Position numbers and translations under genes: made by a program. From Oikopleura dioica (taxonomy: Eukaryota; Animalia; Chordata): 64,000 nucleotides of DNA. The notes below the pieces were generated by a model. It made no database searches. It had not been told where the DNA came from and saw only the letters and a list, made by a program, of their open reading frames with translations. Positions within the stretch are counted from its first letter, which is position 1. Each line of letters opens with the position of its first letter. Shown here one piece after another: positions 1-64,000 of the stretch. The stretch is from assembly GCA_907165135.1 (NCBI GenBank), contig OU015569.1, forward strand, positions 7,812,001 through 7,876,000. The letters run 5' to 3'.

Positions 1-102
1 TTTTTTGTATTTTTGTTTATTTCGAGAATGGTGCTGTAAGTCACACTAAAATTGAGTGACTCATCAAACTTGTAGGTGGTTTTTTCCATAAAGGTAGGAT
101 AG

Positions 103-316
103 TTATATAACTATAATATTCTCATCATCGAGGCTAGTGAGATCGATTATTTCGCGTTGCTGACGCCTCTCGACAACCTGGAAAAATTTTAAAAATACTT
201 CAAATATGAAGACTTACCTGACCTTCTTTCCAGGCCTTAGTTTTTACGGGTACCCGGCGCTGTAATTGTATCTTCGGTGGTTTAGATACCCTTATCTTTT
301 TGGTAATCTCTTGCAT
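103..316 (-). CDS. Small two-exon orphan ORF (~57 aa), basic N-terminus, acidic IIDLT tail; 5' end uncertain
   Basis: Minus-strand ATG at 316 reads MQEITKK...KEGQ, then a canonical 40-nt GT-AG intron (178-217), then VVERRQQREIIDLTSLDDENIIVI and TAA at 103-105. No homology recognised. Confidence 0.3.
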
Positions 317-794
317 TGTACTTCTAAAAACGTTAACCTTTAACTTTTGAATGATCCAACTTGAATCTAGATATAAATTGAAAAGGTAAGGCTCAACAGT
401 GTGTTCAAGTCTCTTAAAATGTGAAAAAATATTTGTCGTTATCTAAAGTCTGGCTGCGGACGCTTTCGCGTCTTTTGTAAATAAAATAACTTTGCTTTCT
501 CACATAATAAAATTTTAAAAACAATGTTCAGCCAGCATCGTTAAATATTCCCTTGATGTTAAATCGGGAGGGCGCCCATTTTCCCTTCTTATTTCCCTTT
601 TCTTACTCATAATCCATGATTCATTACTCATTGAGTAATACTCAATGCATAATTTTATGAAGTTTTACCTGTTGCCTCAGGCAAGGTAGTCATTTTATTG
701 ATAAGAATGAGAGTTACAGAATCGGAAAAAAATTTCCTAGATTTTTCTTGTCGAAAATACGATTGGAATTTACAAGGTAAAGAATAAGTGAAAA

Positions 795-3700
795 TTAACA
801 GACAATTCGGCCTCTAATTGGAGACCAGGAGAATCGACCTTTGCAGACGAACAGTGATCTTTGAGATGAAGATCCATCGGGCCAAATGTGTGTTGGTGCT
901 TTACCATTTTTCTTGCAGGAAACGAGACATTTATTCCCCGTGCAGTTCACAACAATTTCTTCTCTTCTCACTTGAAACAATTATTAGATTTCAAAAGCTT
1001 AGAATTATTCGAACCTCCGTATTTCTCATAAATAGAGTTGAAGCAAGTTGTAGTATCCTGGACTTTAGTTGAAGCATAATCTTCAAAACCGCCTACAAGA
1101 CCAAGTCCTCTCTGAGAGCCACCTGTGCATGAAGCTTTAACTTTCTTCGGTGCGAATCCTTTTTTGCCGCACTTGATCACCATTTTATTATTTTTAGGGA
1201 GCTTTGCAGGGGTCGCTTTCATAGTTGCACCTGCATTCAAGCAAGATAAAATACATTGTGTTTTGTCACAATGAGCATCAAGACTGTTTCTATCCAGAGT
1301 ATATCGTGACAATTGGAAGATATCGCCGCATTGTGCATGTACGTGTTTTGGTAATGGTGGTGGTGGAACTGAATTTGTGACTGAAATCTACTCTGTTGAA
1401 CCATTTTATACCTTTGCAAGATATCTTTGCTGTTCGGGGGAAGAAAGAAAATTTTCCTTTCTTAGCAGCTCTACATTGAACTTCATCAATTGATGGAGCG
1501 AGGGTCTCATCATCACATTGTACTTTGCAAACTTGATTTTTCCCTACTTGGCGACAATCTCCAATCGAACCAGAGCTACCCGATTGGAAGCTGATCGATG
1601 GTGCGAATTGTCCACACTTAGTTGGTGGAGGAGCTAAAGGTTATGATAACAAACATAAAAAATTCTAACTGTCATACCCAGGCATTTGATTCCTCCAGGT
1701 GCTGATGCAGGAATGAACTTCGTGATTCGTTTGATTGTTTTACATAGAATAGTGGGTACAGACGCAGCGAGCAATGGATCAGTGCATTTTGCTGTGCATG
1801 TTTCAAATTTTCCAGTTTTAGCACATGAAATAGATCCCTCATGTCCAGGAGCAAAGTTAAATTTCGGAGCGAGGTTTCCACATAGAGTATCCTTTTTCTC
1901 GACGCATTTGATTACACCTTTTGCTGGCATGATCTTTCTCTTTTTCCCCTTCACTTGACATTTGATAATCTCAGGACCGATGAGCATTTCATTAGAATCA
2001 GTGCACGAGTTCTTACAAATGTTACTATTACAAATGCTTGATAAGGATCCTCCGCTAGATTTGATATTTTTGAATGAGCCTTCGCCAGGAATGAAATCTC
2101 CACAACTAGTTTTGACGTTGTTCGCTGTTGTTGTCGTGGTGCTGGGAGTAGTGGTCGTTGAAGTAGTAGTCGTTGTCGTGGTCGTAGTCGTGGTCGTAGT
2201 CGTGGTTGTAGTCGTTGTCGTGGTCGTAGTCGTTGTCGTGGTCGTAGTCGTGGTCGTTGTCGTGATCGTAGTCGTGGTCGTGGTCGTGGTCGTTGTCGTG
2301 GTCGTGGTCGTAGTCGTAGTCGTGGTCCTTGTCGTAGTCATAGTCGTTGATGTGGTCGTAGTCGTTGTGGAGGTTGTTGTTGTAGTTGTAGTCGAGGTTG
2401 TTGTAGAACTAGTAGTCGTAGAAGTGCTAGTCGTTTTTGTCGATTTAGTGGAGCTCGTTGTTATTGTCGTTGATGCATTGGTGCTCGCAACTGTTGTAGT
2501 TGGTGGTTCTTGAGTTGTGCTATTCGGTGTGTCTTCATCAAATTTGTTACTTTCTTCCAGGATAACAACATCGTCGAATGACTCTTCTAACAAAATTGTA
2601 GTAGTCGTTGTTGTGGTTGTGGTTGTTGTAGTGGTTGTTGTTGTAGTGGTTGTTGTTGTTGTGGTGGTTGTTGTTGTAGTGGTTGTTGTTGTGGTGGTTG
2701 TTGTCGTAGTGGTTGTTGTCGTAGTGGTTGTTGTCGTAGTGGTTGTTGTCGTAGTGGTTGTTGTCGTAGTGGTTGTTGTCGTAGTGGTTGTTGTTGTCGT
2801 TGTCGTTGTTGTCTTTGTGGTTGTGGTTGTTGTGGTTGTTGTCGTAGTGGTTGTTGTTGATGTAGTAGGGCAATCATCAGTATTGCATTTTCTTCCTTGA
2901 GCAACAGGGCCGTCTTTACAACCATCAGGATGGTTCTCCGCGAATTGGCATTCACGAATTCTTACTGATAAACCTCCGCCACATGATTGAGAGCAATCCG
3001 ACCACTCAGCCCATGATCCCCATTGAGGACAGGGGCGCACATTGCAAAGCTCTGAGTCGAGAGATGATCCTGAGCATTTTCCCTGCTCGCATTCGCGAAA
3101 TCGGAATCGGATTCCACCAATATCTCCGCAGTGCTCCGTGCATTCTTCCCACTCACCCCAATTTGACCAAATTGCTATTAATGTCGTTGTGGTAGTAGAA
3201 GTGGTTGTTGTCGTAGTTGAGGTAGTTGTCGTTGTTGTCGTAGTAGTTGATGTCGTAGTAGTTGATGTTGTTGTAGTCGATGTCGATGTTGTAGTAGTGG
3301 AAGATCGACCAATGAAACTCTCGATCCAGGATGCAGCATGCGACACTTTCGCGTAAACGCCTGGGAAGTTAGGTCTGGCACAACCAAATCCCCATGAAAC
3401 GACACCAATAAGTACAGGTGTATTTCCCTCATCAAGGCAAACCAGGGGACCGCCAGAATCGCCCTGGCAAGAATCTTTACCACCTTCGAGATGACCAGCA
3501 CAGAACATAGAGTCTTCTTTCATGAACCCTTTATAAGACTGGGGATGATTGCACACACTATTTGCAAGAATTGGAAGTTTCAGCTCATTCATTGTTTCAG
3601 CGCTCGCACCACCTTCTTGCAAGAGGCCGAAGCCTGCCGTGAAACAATCTTTGCCAAATGGAACCTGCTCGCCTAAGTCCGGGAGACAAGTTGCCTATAA

Positions 3701-6700
3701 TAAGTTTATAAAAGTCAGACGTAGAAAATGTAAACCTTTGTAGTTTTTTCAAAGAGATCATCATCGTATTCAACCATGCAAAAGTCATTCTCCAGAGTTC
3801 CCTTGTTCCATCCTGGATGCAAATTAATTGACTTCGGAATAACAGCTTCTCCTTTGATTGTTGATTTGTTAAGCCTGTTGAGCATTGTTCTCATCAAGAG
3901 GTTACGGACTGCCGGATCAGAAGTCGCATCAAGAACAGGCTGACAGCAGTGCGCAGCTGTTAATACCCAGTTCTTGGCAATAACCGTTCCTCCACATCCA
4001 ACACGATCAAAATGGACTAGAAATCAAATTAATATTTTTTTAGAAAGAAAATATTTACCTAAAAATGACCATGCTTCTTTTCGACTCTCATCAACCTCAA
4101 GACCACCAACAATTCGATCTCCGTCTCTGCCATCATCAGCTTCAACTACGCCAGATATCAGACCCTTTTCTGTTTCGACACTACTTGGCTCAAAGCCAGC
4201 GGGTACACCGGAAAATACAGGGACTACTAAATTTAGTATGGTATATTTTTAATTGTTTCGTTTTATACCTGGAAGTGATGATGTTTTCTGATCATTTATA
4301 CTTGAATCTTCATCTCCGAAACCGGCGGGCATTCCCGGTCTAACAACAGTAACGACAGGATCCATCATACTACTGCCACGAGTATCAGTTGGATCATTTT
4401 GGCTCATGGAAAATCCTGTTGGTAATCCACTTACTGCTGGCTTTAAACTCACAACGCCAATTTCTTCTCCGATTGGTTCCGCCAATAACGAGTCAAGATC
4501 AAAGTCTTTTGCTTGTACCAGGTTGACTGATGGTCGACTAACCAAGAATTCGGATTCTCTTCGTCGTCTCACGTTGAAGTTAAAAGATGGGAGTTTAAAT
4601 TGACGGAAGTTAGTATCTTCTTCCATTTTGAATCCAGATGGGAGAAGTGGCGGAGCGCTAAATCCACGTTCAAGTACGAGGTTTAAATAGGGTGTAGCCC
4701 GTTCATAATCTGAAGCAGTGAATGAATACCCAACGCCTCTTGATAACCATTGAGTTCTGACGACGGGACAAGTTCCTCCTGGGAAAATATTTGGGGACAC
4801 GTTCATTGTCTGAGCATTTGTTGTACTTGTTGTAGGTGCTTGTGTGGATGAGGTTGTTATTGGAGCTTCAGTAACTGGAGCTTCAGCATCAGGAGTAAAT
4901 GAATCAGATGAAATTTTTTCTCTTAGCCAATCTTCGTAATGCGACATTCTTGTGTAGACGCCAGGTGCATTGGGTCGAGCGCAACCGAAACCCCAGGAAA
5001 CGATTCCTTGGAGAATAGGTTCACGTCCAGGGCTAACGCAAACAAGAGGTCCACCGGAGTCACCCTGGCAAGAATCAAATCCTCCTGCCATAGTTCCGGC
5101 ACACATCATAGTTTCTCTATTGATTTGTCCGTCATATCCATCAGGTCCATTGCATAAATCATGGTCAAGTATAGCCGCCTGGATTTCTTGTAGTACAGCA
5201 CTTGATTTACCGCCTTCACTTGTTGCGCCCCAACCAGCAACGAAGCATTTTCTTCCAACTGGTGGTTCGCGAGTAGAGATACAAACAGGATCAACCTCTG
5301 GATTGTCGAGGTCAATATTTTCAGACGTTCGAAGGAGACAAATGTCGTTATTAATATTCCGATGGTCATATTCTTCATGTATGATAAATTCACTAGGCGT
5401 GAATGTTTTTTCAACTCCTTCAAACGTTGAAGTGTCGAATTCGTTGACAGTAAACGATAATAGATCAAGCGTATTTGGGAAGTCTTTGACAGCATGACAA
5501 CAGTGAGCAGCAGTCACTACCCAATTTGAATTCAGAATGGACCCTCCACAACCGATTCTATTCAATTTGACTATCCAACGCCAAGCTCCTTTGGTTGAGT
5601 CAGATCCTCCGACGATTTTATTTACTTCCAGTTTTTCACCTGCCCGGGTAAGAGGAGAGTTGCATTGTAAATCAGAAGGTAAAAGAGCCATGTTCCCAAT
5701 GGCGATATCAGATGACTCAACTGGTGCAGTAGTTCCGAAGGTATTTCTGTGTATCCAGTCTGCGAGCTTACTGACATGAGCGTAGACACCAGGAAATCCT
5801 TTACGGGCGCATCCAAATCCCCAAGAAACTATTCCAGTCAAAACAGGCTCTCCGTTGTCAACACAGATTAGTGGGCCGCCTGAATCTCCCTGACAACTAT
5901 CGAAGCCTCCTTCTAGACGGCCACAGCAGAACATAGATGGCTTTATAGCGCCTCTGTATATTTCATCTGAATTGCACACTTCTCTGTCAATCATATTCAC
6001 AGACAGTTCTTGAAGGATAGGAGACTGGTCTTCTCCTTCACCAACCGCTCCCCAACCAGCTACATAGCATCTTTGTCCATCAATGGGTTCAATTCCTTTG
6101 TTCGCTAAGCAAGCAAGATCAATGCGGTCGTCGTTGTCAAGTTGAAACGGCTGATTGAAATGGAGTAAACAGATATCAAAGTCAAGTGTTTTCGAATCGA
6201 ATCCTTCATGGATGATCATACGATCTGGAATACGTATAACTTCATCGCCACTAACATCAAACTGTTCATATTCATTGGCGATAGTCTTCAATATTTGAGC
6301 CCAATTATTATGATCTTTCACAGGATGGCAACAATGTGCAGCAGTAACCACCCAATTATCGTCGATGATTGTTCCACCGCAACCGATCGTGGGAAGTCGA
6401 ACAATCCACTTCCATTTTCCTTTTTCCGTAACCGTTCCACCAACAATTCGACTGAGAGCTTCATCGATTTCACCTTGCTTCGTTTGTTTATCAATGTTAT
6501 ATCCCTTAGTTTCCTTGTCTTTTTTATTTGTAGCGCGTTTCCTATCGAGCATGCGCGTAGTGCACTTCAAATTAGTAGGCAAAAGGGCAGGATTTGTTAT
6601 CTCAGTGTCGATATTACGTGATGTTTGTTGAAGAATCCATCTCGACATCTTAGTAACATCAGTGTAAACGCCTGGAAAGCCGGCTCTACCACATCCGAAA

Positions 6701-9547
6701 CCCCATGAGACCATTCCTCTAAGAACTGGTGTATTGTTTTCAACGCAGATCAGAGGGGATCCGGAGTCACCAAGACAGGCGTCGACTGCCCCATCCAGTG
6801 ACCCGGCGCAGAACATAGAAGCTTCGTCAAGCTCGCCATCATACATCTCTTCCTTATTACAAGTCTCACCACCAATGACAGCGACTGTTATTTGACGCAA
6901 GAAGTCGGATTGCGCCGCAGATTGCTCATCTTGAGAGCCCCATCCAGCGACGAAACATCGGCGACCATCAGGAATAACGTCAGTGTCATCAGTAGGGAGA
7001 CAAGCCGTACTGACAGAGTCGCCAGTTTTAACAAAACTGACGATGTCACGGAAGAACATAAGGCATACATCATTATTGAGAAGATCAGGATCGAATTCTG
7101 GATGAATTCTTATTTCATCGGGGACAAGTGTAAACTCGGCCAACTCAGTCATTGATCGATCCCGCTCTGCAAAAGTAACTGCTAATTTTGATAGATCGTT
7201 TCTTGACCCATGACAAACATGACCAGCAGTGAGAACCCAGTGAATGTTGAGAATTGTTGCTGAAGCTGACACGCGCTCCATTCGGGTTAGGAACGTCCAT
7301 GTTCGTCGCTCTTGAACAATTGAACCGCCAACGATACGCTGTATAAAATTCATATCATCGAAACCGTCTTCTGAAAATCGAGATACTCCAAGCTTATTCG
7401 CAAGCATTTTTTTCTTCCATTTCTTTTTCCCTCGTTTTGGAGGCTTATTCACCATATTTGCTACAGTAGATTGCTGCGTTGTCGTCGTTGTTGTCTTTGT
7501 TGGCACCATTCCGGCAAGTTTTCCTGTTGGGAGAAAGCCTTCAAGTTTTGGTGCCATTTCAGCTGGTAGACCTGCCCATTTATTCATAAGGTCAGTTTCT
7601 ACTTCAGTATTATTCATTTTCTCAGCCATTGCAACATCGTTTGTAATAGGACAAAGAAGATCCTTTGGTAATGCAGTCTGCGCGACATTTATAAATTGGG
7701 AGGATGTACTGGCAGTTGTTGGCACTTTCACACCGATCTCTTTGTGCACCCATTCAAGAGCGTGTGTAACTTTCGTGTATACTCCGGGCATTCCAGATCT
7801 TGCACAGCCGAATCCCCAAGAAACAATGCCTCTGAGCACAGGCTGATTATTCTCGTCCATACAAATCAGCGGCCCTCCAGAATCTCCTTGACATGAATCT
7901 GTACCACCACGCAAGTCTCCTGCACACATCATTGTATTTGGATTCACTCTCTTAGACAGTCCCCAACCAGAATTACAGAGTGTTGGGTCAATAGCCATAA
8001 TAGCAGCTTCCTTGAGTTCATTATTGAGTCGATTACTATCTTCATCCACTTTTCCCCAACCAGCGACGAAGCATACTTGCCCTGGCTTTAGATCTTCATC
8101 CCATGGTTTAGGCATGCAAGCTGGGGCTACTCGGTCAGAGTACGGGATATTACTGTACTTAAGAAGGCATATGTCGTTATCAAACGTTTTTGAATTCCAA
8201 TTCGGGTGAACAATTTTTAGAATTGGCCTAAGTAAGAAGTTGGCGTCAGCTGAGGTTCCGATATTGTGATCGCCAAAATTTGTCATCAATTGGCTTAGAG
8301 CAAACGGCTTACAGCAATGAGCAGCCGTCAGAACCCAATTCTTGGCGATGACTGAACCTCCACAACCGATTTGTGGAAATTGTACAATCCAGTCCCATTC
8401 ACCGTTCTTTGCAGTTTGACCGCCGACGATTCGTGTGATCCCGTCGATCGGATTCGAGCATTGAACATCGTTGGGCAAAAGTGTTCCACCAGGGGCTGCA
8501 GTTAAAGGTCTGTCAGTTGTCGTTGGTGTGATAGTTGGACGCGTTCCGGAATCAGCGGCAGCAATTAATTTTGTCTTCTCACGAATCCAGTCGAGATACC
8601 CTTGAGTATCGGTATAAATCATTGGACGATTGCTGCAGCTTTTGGTGTGGCTCATGATTCCTCTTACTACAGGCTCACTCATTCCAGTTTTGCTGTTTTT
8701 TTCTACACAAATAAGTGGTCCACCGAAATCACCAACGCAGGCGCCTGTTCCAGAACAATGAGCTGCTGTATATTTGGTGAAATTCGGATCGAATCGTGGA
8801 CAAACATTATCCGGAATAACTCTGACCAGTTTTTCTTGCAGTTTGTTTTCGAAGGAGCTACCAGACCATCCCCAGCCAGCGACAACACAATTTTGCGGTT
8901 TTTCGAGCTTCACGTCGGGCTCCGGTAGGCAAGCTATATCTGCATCAAGGACCCCATTCACAACCATGTGATGATTGTCGAAATGGAGAAGGCAAATGTT
9001 GTCGGAGTCACTATCATAGAAATTAATGACTATCTGATACCAATCATTGATCACCAATGGCCATAAAATGTGAAAAATATATCAGAACTTTTAAATTTTA
9101 AAATCAACGCTTTGTCCAACTTACGTTACTGGGTCCCAATTTTCGTGCATGATTATTTTATCTGGCCTATGAACTGTTTCAGAGTCATAATAGACGTCTG
9201 AGTCCCAGTCGTTGGCGACGGTGAACAGTTGGTCTAGAGTTTTTCCAGCGCAGCATTTCGCTGATGTCAGAACCCAGTTGGCCCCGATAATCACTCCACC
9301 GCATCGGACTCCTTCGAGATTAACAAGCCACTTGTGAGCTCCGAATTCGGCCGTTTGTCCATCAATTATTCTGATTTGCTCTCGATCAGCGACTGGTAAA
9401 TCATTCCTATTAAAAATATATCAGTAAGTACGTGTTCATCTCTAGGACTTCTTCAACTCACAAAATATTCTCCCGTCGGCACTTGAGGTTTGTCGGTAAA
9501 AGACCGCATAGAGCACCCTGGAAAAGGGCTATAAAGATCGAAATCAT
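795..9547 (-). CDS. Secreted multidomain trypsin-family polyprotease (~2800 aa estimated): signal peptide, 6 S1 protease domains, 2 TSP1 repeats, Thr-rich stalks, 5 Cys-rich C-terminal modules
   Basis: ATG at 9547 gives the signal peptide MISIFIALFQGALC. Activation sites are RIIDG (~9370), RIVGG (8430, 7335, 6447, 4113) and KIVGG (5616). TAAHC, DICLL and GDSGGP motifs recur. ORFs 4249-9057, 1634-3622, 968-1312 and 795-980 join through short GT-AG introns (e.g. 971-1014). WSNWGEW and WGSWAEW mark the TSP1 repeats. Confidence 0.9.
2140..2870 (-). repeat. Coding poly-Thr (ACN)n low-complexity tracts, including six perfect copies of a 15-bp unit
   Basis: The plus strand reads (gtN)n. TTGTCGTAGTGGTTG occurs 6 times in tandem at 2701-2790. 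It translates to ~90 near-uninterrupted Thr on the minus strand. A second tract lies at ~2140-2500 and a shorter one at ~3180-3300. Confidence 0.95.
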
Positions 9548-9599
9548 TTTGACAACGATCAGTTACTGCTCTTAGAATCTTATGATATTCGCACTGGAC

Positions 9600-9606
9600 T
9601 TTTATA
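9600..9606 (-). promoter_or_regulatory. TATA box of the polyprotease gene
   Basis: TATAAAA on the minus strand, about 53 nt upstream of the signal-peptide ATG at 9547. Confidence 0.55.
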
Positions 9607-9877
9607 CTCCAGCATAATTGACCTTTTGCGGTGGCGAGTACTATTTTTAGATTTTCCAAAGGTCATCGCATTCCAGAAGGTTGGCGCATGCGTTCCAGCA
9701 AAACGAGATTTTCCTTTGACTGGTATTTCACATGATTACGCATGCTGAGGGTCGACAATCTATCCATCTTTGTCAAAAATGCTTTACCAAGGGTCCGAAA
9801 TTCGGATTCCTAATTGCAAAGATGTTTGATGATGCTTCATATTATTTATGCAGCCTTCAATCTTTTCAACTGAAAAG

Positions 9878-10540
9878 ATCTTGTCACTGATGATTTCATA
9901 AACTTTTTGTGGGGCTGGAAATCGTAAAAACTGCAAGTGCAGTTTTCTTCAGCTCGTCAAGACGAGTCGAATGATGGGTCTAACTCCTGATAATTCTAAG
10001 GATTGACCGGTTTACCGGCTGGTTGCCGGAAAATACGTTGTCACCGGCCGTTTTTGTTCTAGAAGTGATAGATTAATGTTTGACACCGGAAATTGTTCCT
10101 TATAGTCAGTTCTCCTGCAGGCTAAAAGATGAAAGTTTTATCAATTCTCTGAAGGGAGTTATCACTAAAATACTATTTTTGGCAAAAATGGGACTAGAAA
10201 TTAGGAACGTGCAGCAACAACAAAATTTTAGTAAAAATTACTGTTTTTAGTGATAACTCTCTTCAGAGAATTGATACAACCTTCATATTTTAGCCTGCAG
10301 GAGAACTGACTATAAGGAACAATTTCCGGTGTCAAACATTAATCTATCACTTCTAGAACAAAAACGGCCGGTGACAACGTATTTTCCGGTAACCAGCCGG
10401 TAAACCGGTCAATCCTTATAATTATCAGGAGTTAGACCCATCATTCGACTCGTCTTGACCAGCTGAAAAAAACTGCACTTGCAGTTTTTTTACGATTTCC
10501 GGCCCCACAAAAAGTTTTTTGAAATCATCACTGACGAGAT
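9878..10540. mobile_element. ~660-bp foldback/palindromic non-autonomous element (MITE-like)
   Basis: Arms of ~290 bp (9878-10170 and ~10245-10540) are near-perfect reverse complements around a ~75-nt AT-rich spacer. There is no coding capacity and no clear TSD. Confidence 0.8.
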
Positions 10541-10790
10541 AATATGAAATAATTAACAAAATAAAATATTAATATTTGCATGCAATAAAAGCTTCCTGCT
10601 TTCAAAGGCCCTTTGACAAAGGGTTAACAATGGAACTGTCACACAACAATCATAGACAGAATTCTCCGAAAAGTTGGTCCACGGTGGTCATTTTTCGAGA
10701 GATGGAATGGACTCAATTTTCTGTTCTTATTTATTTTAAGTGTATGTAACATGGTTTTTGTGGCTCGGCAGTAGTGAATATGGTAGAAAC

Positions 10791-13700
10791 TTATCCGTAA
10801 GGGTTAAAATCAGATCCAGAAGAGTCTGAGTCTTCTATCCTTCTCCTGCGTTTTTTCTTTGTACCCTTGGTCTTTTTCTGTTGAATTTTCTTTCGCGCTT
10901 TGTCCAAAATCTAAGAGGGCGATGCACAAAGAAATCGATGTCAATAATTATCACCTGAACTTGTTTTTCTTCTCCATCAGTATCACGATCGGAATCGAGG
11001 TCGTCTTTTGGCTTTTTGGAGTGGCTTTTGTTGCATTTTTGCTTCCATCTCCAACTGAGAGGTGAGCGACGCTTTGGCTTATTTTTGATGAGTATCACTT
11101 CTTAGAGTTTGTTGCCTACCTTTGGGTTTTGAGTCTTCATCAGATGAGTCGCAAATTTCATCAAAATCATACATAAGCTTTTTGAGCTTGAAGTACATCT
11201 TTACAGCCATGAGTTGGGTTTCTTCTGATTCTCCATTTCGATATTGACCCGCAAGGTATTCTATTACCTCGCGTGGCTCAAAAGTAGGCCCAGACTTTCG
11301 AGAGGCAGGCTAAATCATTTTTGAGTACGTGCAGAACTTCTTTACTCACTTTTGATTTGGACTCAACAGCAGCGGAATCATTTGAGTATGCGTCAATTTT
11401 CTTATCTGAGATCGAGAACGCTTGTTTAAAGTAAATCTTCAGCCAAAGCAGCATAAAAATTGAAAGTGCCCTGCGCAGAAAATGAAGAACTTCAGCTGAT
11501 CCTGGTAGTCGATTCTTCACACGGGCAACCGTCTCCTCGTCTTCTGGATCACAGTCTGAGTCCGAATCGTTTGCGTTCGGATTGTCGGTTTCCATACATT
11601 CAACTGGTTCCAGTTGCTGGATAAAATAATAGTATGACATTCTTGACAAGAACAAATTACCTTTTCGAAAGTATGGATAAGATCGTTTCCTGCGCCGTTG
11701 ATTTTTGTGTCTGCGTGTTTAATGATAAACAACACATCTTCGATCACTGTATGCGGAAAGTACGCAAGATTGTCCGCTTAAATGATGGTTAGTCAGCTGA
11801 AATCGAGTTGATTTCTTACCAATATACAGAAGTAAATCCATTGGTGATTTATGGTCATCGAAAATGGATAGAAGTTGGGTAATGAAGGCCTATGAAATTG
11901 TGTGCTTTGTTATTAAAAGAAACTATCATACCCGTTTATGTTTTTTCTCTTTCAGTAAAGTATACAGGTGACAGCAGGAAGCTGTTTTTCCATACTCGAG
12001 GTTCAAGTAACCTCGTGGGATCTTATCGTCGTAGATTGGGGTCTCCTCTTCGTCGTCGAATATCAGCGACCCGAACGAGATAACCCTCGCAACTTTAAAG
12101 GCTGAAAAATTCATGTCGTGTATTTCTTACGATTAGCGAAATTACCCTTTTTGAGGCCGCGAAGAGCCTCTACGTAAATAACGTTTTGACGTTTATTGAT
12201 CTCGTGCATAACGTGATCAGCAGAGGTTCGTAAAGAAGAAACTTTCGGGTCGGCAGAGGCAGCGATGAGAGTCGGCAGGAGTCCCATCGGGGCTACCAAG
12301 CCTTGATTTTGAACTTTGATGACTACAGAAAGACAGGCTTTTCTAACAATGGCTTCGGTTGAAATATAGGCGTCCTGAAATCGCGAATTAGAAATGGCTT
12401 ACTCAAGTATAACTCACTTGAATTTGCTTTAAAAAGAGCTGTATAACAGCTGAAGACTGTGAGGATCTTACATCCTCCATTTCTTTAATATTCTCCTCTT
12501 TTACTTCCTCTTTTTGTTCGCTATCCTTCTCGGAGGAAAGGTTACGGCTTCGCTCTTTTTCTTTGATCTCTTTCTCCATAAGCTGTTGTTGTTCTCGCTC
12601 GGTTATTCGACGATCTTCTTCCTTCAGATAGCTGTCGAAGTTTTGAAGGGCAACATGACGGAGCTTCTCGTTTTCGGAATTCAGCACTCCGTCATAGAGA
12701 GCCTTAAAAATGAGCCGTTATTTTGTTGTTATTTTTTTATATCTACCTTGGTCATATCCATAAGCATAAAGCTGGGTTCCTGTACCATAAGCATTCCTAA
12801 CGCGGAGAGAACGGCCATCTGAAGGTCAAGCATTTCGATGGTTACTAATGAAAGCAGTTTTTCGTATGTTTCTGCTTTTATTTTTATATCCAAGCCGGCT
12901 GATATTTCTTTCTTGTCGAAGTCGAAAGTTTTGTGCAAAAATCCAATGATTCGAATTGAGCGCAGAAAAAGACACTTCTTTGATCCAGCCATGACTTCTT
13001 CAATGTTATCACTGTCGACTACCTAAAGAATATAATAGCTGTAGCTGAATACAATAGAGTTAGCTTGCCTTCTTGACAAATGAGTAGTAGCGCTTGAAGA
13101 TGTCCCAGACGAGTTGATAACGTTTGGAAACTTTGTTCACAAGAGCACCAAGGCAAGCGATCGCGCCTTCAGCAACCACTTCGTGCGAGAACATAATTAT
13201 TTTCATTAAATCCATTTCCAGTGAACTCAGGAAATCTTTTGACGGATGCGACATGAGTGGCAAGCAGAGTTCCAGGATCTTCTCGGTTTTGGTAAGGATT
13301 TGAATATCTCTCTGAGTCGTCGGTTTTCGTGAAAGATAAGGATGTAGAATTTTCACGTAAGGTACAATGAGTGTCGGTTCTACATTTGCAATCAGCAACA
13401 TTGTTGTGAAGCAGGCAACCATCCGAGATTTCTCCTCTAGACTCTCTTCTTTAACTATATTCGACACACAATCAGCAATTTGTCGGCAACTTTCGATGGC
13501 GTCTCGCGAGAGATCAGCATTGTTGCCCTTGATCAGCCCCTTGAGCAAATCCTGTAGCCACTCAACATCTGGGCAACTCGCGACTACGTCAATCACAACT
13601 GTTACTTTTGCAGAAACTTTTGCCTTGAATTCGCGATGATCCTGGTCAACTGGAGTGAACCACAATTTTGAAAATACTTCCAAGACAAGTTTTTTTATTC

Positions 13701-16700
13701 CTTCTTCGTCGTCATTTACGCGTTTTATCATGCGGACGCAAGCGTTCGCAGTGTATGGGAAATCTTCGACTTCGAGACACAAGTCACGCAATATTTTAAT
13801 AACTCGTTTTCGAACGGATACACCAGTATCAAGAATTCGTTCAGTCAGCATCTTATAATAATGATTGGCAACTTCTGGGCGAGTGAGCACGAATTTCCCG
13901 ATCAAGTCGATTGCGGCTTCACGCACAGAAGTAGCAGTATCCTCCATTCGCGAGCGAATTGATTTGGCAATCGCCTCTTGTGAAAGGATGCCAGGATCGA
14001 CAGTAACGATTTCAGTTAGACATTTGAGAGATTTCGTGCGTACTTGAACAGCTTGTTCATTGAGCACTGAAAGGATTTGTCGCAGGTACCGATCGAAGGA
14101 CTGGTTGAATGATCTATTGGCAGATAGATAGCGAGATATAATACATATGTCATCATATGAGAGCTCGAGACCCTTTGTGGGGAAACTGGATCAGCTTATG
14201 GACATGCTCACGCCGATAGCCGATTCTTTCGAGTGATTCAACGTCTTCATCGTGTTTCATGTCTGCGATATCTCGAACCCAAGTAGCTATTGAGTAATTG
14301 AGACTGAACTCCATAGCACTGTCGATTTTGCGACCGGAATTGAGATGTTGAATAACAATTGTCTGCAGTTGTCGTGTGAGTAGATCCTTTTCTTGTTCGC
14401 CTTCGATACCGACAACGCCATGATCGACGATTTCAACTAACGGCCGAACCTCGGCCACATCTAACTGGCTAGTCAAAGCGTCTTTCCTCAATCGTGCGGC
14501 GACCACTCCCAAATACTCAAGAGACGCCGTTCGCAAGGATATTTCAACCTTTTTATTCATGAAATTGTGAACAAGCAAGCGCCCCAGAATGGATAGAATC
14601 GTCTCTGCAGCAGGCCATTCCGGCTTATTGACAGTGCTTAGCAGATCTTGAATGAAATTTTCAAAAAGCGGCCGGAAGTCTATTTCTTCTTTTCTTGAAG
14701 AAATCTTTTCAAGGAAGATTGTTAAAAACATAGAGGAAATTTGCTGTGCAAGTTCCAGAGAACTTAAAATCGGCAATTCATCAATGTCTTCATTTTCGCG
14801 TTCCGCTTGGAGCATCGTTTGTCGGTGATCAGACTCTATTGGAGATGGAATCTTTGCGACTGACTGGACAAGCTGTAAGACCAACGCTGAGAGCATTTGA
14901 ATGCATGGAATTTCATCGTCTTCATCATCCATGAGATGGCTCAAGCGATAATTTCGCAAGTTTCGCTTAGACGTAGGAAGACGAGCAAGCGAGTTCAGAA
15001 TGTCGATGACGAGATTTTGTCGATGCTGGGGATACTTAGAGAAGATGATCGTCGCGCATCTTATAGCAGAGAGCTGAATTTGCTGTATGTTCTCCACGAA
15101 GAAAGGAGAGATCGTCATTTTGGCGATTTTGTTGATGATGTGGTCCATGAGTTTAACTTTGCCAGCGAACTCGCCGATCAAGGCGAGAAGATCACAAACG
15201 CGGGTGAACAAACGCATGATCGAACCCGATCGTTGAGTAACTTTTTAGAAGAAGCTCGTTTTTGCTTGTCAGTCTTGATCTTGTAGCCTGACTGCCGGTA
15301 CACAACATCAAATTCAGGGTAGATAGAGTTTTGAAGCTGAAATCGACACAGCTCGATCACTCTATCGATGACGTTATCTGACAAAATAGATCCAGAGACT
15401 TTCGGCGCGGTGAGAACATACATAACAGAGAGACCGGCCTCGAGAGCGCAATTTATCGCCTGAAGACGTTCTTCTCGGCCAAGTCCATTGTGCTTTGGTT
15501 CCGCGTCGTCGACGACATGTAAGGCAAGTCGACAACCTCGACGCATGTTTACTTCCATTAACTGGCACATTCGTGCGAGTCTTTTCTTCTTTATGTCCCC
15601 ATAAGCGTCGATTTCTTTCAGCTTGGCGGCCTCCTTAAGGATAGACTTTAGTTTATTCTCGTCCAGAAGGAGCGCTTCTTCTTGTTCGTCATCTTCGACA
15701 TCGTTATTGACGTTCGCGTAAACTTGAAGTGCACGATCAACCAAAATTTTGAAGCGATCGGTATGAGCATGGATTTCTTCATCTGTCACTTTTTCGTGGA
15801 AAGCACGCATTAGGTCTTTGTGGCGTGACTTTTCCTTCTTTTCAGCAATCTCGCGCTGCTTTGCACGTTCCCTTCAAATATATTTAATAACTGTAATATT
15901 TATTGTTACTTATAGTTTTTGTAAAAACAAAATCACATTTTAACCTTAGACGCATGATTTTTTTTAACTAAAAGAGTGCCACATGCGGAAAATCATCAAT
16001 AGATAATATTCTAGAAATAATTATTAAGAAATCTTACTTTTTCGCCATTTTGGCTTTGATTTTTTTGACATCATCATCATCAAGCTTCTTCAGGCTTACA
16101 ACAAACGGCTTGCATTCTCTGTCCGATCTTGCCTTCGACCGGGGGAGTTCTCGGCAAACAGTGCAGGAAGCAAGAGTTTTTTTCGTTGGGTGAATGGACA
16201 CAACTTTCTGACCAATGCGTAGACTGGGAAAGCTCTTGACATGGTCGCCAGATGGGAGGGTTATACTTTTGATGGTAGACACTTGCGCTCTTGTTTTGTC
16301 ATCGAAGATGAGAGTGCACGCACTCGCATCTTCCGGCAAGTTCTCCATAATAGTCTCTTTGTGTATGCTTGTATCCATAGGCTCAGCGCTCATTCTTTGC
16401 CGTTTCAGGTCCGAGAAGGCGGATGAAATGGAAGAGTTGGATGTTTCATCCATTAATTCCTGATTATTCTGGTCATATTCTTTCCGGGCCCGTTTTTCTG
16501 CGCGGCGCTTCTCACGTCGCGCACGTCGTTCTTCTTTCGTCTCGCTCTCGTTGTCTTCGTCCCTTGATTTGTGTTTCTTGCGCTTCTCCTTCTTTTCTTT
16601 CTTAGCCAGTTTGTCATCTCGCACTTCTTTCGCTGAGCTGTGATGGGAAGATGTTTGGAATTGGGATCGCTTGCCTAGTAGTCTTGGGGCAGTCTGTACG

Positions 16701-17022
16701 ACGTTTGACAAGAGAGGAATGTTTTGAACGGCATCAAAATTGCGTTCATCATGTATAGTCGGCTTGAGTGAGAAAGAAGTTCGTACGTTATCGAGGGCAG
16801 CTTTAAGTTAACAATAGAGATCACGCTATCGTTTGAAGATTTACCTGTTAATTCGCCGACGAGCTCAGCGTCCGAGTGTTCCAGTGACTTGGAGTCGAAG
16901 AGTGGCTTTTGTTCATCTTTTTTGGAATCATTTTGACGAGGAATTGGCAGTTCCTTAGCGATGGTACTCAAACTACTGAGTCCGACGAGGCTTAAATTGT
17001 GAACACAGTTTTGGTCACTCAT
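10791..17022 (-). CDS. NIPBL: Nipped-B-like / Scc2 cohesin loader
   Basis: The N-terminus VHNLSLVGLSSLSTIAKELPIP resembles the NIPBL N-terminal MAU2-binding segment. HEAT-region motifs include WPAAETILSILGRLLV, RYLSANRSFNQSFDRYLRQIL, DTATSVREAAIDLIGKFV and RILDTGVSVRKRVIKILRDLC. Stop at 10791-10793. Two apparent 1-nt frameshifts in homopolymers. Confidence 0.93.
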
Positions 17023-17179
17023 TTCTCATTCTTAAACGAAAGACTAAATTGAAACAGTTATATAAATTTGGAATGAGAACGTAAACTGAGTAGTAAGAAG
17101 AGAACTCATTGACGGTACAACTATCTATGAGCAGGACCCGCGGGGCAGAACAACTTGGCAAATGTTTAATAACGCTCTT

Positions 17180-17374
17180 TCAGGCTACAGACATCTTTTC
17201 CGCATAATTAGGTCTTTGTGGTTTACTCGTAAAATCGACAGAGTCGTCATCTGACCACGAGTCACTGAATGTTTGGTCTTTGTATACTGCTGTAATTATT
17301 TCGCCAACTCGAAGCCGTTTGATTTCATTCGTGATTGTGCTGATAGGAGGACGCTTACGAGGGTTCTCCATCAT
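17180..17374 (-). CDS. Small orphan ORF (64 aa) just upstream of NIPBL
   Basis: ATG-initiated ORF MMENPRKRPPISTITNEIKRL... on the same strand, ~160 bp before the NIPBL ATG. No homology recognised. Confidence 0.3.
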   Translation of the reverse strand: MMENPRKRPPISTITNEIKRLRVGEIITAVYKDQTFSDSWSDDDSVDFTSKPQRPNYAEKMSVA

Positions 17375-17737
17375 GTTCGGATTTTTAAAACGAATTTAAC
17401 TTTTTATCAGTCTGAAAATATTTATATTAAATATAGGCAACACTGAAACTGTCAGAGACCAGTTTCTGGCCTTAGCGTGGGGAATCGCGGAATAATAATG
17501 ATTGATAGAAATTATTCGCCGTGAAGCTATTATCAAGTTTTATTGATTTCCATAGTTAGAGCGCGACTATTTTGATGGCAAGGTACTTTTTGGCTCCCTC
17601 TCACTTTTGCCCTTCATGCTGACCCGAGACATAATACCTCGAGACTAGAGCCTAATAACAAGTTAAGGCGATCAAAGCAAGACGTCCATAAAATATTCTA
17701 GGCTAACATCACTATCTATCCCATTTTTAGCCAGGAA

Positions 17738-18276
17738 ATGGGAGTAAAGTTTATAAAAGCGCTCAAGTAAGTGTGAACTAAACAATTCAATTTTTTAAAT
17801 GAAAATTTCTAAGTGGAAATGTTATTTACCAATGCCGAAATGAAAAATGTCTGACGCCTGTGGCGACAAACTTCGACTTGATCTCGAGAAACTTTAGGAA
17901 AAGGTCTTGAGTGAAACCAATAAACGATTGCACACTGAGATGACCCTTGAAAAGAGGACGGTCGGGGCCAGCAATTCTATTCGAGAACGTTCAAAATGTA
18001 ATAAAAGGAGCTAAAACAAAGAAACGCATGCTGACGGGAGAGCACATTGTTCAATTAGGTACCAATGATGCCCGTAGACTCTCATTACTATTTTATTTAC
18101 TCGTCTTTGTAGTTTACTGCAAGTTATGTGGGGCAGCTCTTGGATGGCATTACGACTTCACATCCGAGGGGCAAATGTATAAAGAAGGCAAGTTCGTTCT
18201 GGAAGTGGCGAATGTAAAAGCTGTCTCCGGCTCCCTTCAATCTGTACCATTCGGTCAAGTGACTTCAATAGTGTAA
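17738..18276 (+). CDS. YPEL: Yippee-family zinc-binding protein
   Basis: Spliced product is MGVKFIKALNGNVIYQCRNEKC...LISRNFRGRSGPAILFENVQN...MLTGEHIV..VYCKLCGAALGWHY...QMYKEGKFVLE, matching the Yippee consensus with two Cys pairs. Confidence 0.88.
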
Positions 18277-18329
18277 GAAAATACATATTCACTTGTAAAA
18301 ACACAAATCACGTCGCAGTCGACTTTCGT

Positions 18330-18743
18330 TTATTGCTCGGGACATGAAAGGAGCGAGTCTGGAGTTTCTGAGTCAAGTAAGGCTAGGAGTTCATCAGATA
18401 TTTCGCACTTGATACTTGGAGGACAAGAGAGCACTTTTGAGGAATTTTGGAACGAGTTGGAGTATTTCAACTGAGTAAGATGCTTTGTCGGGCAGTCGAT
18501 TTTATCTAATTTGGTCTGCTTCCTGTCTAAAACTCTGAGATCGTACCCTGATATGTTGCAAGATCCGAATCTAGGATTGACAGTCCCAATACTCGCCTTA
18601 AATTCGTTGAGTGTAATCGGCGGTTTTGGACGAGGCGGTAACGACATGCATAAATCAGGAGCACCGTGGACCCGAACGCATTTAGGGAAGGAGAATAAAT
18701 CGCTTTTTGGGTGATCCAGGTTTGCAGGAACAGGCGTTTTCAT
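18330..18743 (-). CDS. Orphan ORF (137 aa), Pro/Cys-containing
   Basis: Uninterrupted ATG-initiated ORF ~80 bp downstream of the BTB-dsRBM gene on the same strand, convergent with Yippee. No family recognised. Confidence 0.4.
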   Translation of the reverse strand: MKTPVPANLDHPKSDLFSFPKCVRVHGAPDLCMSLPPRPKPPITLNEFKASIGTVNPRFGSCNISGYDLRVLDRKQTKLDKIDCPTKHLTQLKYSNSFQNSSKVLSCPPSIKCEISDELLALLDSETPDSLLSCPEQ

Positions 18744-18821
18744 ATCGTTTTTGTTTCGTTTGCTTTCTTATCGAATTGATACAAAAGAATGAGCGTCCAC
18801 ATTCGTGTTTCCAACAAGTTA

Positions 18822-20765
18822 TCAATTCGATAATTGTTTTGTGCATTCGAGCTCTTGTCGTATTAGCTTATTTTTGATCAAATGGGGACTAACTGAAGGT
18901 TACAATTGTGTCTTTGAACCCATGCAGTTTAAAATAATAACTACTCTGAGCTTGTTTGAGCAAGTCCTTGAGCATTTGAGTGGCAGCTGCTTTGCGTGCG
19001 ATCTTTTGGTTTTTCCGTCGCTCTTTTACTTCTAGAGCTAGGTCATCAATTGTGCATTTACATGTAAATTCCTTCAAATGTTCATAGCCTCCATCGTGTG
19101 GAATATACTGATAAACTGGAGGCGCGATGTGTCGCTGGTGAAGGTACTCTTGCAACTCTGTAACAGGATGACGATTAACTTCGTGATTGTCGGACTGCCT
19201 ATGATTATCTGGCTTTCGAAGTCCATGCTCCTTCAACTGCGCTATCATCCGACGAGCAGCGTTTCCTGAGTTGCTCATTTTCATTTTCAAGTAAAAAAGT
19301 TTTCTTTGACACTTCAAATGCAATTCGAACATTAATAACGATTCGTCAGTCAATTAGCGACTGGCAAAAATGGCTTCCATTTTTGTCACCGACTTCTTTC
19401 TCCCTACACACCAAGCAAGCAAAGTCAACTTATTTAATTTCGAACCTTTGGCCTCTGCTTTCTTATTACCAGAAGCGGTACAACTCTGGCCAGTGTGTGG
19501 TAGGCGCACGTGCCACGAAAATGGAGGACATCCTTCGTTACCAGGAGTGTACTCTGGTATTGGGAGCCCATTCTTTTGCATCAACTCTTGTAAGAGGCCG
19601 ACCGGATTCAAGCACTCTTCTGGTTCTACTTCGCTCACGTCATGAGAGTGACTCTTCGACGAATCCAGTGCTCTAATTTGAGTGGGAGCGCCTGAAAAAG
19701 AATGCTTAAAGTTCCTCTTTCCAGCTTATACCTGGAGCTCTGTTAACGTTCTCGCGAAGCTGTTTCAGCATCGATGATGCTGCTCTATGCTTCGCCTCTT
19801 TCTTAGAGTTTCCCGAGGCTTCAGTACTACAAAATTTAATAAAAGAAACTTTGCTCGGAATACCTCATATCTTCGATTTGACAAACAATCGTAAACGGCG
19901 GTCCGGCTCCACCCTTAGTTTTATAAATAGGAACAGAAGCGCCCCTCTTCTGCATCATCTCCTGCAGAACAGATATAGCAGTCTTTCCCGGCGGAAGTGT
20001 CACTTCATTCTGTTTTTCGGACGCTTCTTTCACTTCCTCGTTCTGCGCGAGTGAAGTCCACTCTTTAAATCCGTCGGCAATCAAACTTGATCTTCTTTCT
20101 ACTCGCGGGTTTTTCATTGGTTTCTTCTCCCGAATCATTTTTTGAATGCGAGCTTCTTCCTCCCTCATCATCTGGTGAGCGTATTCGCTAATAAAATCCG
20201 AAACGTCGATTGCAGATGGCGCATAGGAGACGTTCTTTTCGTAGGAGCTTGGTATTTGATCGAAGACTTCTCCGCTCAGGGATCTGATATTCAAGAATTT
20301 CGTGACTTTTAGGAGCTTGAATGAGTATGAATAAAGATAAAGATAACATTTTTGTTCTACCTCAAAACTTTTTTCTGGGATAGCAATCTTCCCAGTGTAC
20401 ATAAAATCCAAAATTCTATCGATGCACCTCCTATCGAGTTCATCGGGAAGGTCAATAATTCGTCGACCATCTGCTGCTTGCATTTTGGTTGACAGAAATC
20501 GTTCTTTGAAAAAATCAGAACTGCCGGTAATCACTGCCGAATGAGCTAAGTAAATTGCTTCGTCATGAGAGTCGTAGTGTCTGATGTACACATCACAGGT
20601 GCTTTGCTTCATAAGAATAACGATGTCGCTCTTTCGAAGGGCGAGCGATGAAAGTCAGTTATCCCATTCCTTGAACTCATCTTGCGTTGTTGGGCAGCGT
20701 TGCTTGTTCAAGATGTCAAGCAAAGTATTCTTATAATTTGGAACACTGATGATTCGATCGACCAT
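18822..20765 (-). CDS. BTB/POZ domain + three double-stranded RNA-binding motifs
   Basis: BTB: YKNTLLDILNKQR...TCDVYI...AHSAVITGSSDFFKERF...IDRILDFMYTGKI. dsRBM1: TAISVLQEMMQK...SGNSKKEAKHRAASSML. dsRBM2: NPVGLLQELMQK...KKAEAKGNAARRMI. dsRBM3: HPVTELQEYLHQ...EFTCKCTI...KIARKAAATQML. The BTB and the start of dsRBM1 lie in one ORF (19836-20612). The 3' end is approximate. Confidence 0.82.
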
Positions 20766-21364
20766 CTGAACGGAACATAAAAACACGAGATCTAACTGTA
20801 CATTTAGATTCTGAACATAAATATTTTCCGTAGACATACTTCTGCGAAAAATGAAGAATTTTAGTTGAAAAAGAATAACCGAAAAGGCGGTATAAGTCAT
20901 TAAGATAAGAACTTGTACATGATAGTTCCACGATTGTATTTTCTGATATGCATATTTGAGAACTACAATTGACGATTTCAAAAATATACTCTTCAAAACT
21001 ATACATAGGGAAAAAGTTGAATTAAAACTGTAGATCTTAAGAAGCTCTAGGGAGTATGATAGCTGATTCTTTTTACGTATTGCTCGAGTAGATTATATAA
21101 TATTGTAATTTCTTCTTCTTTACTAAAGATTGATGAGGAGCTTTCAAAAGAACAGGGAACCGATATGAGGATAAATGGATAATTGCACAGGAATCATTTG
21201 TCATTTTACTAGAATAGGTTACAGGATACGCTTTGGTGGAAGAAAAACCAGGGCAATAACAAAAACTGATCAACAAAATTGAGAATTAAAGTTAATATGA
21301 CTATAAAAATAAGTAGAACAGAATGATATAGATATCATGTGGATAGTTTCTTTAAAAAATTATA

Positions 21365-22971
21365 CTATGTGTTAGTGCGGAGCTGGTAGTCTCCGTTTTG
21401 AGTGATGTATCTCACCCATGGAAGAGCTTGATAACCGGACTTTTCGATAATCTTCAGGTAACGAACTTGAATGCCGGAAACAGTAAAGTATGGAATTTCG
21501 AATTTAACCTAAAGTTTGAGAGGTTATTTGCTTATAAGCACTTTTTCATACTTGAATTGGCGGCTTTCCCTCGATCTCGTCAGACTCTACAGAAGGAAGT
21601 CCAAAGGAAGCGCGCATAAGGAACTCTTTTCCGCCCGGGAAGCTTTTTATCTGCCACGAAACAGCTGATTTTTCAGGCAACCATCTACAACTCCCCGTCG
21701 TCGTCCGGAATTTCGGCGAGTCAGCATCTGATGGGACCTACAGGAATATAGACTATATATTACATAGTTGAGATGCAACAAAACGAGCGCCAAAAAATTT
21801 AATCTGCACTCACCGGGACGATAATTTCAACGTTATTGGCTGTTGAGCGGCGTTTGAACTGCGATCGCGCTTTTACCATGATTTCTACCCTCGAATGAGC
21901 ATGCTTCTCAATATGGCTTTCTACCCAGATGAGTGGTTTAATTTGAGTCTGAAAATTTCAAAATCAAACTCCAGCTTCGTCAACTACCTGAAGACGATAC
22001 GACATCAGTTCGAACTCGCCATCTGGAGGAATAAACGATATCGTTCTGTCGTTATCGAATCGCGAAAGACGCACACATTGGTGGAATTTTACATCGTCTA
22101 GTTCAACGGACTTCTTTTTTGATCTTCCAGTCGATTCGAAGAGGATCTTATCATTGAGACCTTTTTCATTACAAATATGATTTCCGAGTAGTTTGAGTAC
22201 CTAATCGTAGTTCAGGCATTCCCGACAGATAAACGCGCATTTTAATGGCACCAACAATCTCTGAACGGAGAACATTTCCAGTCGCGGAAACTAACAGGTC
22301 GACTGACTCAATCACGTCCAAGAAGACTTCGTTTTTCCTGTATTTGATTCCCTCTGACCTCCATGACACGGCGTTCGTTACAGTTGATGGTGGCCTTACT
22401 TCGGTTACTTCTAACTTGTGGCTTTCTTGTGTAATGAATTCTTGCAAAATCTTAAAAAAATTAGGACTTAGAAAAAAACATGTTGCGGACCTTTGAATCA
22501 GTAAACTGGGGTGCCCCGTAATCCATCACTTCGTCTAGTAGCTCATAAACGATAACAAAATTATCTCTGATGGATTCCTCTTCGACGACTTTGAAATATT
22601 CGGCGAAAACTTGGCAGAGTTTGTGCATAAATGATACAATACACATCACATTGGCATTTCCTTGATCGTTGTTAGAAATTCATCTGACGTGGTTATATAC
22701 GACTTACCTTGTGTAACGGCAACAACGTAAATATTATTGCACTTGATGTGAATGAAGGTCACATCATCGTCTGTCATGACAGGAGTGAGTGTGCCCTCTT
22801 CTTCTCTATCCATTATCATTTTAGGAAACCTAGAGTTATATCTAGGGTCTCTTTATATTAAGCTAGCGCTTACTTATCAATGATGTTTAAAGGCATATCT
22901 CCCCTATAATTCCGCGAGATGAGGACTTTGCCTTTCAGGTCCAAAATGTAAATCGCCGAAGCGTGAACCAT
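21365..22971 (-). CDS. AP1M1: AP-1 adaptor complex mu subunit
   Basis: [73 protein letters not shown] and the C-terminal [20 protein letters not shown]. Confidence 0.95.
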
Positions 22972-23104
22972 TATATATCGACCCGATCTTAATTATAGTG
23001 TTATAGTTTCATAGCTATCCTCATGCCAACTCTTCGTCTGTTTGAGCAGTATTTCAATGGTTGTTTTTTGAACAGAAGGAATCGGGCAGATATGAATTCT
23101 ATAT

Positions 23105-23999
23105 TTAATTGCCTAACTTTCGAGCACCAAGCCGCATTACGCTCACCAAACCGGATAAATCGACCTTCTCAACGATACTCTTCGACTGAAATACCCATCT
23201 ATTATCATCAAGTCGAACGAAGAGGCATTTACCTTGACCTTATCTTCCTGACTAGCCACAAAAATAACACTCTGCTCGCTTGACCATCCAAATCGCTCGA
23301 TCCACTCATTCAAATCATAGTCTTTTTGGAGACCGAGGAACTCCTTCACGATATCTCGGCTGAAATCCTATTAAAATTGTTATCACTATTCTCGAACCTC
23401 AGTCGCTGAAAGCTGTGGGTGATGACACCGCAAATATGATGTCTGATAGCGTCTTCGAAGCCAGCAAACTCAGCAATCATGTCATGCTCAGTCTGTAGTG
23501 CTTCCCAGAATTTCGGGAAGTTGCATTGCTCCAAAAGCTTGTGGATTTCTTTAATGGAATTAAAGTGATTAAATCAATCAATGATATTACCCAGCGATCT
23601 TCTGATGCTCTGGTCCATGTCATCGTCGTTCAAGTTGGAAAGAAGGGCCTTGTACATGACAAAGTCGGGCTCGGGAAGAACCATCATTCCTTTCAGAAGA
23701 ACGTATAAAACAATCTATGGAGAAAACAGGTGAATGAGGTCGCACTCTCTTGATTTACCTCGTGCCGAACTGAATTCGGATAGAATTGATAAAGCTTCAG
23801 CAGCGCCATATTCGCGTCCAAGTCGTAAGTGCCTTCTCGCACTTGCTGAAGAACGTACTCTTCGAGAATAGGCTGAAAGTTGTTACCAACAGTGTGAACT
23901 CGTAATATTTACTTGATTCTCTGGATTGTAACGATTCATATCCTTGAGGCGGTCATGGATCTCCTTTGGATCAAAGGCCGAGTTGATTTCACCAGTCAT
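23105..23999 (-). CDS. EIF3K: Eukaryotic translation initiation factor 3 subunit K
   Basis: MNRYNPEN, YDLDANMALLKLYQF, LEQCNFPKFWEAL, GFEDAIRHHICGVI and the C-terminal IVEKVDL match eIF3K. Confidence 0.9.
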
Positions 24000-24990
24000 A
24001 GCCTCTAGAAGGTAATCTTGAAGAAAATGATTCGGACGTGACTAAAGGACCTTATCAGACCGTCTGATAAGGACAATATTCACTTGCAAACAGGGATAGT
24101 AAACGAGAGTTAATTGTACTGGAATTTATTGAAATATTTTCAACAGTTTGTCAACAGCGGAAATTTTCGCAAATCATTGATTTATGAAAATTCACAGAGA
24201 TTTATGGTAGCCAAACGCAATATACGTTGTTGAAAGTATCTGTCAATGATTTTAATTCCAGGATCAACGTTTTTTTGTCAGAATATTGATTGAAAGAAGC
24301 TTGTATATAGGAGAATACAAAGAGTTCACTACCGTATTTGTTGCTACCTGTTTTTATTGAACTAGTATTGTACATAAATTAGCATATGAATAAGAATATA
24401 AAGGCACGATTTCGCACGTTTGATGTGGCGGTGGGCCCCCTGTTCTGCGAAAACTTTGCCACAGACAAAGAAAAGAAAAAAAAAGGTAAAATATATTGGA
24501 AGAAATAGATTGAGTTGAAATTCAATGTTCAAGAGGATATCGTGAACTTTGGTGGCCGTGTCTTGAATACCTGCTTCGAGGATGATACTTACATGATATC
24601 GGAAATAACATATGAAAGCCTTTTTTTCCGAGTCAATAAAAAAAAAGAACTGAATAAGGCTTGAATAGAAGAATGAGGGGTGAAACAGAGATTATCTTTG
24701 AAAATAGAACAAATCTCCGACTAAGATTAAAACTGAATGTCATGTTCATGAGACTGTATTGTGTAAGTCAAATTTATCATGTACATATTGTATTTTCGGG
24801 AAGCGAAGTTCGGCAAAAGATGGCTTTTAATACATATCTGTGCATTTCTGCAGCCAGAAGTTATTTTAAAATAAAACAGAAATAGATATAAATATTTGAA
24901 AGTGTTGTTTTGAAAAGCGTAGAGAGCACAATGTCCCGGCAGAGAGAATCGGTTAAGAAAAGGGCGAAACCAAGCAGCTCTTGTTTCTTT

Positions 24991-27049
24991 TTATTGCATT
25001 TTACTGATTTCGTATTTCGCATCGACGACATCTTCGTCAGAGTCAAGCATTGTCGGAATAGCAGCGTCTGCCACTGTTTCCGGAATATTTTCGTCGATCC
25101 ACTTCAAATCTTCTTCCTGAGAAAGACAATGTGTTATCAACGTTAATGTATCGGAGGCTTACCATTTTGTCTTCTGGATCTACCGTTTCAGACTTCTTTC
25201 GCTCTCCGCGTCGCTTCACTGTGTCTCTTGCGGGCTGTACTTTCGGTTCTTCCTCTTCGTCACTGTCGACGCCGTCGACAAGTGGAGAATATGCGTATCG
25301 CTTTGAAGATTTAGGAAGGGAGTTTCTACGGTGAATTACCTGATTCATTGCGCTTGGTCTCCAGAGAATCATGATTGAAAACAAAATAATTGAAAAGAGG
25401 ATATGCCAGAAGGCATCTCTCAACCACATGTTGTCCCACGCCTAGATTTTGTAATATTTAGTATATAGTATATTAAAAAACAACCTTGAGACAGCTCTTG
25501 CTTCTATGCTCGTTGATATCCCATAAAATGAAGATCACAGAGGCTAGGGATCAAATCAGAAGCAATAAGTTACTAAAATCACCTACCAAGAACCATGAAG
25601 ATAATAATATTGGCAAAATTTCTGTATAATTTAAGCTTGATGACGTTTCTTCTCAAGCGCAGTGTCTTCATTGTGGAAAGTAGATTTACAAAGATCCACC
25701 AGCAAATAATCGAGTCCAAAATCGCAAGGGGAATCTTATAACGCGTTCGAATTAAGAAGTTAAATTAATAGAAGTACCTCAGTGAATATTAGAGCTCGAT
25801 TGCCCATATCATGGAAGGCGGAATCGACGCGAATGAAGGCTTCGATTGAGGCGAGGATGAAGAAAAGGGCGCCTACTCCGACGATTCTGTGAAGCATCGG
25901 TCCAAGGCGAGGCTTGATTACGCCAAAACCAAGAGAAACAATGATGACGAGCATTCGCGCGGTAGCGCGCTAAGATATTGCATGATTATAAAGAATACAG
26001 CAGGAGTTAATGTACCTTAAAGGCAGAGACGGCTTCAGCGAATTTCTCCGCACCAGCAATAGAGTTGCCAGTTTTGTTGACATTGTCATACTCTGCGAAT
26101 TTGACAGCCTTCTCAATCATGCCGACAAAGATCACACCGCCGATCCAGAATTGGATTCGGAGCAGGTCAGTGTAGTTTAATGACGAGAAGAGCAACCACA
26201 CGAGCGCAAATGAAGTGTAAACAATGCACATGGTCTAGATAAAGCATGAGTTCCTCGATATTCGAGATCACCTTACCAGGTAAAAATTACGGAGGGGGTA
26301 CTCGGCCGCTGAAAGATAACCTTTTGGACCACGGAAGTTAATTTGAAGATCCGCTTTCGAGTCATCGTCGAGAAAAGTGACGCCGATGATGAGCAGGAAC
26401 TTAGAAAAGGTTCGCTTGTGGAATGACTAACCTGGTAAGACTAACCTGTGCATCGCGATCGGTAGTTGTGATTGTGTTGATCTTGGACAGATCACCCAAG
26501 CTATGCGGACTGGGTCGGTAAGAGATCGAGTTTCCTGTATCGTCAATATCGGTTTCGCCTTCTCGCCGCTTGCGAGTTTTGGCGTCTTCCTCCTTTTTCT
26601 CGTTGAATACTTGGTCGATTGGCTGCCAGGGCTCGTCAGATCGGTCAGTAAGGTGATTCTGATTGCAACTGATCGTCTCCTCAAATTTCTGGTAGACCCC
26701 TTTCCCGCCATCTTCTTTTCGCATTCCTGGCTTGCGCAAGTACCAGATACTCACGTCCGACTTCGTCATGTGCATATACTCGTCCAAACAGTCCGTCGAT
26801 CGCATAACCCACTTGACTTCAACCTTGACACGCGATAAAAGACGAGGAACGAATTGATTATAGCCCTACCTTTCCTGCTTCGGCATCTTTGCCTCTGCAG
26901 TTGAGTTTTGCTAGAAGACGGACTTCAGTGTCTTTGTAGAGCAGAGTCGGCACGCGCACTAAAGTCGCCCTGTCGATCGACACATCTTTCTTCCCCTTGT
27001 CTATCGCCACCGACAAGTGGAGCAGACACAGAGCCCACAACGCTCTCAT
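24991..27049 (-). CDS. TMEM87: TMEM87-family (GOLD + 7TM) Golgi membrane protein
   Basis: Signal peptide [15 protein letters not shown], then [41 protein letters not shown] and the C-terminal [12 protein letters not shown]...LDSDED...SKMQ. Confidence 0.9.
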
Positions 27050-28067
27050 CTGAAAAGAACCCTCATTAAACCAAGAGTTTTTAGTTTTTTATCGCGCGTT
27101 AATATTAGACAAATGCGACTAAATTCGAAGCACTCCAACAGCTAATCGAGTGCCAGGCGATAAAAGACTCAAGGCGAACACAAAGGTCAAGAGCTATTGA
27201 AATGATTATTTTGAAAAAGGAACTAATTTCAAACTGGATACTATTGCTTCCCCAAAACTGTTCAATTTTCTCGGCCTTTTTCTCTTCTCTATTATGTTGC
27301 TCGTAAAACGAAGTTACTTCCGCAGCTATTTTCCCGGTCATTATGGAAATTATACTTTAGCTCTCGTCGCACCTATTTTTATGGAAATTGAGGGGAATTA
27401 ATCTCTTTTTCTTTGTTCAAGCAAAAATGAACCAAATGCTGAGTATATTTACAGTTCTTTAAATTGTATTTTAATATCTATTGATAGAAAATTATCGGTA
27501 AAATCAATAAAACTTTAATCATTGCAAAATTTGGCTTGAGAAGAATGCAACTATGATTTTAAAAACAAAAATAAATTTAATATAGATTTTTTCTGTTTGA
27601 GAAATAATTCTCTGATAATTTGAGTTAGGCGGCGTGCTTTGTATTATTTTCGGTGGGGTTTCTGAAATTAGTCACCGGGCGATATTACTCCGCGCGTTCG
27701 GATCCGCAGGCGCTTACTCAACTCAATTCAGAGCTGACTCACAGTGTGCGCCCTAGAATCAAAGAAAGAAGCAACATCGAAATTCTGGGAATCGCCGATA
27801 GAAATGTACATAAAATGAAAACAAATTTTATGAAGATCACTAACTAGAGATAGAAATAACGGTAGTATCATATTTTGACAGAAAATGCGTTTGATCGGCA
27901 TTTTGCTACGAATGAAAAAGGCTTTCTCCTTTTTCTAGATTTCCTTTTTGAAAAAGATAGCGTTGCTGTAAAAAGAGCAGCGTGGATAGCGAGTAGGTTG
28001 GGATTAAACGTCTTTCGAGTCAGACTGCTCGAGTTGTGATTCAAATCTCGTTTCAGAAACCAAGAAA

Positions 28068-29026
28068 ATGAAAGTTGGAATAAACTTGCTCCGCTTTTTC
28101 CTTGTGGCGATCAATACCGTCTTCGTCCTCCTTTCGGGCGGACTTTTCGCCGCCGCCATCTGGTCCGACTTTTCCTATAGAGAATACTTCGAGATCGTCG
28201 ACGTCAAGCCTGTTCTAGAGTTTCTCTTTGCTACTTCGATTGCGATTTTCCTCATTTCCGTAGCTGGCTGGGCAGCTGCATACAAGGCTCACCGAGGTAA
28301 ATCGATATTTGAGCTAAAAACTAGTAAAAAAATAACTAAAGGCTTGTTACGAATTTATTTGGCCCTGTTAATCGTCGTCTTTGCCGCCCAGCTCCTTCTT
28401 TCAATTTTCGCCCTCGGTAATTTACCATTTTTATTATTCGTTTCTTCGCAAATCGATAATTTAGCGTACAAAGTAGAAATCCTGCCATACCTTGAGAGCG
28501 GGATGAAATCCGCCATCTCTGCCTGGTCGCCGCCCATAGAGATGGCCTTTGAGGAAATTCAAACTGATTTCGACTGCTGCGGTGTCGACAACTCCACAGA
28601 CTACAAAGTAAGTTCCCTCTGACAGAAGAAAACTAAACTGTTTGAAAGGATGCGCGAATCTTCCAAAACGAAACTAGGAAAATCATGGAAGAGAAGAACT
28701 TGACGCTCGTTGGCGAGTTTGCGGTTCCTGACTCTTGCTGCGTCGTCAACGAGGAGTTCTGCGGAATTACAAACGCTACCGAAGCGAACATCTTCACTCA
28801 AGGATGCGCTTACACTGTAAGAGATCGTTGTTGTCTTTGCTTCTGCTAATTGTCATTTTAGCTCGAAGACGAAGTCTCCAATCACGTCAATGTCTTCGCC
28901 ATTGTTTTGTCCACAACATGTCTTTTGCAGCTTGCCTCGATTCTCTTCGCAGGCTGCATCATTCATTCCGACCAAGACGACGAAGAACTCGACCCGCTCG
29001 TTTCCAATGAAAACCCCCAAAACTAA
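28068..29026 (+). CDS. Tetraspanin
   Basis: Four hydrophobic segments; the large extracellular loop carries DCCG, PDSCC and the terminal GC. Stop TAA at 29024-29026. Confidence 0.85.
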
Positions 29027-29670
29027 GTCAAGCTCATCAGATCTTTTCTTCTCTATTTCTTCAATCGTCCTCTGTGATTACACTTTATTCTTTAAAGTTC
29101 CCGAGTCCTAAAGATAAACATTTCCAATGCCCCGAATCCGTGTTCTCGTCCTTCGTTGCCTGAATTCATTGAAAAAAAGCTTTACTGGTATAGCATCTTC
29201 GTGTCCATCGATTGAATTCTCCTTTGCCTGTTCAGTACTCCTACCCAATCCTTACTATTCTGTTCCGTTCAACTTTAGTTAACATCAATTTCTTTTTAGT
29301 CAATCGGTAGAACCTAGTGGTGATCGAGTCGGTGTCTTCTACATAAGAGGTAAGATCACTGATAATATTTTTTGAAACACTCACTTGCATGAAGCGAATA
29401 ATTACAGAATGCACGCTCTTAAGCTTCCTTTTAAACTAACTGACTTATTGGAAAATTATTGAAAATCATTCGTGGAGTCTAAAATCACTTAGATATGCAA
29501 TTGCCTATCGAGTATGAAACAGCTGCTTAAATTGGGAAGGGTCCGCCTTGTTCTGAGGCCGTTACGTAATCTGCACAAGAATGAAGCAGGAAAATATGTG
29601 TAAGCGCCTTTTAACTAAATATCAATCAAGTCCCATACTTACCCTAGAATCCCCTTATCCGGTTGATTGA

Positions 29671-29680
29671 TTTTCGCGCC
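29671..29680 (+). promoter_or_regulatory. E2F-like site upstream of topoisomerase II
   Basis: TTTTCGCGCC lies ~145 bp upstream of the TOP2 ATG and matches the TTTSSCGC consensus. A single short motif could be chance. Confidence 0.3.
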
Positions 29681-29823
29681 TCCGATCGGGAGAATGCGCC
29701 AGAGTTCGATTTCTAGAACATGCCAGTTTTGGCTTGATTGCAACCGTGAAATAGCCAACCGTAGTACCGAAAAATCTCGCCAAGCGAAAGTCTTCCCAGT
29801 CTGAAATTGCTCTTTTCAGGCCC

Positions 29824-32800
29824 ATGGGGAAGACAATTGAAGAAACTTACAAGAAGGTCGACAGCCTCGAGCATGTGTTGCTTCGGCCAGACATGTACGT
29901 CGGCTCCGTTGAGAGTTCGAAAGAGAAGATGTGGGTCTTCGATTCAGAAACGACGAAATTCGTTCAAAAAGAAATCGAGTTCATCCCCGCTCTATACAAA
30001 ATTTACGATGAAATCCTTGTCAACGCCGCCGACAACAAAGTTCGCGATCCCAATCAGAACATGATAAAGGTAAATTTGTTTTTTCGACGTGTCGTCCAAG
30101 GTGAACTTTCAGGTTGACATCGACACAGAAAACAACAAAATCTCTGTGCTCAATAATGGAAGGGGTATCCCCATCGAAATCCACAAAGAGCATGGTGTCT
30201 ACGTTCCCGAGCTCATTTTCGGTCATATGATGACTTCGTCCAACTACGATGAGAGCGAAAAGAAAACAACTGGTGGTCGAAATGGTTATGGTGCGAAGCT
30301 CTGTAATATTTTCTCCAAGGAATTCACCGTCGAAACTGCCAACAAAAATCTTGGGAAGCGACTGACTGTTACTTGGACCGGAAACATGAAGAAAAAGGGG
30401 AACGCCGTTATCAAGTCTTTTTCAAAGGATGATTATACGAAGATTACTTTCACGCCAGACTTGGGGCGCTTTGCGATGACCCATCTCTCGAACGACATGG
30501 TGTCTCTCTTTCGTAAGCGTGCCTATGATATTGCTGGAACAACTCCGGGCGTGAGCGTTTTCCTCGACGGTCAGCGCATTGGATTTAACAAGAAAGATCC
30601 GTTCAAGGACTACTGCAACATGTACATCAAAGGGCAGCTCCTGGATACCGGAAAAGAAGTCACGCTTATTTACGAGAAACCAGATAACAAGGAAGCCAAG
30701 GGTCGCTGGGATGTTGGCTTCGCTATTTCGGACACTGGCTTCCAAAATGTCTCCTTCGTTAATTCAATTAACACGAGCAAAGGTGGACAGCACGTCAACG
30801 TCGTCGCCGACCAACTCGTTAAAAAGCTTGAGGAGACGGTCAACAAGAAGAACAAGGGTGGCCTCGCTGTCAAAGCGCATCAAATCAAGTCTCATTGCTG
30901 GATCTTCGTTAATTCACAGATTGAAAACCCTGCATTCGACTCGCAAACGAAAGAAACTCTCACCCTTGTCAAGTCGAAACACGGCTCAAAGCCCATTCTT
31001 TCCGACGCATTCATCAAGAAAGTAGAAAAATCCGGTGTCGTCGAGACAATCACTAATTTCATGAAATTCAAAGAAAACCAGGCGAAAGGCAAGATTGGGG
31101 GAAAGAAGCAGAAAAAGGTCACAATCCTCAAACTAGATGATGCTCCAGAAGCAGGGAAAACTCGTTCAAAGGATTGTACCCTTATCCTTACTGAGGGAGA
31201 CTCCGCCAAGACTGCTGCTTTGGCTGGTGTTAGCTCGATGGCTGATCTCAAAAGATACTACGGTGTCTTCCCGCTGCGTGGTAAACTTCTCAACGCTCGT
31301 GAAGCTGGTCATCAGCAGCTCACGAAAAACGAAGAAATCAAAAACATCATTCAAGCGATGGGCTTTGACTTCAAGAAGAAGTACGACAACAACGACGATT
31401 TGAAGTCGCTTCGATATGGTCGACTCATGATTATGACAGATCAGGATGTTGATGGTTCCCATATTAAGGGCTTGATTATCAACTTTTTGCATCACTTCTG
31501 GCCCAACATGATCAGGGGACCGACTGTGCAACAATTCATCACACCTATTGTTAAAGTGTTTCTGAAGAAAGATGAGAACAAGCCTAACTGCAAGAAGACG
31601 AACTTCTACTCTCTCCCAGAGTTCAACAAATGGCAACGCGAGGTGCCAAATCTTGACGCTTACCGTGTTGAGTACTACAAGGGTTTGGGTACTTCAGGGC
31701 CCGAAGAATTCAAGGAATATTTCCAGGTTTGAGTTTAAACGGAATGGATTTGTTTTAACGCTCCTTATTTAGGATATTCAACGTCATCGCATACCCTTTC
31801 GTTACTCAGGTGCGGTTTGCGACGAGCGCATCAAGATGGCCTTCGCTCGTGATCTCGTAGACGATCGAAAAGAATGGCTTACTGAATACATGGGAGAAGT
31901 TGAGCGACGGTAAGGCTAGTTTTTATGCTTTTACTAAAATCTTATCAGAGTTGAAGCGGGCGAAGACGAACTTACGCTCTACGATCGGGAACAGATCAAC
32001 TATGTCACTTACAAAGACTTTGTCGATAAGGAACTCGTTATCTTCTCGCACGAATCTTGTCTTCGAGCGATTCCATGCGCCGCGGATGGTCTCAAGCCTG
32101 GCCAAAGAAAAGTTCTCTGGACATGCTTTAAACGTAACGACAAGTCGAAAGTAAAAGTGGCTCAACTTTCCGGTGCCGTTTCTGAAATGTCGGCTTACCA
32201 TCACGGCGAAGTGTCACTAATGGAGACGATCATCAAACTAGCGCAAAACTATGTCGGTGCGAACAATGTGAACCTTCTTGAGCCGTTTGGCCAGTTCGGA
32301 TCTCGACGTGTTGGTGGCAAAGATCATGCCGCTGCTCGTTACATTTTCACGAAACTTACGTGAGTACTTTAAGTGCTAAAGTACCAATATATTAATCATA
32401 AACTAGGCCAATCGCTCGAAAGCTCTACCCTGAAAGTGATGATGCTCTTTTCAAGAGAAACTATGACGATAACAAAATGGTAGAACCAACCCACTACTGT
32501 CCAATCGTACCCATGGTACTGGTAAATGGCTCAGCTGGTATTGGAACTGGCTGGTCGACAAACATCCCCAATCATAATATCCGCGATTGCATCAAGAATA
32601 TTCGCCGGATGATCGGCGGCAAAGAACCTCTTGAAATTACGCCTTTTTACGAAGGATTCAGAGGAAAAATCGAAATACTCGCACCTGGCAGGGCTGTCTC
32701 CTTTGGCGAAATCGCGCTTCTCGAATCAGGTCAGATATTTTCTTATGCATGAAGGTGAATTAATCAAAGATTATAGACGTTGTCGAAATCACAGAGTTGC

Positions 32801-34436
32801 CACCTCAAGTTTGGACTGACGACTACAAGCAAAAGCTCATGAAAATGCAAGGAGGCACGGATGACAAAGGCAAGGACTTGCCTAAACTGATCGAAGATTT
32901 CGACAACAACAGCTCTCATGACCGAGTCAAATTCATCGTTACACTTTCTCCAACCCAAATGCGAGAGGCGAGGAAGCAAGGTCTCCACGAGTATTTTGGT
33001 CTTGTCAAACCGATGTGTTTCACAAATACAATGGTTCTTTTCAACCATCTTGGAAAACTGACTGTCTACAATGATACCACGGCTATCGTTAAAGACCACT
33101 TCGAGCTTCGAAAAACATACTACAAGAAGAGACACTCATTCCTTCTGGACAAGATGGAAGCACGAGTGCATTTCATCACCAACCGTGCTCGATTTATTCT
33201 TGAAAATATCGAGAAGAAAATCACAGTGATGAATGTTAAGCGGAAGGCAATCGAAGCTACGCTTAAGGAGCGAGGCTACGCTTCAGATCCAGTCAAGGCT
33301 TGGGAGAAGAAGGTTAAAAGAGAGCAGAATTTGTCTCTCTCAGACGACGAAGACGAAAATCTCGACGAGCAAGATCGTGCTGATGCGAAATCTGATTACC
33401 AGTATCTCTTGAGTATGCCGATCTACAACTTGACTCTTGAGAAGAAAGAGGCTCTTCTTAAAGAAAAGGGTCAAATTGAGCATGACTTCGACGTGCTCAA
33501 AAGAAAACTCCAACTGATCTTTGGGAAGAAGATCTTGTTGACCTTGAGAAATCGCTGGACAAGATCCAGGAGGATTTCAAGAAGATGCAGCAGAGCAGCA
33601 GCTCTGGAAAATCCAAAGGCAAAGGCAAAAAAGATACGAGTATCGAGCCAAGTCAACTTGGAGAATACATCGATCCTCAAATAAGCGAGGCGAGAAAGAA
33701 GACGATTATGCGCTCTGGAGTCAAATCTGAACCCAAGGCGAAAAAAGAACCAAAGGTCAAGGCAGAGCCCAAGGTTAAGGCTGAAAAAATCAAGAAGGAA
33801 GCGAAAGTAAGCACAATCATTTCTTTTCTAATTATTACTTAACTTTCTAGGTCAAAAAAGAGGCTGACGAATCTCCTTCAAAGATCAGGAAAACTGCGAA
33901 AGGAAAGAATCCCTGGGAAACCGACAGCGATGACGACTCGGATGGGGAGGACTTCGATTTCAACGCTGACAAAAGTAGTGACGAAGAAGTCATTGCGAAG
34001 AAACCGAGCAGCCGCGGAAAGAAGCGCGCCCTCAGCTCGGACGTTGAGAGCAAACCAGTCGCCAAAAAACAAGGTAAAAATCAACCCGCGGTTCTCTTGT
34101 GTCTAAAAAAATGAAGGGACGATTATTGACGCTTTCAAAAAGGCGTCGACGAAGCCAAAGAAAGCCGCGAAAGAGTCGAGTCAGTCGACCATCGACGAAA
34201 GCAGCCAGCAGACGACAGCCTCGTCCAATTTCATCGATTCTGATTCCGAAGACGACTTTGTTCCAGCGAAGAAGAAAACTGCCAAAGCTGCCTCCAAAAA
34301 GAAGGCTGCTCTCGAAAGTTCAGACGACGAAGATGCCGACGAGTCCTTCAATTTGGCGGCCAGAAACAAACCCTCCCGCGGACGAGCGACAAAGAAGTAC
34401 AACTTCTCAACAGACGAGGATTCGGACTTGGACTAA
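29824..34436 (+). CDS. TOP2: DNA topoisomerase II (type IIA)
   Basis: LEHVLLRPDMYVGSVE, GGRNGYGAKLCN, LILTEGDSAK, PLRGKLLN, IMTDQDVDGSHIKGL, YYKGLGTS, catalytic AAARYIF and a charged C-terminal tail. One apparent 1-nt deletion at 33504-33507. Confidence 0.97.
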
Positions 34437-34853
34437 GCTCCCCTCACATCCCTGTCGCATGAATTATCGCGTTTTGTTCCAACCAAGAAATAGGATAAAT
34501 TTAATAGTTCATTCCCATCCCGCTATAACACTGCAACATTATTAGCCCTGACAGGAAATAAATCAGATTTTGTAATACATGGCATCTTTGAAATATTCTG
34601 AATAATCTGACAAATTTGAACTTGGCGCGTTTTTTCTGAAGCCGCCCACGCCTTAATTTTTCGCCCCCACAAGCGTGACCTATCGACCACTCATTTCGCG
34701 ATATTTTCCCACCACGAGATTTTTTCGCCAGGTTCTTCGTAAACATACAGTGTAAACGATTATAACTTAGAAGGTAAGCGAAATGGGCAACTAGTAATCT
34801 ATCAATCACTTTTCAAAACTTTCTGTTTATTTTATTCACGTGACTTGAATTGT

Positions 34854-35467
34854 TCATGTGTTAATGTGGAAATCAGGGCGGTTATCATTGAGCACTCTTA
34901 GTGGTTGGCCGTTTTCAGGGAAGACGCTTGTACATCGATACTGTTCCCTTGTGTTCGGATCCGTGTAGATTGCGCTGCAGCGGAAGCGATGATAATCGTA
35001 GATCTTAGAAAAAGATTAATCATTTTCGTTCTCAAGATTTTTTTTTACCTTGGGGACGCCGAGAGGGTAAAATCGAAGCTCTAGTCTCGTAAATTGAAGC
35101 CATCCGTCCTCGTCTGCCCATGGGTTGTACAAGCGATGGTTTCTGAACTCGGCAGACACTTGTCCAGTCGGGCTCACTGCTTGAAAAAGCAGCCGTGGCT
35201 TGTGAACTGCGTATCCGCTTATGCAAGACACTTTGCCCGTGTTTTTTTCAGTCAATTTTCAATATTTTAGGTTTTCATGAGTAAAACACGTTTCTAGCGC
35301 TCCAGCAGAGTTCTCCACATAGGCGTTGTTATCATCAATGTGTGCATCTACAATGCTTTGTCTCTAGAACTTCGATTTTTCTTACCGTGAAACGTAGGCA
35401 TTTTATTCCGGCATCTGGGGTCACGCGAGGCATGGGAAAAAGCAAGGAATGCTGGTAGAAAACGCAT
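34854..35467 (-). CDS. Possible small secreted orphan protein; exon structure uncertain
   Basis: MRFLPAFLAFSHAS is signal-like. Cys/Trp/Tyr-containing segments follow (ORF 35016-35255, then PK|IYDYHRFRCSAIY...HINT stop via a GT-AG intron). The middle splice phases are unresolved. Confidence 0.35.
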
Positions 35468-35660
35468 AGTATTGTTGATTTCAATTTTAGCCCACGGGGA
35501 ATGGTTTTGTCACTTAAATACCTATCAAGTCAGACAAATTAAACAAAGAGTCGACGTTCTGACGCTACTTTTTCCATCGTTACGTCAATTTTGATAGGTT
35601 CAGCAGTTTTTAGGCGACGATAAGCTGTACGTGTTTGATTACTGACTTCCTACTTTCAGA

Positions 35661-38600
35661 ATGTATACGAGTCGATACCGTGGACCGAAACCTTCTGTTG
35701 ATGGTCGAAATCAGCCACCTCGGCCAGCTGCTGTTAGACCGTCCATCTCCGGAATTGCCAGTGCGTACAACCCGGGAACTCCCCGTCGCAATCTGCGATT
35801 CCCTAATCCTCGGTTTCCCAGCCCCTCTACAGGTACATCTGGTTCGTCGAATGCTCCGGTCTTCAACCCGACTGCCTATCGTCAGCCTACCAGTGCTCCT
35901 CGCCCACAACCGCCAGTTCGCAACTATCGTTTTCCAAATCTCAACACTTCAGCTATTCCCCGTCACGAGCCTCAACCTGCCAGTCATTCGCCTGTTGCGG
36001 GCATTCCACGCATAAGACCGTTCCTTCGAGACCGCAGAAACGCTGCTCAACCCGATCCTGTTCCGGATCGTGACGAAAAGTTTGTCGGACCACCACAGTT
36101 CCCGATTGACACTTCGCGTTTCGATATAAACCAGCCCTTTTTTCTTGCATCTGAAGCGTTGCGACAGATGAGCACGTATAACCGAGTTCCTTGGAGATGC
36201 TGTAAGTCATCAACCCTTCGGATTAGTTAATAACATTACATTTAGTGCGTGCAACGAGATTCGTTGGCACTGACAAAAACTTCGAAGAGCTACTAGCCCA
36301 TTTCGGCATCGAAAACCTTTCATCAATCCAGACAAAGCGAATAAGCTTTTGAATTACGCTGAACACGTCTGGGTTAAGAAAGCTCCCGATAACTATTTGA
36401 AAGAAGATATGATTTTCGAAACGCAAGAAAGATTCGATGACTGGATCGGAATCGAAACGTATGGCGAAGCGGAATACTTTCGCAGGAAAGCAAGCATCAA
36501 ACGGCAACAGCGAAATACAGACGCCGAGATCGAAAAACGAGAAGAGCAAAGGCAACGGAAGCTCTTGCGGAAAGAACGGGAAGAGGCGGAAATGAGGCGC
36601 CTGGAAAAAATGCGCGAAGAAGAAAGAATGAAAGAAGAAGAGAGGCGAATGAATCGATTCACGGTGCGTTCCTCTTCATCTGGTTACAATCGGGGAAGCT
36701 CTTATCGGACGCCACCGAGCACACGCAGTAGAACCTCCTCGCAGGTTGCACGTTTGGAAGATCCTCTTCCCAACTGCGGTACTTGGTATTTCAGGCCTGA
36801 CTTTTCCTTGATTGGATCTCCAGTCGAGCGAAATCGATACGGAAGACTGCTACCTATGAAACAGAAGCTGCTGATCACATTAATGTTCAATCCCTTCGGC
36901 ATCCAGATGAGGTATAATTCCATCCTGAGTCTAATAATGATTACATTTGTAGGAACCTTCGAGAATTTTACGATCAATTCTGGAACGAGAATCTCCCATT
37001 GGGCACAACCTCGCCGTCGGAACCAAATGAAAAGCTTCTCAGTTTCCTCCAGACGTACTACCATAGCTATCAGATCGCTCTCTTCGATGCGAAGGATTTA
37101 AGAAACGTTCACGGCGACGATGAGTTTGCTTCCGACAGACTCAAGGTTGGCCTTGAACTTCACCGTCAGATGTGCGTCGAACATATTTCGTGTGATCACG
37201 CGGGATATTCCCACGAAGAATTGATCTCCAAGAAGAAGGAAATCACAGACAAGAACAAAGCCATCCGTGACGTTCTTGTCCTTCTTGATCAGTGCGTTGA
37301 GGTAATTTAAGACAGTGCCGACTGACTTCTAATATATCTCTAGGCTTTCAAGTCAGGCTTCTATGTGGACGACTTAGATCTGATGATGCAGACGATATTT
37401 CGCTGGGACATCGTGAAAACAACTGTTCTTGGACTGGGTATCACATGTGCATCAGTCTGCAAGTCGATTCTGTCACTTAGACGACATGAATCTCACAGCA
37501 CCCACGGAGACATTGTGTCTGTCTTGAGCAATAGAAGACTGGAGGGTCCAGACCGATACTCGGACGAGAATCGACATCCAATGCTCGTTCGATACCTCAG
37601 TTTTTTCGAAGAGATAGACGCCGACAGCATTCACTCGGCTTTTGAAGTCGCAGCGAAAAAAGGGATTGTCATCGTCCCCGAAAATGAGATTGGCGCGATA
37701 TACTTTCGATACACAAAAGGGGTGTTACGTGCGACCACAGCACAAGTGATGCAGTTCATTCGAGAGAATATGTATAACGTCCTTGGTGAGATGGAGTATG
37801 TTTTCCCGACGTCGAACCCCAGCCTTGAGTCGTCCAATGGAGTCTACCTCTTTGAGAACGAAGAGTTTATTCATTTAATCAAGAATAAAAGATATCCGGA
37901 AGTAAAGGACAAAATGAAAGAAGGCCAACGCGTCCATATCGGGACTTTTACGCATTTTGAAAGGAATAAGGTAAGTTTTTAATATTTATAGTATTTTTAT
38001 GAAATCAAGAATCTTGAGGTAATGCTGATCTTGGCTGAAAACTTTGAGCTCCGCGAAAACCTGGATTCCACCATAAGAGAACGAGTTATGAAAGGGGATT
38101 TCAAAGTTTGTGATCGTCGCGAGATCTTGCCCGGGATGCCTGTGATCGCGTGCTTCGAAGAAAAGTATTGGAGTCGCGCAAAAATTCGAGGATGGTCAAA
38201 GAAAATTCCACAGAATGTGGAAGTTTTATTTGTCGATTATGGCCAAGTATTGGATTTGCCCCGCGAGCTCATTTTAGAAATCGAAGATGATGAGATGGCT
38301 GAGCCTCCCTTGGCTTTGTGTTACAATATTGGCCCATATGAAGGATCTTACGACGATAAAGCAGTGACATGGTTGCACAATCTCACGGACGATAGGCCAG
38401 ATCTAATCATCAAAAAAATCAGCGCGCGGGGAAGAGAAGATGTCGTTGATCTTCTGCACTGCGACACTAATTACGACATTACCAAGGTAGGACAAAGATT
38501 ACTTGTCAGTCTACAAACTCACTCTAGATAATGTTGGATTACGCGCGTCAATGTGCCGATCGTCGGGCGTCAAATACAAATCCGCCGGCCGAACTTCCCA

Positions 38601-39323
38601 GCTTACACGGTACTCTTGCTGAAGGCAAGATGAGTCTCAACAATCCCTCTGAAGTGAGAGAAGTCATCTCCTTGGGTAGCGAGTGCTCGATCTACACGAT
38701 CAAGTGTTCGTCGCCCGAGTTTAAGACTGAGTATCAGATTGAGCTCTCATACGTTAGATCCCATCGGGGGGTTTTCATCTCCAATCATATGCTTATAATG
38801 TATAAGGTAGGTCACTATTATAATAATTTATATGTATGTAACAATTAATCAGCTGTCTTGCTCGCAAGAGTATCAAAAGATCTTTGATGATATCGGAGTT
38901 GTATCTTGCGACGACTGTTGTTTCTTCACGCAAACGAAGCTTCCCTACAGTCCTAAACCTCACGAGCAAGAGCAGATAGAAGCAGCGCTTCTGCATGAAT
39001 GTAATAGTCACGCCTTCTTATTATCCATCGGTATGTAAAAGTTTGGAATACTTCTTAGTCTGGCTTATTGTCTTGGCTTATTGTCGAGTTATTGAGAAAC
39101 ATTATTAATGATATTTTCGGATAATAATAACAATCGTTTAGATGAGTTACTAGACGAGGCAAAAAGGATAAAGAAGAAACACTTCCTCGCTGTGCTCAAA
39201 GAAATCGAACAACAAGGCTTCATCCAGAAGATGGCTGAGAAAGATCCCTATGATGTTGATGGGTTGGATCTGAATGGAAACAACAATGGGGAACTCCCGA
39301 TCCCTGATTACTGGATCGAGTAA
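35661..39323 (+). CDS. LOTUS-like + extended Tudor domain protein (TDRD5/TDRD7-like)
   Basis: Pro/Arg-rich disordered N-terminus and a coiled coil. The LOTUS-like segment is KQKLLITLMFNPFGIQMRNLREFYDQFWNENLP...LLSFLQTY (across the intron at ~36912-36952). The Tudor domain is GMPVIACFEEKYWSRAKI...VEVLFVDYGQ...PPLALCY. Some junctions are uncertain. Confidence 0.7.
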
Positions 39324-40064
39324 GAAGCCGACACTACCTTTTTGCCAATTTTAACTTTTTTATTTTTCTCATCTTTCACTGATAAACTTGCGTTTTTTTT
39401 AAATTAATATATATTTATTTGTGCTATATCTAAAATTAACAATATTCATTCGGAAAAGAAATGTATTTCAAGAGTCCAATTCTGCCACAACACTTCATTA
39501 AACGCCAGCGAATTCAGAAAACTGTCAAACAAAGATATACCTATTCAATAAAGTTCCAAAAATAGGCGAATCGCCTATTCAAGTCGCAATTTAAATTCGT
39601 AAAGTTATGCTGTTGAGTGTATTTTACGATATCTTGTGTCGAAGAAGTTATATTTGATAATTATCTACAGAATAAATAGAATAGATATCTAGGTTACTTG
39701 CAGGCTGAGCAATCTGACGTAAGTGACACGGCTACTGTTCCACTTTCTGGACGAGCTTGAGTCAAGCTGCTTGAATTCCATCGGCAACAACGTTTCTTCC
39801 CTAGACCGCTCTGTGAAAATTAGAGAGGTTATCATTCGAGCCATTCAATATCTCGAGAATCTGGGCGTGTGTTTTGGGTAAGAGACTAGCTGGGGGTTCC
39901 GTTAGGGGTGAGGATCTGCTCGAATTTGAATGAAGAATTTCCAGGTGGAACGTAAAAATCCCACTACTCTCTTCTGTCGTTTTTAACATCTTTTCAAAAT
40001 GGCCACATAAACAGTGTTGTCTTATGCTCACAGAGTGCGAAAAACTTAGATTAAAGCAAAGAGA

Positions 40065-41731
40065 ATGCTTAGAAAAGTTGAAGATCGGAATATCATTCTT
40101 CTTGGTCTTGGTTTTTTGTTTGTATACACGGCTTATCAGGAAAATTAGAGAGAAGCTAGATAGACTGAAATTAGATTGAAAACTGTCCATTTTTTCAATT
40201 TGAAAAGACAACGGCAGCAGTTTCTGAGGTTGTTCTGGATTCCTATAATAAAAACAATGAAGGTACTCACTGAAATAATTCTGCAATTCAATTATCAAAG
40301 CACACATCTCTGGATATGTTGGAATGGCTCTTAATTACGCGGGGACGACCTTGATGGCGCTCTTTGTGCCAGGCTTTTTACTTTTCCTGAGTCAAAAATC
40401 CTCGGTTATTCTTGGCTCAGTGCTATCGGTGATGATGGCGGGAAGTTACATTTACCCCACTCCGATCTCGATTTACCTGTTTTCATTTATTTCCGGTGTT
40501 GGCGGGGCCTTCATTTGGGTCGGCCAGGGTGCAATCGTGATTTCTAATTCAAGTATTATCTCGAAATTAAAATAAGCCTGATCAAATTTAAGATAACACA
40601 ACAATTGACAGAAACACTTCTGTTTTTTGGCTTCTTTACCAGCTATCACAGGTTTCTTTATTGAGATTCGAAAGTTATATTTTCCCTTAGTTTGGTGGAA
40701 CATTATACGTATTTTTTGCATGGCAAGGAAAGGAATTCGTTGATACACATGAACGGGTCGTTTTGTTTATACTGCTTGTTGGAATAGGCACCATTGGAAT
40801 TTTGGCTTTATGTTTCATAAAAACCATCACTGGTAAATATACAAGTCTCCTGGCTTTCAATCTAATCCTTAGCAGTTACGCCGGAAAATTGCATCGACAC
40901 GTCAACTTTAACGGCGAGCCAAAAGTTGAGACATCTGTTCGGCGGCATAAAAGAATCCTTCCGATTCTGGTACTCATACCACTTTGGCATGCTTTTCCTC
41001 ATTACTTGTTACATTGGTTTCGAACTCGCATTTTTTCAAACTATTTTTCCGACAGCTGTAGCTAATACAAAACAACTTGGTGCAGATTCGGACAGACTTA
41101 CTGGACTTATTGTTGTCTTCGTTGGAATCGGCGAAGTTACGGGCTCCTTTCTCTCTGGACTCGCATCAAATATTGAGAAAATTCGACGTGGGCCTATTGC
41201 CGCTTTTGGACTCATTATCGAAGGACCGTGTTGTGATAAGATGTGAACATTCAATTCCGAGCGTATTTAGCTCAGAGTAAAAAGCTCAAGACAACGTCGA
41301 AAAAGTATTTGCATTCCTCATAATTCTGCTGAACATTCCCTCTGATGCTGTCATCGAACCCGTTGAAACGATCGCTTTCATAGAGCCAATAGATCGGGTT
41401 TACTTGGTTATTTGTAGTACTCAAATAAGCTATAAGAATCCTTGACTCAGTGGAACTTCTCTACCTGGCAGCATTCATCATCGGCTTTGGCGATGCGTTG
41501 CTCAATGCACAACTCATGAACTTTATCAAAGCTACAACAGAAACTGACCGCGAAGCTGCTGCTGCTTTCATGCTTTTCAATTTCGCTGAGTCTGGTGTAG
41601 CTACGCTAGTATTCTTTATAGGCGATAGTATTAATCTTCATATACAGCTCCTTCTCCTTATGATTCTCCTCGTCGTCTGTTTATTTTGTTTTTTAAAGCT
41701 AGATTTGGACGTTCGAAGGAATCGGTTTTAA
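40065..41731 (+). CDS. MFSD11: UNC93-like MFS transporter
   Basis: Spliced N-terminus MLRKVEDRNIILLGLGFLFVYTAYQTTAAV...SGYVGMALNY, then IWVGQG, IDRNTSVFWLLYQ, YIGFELAFF, LNIPSDA and GFGDALLNAQ align with MFSD11/UNC93. Confidence 0.85.
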
Positions 41732-41995
41732 AGAAATGCTGTCGCTTTTTATAAAGCATTCCACGAAACCGAAAAAGAGGGAGATTTAATTTCAGTAAAA
41801 TTCTATAAGATATTGTTACGTGTTCTGGTGTTCCTTTTCAACTTTATTCGTTCTGAATAGAATATTCATACTGAAGTCAATAAACTTTCAGAAAATTTCG
41901 ACCATTTTTTGATGATCTATTCTTCTGTTCCTTCCACCATATCGATAAAGAAAGTATCGCACTAGAATACATTTAAATGTGCAATACAAAATGGC

Positions 41996-42429
41996 TCAAA
42001 CAAGAGACGATATTTCTGAAACAGTCAAAATTTCCCAGAAGCATCGCAATGTGAAAAGATCGTCCGTGATCGCCTTGAAATACTGAATTCCATCATTTCC
42101 TAATTGCTGAAAGAGTTTTTGCAAGAACTTCTTATAACCAAAAATAATCAATTTCTTGCCACAACTTTCCTCGAGTTCATCCTGGTCTTGCTTTTTCATT
42201 CTTCCATTACTACTTCGATACGCCGTTTCTCCGGAATCTCGCTTCACCATAACCTAGTTTTAATAGGTTAATTTTCTCTAGAATACAATTGTTTGTTTTT
42301 TCACTAATTCACGTAGTTTCGATAATTTTGCGGAACCTTTGTATGATCGCCTCCGTTGAGCTGTCGAGCATTATTCAGGAGGAATAGTTTCCGATCAGCT
42401 TGAGAAATCAAAGGGTCAGGAATGGCCAT
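41996..42429 (-). CDS. Small two-exon orphan ORF (~115 aa)
   Basis: ATG at 42429 (MAIPDPLISQADRKLFLL...DHTK), a phase-0 GT-AG intron, then VMVKRDSGE...ISSLV stop at 41996. No homology recognised. Confidence 0.35.
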
Positions 42430-43744
42430 AGAAATTGATACTTTCAAACCGGGCAAATATTATCACTTAATTTTACACTTCAATATGGCTTCTTGTGATT
42501 CCTACTAATAAAGCCAAAAGTGCCCGCTTTCCTAAAAAAGAAAAAAACTTCATCATGCAACACTGGTATCTTGTCAGCCTCGCATGCGGGATTTATACGC
42601 TTGCCTGACAGGTATTCTTTTGACGGGGATGATTGTGTAGAAATCGGACGTTATTATCTTTACCACTATACAGTTCTTTCTACGACTCTTCTGGTTTTAA
42701 TCAACTGAATATGATATGAACCTGCATGAACGAAATGCAAGAAAAAATCGCGAATCTGTTTATATAAGAAATTGATTTTATTCAGGTTTTTGGTGAGGTA
42801 TCAGTTGGTTTCACAGTGGATTGATGATTGAGATTCTGATTTGACAGTAATGACAGCAACAAGTTCCTTTGCAGGAACAAGAAGAAAATTGGAAATCCTC
42901 TTCATAATTTCTCTGAACTTTTTCAACAAATCGAAACCGGGTTCAGAAACCGGTTCGCTCATTTCTGAAAGTCTTCAGCTGCGGGGTTTCTGCTGAGTCT
43001 TGATTTTGACTAAAAATTATTTTTAAGTAGAGTTTCAATTGCGTTAATGCTGACTTACTTTTTAAGATGCCGTGTCGGACCTTCTCAGATTCAGTAGAAT
43101 ACTGACTGACTGCTATGTGGCGTGACGCCCTCTCAACAACATGAGTTCTAGAGACAACGTAAATCTCAAACTGCGGTTCTGTTGACTCATATCAAAATCG
43201 GTCTTCTCGAAAGTGAACATATTTTAAGAAAAACGATTTACTGAAGTGTATCGTATAAAAATTTTTCCTTCATTATATAATGCCGGAAACTTCTAGTAAC
43301 CTGGATTTATTGCTTAGGAATCCGCAGCATTAGAATTGGCGTGAAATTTGCGGATCGCCTCGTTCCACCATTATATTCATCAAGCGATAATTTAGTCTTT
43401 GCCTGTCGCTTGTAGGGGAAATTCAACCGTTAACGCCATCGAGTGGCGCCATTTCCTCCTGGAGATTTAATCAATCTCCCGCTGAGAGTGATATCGGCAA
43501 TTTAAATAGCGATTTCGATTTTTTTTCTTGCAGAGATTGAAACAGAAGATCGAATGTACTGAAGATAGGCGTCATTATTGCAACTCGCATGGGAGTTGAT
43601 ACGTTAGGCAAATTGCACTTTAGACGTCTTTTTACCTTTTTCTTGGCATTTAACTTTATTCATGAAGGATCGGTTTATTCTTTTCAGAGTTATTAAGGAA
43701 GTTAAATAATATTGGCTTTTCTCGTCAAAATTAACCATAAAAAG

Positions 43745-46700
43745 CTAATGGTTCAACTGAGCTTGCCAGCTGGTCTACGGGGCTAAAAAGGTTCGCCGCC
43801 GCACGTCAAGTAGACTGTCTTGTCTGTGGAACAAACAGTGAATGCATAGGCAACCATTGCCAGTGCGCCAATGGATATACTGGAGATCAGCCTCTAGACT
43901 GTTTTCGGTCAAAAACTTGAATCAGAGACCTGATGTGCTCTTACCGATTTATCACGAGCCACCAGAGACAGATAGCTATCGAACTTGTATCTCACAAACG
44001 TGGAAGAAAATTGCAGATGTGGGCTCCCGTGGATACGCCATTGTTGATCCCTTTTTAGCTGCAAGTGTCGACGATTACCGCTCTTGCTTAGGCTTGTTAA
44101 GAGACTCCTCAGTAACGATTTATCTACGTGTTTCTATGGAATTCGGCTTTGTCGATCCTCGCTCGAAAATCAATGATCTCTGGGAAATCTATGAAGCTTA
44201 TGTGGATGGGTTCTATTTAGATTCACCGCCTAGTGACTTGTCAGAGTCGCTGGTTAGGGACTCTATTTATACTATCAAAACGATGAAAAGGTCGCTCAAA
44301 GCAGCGATCTCCGCTTCTGACGCAACATGGGACGCCAAGAAATTTTTTGAGAGCTTTTTAAGATAATTGTATTTGCCATAAAAATCATGTCAAAAATAAC
44401 TTACAGCTATTAAATCATCCGAATGCAAACTATCGTGCGGACTTCGTCGTCGTTTTCGAAGGATCTTATGCGAGATGGTCCGAAGCTTGTGGAACCCTTG
44501 GAGTGGGGCCTTATTGCAGAGCCAAAAACAGCTTCAAGCCGACTTTTGAAATAATCATGAGGAGAATAGCTCGTGGGCAGGCTCAACGTTCACAATTCGC
44601 TTCAATTATATACGATGTCAAACCTGCAGAAATGAAAGAACTTCTTTCTACGGCGAATTCTCAGGGATCAGGCATCTTATCCGTCAGTAATTTCGACAGC
44701 GCTGAAACCAATCGTCATGGCCCGTCTTACTGGGATTTTATGCTTCTGAATTTCTTACAAGACGAAGAGTGTGGATGTGTCGATGTAAACGAATGCGAAA
44801 TTAATGGACACAACTGCCATTTTCTTGCGGCTTGTGACAACACGATCGGCTCGTTTGCCTGTCGCTGCCCTGAAGGAATGATTGGCGATGGAGTCGATGA
44901 GGATGGTTGCATTCCAGATCCATGTGCAAAATGTGTGGAGGGAACAACTTGCTCTGCTGAGGGGAGCTGCATCTGCGACGAAGGTACTTTCGGAACAGGC
45001 TTGAAGTGCGATAAAAGTGACTCTATTTTTCCATTAAATCGACCAAAATCATTTGGCGACGAAGAGAACTGCGAAGACCCTTTCTGGATAGCCGCTGGAA
45101 ACCTAGCCCTAGAAGATATTCCAACAACGGTATTGGTTGATCTGAATGTCAATGCATTAGATCAGTACGCCAAATGTCTCCAGCTTCTTAAAGAAAATGG
45201 TGTGAAAATATATCACGATGAATCGCTCTGGAACGGATTCAAAGCATTCAACATAATTGCGTCAAAGCTTGAGCGAGTTCTGGCCACTTATGGTGACTTC
45301 ATTGACGGCATCTACTTGTCAAATGCGCCAAATAACCAGTTCGATCAATATGGCGGCGTAGATATGTTTGCTAAACTGGTGAATATGATCAAACTGCGAA
45401 ATCTTGGCGTGATTGTCGACGTCAGAAAACAAAAAGAAGCTGTCAAGCTGTTATCAGGATCGCTCAAAACAACAATTGGAAACCCCATTCCAGCAGCTGA
45501 TAAAGTAATTCTCTTCTTTGCAAACTTTAATGGAAGGTGTCCGATACATTTAACAAGAGTTTGAGCATTCAAACTACTTGGTATTTATCTTACGGCTATC
45601 CTATGTTAAATCATGTTTATGACACCGAAAAGATTGGATAATAAGTTGCGAACAGAAAACGGAAGGCGTTTTCTGTGATAGCGATTCTGAACTAATGCCC
45701 GCGATCGCACGTGGATTAATTTCAAAAACTCAGCTAGCTGGCATATTTTATTCGGTTTTGCCATCTGATACGGAAAGAGTTTTTAGGGCAGCTCAAGCTA
45801 AAAACATCGGATCAATCTTCGTCTCCTCGGCGGATATAAACGCGGGAAACAAAGCAGACTTCGATGATCAAATGGCTATGGAGTTGACTTACTCTCTGAA
45901 GGGACTTTGGCCTAAATGTGGATGCTATGACCATGATGAATGCTCTGTGGAAGACACAGACGAAGCAATTTGTCAGAGTGAGGAGGAGATTTGTGTCAAT
46001 ACTGATGGATCCTACACGTGCATTAATCCTTCAACTGCTCTTGGTTTATCTGGTCGAGCTCGCGCCATCGGTTGTTTCGATACTTGTGACGAAAAAGCGG
46101 AGTGTATTTTGGGAGCATGTCGGTGCAAACCAGGATTCGATGGAAATGGCCAAGGTTAGGGTGAACAATCTCATTTTTAAGCTTAGATTATCCAAGTTGG
46201 ATATATGCAACAATACGACGTGTATTTAGGAATAATTAATATATCTAAATACAAAGTCTTTGCGGTCAAAAATTGATAAATGCTAAGTTATTGCCCCTAA
46301 AAAGACTGCAATGCGCCAAAAAATGATAAGAAATTTATTATACCAATACGTCAACGACCAACGATCCGTGGCGGTCGGTGCGTGGATGCGTATTGGAACG
46401 AAATCTCCACAATGAAGGATGCTGTTGTTGTCCTTGAAATTTACTCCACGAAATGGATGCCCTGCATTGAATTGTTGAATAAAGAAGGAATCACACTTTA
46501 TGCAAAGATTGACGCAAAAGGAGGCAGCATGGATGATCCTGTCAGCGCCATAACAAAGAAATTTAACAACCTAAAGAGGGTATTTAATGGAAAAGTTAAT
46601 CCATATTTGACGAATCCAGGAAGAACATTTGAAACAAACTGGGTCTACGAGGCAATGGAAAACGCTCGCAATCAGAATTTAAAACTTGGGATTCAAGCAT

Positions 46701-49700
46701 CAGATGCCGAATGGTCGATTGAATGCGTGATTAAAAAGAAAATAGATCTCGTTGTGGTCTTCAAAGAACCAGTGAAAAAATTTACCCAGAGCTGTGGAGA
46801 AGGCGGCCCAGGACCATTTTGCGCGACGAGAGCAGCTAGAAATTTGATTTCTGAAATGGTTATAGCTTTGAATCAAGGAAAGCTAAATAAAGATGTCTTC
46901 GCCATCATTGCATACAATGCGAATGTGCGTGATGTCAAATCTGTGCTGGCTCTTTCCGAAACATTCAAAATCGACAGGGTTTGGCTAACAGAACGGCCTT
47001 TTTACTCGACAGTCCGCCCACGACTTTTAGATGCAGTTAAAAGAAGTGTTGCAAATGGAAAAGCAATCGATCAGTCAAGATGTGGTTGCAAAGATATTGA
47101 TGAGTGCCAGAAGGATATTTGTCATTCGAATGCAGTTTGCCAAAACACTGAGGGCTCCTTTGAATGCTCCTGTGGCTCTGGATTTGATGGTGATGGCCGC
47201 GTTTGCTTGACAATAAATGAATGCACTAAAGGAACACACGAGTGCTCGCCAAATGCAGACTGTCTTGATACAGTGGACGGATTCATCTGCGCGTGCGCCT
47301 CTGGTTTTGATGGGAACGGTAAAGTCTGCCAGGACGTCGACGAATGCGCAGAAAATAAAAACATTTGTGGCGAGAATTCAATCTGCACGAACACTCAAGG
47401 CAGCTTCAGATGCGAATGCGCATCTGGATTCGAGTCAAAAAATGATCAGTGTGTCGACGTTGATGAGTGTGCGCACTCCTTGCATAACTGCGCCGCCCAA
47501 TCTTTCTGTGAAAACACGGCTGGCAGTTTCATTTGCTCATGTAAAGAAGGTTTTGTCGGTTCCGGCATTGTTTGTAATGATATTGACGAATGTACAAGCG
47601 AAAATGCTTGTGCGGAAAATGCTCTCTGCACGAACAGTTTTGGAAGCTTTACATGCACATGTGCGCGAGGATTCGAAGGCGACGGTAAAACTCAATGCTT
47701 TAAAAATACTTGCAAGGAATGCAGCAGTGGAGCCATATGCAGTTCCACAAGCGAAGGATGTATTTGCCCCCCTGGAACCCGTGGTCCCGCTACGAAATGC
47801 GAGGAGCAAAAACTTATTATTCCTATTCGTTCCATCCCTCTTGTCTCACTCAAAGCGGGTAAATGTATAGACGAGTGGTGGGCGGAAATCGCAGCTCTAG
47901 GGAAGCGAGCTACTGTGTTACTTGTGTTTCCCGCGCGTACATGGCTACCTTGTATACGATTATTGCGCGATAATGGTGTGGATGTCTATCAACAGGTTAA
48001 CGCTAGAAAAAGTCTTTTTTCAAATATGAAAAGGTACAGAGGTATTCATAACTACAGTTAAGCTTGTTTTATCTTGTCTAGATATCTGACGAAGCAAGTT
48101 CAGCAGATAACTAGTGAATTCGGAGGAAAAGTAAACGGCGCATATTTTATGAATCCTGGCGCGAAAGGCTTCTCACAGGATCACTTTACTTCAGCGTTTG
48201 ATGAAGCTCGCCGTGCAGAATTGAAAGTAGGCCTACAACTCGCAGGTATTCAGTTCGACGCGAATACAGTGGCGGCAACTGATCTCTCAGTCGTCTTTAT
48301 CGGACACTTTAATGAGATGAGTACCAACTGTGGCGTACACGGGAAAGGTCCATTTTGTGGCGCGAAGACTAGAACATCGCAGACCATGTCAATCAAGCAA
48401 AATATCGCTAATGGAGTCTATGGTCCCGAGAAGATCGGAGCCATAGTGTTCAATGTCCCCCGGCGACATCTTGAAAATGTGTTTTCCCTGGCAGAAGGAG
48501 ATGACGTTGGATCAGTTTATGCGTCAGATTTTGGAAAAACAAGCGAGAAGAAACCTTCTTACTGGGAAGATCTCGCAAAAGGACAAATTGGAGCAAAGGG
48601 AAATCAAGACTGCGGGTGCAAAGACATCAACGAATGCGAAGAAACTCCAGATATTTGTGGATTAGAGGGATCATGTGAAAACATTGACAGCGAAGGTTAC
48701 AACTGTCAGTGTATCGATGGATTTACATTCAACGGAGAAACTTGTGTAGATTTCGATGAATGTCTCAGTGCAGTTTGCGATGAGAATGCAACATGTGAGA
48801 ATATGAATGGCGGATTTTCTTGTAAATGCGTTGATGGATTTGTCGGGGATGGTTTAACTTGCACTGATCTCAACGAGTGTGCTCTGGAAAATATTTGCGA
48901 TGAAAATGCCACCTGTGAGAATTTCGAGGGTGGGCATAGCTGTATCTGCAAACCTGGATTTTCTGGGGACGGAACATCCTGCGCGGATATCGATGAATGC
49001 ACTGCGGAGCCTTGTCCGGAAAACTCGAGTTGTGAGAATACGAGCGGATCATTTTCTTGTCAATGTCTTTCTGGTTACAAAATGAACCAAGGAGAATGCG
49101 TGAATGTTGATGAATGCGCGACTGGCATTCATAACTGCCATGAAATGGCTGACTGCGTGGATACAGATGGGTCCTTTGCCTGCTCATGTCGTCGCGGCTT
49201 CTCTGGCGATGGTGCAACATGTCAGCGACAACTGTGCACTCTATGTGCAGCCGGGTCTACTTGCACTGGCTCGGAATGCACTTGCTCTTCGGGTTTTAGT
49301 GGAAACGGCATCGCTTGCACAAGCTCTACATCTGCTGTGGTTCCAATAAACACACCGCCGATCATAAGTCCTAGAACAAGCGAGTGCATCGATCCCCTAT
49401 GGTCGGACATTGCTAAAGAACTGATGATCGAGCGAAAAGTTATACTCGATGGCGCTTCTGTAGGATGGGTTCCTTGCATTAAGCTTCTTACCCAGGCTTT
49501 TGCGGAAGTATATGCCACTGTCCATGTTAAACGCGTTGATTTATCAGACAACAAAAACATTCTGTCTCAAATCCAGGAGCTTATCGCTTTTGGCGACGCG
49601 TTGACCGGAATCCATTTCCAAACTGACGAGATTCTTACTTATGCCCTTGAAGAGTGGTCAGGATTATTTGATTTATGTCGAATAGCTGGGCTCAAAATTT

Positions 49701-52700
49701 CCATCGACGGATACAGGCATCGGGTCTAAAATGAAAGATCAGATTCAGTTAGAAGCGTTTTAAAACCGATAAAGCAACAACTGGGACATTCGATTTGCAA
49801 CAGAAGTTGATTTTATTGTTATTTTCGATGCGCCAGTGGCGGAGTTTGGTCTCAATTGTTTTGCAGGACATTCCCGAGGACCATTCTGTCGACAAAATCA
49901 AATCACCAAAGAAGAATTGAAAAAGATTGAAAATGCGGTAGAGATCGGACTATTTTCAAGGTCGAAATTCGGTGCAATAATCAGGTACTAGTTCAAAATC
50001 AAAGATACTTTCCTAAAAGATCTAGGAAAAGATCTGAATCAAATACTAAGCGGAGTGATATTCTCGATAGAAAGTTGGAAAGTGAAATGACCAAAAATGG
50101 GCAATGACTGACATATCTTTAGAAACGTCCCGGAGCGGCTGGTGAGTCAAGTAATCGCAGATGCTGAAAAGTCTGTCGCTGGGAGTTTGTTTGTGACTTC
50201 CCATGGGCTGCGTGCTGCCACGTTTCAGCTTCCGGAGTATTGGCCTGACTTTTTAGAAGAAGTTAAAAGAATTAACACCCAGAGGAAAACAAGTTCATGT
50301 GGCTGCCACGAAATTGATGAATGCGATAGCAATCCGTGCCCACTAAACTCCAAGGTAGAAGGACCATTTTTTCACTGTCACAGAATCTTCGCATAGTGCT
50401 CGAATAATGTTGGTAGCTTTGATTGTGTTTGCGATGAAGGTTTTGCCTTGACGCCGGATGGTCTTTGTCGGGATCTGGATGAGTGCTCACTTGGTAAGCA
50501 TTCAAGATTCTCAAATAAGAGAATCCTTGAGCAGTTACAATTACTTTTTAAAATTCTAGGACTCCATGATTGCTCCGCTAACGGCGAATGTGTTAACTTG
50601 TCGCCAGGTTTCCAGTGTTCATGTCTACCCGGATTCGAAGGAGACGGCAAAAGCTGTGTGGATATTGAAGAATGTGAGCGCCAAATTCACAGGGAATTTT
50701 TACAATCGAAAATTATTTTTTAATTATTATCAAATTATTTTTGAACTTTTAATTCTTTTTTACATATGACTCATATGAGTGCAGTCTTCAAAATAACCAA
50801 TTTTGCAAAAGTGATTGTATAAATACGGAAAGTTGCTCGGAAAACGCGGATTGTCAAAACACCTTGGGAAGTTACACGTGCTCTTGTGAAACTGGATTCA
50901 CTGGAACCGGTGAAAGTTGTGAGGACGTGGATGAGTGCGCAATACTCGATTCCATTTGCTAGGGCTTTTTTCCATATTAATGAAATACTATGACCGGATA
51001 GCTAAAAGAAATCAATTAATCTTTACTGTGAAAAGTTTATACTAATATTTGTAATATTAAAGATTTATCATCGACTATAAAAATGAAAAAAATGGGTGAA
51101 ATAATTCCACTTCCCTCTAGTGAAGCCCATTCCAGTGCGTCAAATGGAGCCTGTCTGAATACGGAAGGTAGCTTCTTATGCTTTTGCCTCCCTGGGTTTA
51201 GCGGAAATGGTCTCGAAGAATGTGATGACGTTGACGAATGCTCAAGCCAGAGTTTTCTCAAGCACATGCATTCAAACAATAATTATTTTAAAAATATTCA
51301 ACTATTTAAAACTGACGGTTCTTAGAAAACTCTAATGAAGTGGAGCTCATCTTTGCCACTCTATGAGCATTTGTCAAAACACGCCAGGGTCCTACTCTTG
51401 TCAATGTGCTTTTGGCTGGAGTGGAAACGGTCGCCAGTGTGAGGAGGACATTTGTCAACTTTGTGACGCCAGTGCTTCTTGTCAAGATGGAGACTGCTCT
51501 TGTTCACCAGGATTTTCTGGCTCAGGCTATACCTGTCCGACAGCCGTAAATCCCGTTCCCATTTCGAGCTCGCCGAAAATCGAAGACAATCTCTGTGCTG
51601 ACAGTTAGTGGTTACTCACAAAAATCTATAATTTTTTTTATTTTTTTCATCAAAACTTTTTGATATCACTGTCGAGAGTTATTGGAAAAATGTCTCTAAA
51701 AAACAAGGCATTGCATTTATACTACGAAATATGGACAAATCTTGGATACCCTGTATTACCTTGGTAAGAAGTGAAGGTGCGATTGTTCTTGGCTCAACCG
51801 ATACTATGGATGTGAAAGTTGCAGAAGAACTCGCTTCTGAGTTGGAACTTGATGGCTTCTATTTTGAATTCGACGATTATAGGAACGATAAAGCTCTCGA
51901 AATCTTCCGAGAATTAAAAAATAGCGGCCATTTCATCGCTATAAATGGCCATGGACGCGCCTGGGACATCACCACTTTACTGAGTATCGATTTGGTGATC
52001 ACCTTCAGTGGAAGTGAGTTCGACTTCCGTCACAACTGTATTTTTGATCTCTGCATCGAAGACGAAGATACTCTTAGCGAAATTCTTACTGCTATTGACA
52101 GAAAATTCATCTCGCGGACCCGATTTGGAACAATTATTCACGAAGCAGATGGGACAAACATAAACTCATTATTCGAAAATGTACTGCGATTCCGCTCTCC
52201 GCGTTCCATCTTTGTGTCAGACAAATTGCCGACAGAATATTCTGACATCATCGACGAATCAGTTCGACTTAATAATGAGATGCTGGCGTTTACTGCGCAG
52301 GAGGTAGACTTCTCCGACTGTGGCTGCAAAGATATAAACGAATGCGTCACAATGGTCAAGCCGTGCCCAGATGATTCTACATGCACAAATATGAACGGGG
52401 GTTTCCGCTGTAGCTGTAATGAGGGATACGTTGATTCAATTGATACATCTGGCAATTTCATGTGCAAAGATGTTGACGAGTGTCAAGATAAAAATATCTG
52501 CGCTAGGCATTCGTCTTGTATTAATAAAAAGGCTCGTTTTCTTGTGAGTGCGATGCTGGATTCAGACCAGGACCCCTTGGTGTGTGCTTGGACATTGATG
52601 AGTGCCAAGAACAATTGGACAAATGCGATATTATGTCCACCTGTATTAATATCGAAGGACATTACGCATGTTCCTGCATTGATGGTTTCGAAGGCGACGG

Positions 52701-55700
52701 GTTCTCTTGTGAAGACGTTGATGAGTGCATAGGTGTAAACACATGTAGTCCAAATGCAGTTTGCCAAAATACAGTTGGCAGCTATACTTGTTCTTGCAAA
52801 GATGGATTCGTTGGTGACGGGCAAAACTGCGAAGACTTTAACGAGTGCTCGATGCGACCCTGTCATTTGATGGCCGATTGTAACAACTCAGTCGGAAGCT
52901 TCCAATGCGAGTGTATTGAGCCTTCGTGGAATGGGAACGGATTTAGCTGCACAAAAGACATCTGTTCTGGCTGCATTGAGCAGGCACGTTGCGAAGACAG
53001 CGGATTGTGTAGTTGTCCACCTGGCTTTAGCGGGTCTGGATATTCTTGTCCTAAGAATACTCTTGCAATTCCAGTGAAAGAAACGGTTGATAATTTGTTT
53101 CCATGTAAGATATCGATAAAATTTCGTTTTCCTTCAGAAAAGCACACGTGCGTACATGTTATACCGCGCTCAGAATGCAAATTAACCGTCCTCAGTCGCC
53201 CCATCTTCAGTCGATTTTGACGTGTGCACAGATGAATACTGGAGTCAAATAGCATCGGACGATGATAACTGCGTTTTTATTGACGCCAGTGTTCTTTCCG
53301 ACTCACCGTGCTTGGATGAAGTGTCGCGTAGAAAAATTCAGATTTTTGTCACTGTCGATGTTTCAGACGTTTCTATCGAAAATATTATGGAAGAAATAGT
53401 GGCTATAACGGAATCATCGCCAGTGAGACTATCCGGAATTCATCTGAAAAATCCGGAAAGGGGAAACAATTTAAAAGCCGATCGTAAATTTGCCAGTGTT
53501 GCTGTAGAATGAACAGTGCAGATAATATTTCATCAATATGTTTCATCCTCAATAGAATACCGAAATGGGCTTTGACGATCCTTCATTCGACGTCATTTTT
53601 GAATATATCCGTAGCCTTGGGCTCAAAATATCTATACTCGGATATGGACAACTGTGGTCTATTAATACAGTCCAAAAAATCGACACCATTGTGGTCTTCG
53701 AGGGCGGTTACGATGACTTTATGTTAGACTGTGGAGAATTTGGTGTGGGTCCGTTCTGCAAAGAAGGTCGACTGGGTGCAAATGCTATCAATGAAGTCAT
53801 TTACTCCGTTAAAAAGAGGTGATAGAAAGAAGTAAATATTCAATTTTACATCATTTTTTTATCGAAATGATAATACATCTATGTAATATAGACTTTTATT
53901 TATATCACCCAACAGGCGATTATGTCGATCGAGGAAAATTTTTAACGTTTTTCTTCGACATTCCCATGGAAGACATTGAAATTTTACTCGACGAGCATTT
54001 CGAAGGTGACCTCGGTGGAGGTATCTTCATCTCTGATCAAAAACTCGACTCTGTTACATACAGACCATCGTATTTCCAATATCTTCAGCATCTTGTTCTA
54101 AAAAAATCTCGTGAGAGGAACAAACTTTCAAACTGTGGCTGCCGAGATGTTGATGAATGCGCTACCGGAAAATCAACTTGCCCAAGTCACTCAGATTGCA
54201 CAAACATTGCTGGAGGATATCGATGCTCTTGCTCGGCCGGATTCGCGGAAATCCTAAATGAAGGCTCGATGACATGCATTGATATTGATGAGTGTTTTTT
54301 TGGAACCCATAAATGCTCCATCAATGCAGTCTGTCATAATACCGTTGGGGGTTTTGACTGTACATGCAACAGTGGCTTTATTGGCGATGGAGAAATCTGT
54401 GAAGACATAGATGAATGCAACGATTCCACAGAAAGCTTATGTGCCGCGAATTCCCACTGCGTCAATTTCGAAGGCACCTTTGCTTGTATTTGCGATTCCG
54501 GATTTTCAGGATCGGGTAGAAGTATCCAAGGATGCCAAGACGTTGACGAATGCGCTCTTCGTACAGCGTCATGTCCAGAGAACTCCAAGTGTATAAATGT
54601 GCTAGGCGGGTTCACTTGTAACTGTAATCCTGGCTACGAAAGAAGATCTGATCAGTGTGTCAATATCGACGAATGCGCAAATGACTCAGGTTAGGCTGCT
54701 ACACTGCTCAAATATATATGAGATTATATCAATCGAAAGGGAAAATATCTTTTACTTCAATACTAAGCTATATACAGAAAATAAACGTATCGTCGTTTCA
54801 TCCATATTTAGACCGGTGTCACCCAATGGCCAAATGTACGGATACAGACGGAAGTTACTTTTGTGAATGTCTAGGAGATCTTCAAGGCGACGGCTTCAAC
54901 TGTGCTCAGGCTCGGATTCGACTACCGCTTTGAGTCAAACCTTTGACATTTAGATTTATGAAGCGTCTACTAGAGTAGCATGGCAAGCGTTTCCAGTCTA
55001 ATTCCACAAAAGGACATATGTAGCTCGTGCACTTCGATTGCGGATTGCGACGGAGATTCTTGCCTGTGCCCAGCTGGATACAAGGGCACTGGGGTTGAAT
55101 GTCCGACGACTGACGGTCTCATGGTCCCGATGACTCCATCTTTGATTCCGTCTTTCGACGACAAGACGCGTGAATGCACAGATGATTACTGGTTAACGAT
55201 CGCTGAAATACCTGGATCTTCCGTTATAATCGACAACCCATCTGGGAAGTGGAAACCGTGTATGCACGATATACTCACTAAGGGCGTTGATGTTTACATT
55301 CGTCTTTCAACAACAGCAGAAGACGCGGTTAACAAGCTGAACTTTATCAGCTCAAATTTCAGAAACAGATTTTCGGGAGTTTACTTGGAGCCTTGCTCGG
55401 AGACTAAAATAACTATGGTACGTACAATGATGGTGACCATGTTTTCTAAAGAATTATTTTACTTGATATTTGTTTTTGAAATTGTGGAAAATACTTATTT
55501 ATAGACACTCGCAAAATCTCTTGGTCTTAAAGTTGCTGTCGATTTATCAGACTGTTTTGTTTTCGACGATTTCATGAAGTCCGCTGATATGATAACCCTC
55601 TATCGCGGAAATATGGAGAACTTCGATGGTAGCTGCGGCCATTATGGAAAGGGTCCATTCTGCTCTCATGATCGAAGCGACGATATCGACCGTTTGTACC

Positions 55701-58700
55701 AATGGAGCGTGTCGTTAGCAGACAAGTCTAAAGTTCCGAAGTTCGTTTCAATGATCTTCGAAGTTCCAGCATCAGGGTTTACGACTGCGGTTGGTAGTCA
55801 TTACAGGATCATGGGAATCGTTCATGAGCGTTGCGGAAAAATATAAAACGGTAGCTTTCGAAAAAAGAACCGATTTACGTCAATAGAGAATTGCTCTCTT
55901 CCGTCTGACATGTTTCCATTTTTTTCATGTTTTTTTCGTTTAAAATATGTTAATCATATCTATTCCACGCAATCCTTCACTCTATGATTATTCCTTAACA
56001 GCCAGCATTTTCGCGGAGGGATGTTTATAACTGACTCAACCCAGACTGGTCAATTAAGACCCAGTTACTTTAGAGCAATAAGTAACCTGGTTCTTGACCA
56101 TAAAGAGCTACAGACGCCTTGCGATTGCATTGAAATTGACGAATGCGCGGAAGAGCTGGCCGAATGCCCCCCGAAATCGGAGTGCAAGAATTTGGTGGGC
56201 ACGTACGATTGTATTTGCGACGCTGGATTTGAGAAAGTTTCCTCTGGAGAGTGTGTCGATATCAATGAATGTCGACGAGAATCCGGTATTTTTTATATTT
56301 TAAACTAATCAATACCTTGTGCTCTCTAGGTCTCTGCCACTCGGAAGCTGTTTGCATCAACACTATCGGCAGTTTTGATTGCGCTTGTAAAGAAGGTCTT
56401 TTTGGATCTGGCAAAAATGAGAGAAATGGTAAATTAACTTCACGTAGAAATAATTCAAAGTCAAATTCTATAGGATGTGTTGATGCGGATGAGTGCAGGA
56501 TGGACAGTAACAAATGTGCATTTAACGCTATCTGTAAAAATACTCACGGTTCTTACGAATGTACTTGTAACGAAGGCTACACTGGAAATGGACATATTTG
56601 TGAAGACGTCAATGAGTGTGTAGAACTCACGCATGAATGTCCAGAAAATAGCAAATGTTTCAATAACGATGGATCATACTTCTGTGAATGCCTAAGGATA
56701 GTGTCTTATATAGAGAAAATTAATTAGAGAAGATTTTGTTTGAATTTTTTTTTTATCGATAAGAATTGATAAAGCTAATTTAAACGCAATCAAAAGTGGC
56801 TACGAATCGTCGGGACAAACTTGCGTTGATGTTGATGAATGCTTGCTTGGCAGTCACGAATGTCATTTGATGGCGGAATGCGAGAATACAGCCGGAAGTT
56901 ATTCTTGCATGTGTATTGATGATTGGGACGGTGACGGAATCACTTGCTCCCAGCACATCTGCGATCTTTGTTCAAGTGAAGCGCATTGCGAAGAAAATTC
57001 ATGCTTTTGCAACAAGGGGCTTCAAGGAAACGGTTTCTAAAATCCTACACATGATCCACTTTTATCGAGAAAGCGGATTTTTAGGCAACTTTATTTAAAC
57101 CAAAAAAGGATCTGGAATTGCTTGCGGTCCAGCCAAATTCCCGTTCATCGTTCATCAAGATCAGTCTTGCAATGATTTGTTGAAGAACCTCTCTCTCGAA
57201 AAGACCATGTTCATCTTCACCGTTCCAAATAATCCATGCTCCGAGGAGATTCGAGGCAAGGGTGGCGAGACATGGATTTTTTCCGACAATATTCAACCTG
57301 AGAAATATACTGGAATATTGGTTTCAGAGCATTTACTCTCCAGCCATTACGTCAACTCTCTTCGCAAAGAAGGTCTTCTTGTAGGTCAAGGTTCAAGAAA
57401 TCTTTTCTTCTTCGAAAGGTGCTTATGATAGTATTTATCTTTCTTGACTCTATAAAAGGCGTTGATCTTACAGATTCTTTTAATAACGTAATCGCGAGCA
57501 CTGAAATTCTAGACGAGCTCGATTTCATTCTCTACTCGGCTGGACCCATGAATAGTTATTTGGAGAAATGTTCAGACTCAAGCTTCGACCTGTGCTTTAA
57601 AAAGGCGTCACATAATCAAGGCGCTGAATTAAAAAATGTCACCAAGAACAGATCAATCGGGCACATCCTTTATAATGTTGCCTGGGACGACTTTCCACGC
57701 GTGCTAGACACGTTTGAGGCTTTTGGAGGAAATATCTTCTTGACTGACAAAAACCCAGACGAAGCGGGTTTTCCGATATACTTAGATGACGAAAAACTCA
57801 TACTTGCAAGAAAGAGCTCTGGAAACTGCGGATGTTCGGATATTGATGAGTGTGCCGCTAAGATCCACGATTGTCCTGAGCACTCCACGTGTGTGAATAA
57901 TTACGCGGGCTTTTCATGCGAGTGTGATAAGGAAAGAGTTTATTTTCAATTATTTAAGATCTTTTCTATGTGGTGCCATATTTACATAGTTGGTCCTCAA
58001 AACAAAAAATCAATTTAAAACTTGGCAAGGGATTTATAAAAGAATCTGGCGAGTGCCACGACATTGACGAATGTCAAATTGATTCTTGTCCTGTTCACTC
58101 CGAGTGCGTCAATACAAATGGCTCTTTTGACTGCAATTGTGTCGACGGATTTATCATGGATGAAGGCGAGTTTATTTGTCAGGATGTGGACGAGTGCTCC
58201 TTCCGCGTGAACGTTTGCCTCGCTGACGAGAAATGCAATAATGAAATTGGCAGTTTTTCCTGCGAAATGGATCGTAACACAAATTATGACGAATGTCAAT
58301 TAGGAGAGGTTCATAGTTTGCTGCCATAAAACGAATAAGAACTCATAGTATTAGCGAGAGAAATTTTAGTGGCTGAACCTTATAAAGGCACCCATTTGTG
58401 CCCAGTTAACTCGGTATGCACCAATTCATATTACAGAATTACTCCTCGTGGTTACACTTGTTCGTGTGCCCCCGGTTTCGAATGCAAAAACTGCTTTACT
58501 GGGATGAATGTTGATGATTACGCATGTGACGATATTGACGAATGTACTGAAATGCTTCATGACTGTCACGAGTCAGAGATTTGCTCTAATCTACCGGGAA
58601 CTTACCAGTGCCTCTGTGAGACTGGTTTTGAGCTTTCAGCAAGCGGAGAGTGCGTACCAGTGAGGAATAAAATAAGAAAATCACTAATCACCATCAACTT

Positions 58701-60216
58701 TGCCTAAGATATTCAATTCAATATTGACAATTAATTAATTAAATTTTGATAATTTTAATCCTGCTAATAGTTGACCCGTGCGCGCATGGTAACCACAACT
58801 GTCCATCGTTGGCTGATTGTACCGCTATTTCTTCTGGAGATCCCAGTGAACCGACCTTCCAGTGCTCCTGTCAGCCAGGATACGAGTTTGAGCCTTTAAA
58901 CTCTAACAATTCTGTCATTATTTGTTCTGACGTTGACGAGTGCGAGAAGCATCAACACAATTGCTCTGGAAATGAAATCTGCCATAACCTCGAGCCAGGA
59001 TTCGAGTGTCACCAAGCAGATTGCGCGCAACTTGACTGCTCGCATTCGTGTCTGAATAACACATGCGTTTGTCCTGAAGGAATGAAGCTCGACGACACTG
59101 AAATAAACTGTCAGATTAAAGACAGCGAAGTTGATATCATGTGCGATGGTGATTCTATGAAGGTAGACCAGTTTAAACATCAAGAAATCGGTTAATCATT
59201 TTATTCAGGTCCTCGTTCGGAAGGCATTTTATTCGCAGATGTCAGTACTCCAGTTGGCCGATCCTACTTGCAACATGGAAAATGGAAACGTAGTTGATGT
59301 CAACGAAGAATATTTTATGGTAACGGCGCCACTGGACGGATGTGGAACTCGAGTAGAAGTCGATGATAAGCACATTTTGTTTATTAACACGCTTTACGAC
59401 AATAAAGGAAGAGCTCAGGATCCGAAATCGGGAGCTTGGATTCGAACACATTCTGTTGTAACGTTAGAGTTTGCATGTGCATATCAAACTGTTGTCGATG
59501 TTGACAGTGAAGTCACTGTTGAGCCAGCTTACGTCAAAGGTTATATTAAAAGTATTTACGACAAAACATAATCCTAATTTTCAAGGATCTAGTCGAGGCA
59601 CTGGCAATTTCGATTTCAAGCTGCAAACTTACTCCGACTCAACATACAGTACTGTTGCAAATGATGGCTTTAAAACTGGAGAACTTATGTTTTTCGATAT
59701 AAGACTTGACCGAGCTGTTGAAGGAGTTCAGTTTACAGGTAATTATTCATCATGAATGGCATTGTCAATCGCAGATCGGTAAATAATTCATACGTAAATT
59801 CACGTCAGCCTGTTCCGAAATTATTTACCCAGTGCGATTTTCTGATTTTAATTTAGTGACGGACTGTACGGTTTGGGACAAAGCAAAAGAAAAACACTAT
59901 AATGTGATAGAAGATCAATGCCTCGACAGCTATATCAAGGCAGCTTCGCTAGATCCTGTTGTTGTGCCATTCCGAGCAAGATTTTCATACATAGGTAGGA
60001 CTAGTGTGAAGAAAGCCAGCGCATCAGAATTTAGTGTTTGAGTTTTTGGGAGCAAAAGACGCCTCCGAAGTGACACTTTCGTGTAAGATAGCGATTTGCC
60101 ATCCTGGCGATGTCTTCTATTCTCAATGCGCAGCAGGATGCGACCTCCCAAACCAGCCTAGTCCCGAGAGCCGAAAACGAAAGCGGCGTAGTTCAGCCCT
60201 TGACATCATTTTTTAA
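43745..60216 (+). CDS. Giant extracellular protein: 9 Spherulin-4/GH135-like barrels alternating with calcium-binding EGF arrays (~39 cbEGF), C-terminal ZP domain and furin site
   Basis: About 39 D(I/V)(D/N)EC...C.N..G(S/G)(F/Y).C repeats. Nine ~250-aa non-EGF repeats begin near 43930, 45020, 46330, 47810, 49335, 51545, 53060, 55120 and 57120. ZP-N reads CDGDSMKV...APLDGCGT...LEFACAY; ZP-C reads CTVWD...EDQC...FEF...[14 protein letters not shown] precedes the stop at 60216. The 5' end and signal peptide are not resolved, and two homopolymer frameshifts are present. Confidence 0.82.
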
Positions 60217-60360
60217 CTGCTTCTTCCAATAAAACGAGCAAGATATCATCATCACAAAATAATCGACTTGAAGAATCTTTGTATTGTATTGACGAATAAA
60301 TCGCAGATAGATTTTAGTTTATGGCAGTTATTTTTATACAGTTTGAGGAAATTCCACTTT

Positions 60361-60591
60361 CTAGTGACGAATTCTTCGAAGAACATAAGTTCCGTAGTAA
60401 AGCACAAGGCATAAGAAGCAGATAAAGACAAGGAGGAGAATCCGGAAGATGTTAAAAAGCTCGTCGGATTGCTTTCGCAAGTACTGAATTCTCTGAGCTT
60501 GTTTACGCTCTTCGACGCACAAGTTTGTTGGCATCATTCGGCGAGATTGTTTACGGCAAGAGGACGACTTCGACATGTTCTGTGGAATCAA
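60361..60591 (-). CDS. Possible small tail-anchored membrane protein; 5' end uncertain
   Basis: The ORF ends in a single hydrophobic stretch (ILLLVFICFLCLVLYYG) followed by basic residues and sits ~480 bp downstream of LCLAT1. No homology recognised. Confidence 0.3.
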   Translation of the reverse strand: MIPQNMSKSSSCRKQSRRMMPTNLCVEERKQAQRIQYLRKQSDELFNIFRILLLVFICFLCLVLYYGTYVLRRIRH

Positions 60592-61067
60592 GAAAACTCA
60601 GCAGGCTAAAGGAACTGGAGAAGTACAAATTATGAATGGAAAAAATAATTCCTGCTTGCTTTATACGTTGAGAAACGAAGCACGAGTAAGACCAACAGCG
60701 CCACCCGGCGATTAATACGGTGACTAGTAACTTCCCTTCCGAAGAATACCTTCTCATCGGAAACTCAAAATTTTCACAGACAGGACCATTAAGAAATCTC
60801 TAATCAGACAATTCTGGTCTGCGGGATTTAAAAGATCAAGATACTTGATTCAAGAATAAAGGCTGAAAATTCGAGGAACATGTAATCAGCTTAATCATAA
60901 ACCCGGCCGCTCTGCTACCTTTGTTGACAAAATGGAAAATCTCATGAAACTGCTGATAATATTCTTAAATGAACGACAAACGATTTGAATCAAAAAGCTT
61001 TAAACTGAATAGCATTCTCAAGAGAAGGATTCTGAGTCTTAAGATATTCTTTGATTTAGTTATTTTA

Positions 61068-62685
61068 TTATTGAATCTTTTTCCATCGCAGAAATCGTTG
61101 AGCTTTTAGGATTCTAGTAAGGCAGTAGGATAACGAGAAAAATTTCTGTTGAACAAAAATCGTGGTAACGATGGCGATAGTCAGAAAAGGCAAAAAAGCC
61201 CAGAAGTTGGTAAGGTGAACAAAAGTCCGCCAGCACCAAAATAAAACGCCAAAACATTTTGCGGCGTTTTCGAAAACTGAGGTCGAATATGGCTGAAGAA
61301 TTTGCTGATTGTCGTAGTACGTTTTGTCGGCAAAATGTTCATCTAGCATTTTGTCTTTCTCGCGCCAAATTTTCTCCAAAAATCGCTCTGGATCTTTTTT
61401 GGCAGATGCTATTTCATATCTATTTAAAATAGTGATTACACTTTCTTTCAATGGTAAAAAAGTACCTTTTTAGGACGACATTTGTGACAGGTGGCATACA
61501 ACCGGTGAAGAGTGCTGGCTCGTGTTGGGGTATATGTTGTTCGTAGGAAGTCGTTATATCGTAAATGGCATCAAAGAAGTTATCCTCGTTTTCCATCAAA
61601 AATTTGAAGCCTGTTGTACGAGGCAAAAGTAGATGAGAAAGCGGTTCGACGCCGGCTTTTTTTGCGAATGAGTTCGATTTCCGGATCATGTCGGGCCAAT
61701 AGACCGTCCCTTCGGGGAAGAAGTAGAACGACACTGAAAATAAGTTTGAATCAGTCTATAAAATATGCATCAATTAATGTCTAAGGATTGAGCAATAATG
61801 CTGAATTATGAACTCGGCCTGGGCTTAGAAGGTATGCAATCGGCTTACCGTTGTCCATTGTCTTAGAGTAAAGCTCCAAGCAATCCAGAATATGCTCCCT
61901 GTCGTCTTCGAACCGCCTCTTCAGAAATACGTGGCAGGCGAGGGAAAGAAACCACCCGACTCCAGGTACAAATCTAATCATAACTCTACTCCAGCTCAGA
62001 AACTTCACCCACCTTAATGGAGCCTTGAGGGAGAAGCGAAGACCGCCAACTTTTCCGTGATTGTACAGAAAATTCAGAATAATAAGCCAGTCCATTCTTG
62101 TGCGGTGGTTGGCGAGAATAAGAATCTTTTTATCTTTTGGTCGAAAAGTTTCTTAAAAAGAGGTCCTGACTTTGCATTAAACTAGTTTATCACCTCCGTA
62201 ATGTTTGTAAGAACAATTGTGTAAACACCGAAGGCCAAGGACTACAATTTGATTCCAGGTGACTTGGACGAAGTTGAAAAAGAAAAATAGAAGCTTGGGC
62301 GAAAGCAAAAGCAGGACAGCACACACATAGAAGGCGTAAGTGAAACTAAATAAGGAGAAACTCGAAAGACGTATGACGAGTGAAATAGTCTAAAATATTG
62401 ATCGGGCAGAATGAGTCCGCCACTAAGAAGAACTTTCGGTTATCAAGTAGAACCTACTGTCCACATAATTAATAAAAGCAATAACTGGTAGAAAAGGAAA
62501 TAATGCGGAAAGTGTACGGGGAAGAAGAAAACAACATACCCACTAATTCCAGTTAGTACTAGGACGGCGCTGAAGGTAGTTCCTTTTGCAAAATTAAGAA
62601 TCTTCTGCGACCATGTCTGCTCGCCTGGGGCCATCACCAGTTTCGCATACTCCTTGTGCTCCATCTCTGCATACTTATCCGCCAT
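61068..62685 (-). CDS. LCLAT1: Lysocardiolipin acyltransferase (AGPAT family)
   Basis: NHRTRMDW, LKAPL..VPGVGW, VFLKRRFEDD, FFPEGT, LLPRTTGF and DAIYDITTSY match LCLAT1 motifs. Start position approximate. Confidence 0.88.
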
Positions 62686-63259
62686 TTTTATGTCGATTTT
62701 ATATCGCTCGTTATCCTTTTCTCTACCCGGCGACTGAACCAGGGAGTTAATTGCCGTTTCGTTTGAGAAAATCAAATGAGCGATAAACGCCGTGATGCTC
62801 AGCCACTGCCCTGTCGCACTCACCCTCTATTTTCGTCGTTCTTTTTTTCTGTGCAACGCGGCGCACACAGACGGTAAAAAGTCTTTTGTTTTCGTTCTAT
62901 TTCGCCTTGCCTCGCCACGAATATCCGATTTTCATTGGTGCTTATTCTCTTCTTAAATCACAAATCTGATGATCATTTACGATTTTTTAAGTGAATTTGA
63001 CGCCCGCGGCTATTCAAAAGCAACAAAGTAGAACGATAAATTAACAGTTAAGTTCATCAAATCGACATTATGTTAGAGTCTGAGTTTATTTCAAAAACAT
63101 TTTTCTCTTTTCGCGGCGATTCTTTAATTATGACAAAAAAGAGAGGGTGCAATTTCAACACAGAAAAACTAAACGTGGCCACTCTCGCACATGGTCAGAC
63201 GTGCCCAAGGTCTTCGTTTTTTTTCCAAAAGACAAGACAAACAAAGAGGACGCGAGTCT

Positions 63260-63810
63260 GGGTGCGCGTCAATAGCTACGGTTTGGGGGGTTTGCGTCAC
63301 TGGTTACGGTTGCGTCAATAGCTACGGTGCGTCAATAGTTACGGTTAAAAATGAGTCATAGGGACCATAGCAATTGACACACAGTTTAGGGTGGGCATCA
63401 ACCTTGGTCGGGTTTGCCGGTAAATTAGAAAATTACAAGAATCTAAAGCTATCTAGGTCGGTCGGAAAGAGAATGTGGTGGTTTTTGGCTTACAAAAATG
63501 ATTCCAATACAAAAAATACCTTTTTTAGCCTTGATCCAATAAAAATTGTCCGACTATGTTACTTATTCCTTTTTTTGCAAGCGAAAAGCGACCACACTCT
63601 CGTTCGGACAGACCTAGATAGCTTCAGATTCTTGTTATTTTCTAAATTGCCGGCAAACCCGACCAAGGTTGATGCCAACCCTAAAGTGTGTGTCAATTGC
63701 TATGGTCCCTATGACTCATTTTTAACCGTAACTATTGACGCACCGTAGCTATTGACGCAACCGTAACCAGTGACGCAAACCCCCCAAACCGTAACTAATG
63801 ACGCGCACCC
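63260..63810. mobile_element. 551-bp Mutator-like MITE with ~225-bp TIRs and 9-bp TSD
   Basis: Ends are GGGTGCGCGTC...GACGCGCACCC. Identical CGCGAGTCT flanks both sides (63251-63259 and 63811-63819). Each arm has four subterminal copies of a GCGTCA(A/C)T(A/G)G(C/T)TACGG unit. No transposase is present. Confidence 0.9.
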
Positions 63811-64000
63811 CGCGAGTCTGCTGAGCAATTTTAAAGTTGCGTCGTATATTGTTCTGGCTGACTTCTACAATTGATCATAAGATAGAGTATCAAAAATTTT
63901 CATTTATTCATTTAACTTCATCCTGATTCAGGATATTTCGCGTGAAAAGGCAGACAATTTGCGTTTTCATTTTGCGTCGCATGTTTTTTTAAACGCTGAA

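Follow-up and report, generated by a model that had tools for sequence, protein, structure and literature searches.

Nine divergent Spherulin4/GH135 homologues in a very large EGF/ZP matrix protein of a larvacean

Described systems and the architecture of the gene

Sph3 of Aspergillus, an endo-alpha-1,4-N-acetylgalactosaminidase (PDB 5C5G/5D6T; Pfam PF12138), is the prototype of family GH135. The GH135/Spherulin4 barrels are single enzymes processing microbial exopolysaccharides, e.g., the fungal galactosaminogalactan, and the substrates of the GH135 relatives PelA, GH114, and GH191 are Pel-type polymers. Sph3 itself is a single membrane-anchored fungal enzyme of the galactosaminogalactan gene cluster, whereas the gene analyzed here encodes nine tandem copies within an animal EGF/ZP protein. 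The animal chitinase-like proteins (YKL-40, IDGF, SI-CLP), dead GH18 barrels with retained glycan binding, may provide the functional parallel, being secreted glycan binders built on a glycosidase TIM barrel minus the catalytic acid, but they belong to a different family (GH18), usually have one barrel per protein, and form no EGF/ZP polymer. In its C-terminal ZP module, basic cleavage-type site, and upstream EGF modules, the larvacean protein resembles uromodulin, alpha-tectorin, HrVC120, and oikosin 20, and polymerization into filaments would be expected; it is, however, several times larger than these proteins, in which we know of no glycosidase-type barrels. Runs of five calcium-binding EGF modules with the D-x-D/N-E-C signature are shared with the fibrillin-type arrays (oikosin 19 is termed a fibrillin-1 homologue), but TB/8-Cys domains are absent and the arrays link barrels.

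The whole stretch of Oikopleura dioica DNA under analysis (the window) has 64 kb. On its + strand, at ~43.59-60.22 kb, a single gene with short introns was read, encoding a protein of roughly 4,500 aa with a signal-like start, nine diverged domains, EGF arrays, a ZP module, and a furin-type site. The predicted product is a very large protein, secreted into the extracellular matrix of a larvacean of the Oikopleura type. The bounds proposed in the earlier note (43745 and 60216) fit this model, with the stop codon at 60214-60216 and the probable ATG exon slightly upstream, at 43589. The parts of the gene outside the nine domains are listed below.

43589..43669, +: probable first coding exon, in which an ATG leads into a hydrophobic stretch resembling a signal peptide MGVDTLGKLHFRRLFTFFLAFNF, as read from the sequence
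43816..43905, +: short six-Cys EGF-like module before barrel 1 (frame 0 translation)
43902..43905, no strand assigned: T4 run with a reading-frame change between the EGF-like module and barrel 1, where an intron does not fit
44779-45018 and 45926-46327, +: shorter linkers
47090..47806, +: five Ca-binding EGF modules and one short EGF between barrels 3 and 4 (Pfam EGF_CA)
48620-49330, +: EGF array of the same make-up as 47090-47806 (translation)
50307-51542, +: EGF array of the same make-up (translation)
52328-53061, +: EGF array of the same make-up (translation)
54143-55114, +: EGF array of the same make-up (translation)
56129-57131, +: EGF array of the same make-up (translation)
57836..59135, +: terminal run of ~seven EGF-type modules from barrel 9 to the ZP module
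59136..60213, +: ZP module in ~five exons (ZP-N by Pfam; ZP-C and cleavage site read from sequence)

Tandem EGF_CA matches (Pfam EGF_CA/EGF_3) were found in five stretches in each of two long exons, with E-values of 1.6e-40 and 2.9e-35, and other exons gave more EGF profile matches. For the ZP part claimed earlier, Pfam ZP-N scored 39.3 bits (E 8.5e-10; cut-off 24.7) on the segment 59167-59568, the match itself spanning ~59200-59487. Pfam detected no ZP-C in the short 3' exons; in translation, the ZP-C-like exons display the conserved Cys pattern, and a basic cleavage-type site, RKRKRR, lies at 60172-60189. Both ZP-N and the same 3' exon series are conserved on a related contig, L122.

The 5' end of the gene model is not clean owing to the frame change at 43902-43905. 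The module at 43816-43905 agrees in type with the short EGF that precedes every other barrel, and its pattern, C-x2-C-x5-C-x4-C-x-C-x8..C, is that of the modules ahead of barrels 4-9. None of the GT-AG introns examined at the frame change gave a sensible join, and one extra T in the run would restore reading from the EGF-like module. The run is probably a one-base homopolymer miscall, or else a real frameshift. Being unexplained, the frame change would also suit a gene-model artefact or microbial contamination, with the barrels derived from a separate gene or from foreign DNA. Such an origin is extremely improbable, as barrels and EGF modules occupy common stop-free exons (e.g., 46301-48058 and 44362-45561), short spliceosomal introns split the barrels, and independent marine-metagenome contigs repeat the same domain order. 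The shared exons and long ORFs also favor, as far as the DNA itself can tell, the single transcript assumed in the earlier note over separate genes.

Homology of the nine domains to Spherulin4

The nine diverged copies of ~250 aa reported earlier between the EGF arrays were recovered: after joining of the exon pieces, they are 210-275 aa long and align over their full length. The motifs quoted for copy 1 are present in the order given, in stop-free + strand segments at 43.7-60.2 kb. The nine domains are as follows (residues at the two catalytic positions are given in the order nucleophile, acid/base).

43926..44778, +: barrel 1, pieces 43926-~44345 and ~44407/44431-44778, non-GT intron from 44340 or 44352 to 44406; Asp codon 44220-44222, Glu codon 44458-44460
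45019..45925, +: barrel 2, pieces 45019-45536 and 45646-45925; Ser, Phe
46328..47089, +: barrel 3, single exon; Thr, Lys; net charge +14
47807..48619, +: barrel 4, GT-AG intron 48034-48081; Met, Ile
49331..50306, +: barrel 5, three exon pieces, intron 49985-50122; Gln, Asp
51543..52327, +: barrel 6, pieces 51543-51602 and 51677-52327; Glu, Ser; net charge -18
53062..54142, +: barrel 7, four exon pieces; Lys, Glu; net charge -20
55115..56128, +: barrel 8, three exon pieces; Glu, Arg
57132..57835, +: barrel 9, intron 57385-57458; Ser, Ala

Pairwise identity among the copies is 14-30%. Four Cys are conserved among them, as is a CGC at the end, copy 9 being both the shortest and the most diverged. 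When the single-exon copy 3 (46328-47089) was used as the tblastn query against the 64 kb, copy 4 (E 3e-28) and copy 1 (E 1e-11) were retrieved, and no match below E 2 was found in the window outside the gene.

The nine domains are homologous to the (beta/alpha)8 glycosidase barrel of Spherulin4/GH135 and have diverged from it. Profile-profile comparison matched the family over the whole domain, which supports the Spherulin-4/GH135 reading of the earlier note. Alignment of exon fragments by reference (A1, plus local trials) was dropped since it misplaced strand-4 pieces onto strand 8, and an alignment of full-length domains of database relatives (A2) was used in its place. Compared by hhalign with ten bacterial Spherulin4 proteins, each passing Pfam Spherulin4 at 92-167 bits, the A2 profile gave 98.9% probability (E 1.1e-17) over 207 of ~224 columns; the nine window copies alone gave 98.7% (E 2e-16). 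On Spherulin4 ORFs, the A2 HMM reached at most 43.6 bits. In the reverse direction, the bacterial Spherulin4 HMM placed eight segments of the gene on top among 816 window segments and aligned barrel 1 colinearly over profile positions 3-218 (38.1 bits).

The single-sequence Pfam check suggested in the earlier note turned out otherwise: no single copy reaches the Spherulin4 cut-off (30.2 bits). The best score, 20.6 bits (E 3.4e-4), belonged to a barrel-1 counterpart; barrel 1 of the window scored 15.8 bits (E 0.011) in its C-terminal half, and most copies had no match to Pfam Spherulin4. Spherulin4 was nevertheless the most frequent weak Pfam match (5/32 members), colinear every time. Sequence searches of the PDB with copy 3, the barrel-1 counterpart, and the A2 profile returned nothing meaningful, and Sph3 was not detected. 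As for the fold, a (beta/alpha)8 barrel closest to Sph3 was obtained, in support of the structural interpretation proposed earlier; generic barrel matches include IDGF-2 and SI-CLP.

In comparison with Sph3, the domains are ~7-10% identical, singly stay below the Pfam cut-off, lack the catalytic pair in eight copies, and have added disulfides and a CGxxGxGPFC loop. Outside the larvacean group, the closest sequences detected were bacterial Spherulin4 proteins (e.g., ORFs on L078, L006, and L033). These consist of one domain, in which DGIFFDE and FE are invariant, and have neither conserved cysteines nor EGF/ZP partners. The extra features of each larvacean domain are the four conserved cysteines and the loop, which is lineage-specific and lies behind strand 6. 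The sponge biomineralization "Spherulin" (PMC3163562) is a coincidence of names: it was named after spherulites, and Pfam and Physarum are unmentioned in that paper.

Catalytic positions and the proposed mode of action

The Asp/Glu catalytic pair of the family is named in PMC12054363, and Sph3 D166A is inactive (bioRxiv 10.1101/113696). Among the nine copies, only barrel 1 has acids at both positions, Asp on strand 4 (nucleophile) and Glu on strand 6 (acid/base). Barrels 2-9 carry S/F, T/K, M/I, Q/D, E/S, K/E, E/R, and S/A, respectively, and the loss of the pair is common to their counterparts on related plankton-metagenome contigs. Several residues that are invariant in bacterial Spherulin4 recur in most or all of the barrels: the Trp that follows strand 1, a Ser or Thr in strand 8, and a P-x-Y motif at the C-terminal end; the Asp that precedes strand 6 is found in 9/9. 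With eight copies lacking the catalytic residues, the protein, judged from these positions, is probably a polysaccharide binder or cross-linker rather than a digester.

Glu in the nucleophile column of barrels 6 and 8, and Glu (barrel 7) or Asp (barrel 5) in the acid/base column, might be taken as signs that all nine barrels are active with alternative residues and form a processive multi-enzyme. We consider this very unlikely, given that acids at both positions occur in barrel 1 only and that the acid/base column is mostly Lys, Arg, Ile, Phe, Ser, or Ala, with the Lys conserved in relatives. Even barrel 1 may be inactive: the second family-invariant acid beside the nucleophile (E of DGIFFDE) is Ser there, and its counterparts in relatives, which keep Asp plus Asp/Glu, have Asp instead of Glu at the acid/base position.

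The absence of the catalytic pair from 8/9 copies could alternatively mean that the barrels are structural or protein-binding spacers, an enzyme fold put to use as a stable globular bead that binds no carbohydrate; the net charge of the copies, spanning +14 to -20 (barrels 3 and 4 basic, 6 and 7 acidic), fits electrostatic self-assembly, and the extra disulfides stabilize the fold. Yet several Spherulin4-invariant residues are still conserved in most or all copies, and dead animal glycosidase barrels such as the chitinase-like proteins keep glycan binding, which makes pure spacers rather unlikely.

Altogether, the best explanation, with a probability of about 60%, is a secreted EGF/ZP matrix protein with eight dead barrels as lectin-like modules and a possibly enzymatic barrel 1, likely belonging to the filter house. 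The ZP module would be cleaved at the basic site and then polymerize into filaments, with the EGF arrays as stiff spacers. By analogy with the dead GH18 barrels of chitinase-like proteins, the eight dead barrels would bind polysaccharide multivalently and tie its fibres at regular spacing to the protein filament. Cleavage or transglycosylation of a GalNAc-type glycan may have been retained in barrel 1. The likeliest place for the protein is the secreted filter house or some other matrix rich in glycans, location and ligand both being guesses.

The combination of EGF repeats with a ZP module behind them is also seen in ascidian vitelline-coat precursors, e.g., HrVC120, and no named oikosin was linked to the gene. 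It is thus conceivable, but less than likely, that the protein belongs to the egg coat or another ZP-type matrix instead of the house; the architecture fits house proteins too: oik20 carries a ZP domain and several oikosins carry EGF arrays (PMC3390340). The oikosin sizes in Table S4 of the same paper (e.g., 42 and 153) are far smaller than the present protein. Primers of the EGF/ZP-type oik19, 20, 25, and 28a had 7-9 mismatches to the window, which is the chance level in a weak comparison between differing lineages.

Relatives, origin, and meaning

With copy 3 as the single query sequence, phmmer found 32 matches among 1.84 billion representatives, all of them marine-metagenome proteins of the same architecture, and the same domain order was seen on independent marine-metagenome contigs. 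Word-indexed profile searches with A2 and A4 recovered the same relatives and no larvacean-microbial intermediate. In the tree, the copies pair one-to-one with those of a relative ~45% identical, hence the array is old. In the unrooted tree, barrel 1 adjoins the bacterial Spherulin4 sequences; the microbial members of this sample were all motif-selected bacterial ones, none being fungal or amoebozoan, and nematode members were likewise absent.

It is tentatively proposed, at rather low confidence, that a larvacean ancestor gained a microbial GH135/Spherulin4 gene horizontally, and that this gene was fused to an EGF/ZP gene and amplified nine-fold into one enzyme-like copy and eight lectins. 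If so, the larvacean house or another matrix would contain or capture an alpha-1,4-GalNAc/GalN-type polymer undescribed in animals.

No paper connecting larvaceans with GH135 was found in the literature, and the domain is not listed in the 2026 inventory of O. dioica glycoside hydrolases; it is one that routine Pfam annotation misses. A GH135 fold, known elsewhere in fungi and bacteria, occurs ninefold and mostly catalytically dead in an animal matrix protein. For glycobiology, this would add a new case to the pseudo-glycosidase lectins and may point to a hexosamine-type polysaccharide ligand in a chordate relative. For tunicate biology, the protein is a candidate for linking, within the house, polysaccharide fibres to filaments of protein at a fixed spacing. 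Cellulose synthase was horizontally acquired by tunicates, and the present gene may be the second case in which a carbohydrate gene of microbial origin has shaped the matrices of tunicates.

Layout of the gene and its modules

Translation of the window revealed, on the + strand at ~43.59–60.22 kb, a series of stop-free segments with short gaps between them, the pattern expected of a gene with many small introns. Its main parts, with approximate exon ends, are as follows.

43589, + strand: probable first exon: an ATG, then a hydrophobic stretch resembling a signal peptide
43816–43905, + strand: short EGF-like module before barrel 1
44340 or 44352 to 44406, + strand: intron in barrel 1, with an AG acceptor and no GT donor (AA or GA start)
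46328–47089, + strand: copy 3, within one exon
59167–59568, + strand: ZP-N domain (E 8.5e-10)
60172–60189, + strand: basic site RKRKRR (translation)
60214–60216, + strand: stop (translation)

The two longest exons encoded Ca-binding EGF modules (Pfam EGF_CA, E 1.6e-40 and 2.9e-35, five stretches each), and the exons after ZP-N showed a ZP-C-like cysteine pattern when read in translation. The EGF arrays claimed in the earlier note are present, as is a ZP-N domain for the ZP part. Between the arrays lie nine copies (barrels 1–9) of a ~250-aa domain, also as proposed there. With exon pieces joined, they measured 210–275 aa, aligned end to end at 14–30% identity and shared four conserved cysteines and a terminal CGC that continues into the next EGF module. 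All the motifs quoted earlier for copy 1 were recovered in translation, and tblastn with copy 3 located the remaining copies solely inside this gene. Barrels 3 and 4 (46328–48619) carry net charges of +14 and +6 (pI 9.5 for barrel 3), whereas barrels 6 and 7 (51543–54142) carry -18 and -20; given such strong differences, the copies may favor different ligands or partners, or may pair electrostatically.

Barrels and EGF modules occupy common exons, e.g., 46301–48058 and 44362–45561, and therefore cannot be separate transcripts, in agreement with the single gene postulated before. From the sequence, we infer that the whole 16.6 kb would form one continuous mRNA. The reading frame shifts at a T4 run (43902–43905) between the short EGF-like module and barrel 1, where there is no space for an intron; one extra T gives continuous reading. 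A miscounted homopolymer in the assembly is the probable cause, a real frameshift being possible. Some introns lack GT, and for the barrel 1 intron the ortholog-supported junction W-x-x-K|LL-x-HPN implies the AA start. The genes on either side appear unrelated: upstream (40324–41731, + strand) lies one for a multi-pass membrane protein and downstream (61068–62095, - strand) one that is acyltransferase-like by eye only.

Relationship of the barrels to Spherulin4/GH135

No individual copy reached the Pfam cut-off for Spherulin4 (PF12138; 30.2 bits), which was nevertheless the sole recurrent weak Pfam match, always colinear and at best 20.6 bits (E 3.4e-4). Sph3, the Aspergillus prototype of GH135, was not detected in sequence searches of the PDB. 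When 1.84 billion representative proteins were searched by phmmer with copy 3, only 32 relatives emerged, all of them unnamed marine-metagenome proteins with the same EGF-barrel make-up, and a clean 32-row domain alignment (A2) was built from them. Microbial comparison loci were chosen by the motif DGIFFDE. Of the 120 ORFs at these loci, 28 matched the A2 HMM with E below 1e-3 (top 43.6 bits); most of the other motif-bearing ORFs had no match at E 10, and ORFs listed above E 0.1 did not exceed 5 bits. Ten matched ORFs were checked and all proved bona fide Spherulin4 proteins (92–167 bits); their alignment is called A3. In one Sulfurimonadaceae contig from this set (L006:4692–5601), two DGIFFDE matches lie ~890 bp apart, perhaps representing a bacterial tandem of Spherulin4 genes or domains.

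Comparison of A2 with A3 by hhalign gave 98.9% probability (E 1.1e-17); the 207 columns aligned make up almost all of the domain. The nine window copies alone gave 98.7% (E 2e-16). In the reverse test, the bacterial Spherulin4 HMM was run on all 816 stop-free window segments; the top eight all came from this gene, and spliced copy 1 scored 38.1 bits. AlphaFold2 modeled window barrel 3 and a relative's ninth-type barrel with confidence (pLDDT 93.0 and 93.5, pTM 0.90), both with eight beta/alpha units. In the structure comparison Sph3 came closest, followed by GH191 enzymes and PelA at 13–14.4 and then by the general barrel background near 12–13. One clan of galactosaminidases has been proposed for GH191, GH166 (PelA), GH114 and GH135 (PMC12054363).

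Of the checks suggested in the earlier note, the profile test failed with single sequences against Pfam but succeeded between profiles, and the structural one produced confident eight-unit barrels, although Foldseek by itself returned generic TIM barrels. The Spherulin-4/GH135 reading itself held. Because the family profile, the profile–profile comparison and the predicted structure agree, we conclude that the nine-copy domain is a divergent homologue of Spherulin4/GH135, lying below the Pfam single-sequence threshold.

All barrels contain a CGxxGxGPFC loop with two conserved Cys (e.g., 46793–46822 in barrel 3), inserted just after strand 6, beside the acid/base position. Bacterial Spherulin4 proteins lack this loop, which is lineage-specific.

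Catalytic residues in the nine copies

The D166A variant of Sph3 is inactive (bioRxiv 10.1101/113696). The verified nucleophile and acid/base have been given as 'Asp196/Glu222' (PMC12054363); we take 'Asp196' to be an error for Asp166, an interpretation of our own that is absent from that paper. In the bacterial alignment, they correspond to two invariant residues, the D of DGIFFDE and the E of FE, and these columns were transferred to the window barrels through the hhalign mapping.

Residues at the nucleophile and acid/base columns of the window barrels
Barrel 1: D, E
Barrel 2: S, F
Barrel 3: T, K
Barrel 4: M, I
Barrel 5: Q, D
Barrel 6: E, S
Barrel 7: K, E
Barrel 8: E, R
Barrel 9: S, A

Both acids occur in barrel 1 only (codons 44220–44222 and 44458–44460), which is also the sole copy to retain the strand 1 Tyr that is invariant in the family. 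Where the bacterial proteins have VDGIFFDE and VVVFEG, barrel 1 has VDGFYLD and VVVFEG, with Ser replacing the second acid of DGIFFDE. Judged by these aligned columns, the catalytic pair has been lost in eight copies. Several residues that are invariant in the family without being catalytic have been retained by most or all copies: a Pro and a Trp close to strand 1, a Ser/Thr in strand 8 and P-x-Y at the C-terminus. The Asp that precedes strand 6 is present in 9/9. In the relatives, the barrel 1 counterparts have Asp at both the nucleophile and the acid/base columns, and the other barrels likewise lack the pair, Lys being frequent at the acid/base column.

Age of the array and proposed working of the protein

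Two metagenome contigs of one relative (L121 and L122, ~45–50% protein identity) are colinear with the window gene. L121 encodes barrels 1–4 with EGF arrays in a single 1374-aa ORF, followed by barrels 5 and 6; L122 has a single 1335-aa ORF for barrels 8 and 9 and their EGF arrays, with a ZP-N exon 65 nt after it and then more ZP exons. The window gene has ~30 introns, whereas the relative has far fewer (L121:792–4916, L122:465–4472); in L121, one 4.1-kb exon holds four barrels and their EGF arrays. Both the shortness of the window introns and the finding of relatives in marine plankton fit a genome of the Oikopleura dioica complex. Each of window barrels 1, 2, 3, 5, 6, 7 and 8 paired with one relative barrel in a maximum-likelihood tree (support 94–100), and the nine-fold repeat is therefore older than that split. 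The barrel 1 group adjoined the bacterial group (94/87) in this unrooted and sparsely sampled tree.

The domain family is already known, and an animal annotation exists: the secretome of a nematode includes a 'Spherulation-specific family 4' protein (PMC10531923). The sponge 'Spherulin' appears to be a name coincidence. The literature search found no paper connecting Oikopleura to GH135, Sph3, galactosaminidase or spherulin. The house-proteome paper reported EGF, ZP, lectin and other domains and no glycosidase-like domain (PMC3390340), and the glycoside hydrolases inventoried for O. dioica in a 2026 preprint are limited to GH6, GH9 and GH16. No description seems to exist of a form this divergent, of its repetition nine times within an animal matrix protein of the EGF/ZP type, or of catalysis being lost in eight of the copies.

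Once cleaved at a basic site of this type, ZP modules polymerise; cbEGF arrays form stiff rods, and dead glycosidase barrels of animals (GH18 chitinase-like proteins) serve as lectins. With its demonstrated fold family, EGF spacers and ZP-N, and the basic site seen in translation, the protein would, by the known behavior of such modules, form filaments with side arms. The house, as the obvious glycan-rich matrix of the animal, is a candidate site; an egg coat is a candidate of equal standing, since ascidian vitelline coats, too, are made of EGF+ZP proteins. In either matrix, each side arm would bear eight putative glycan-binding beads at regular spacing and, at its tip, one possibly active glycosidase or transglycosylase, barrel 1.
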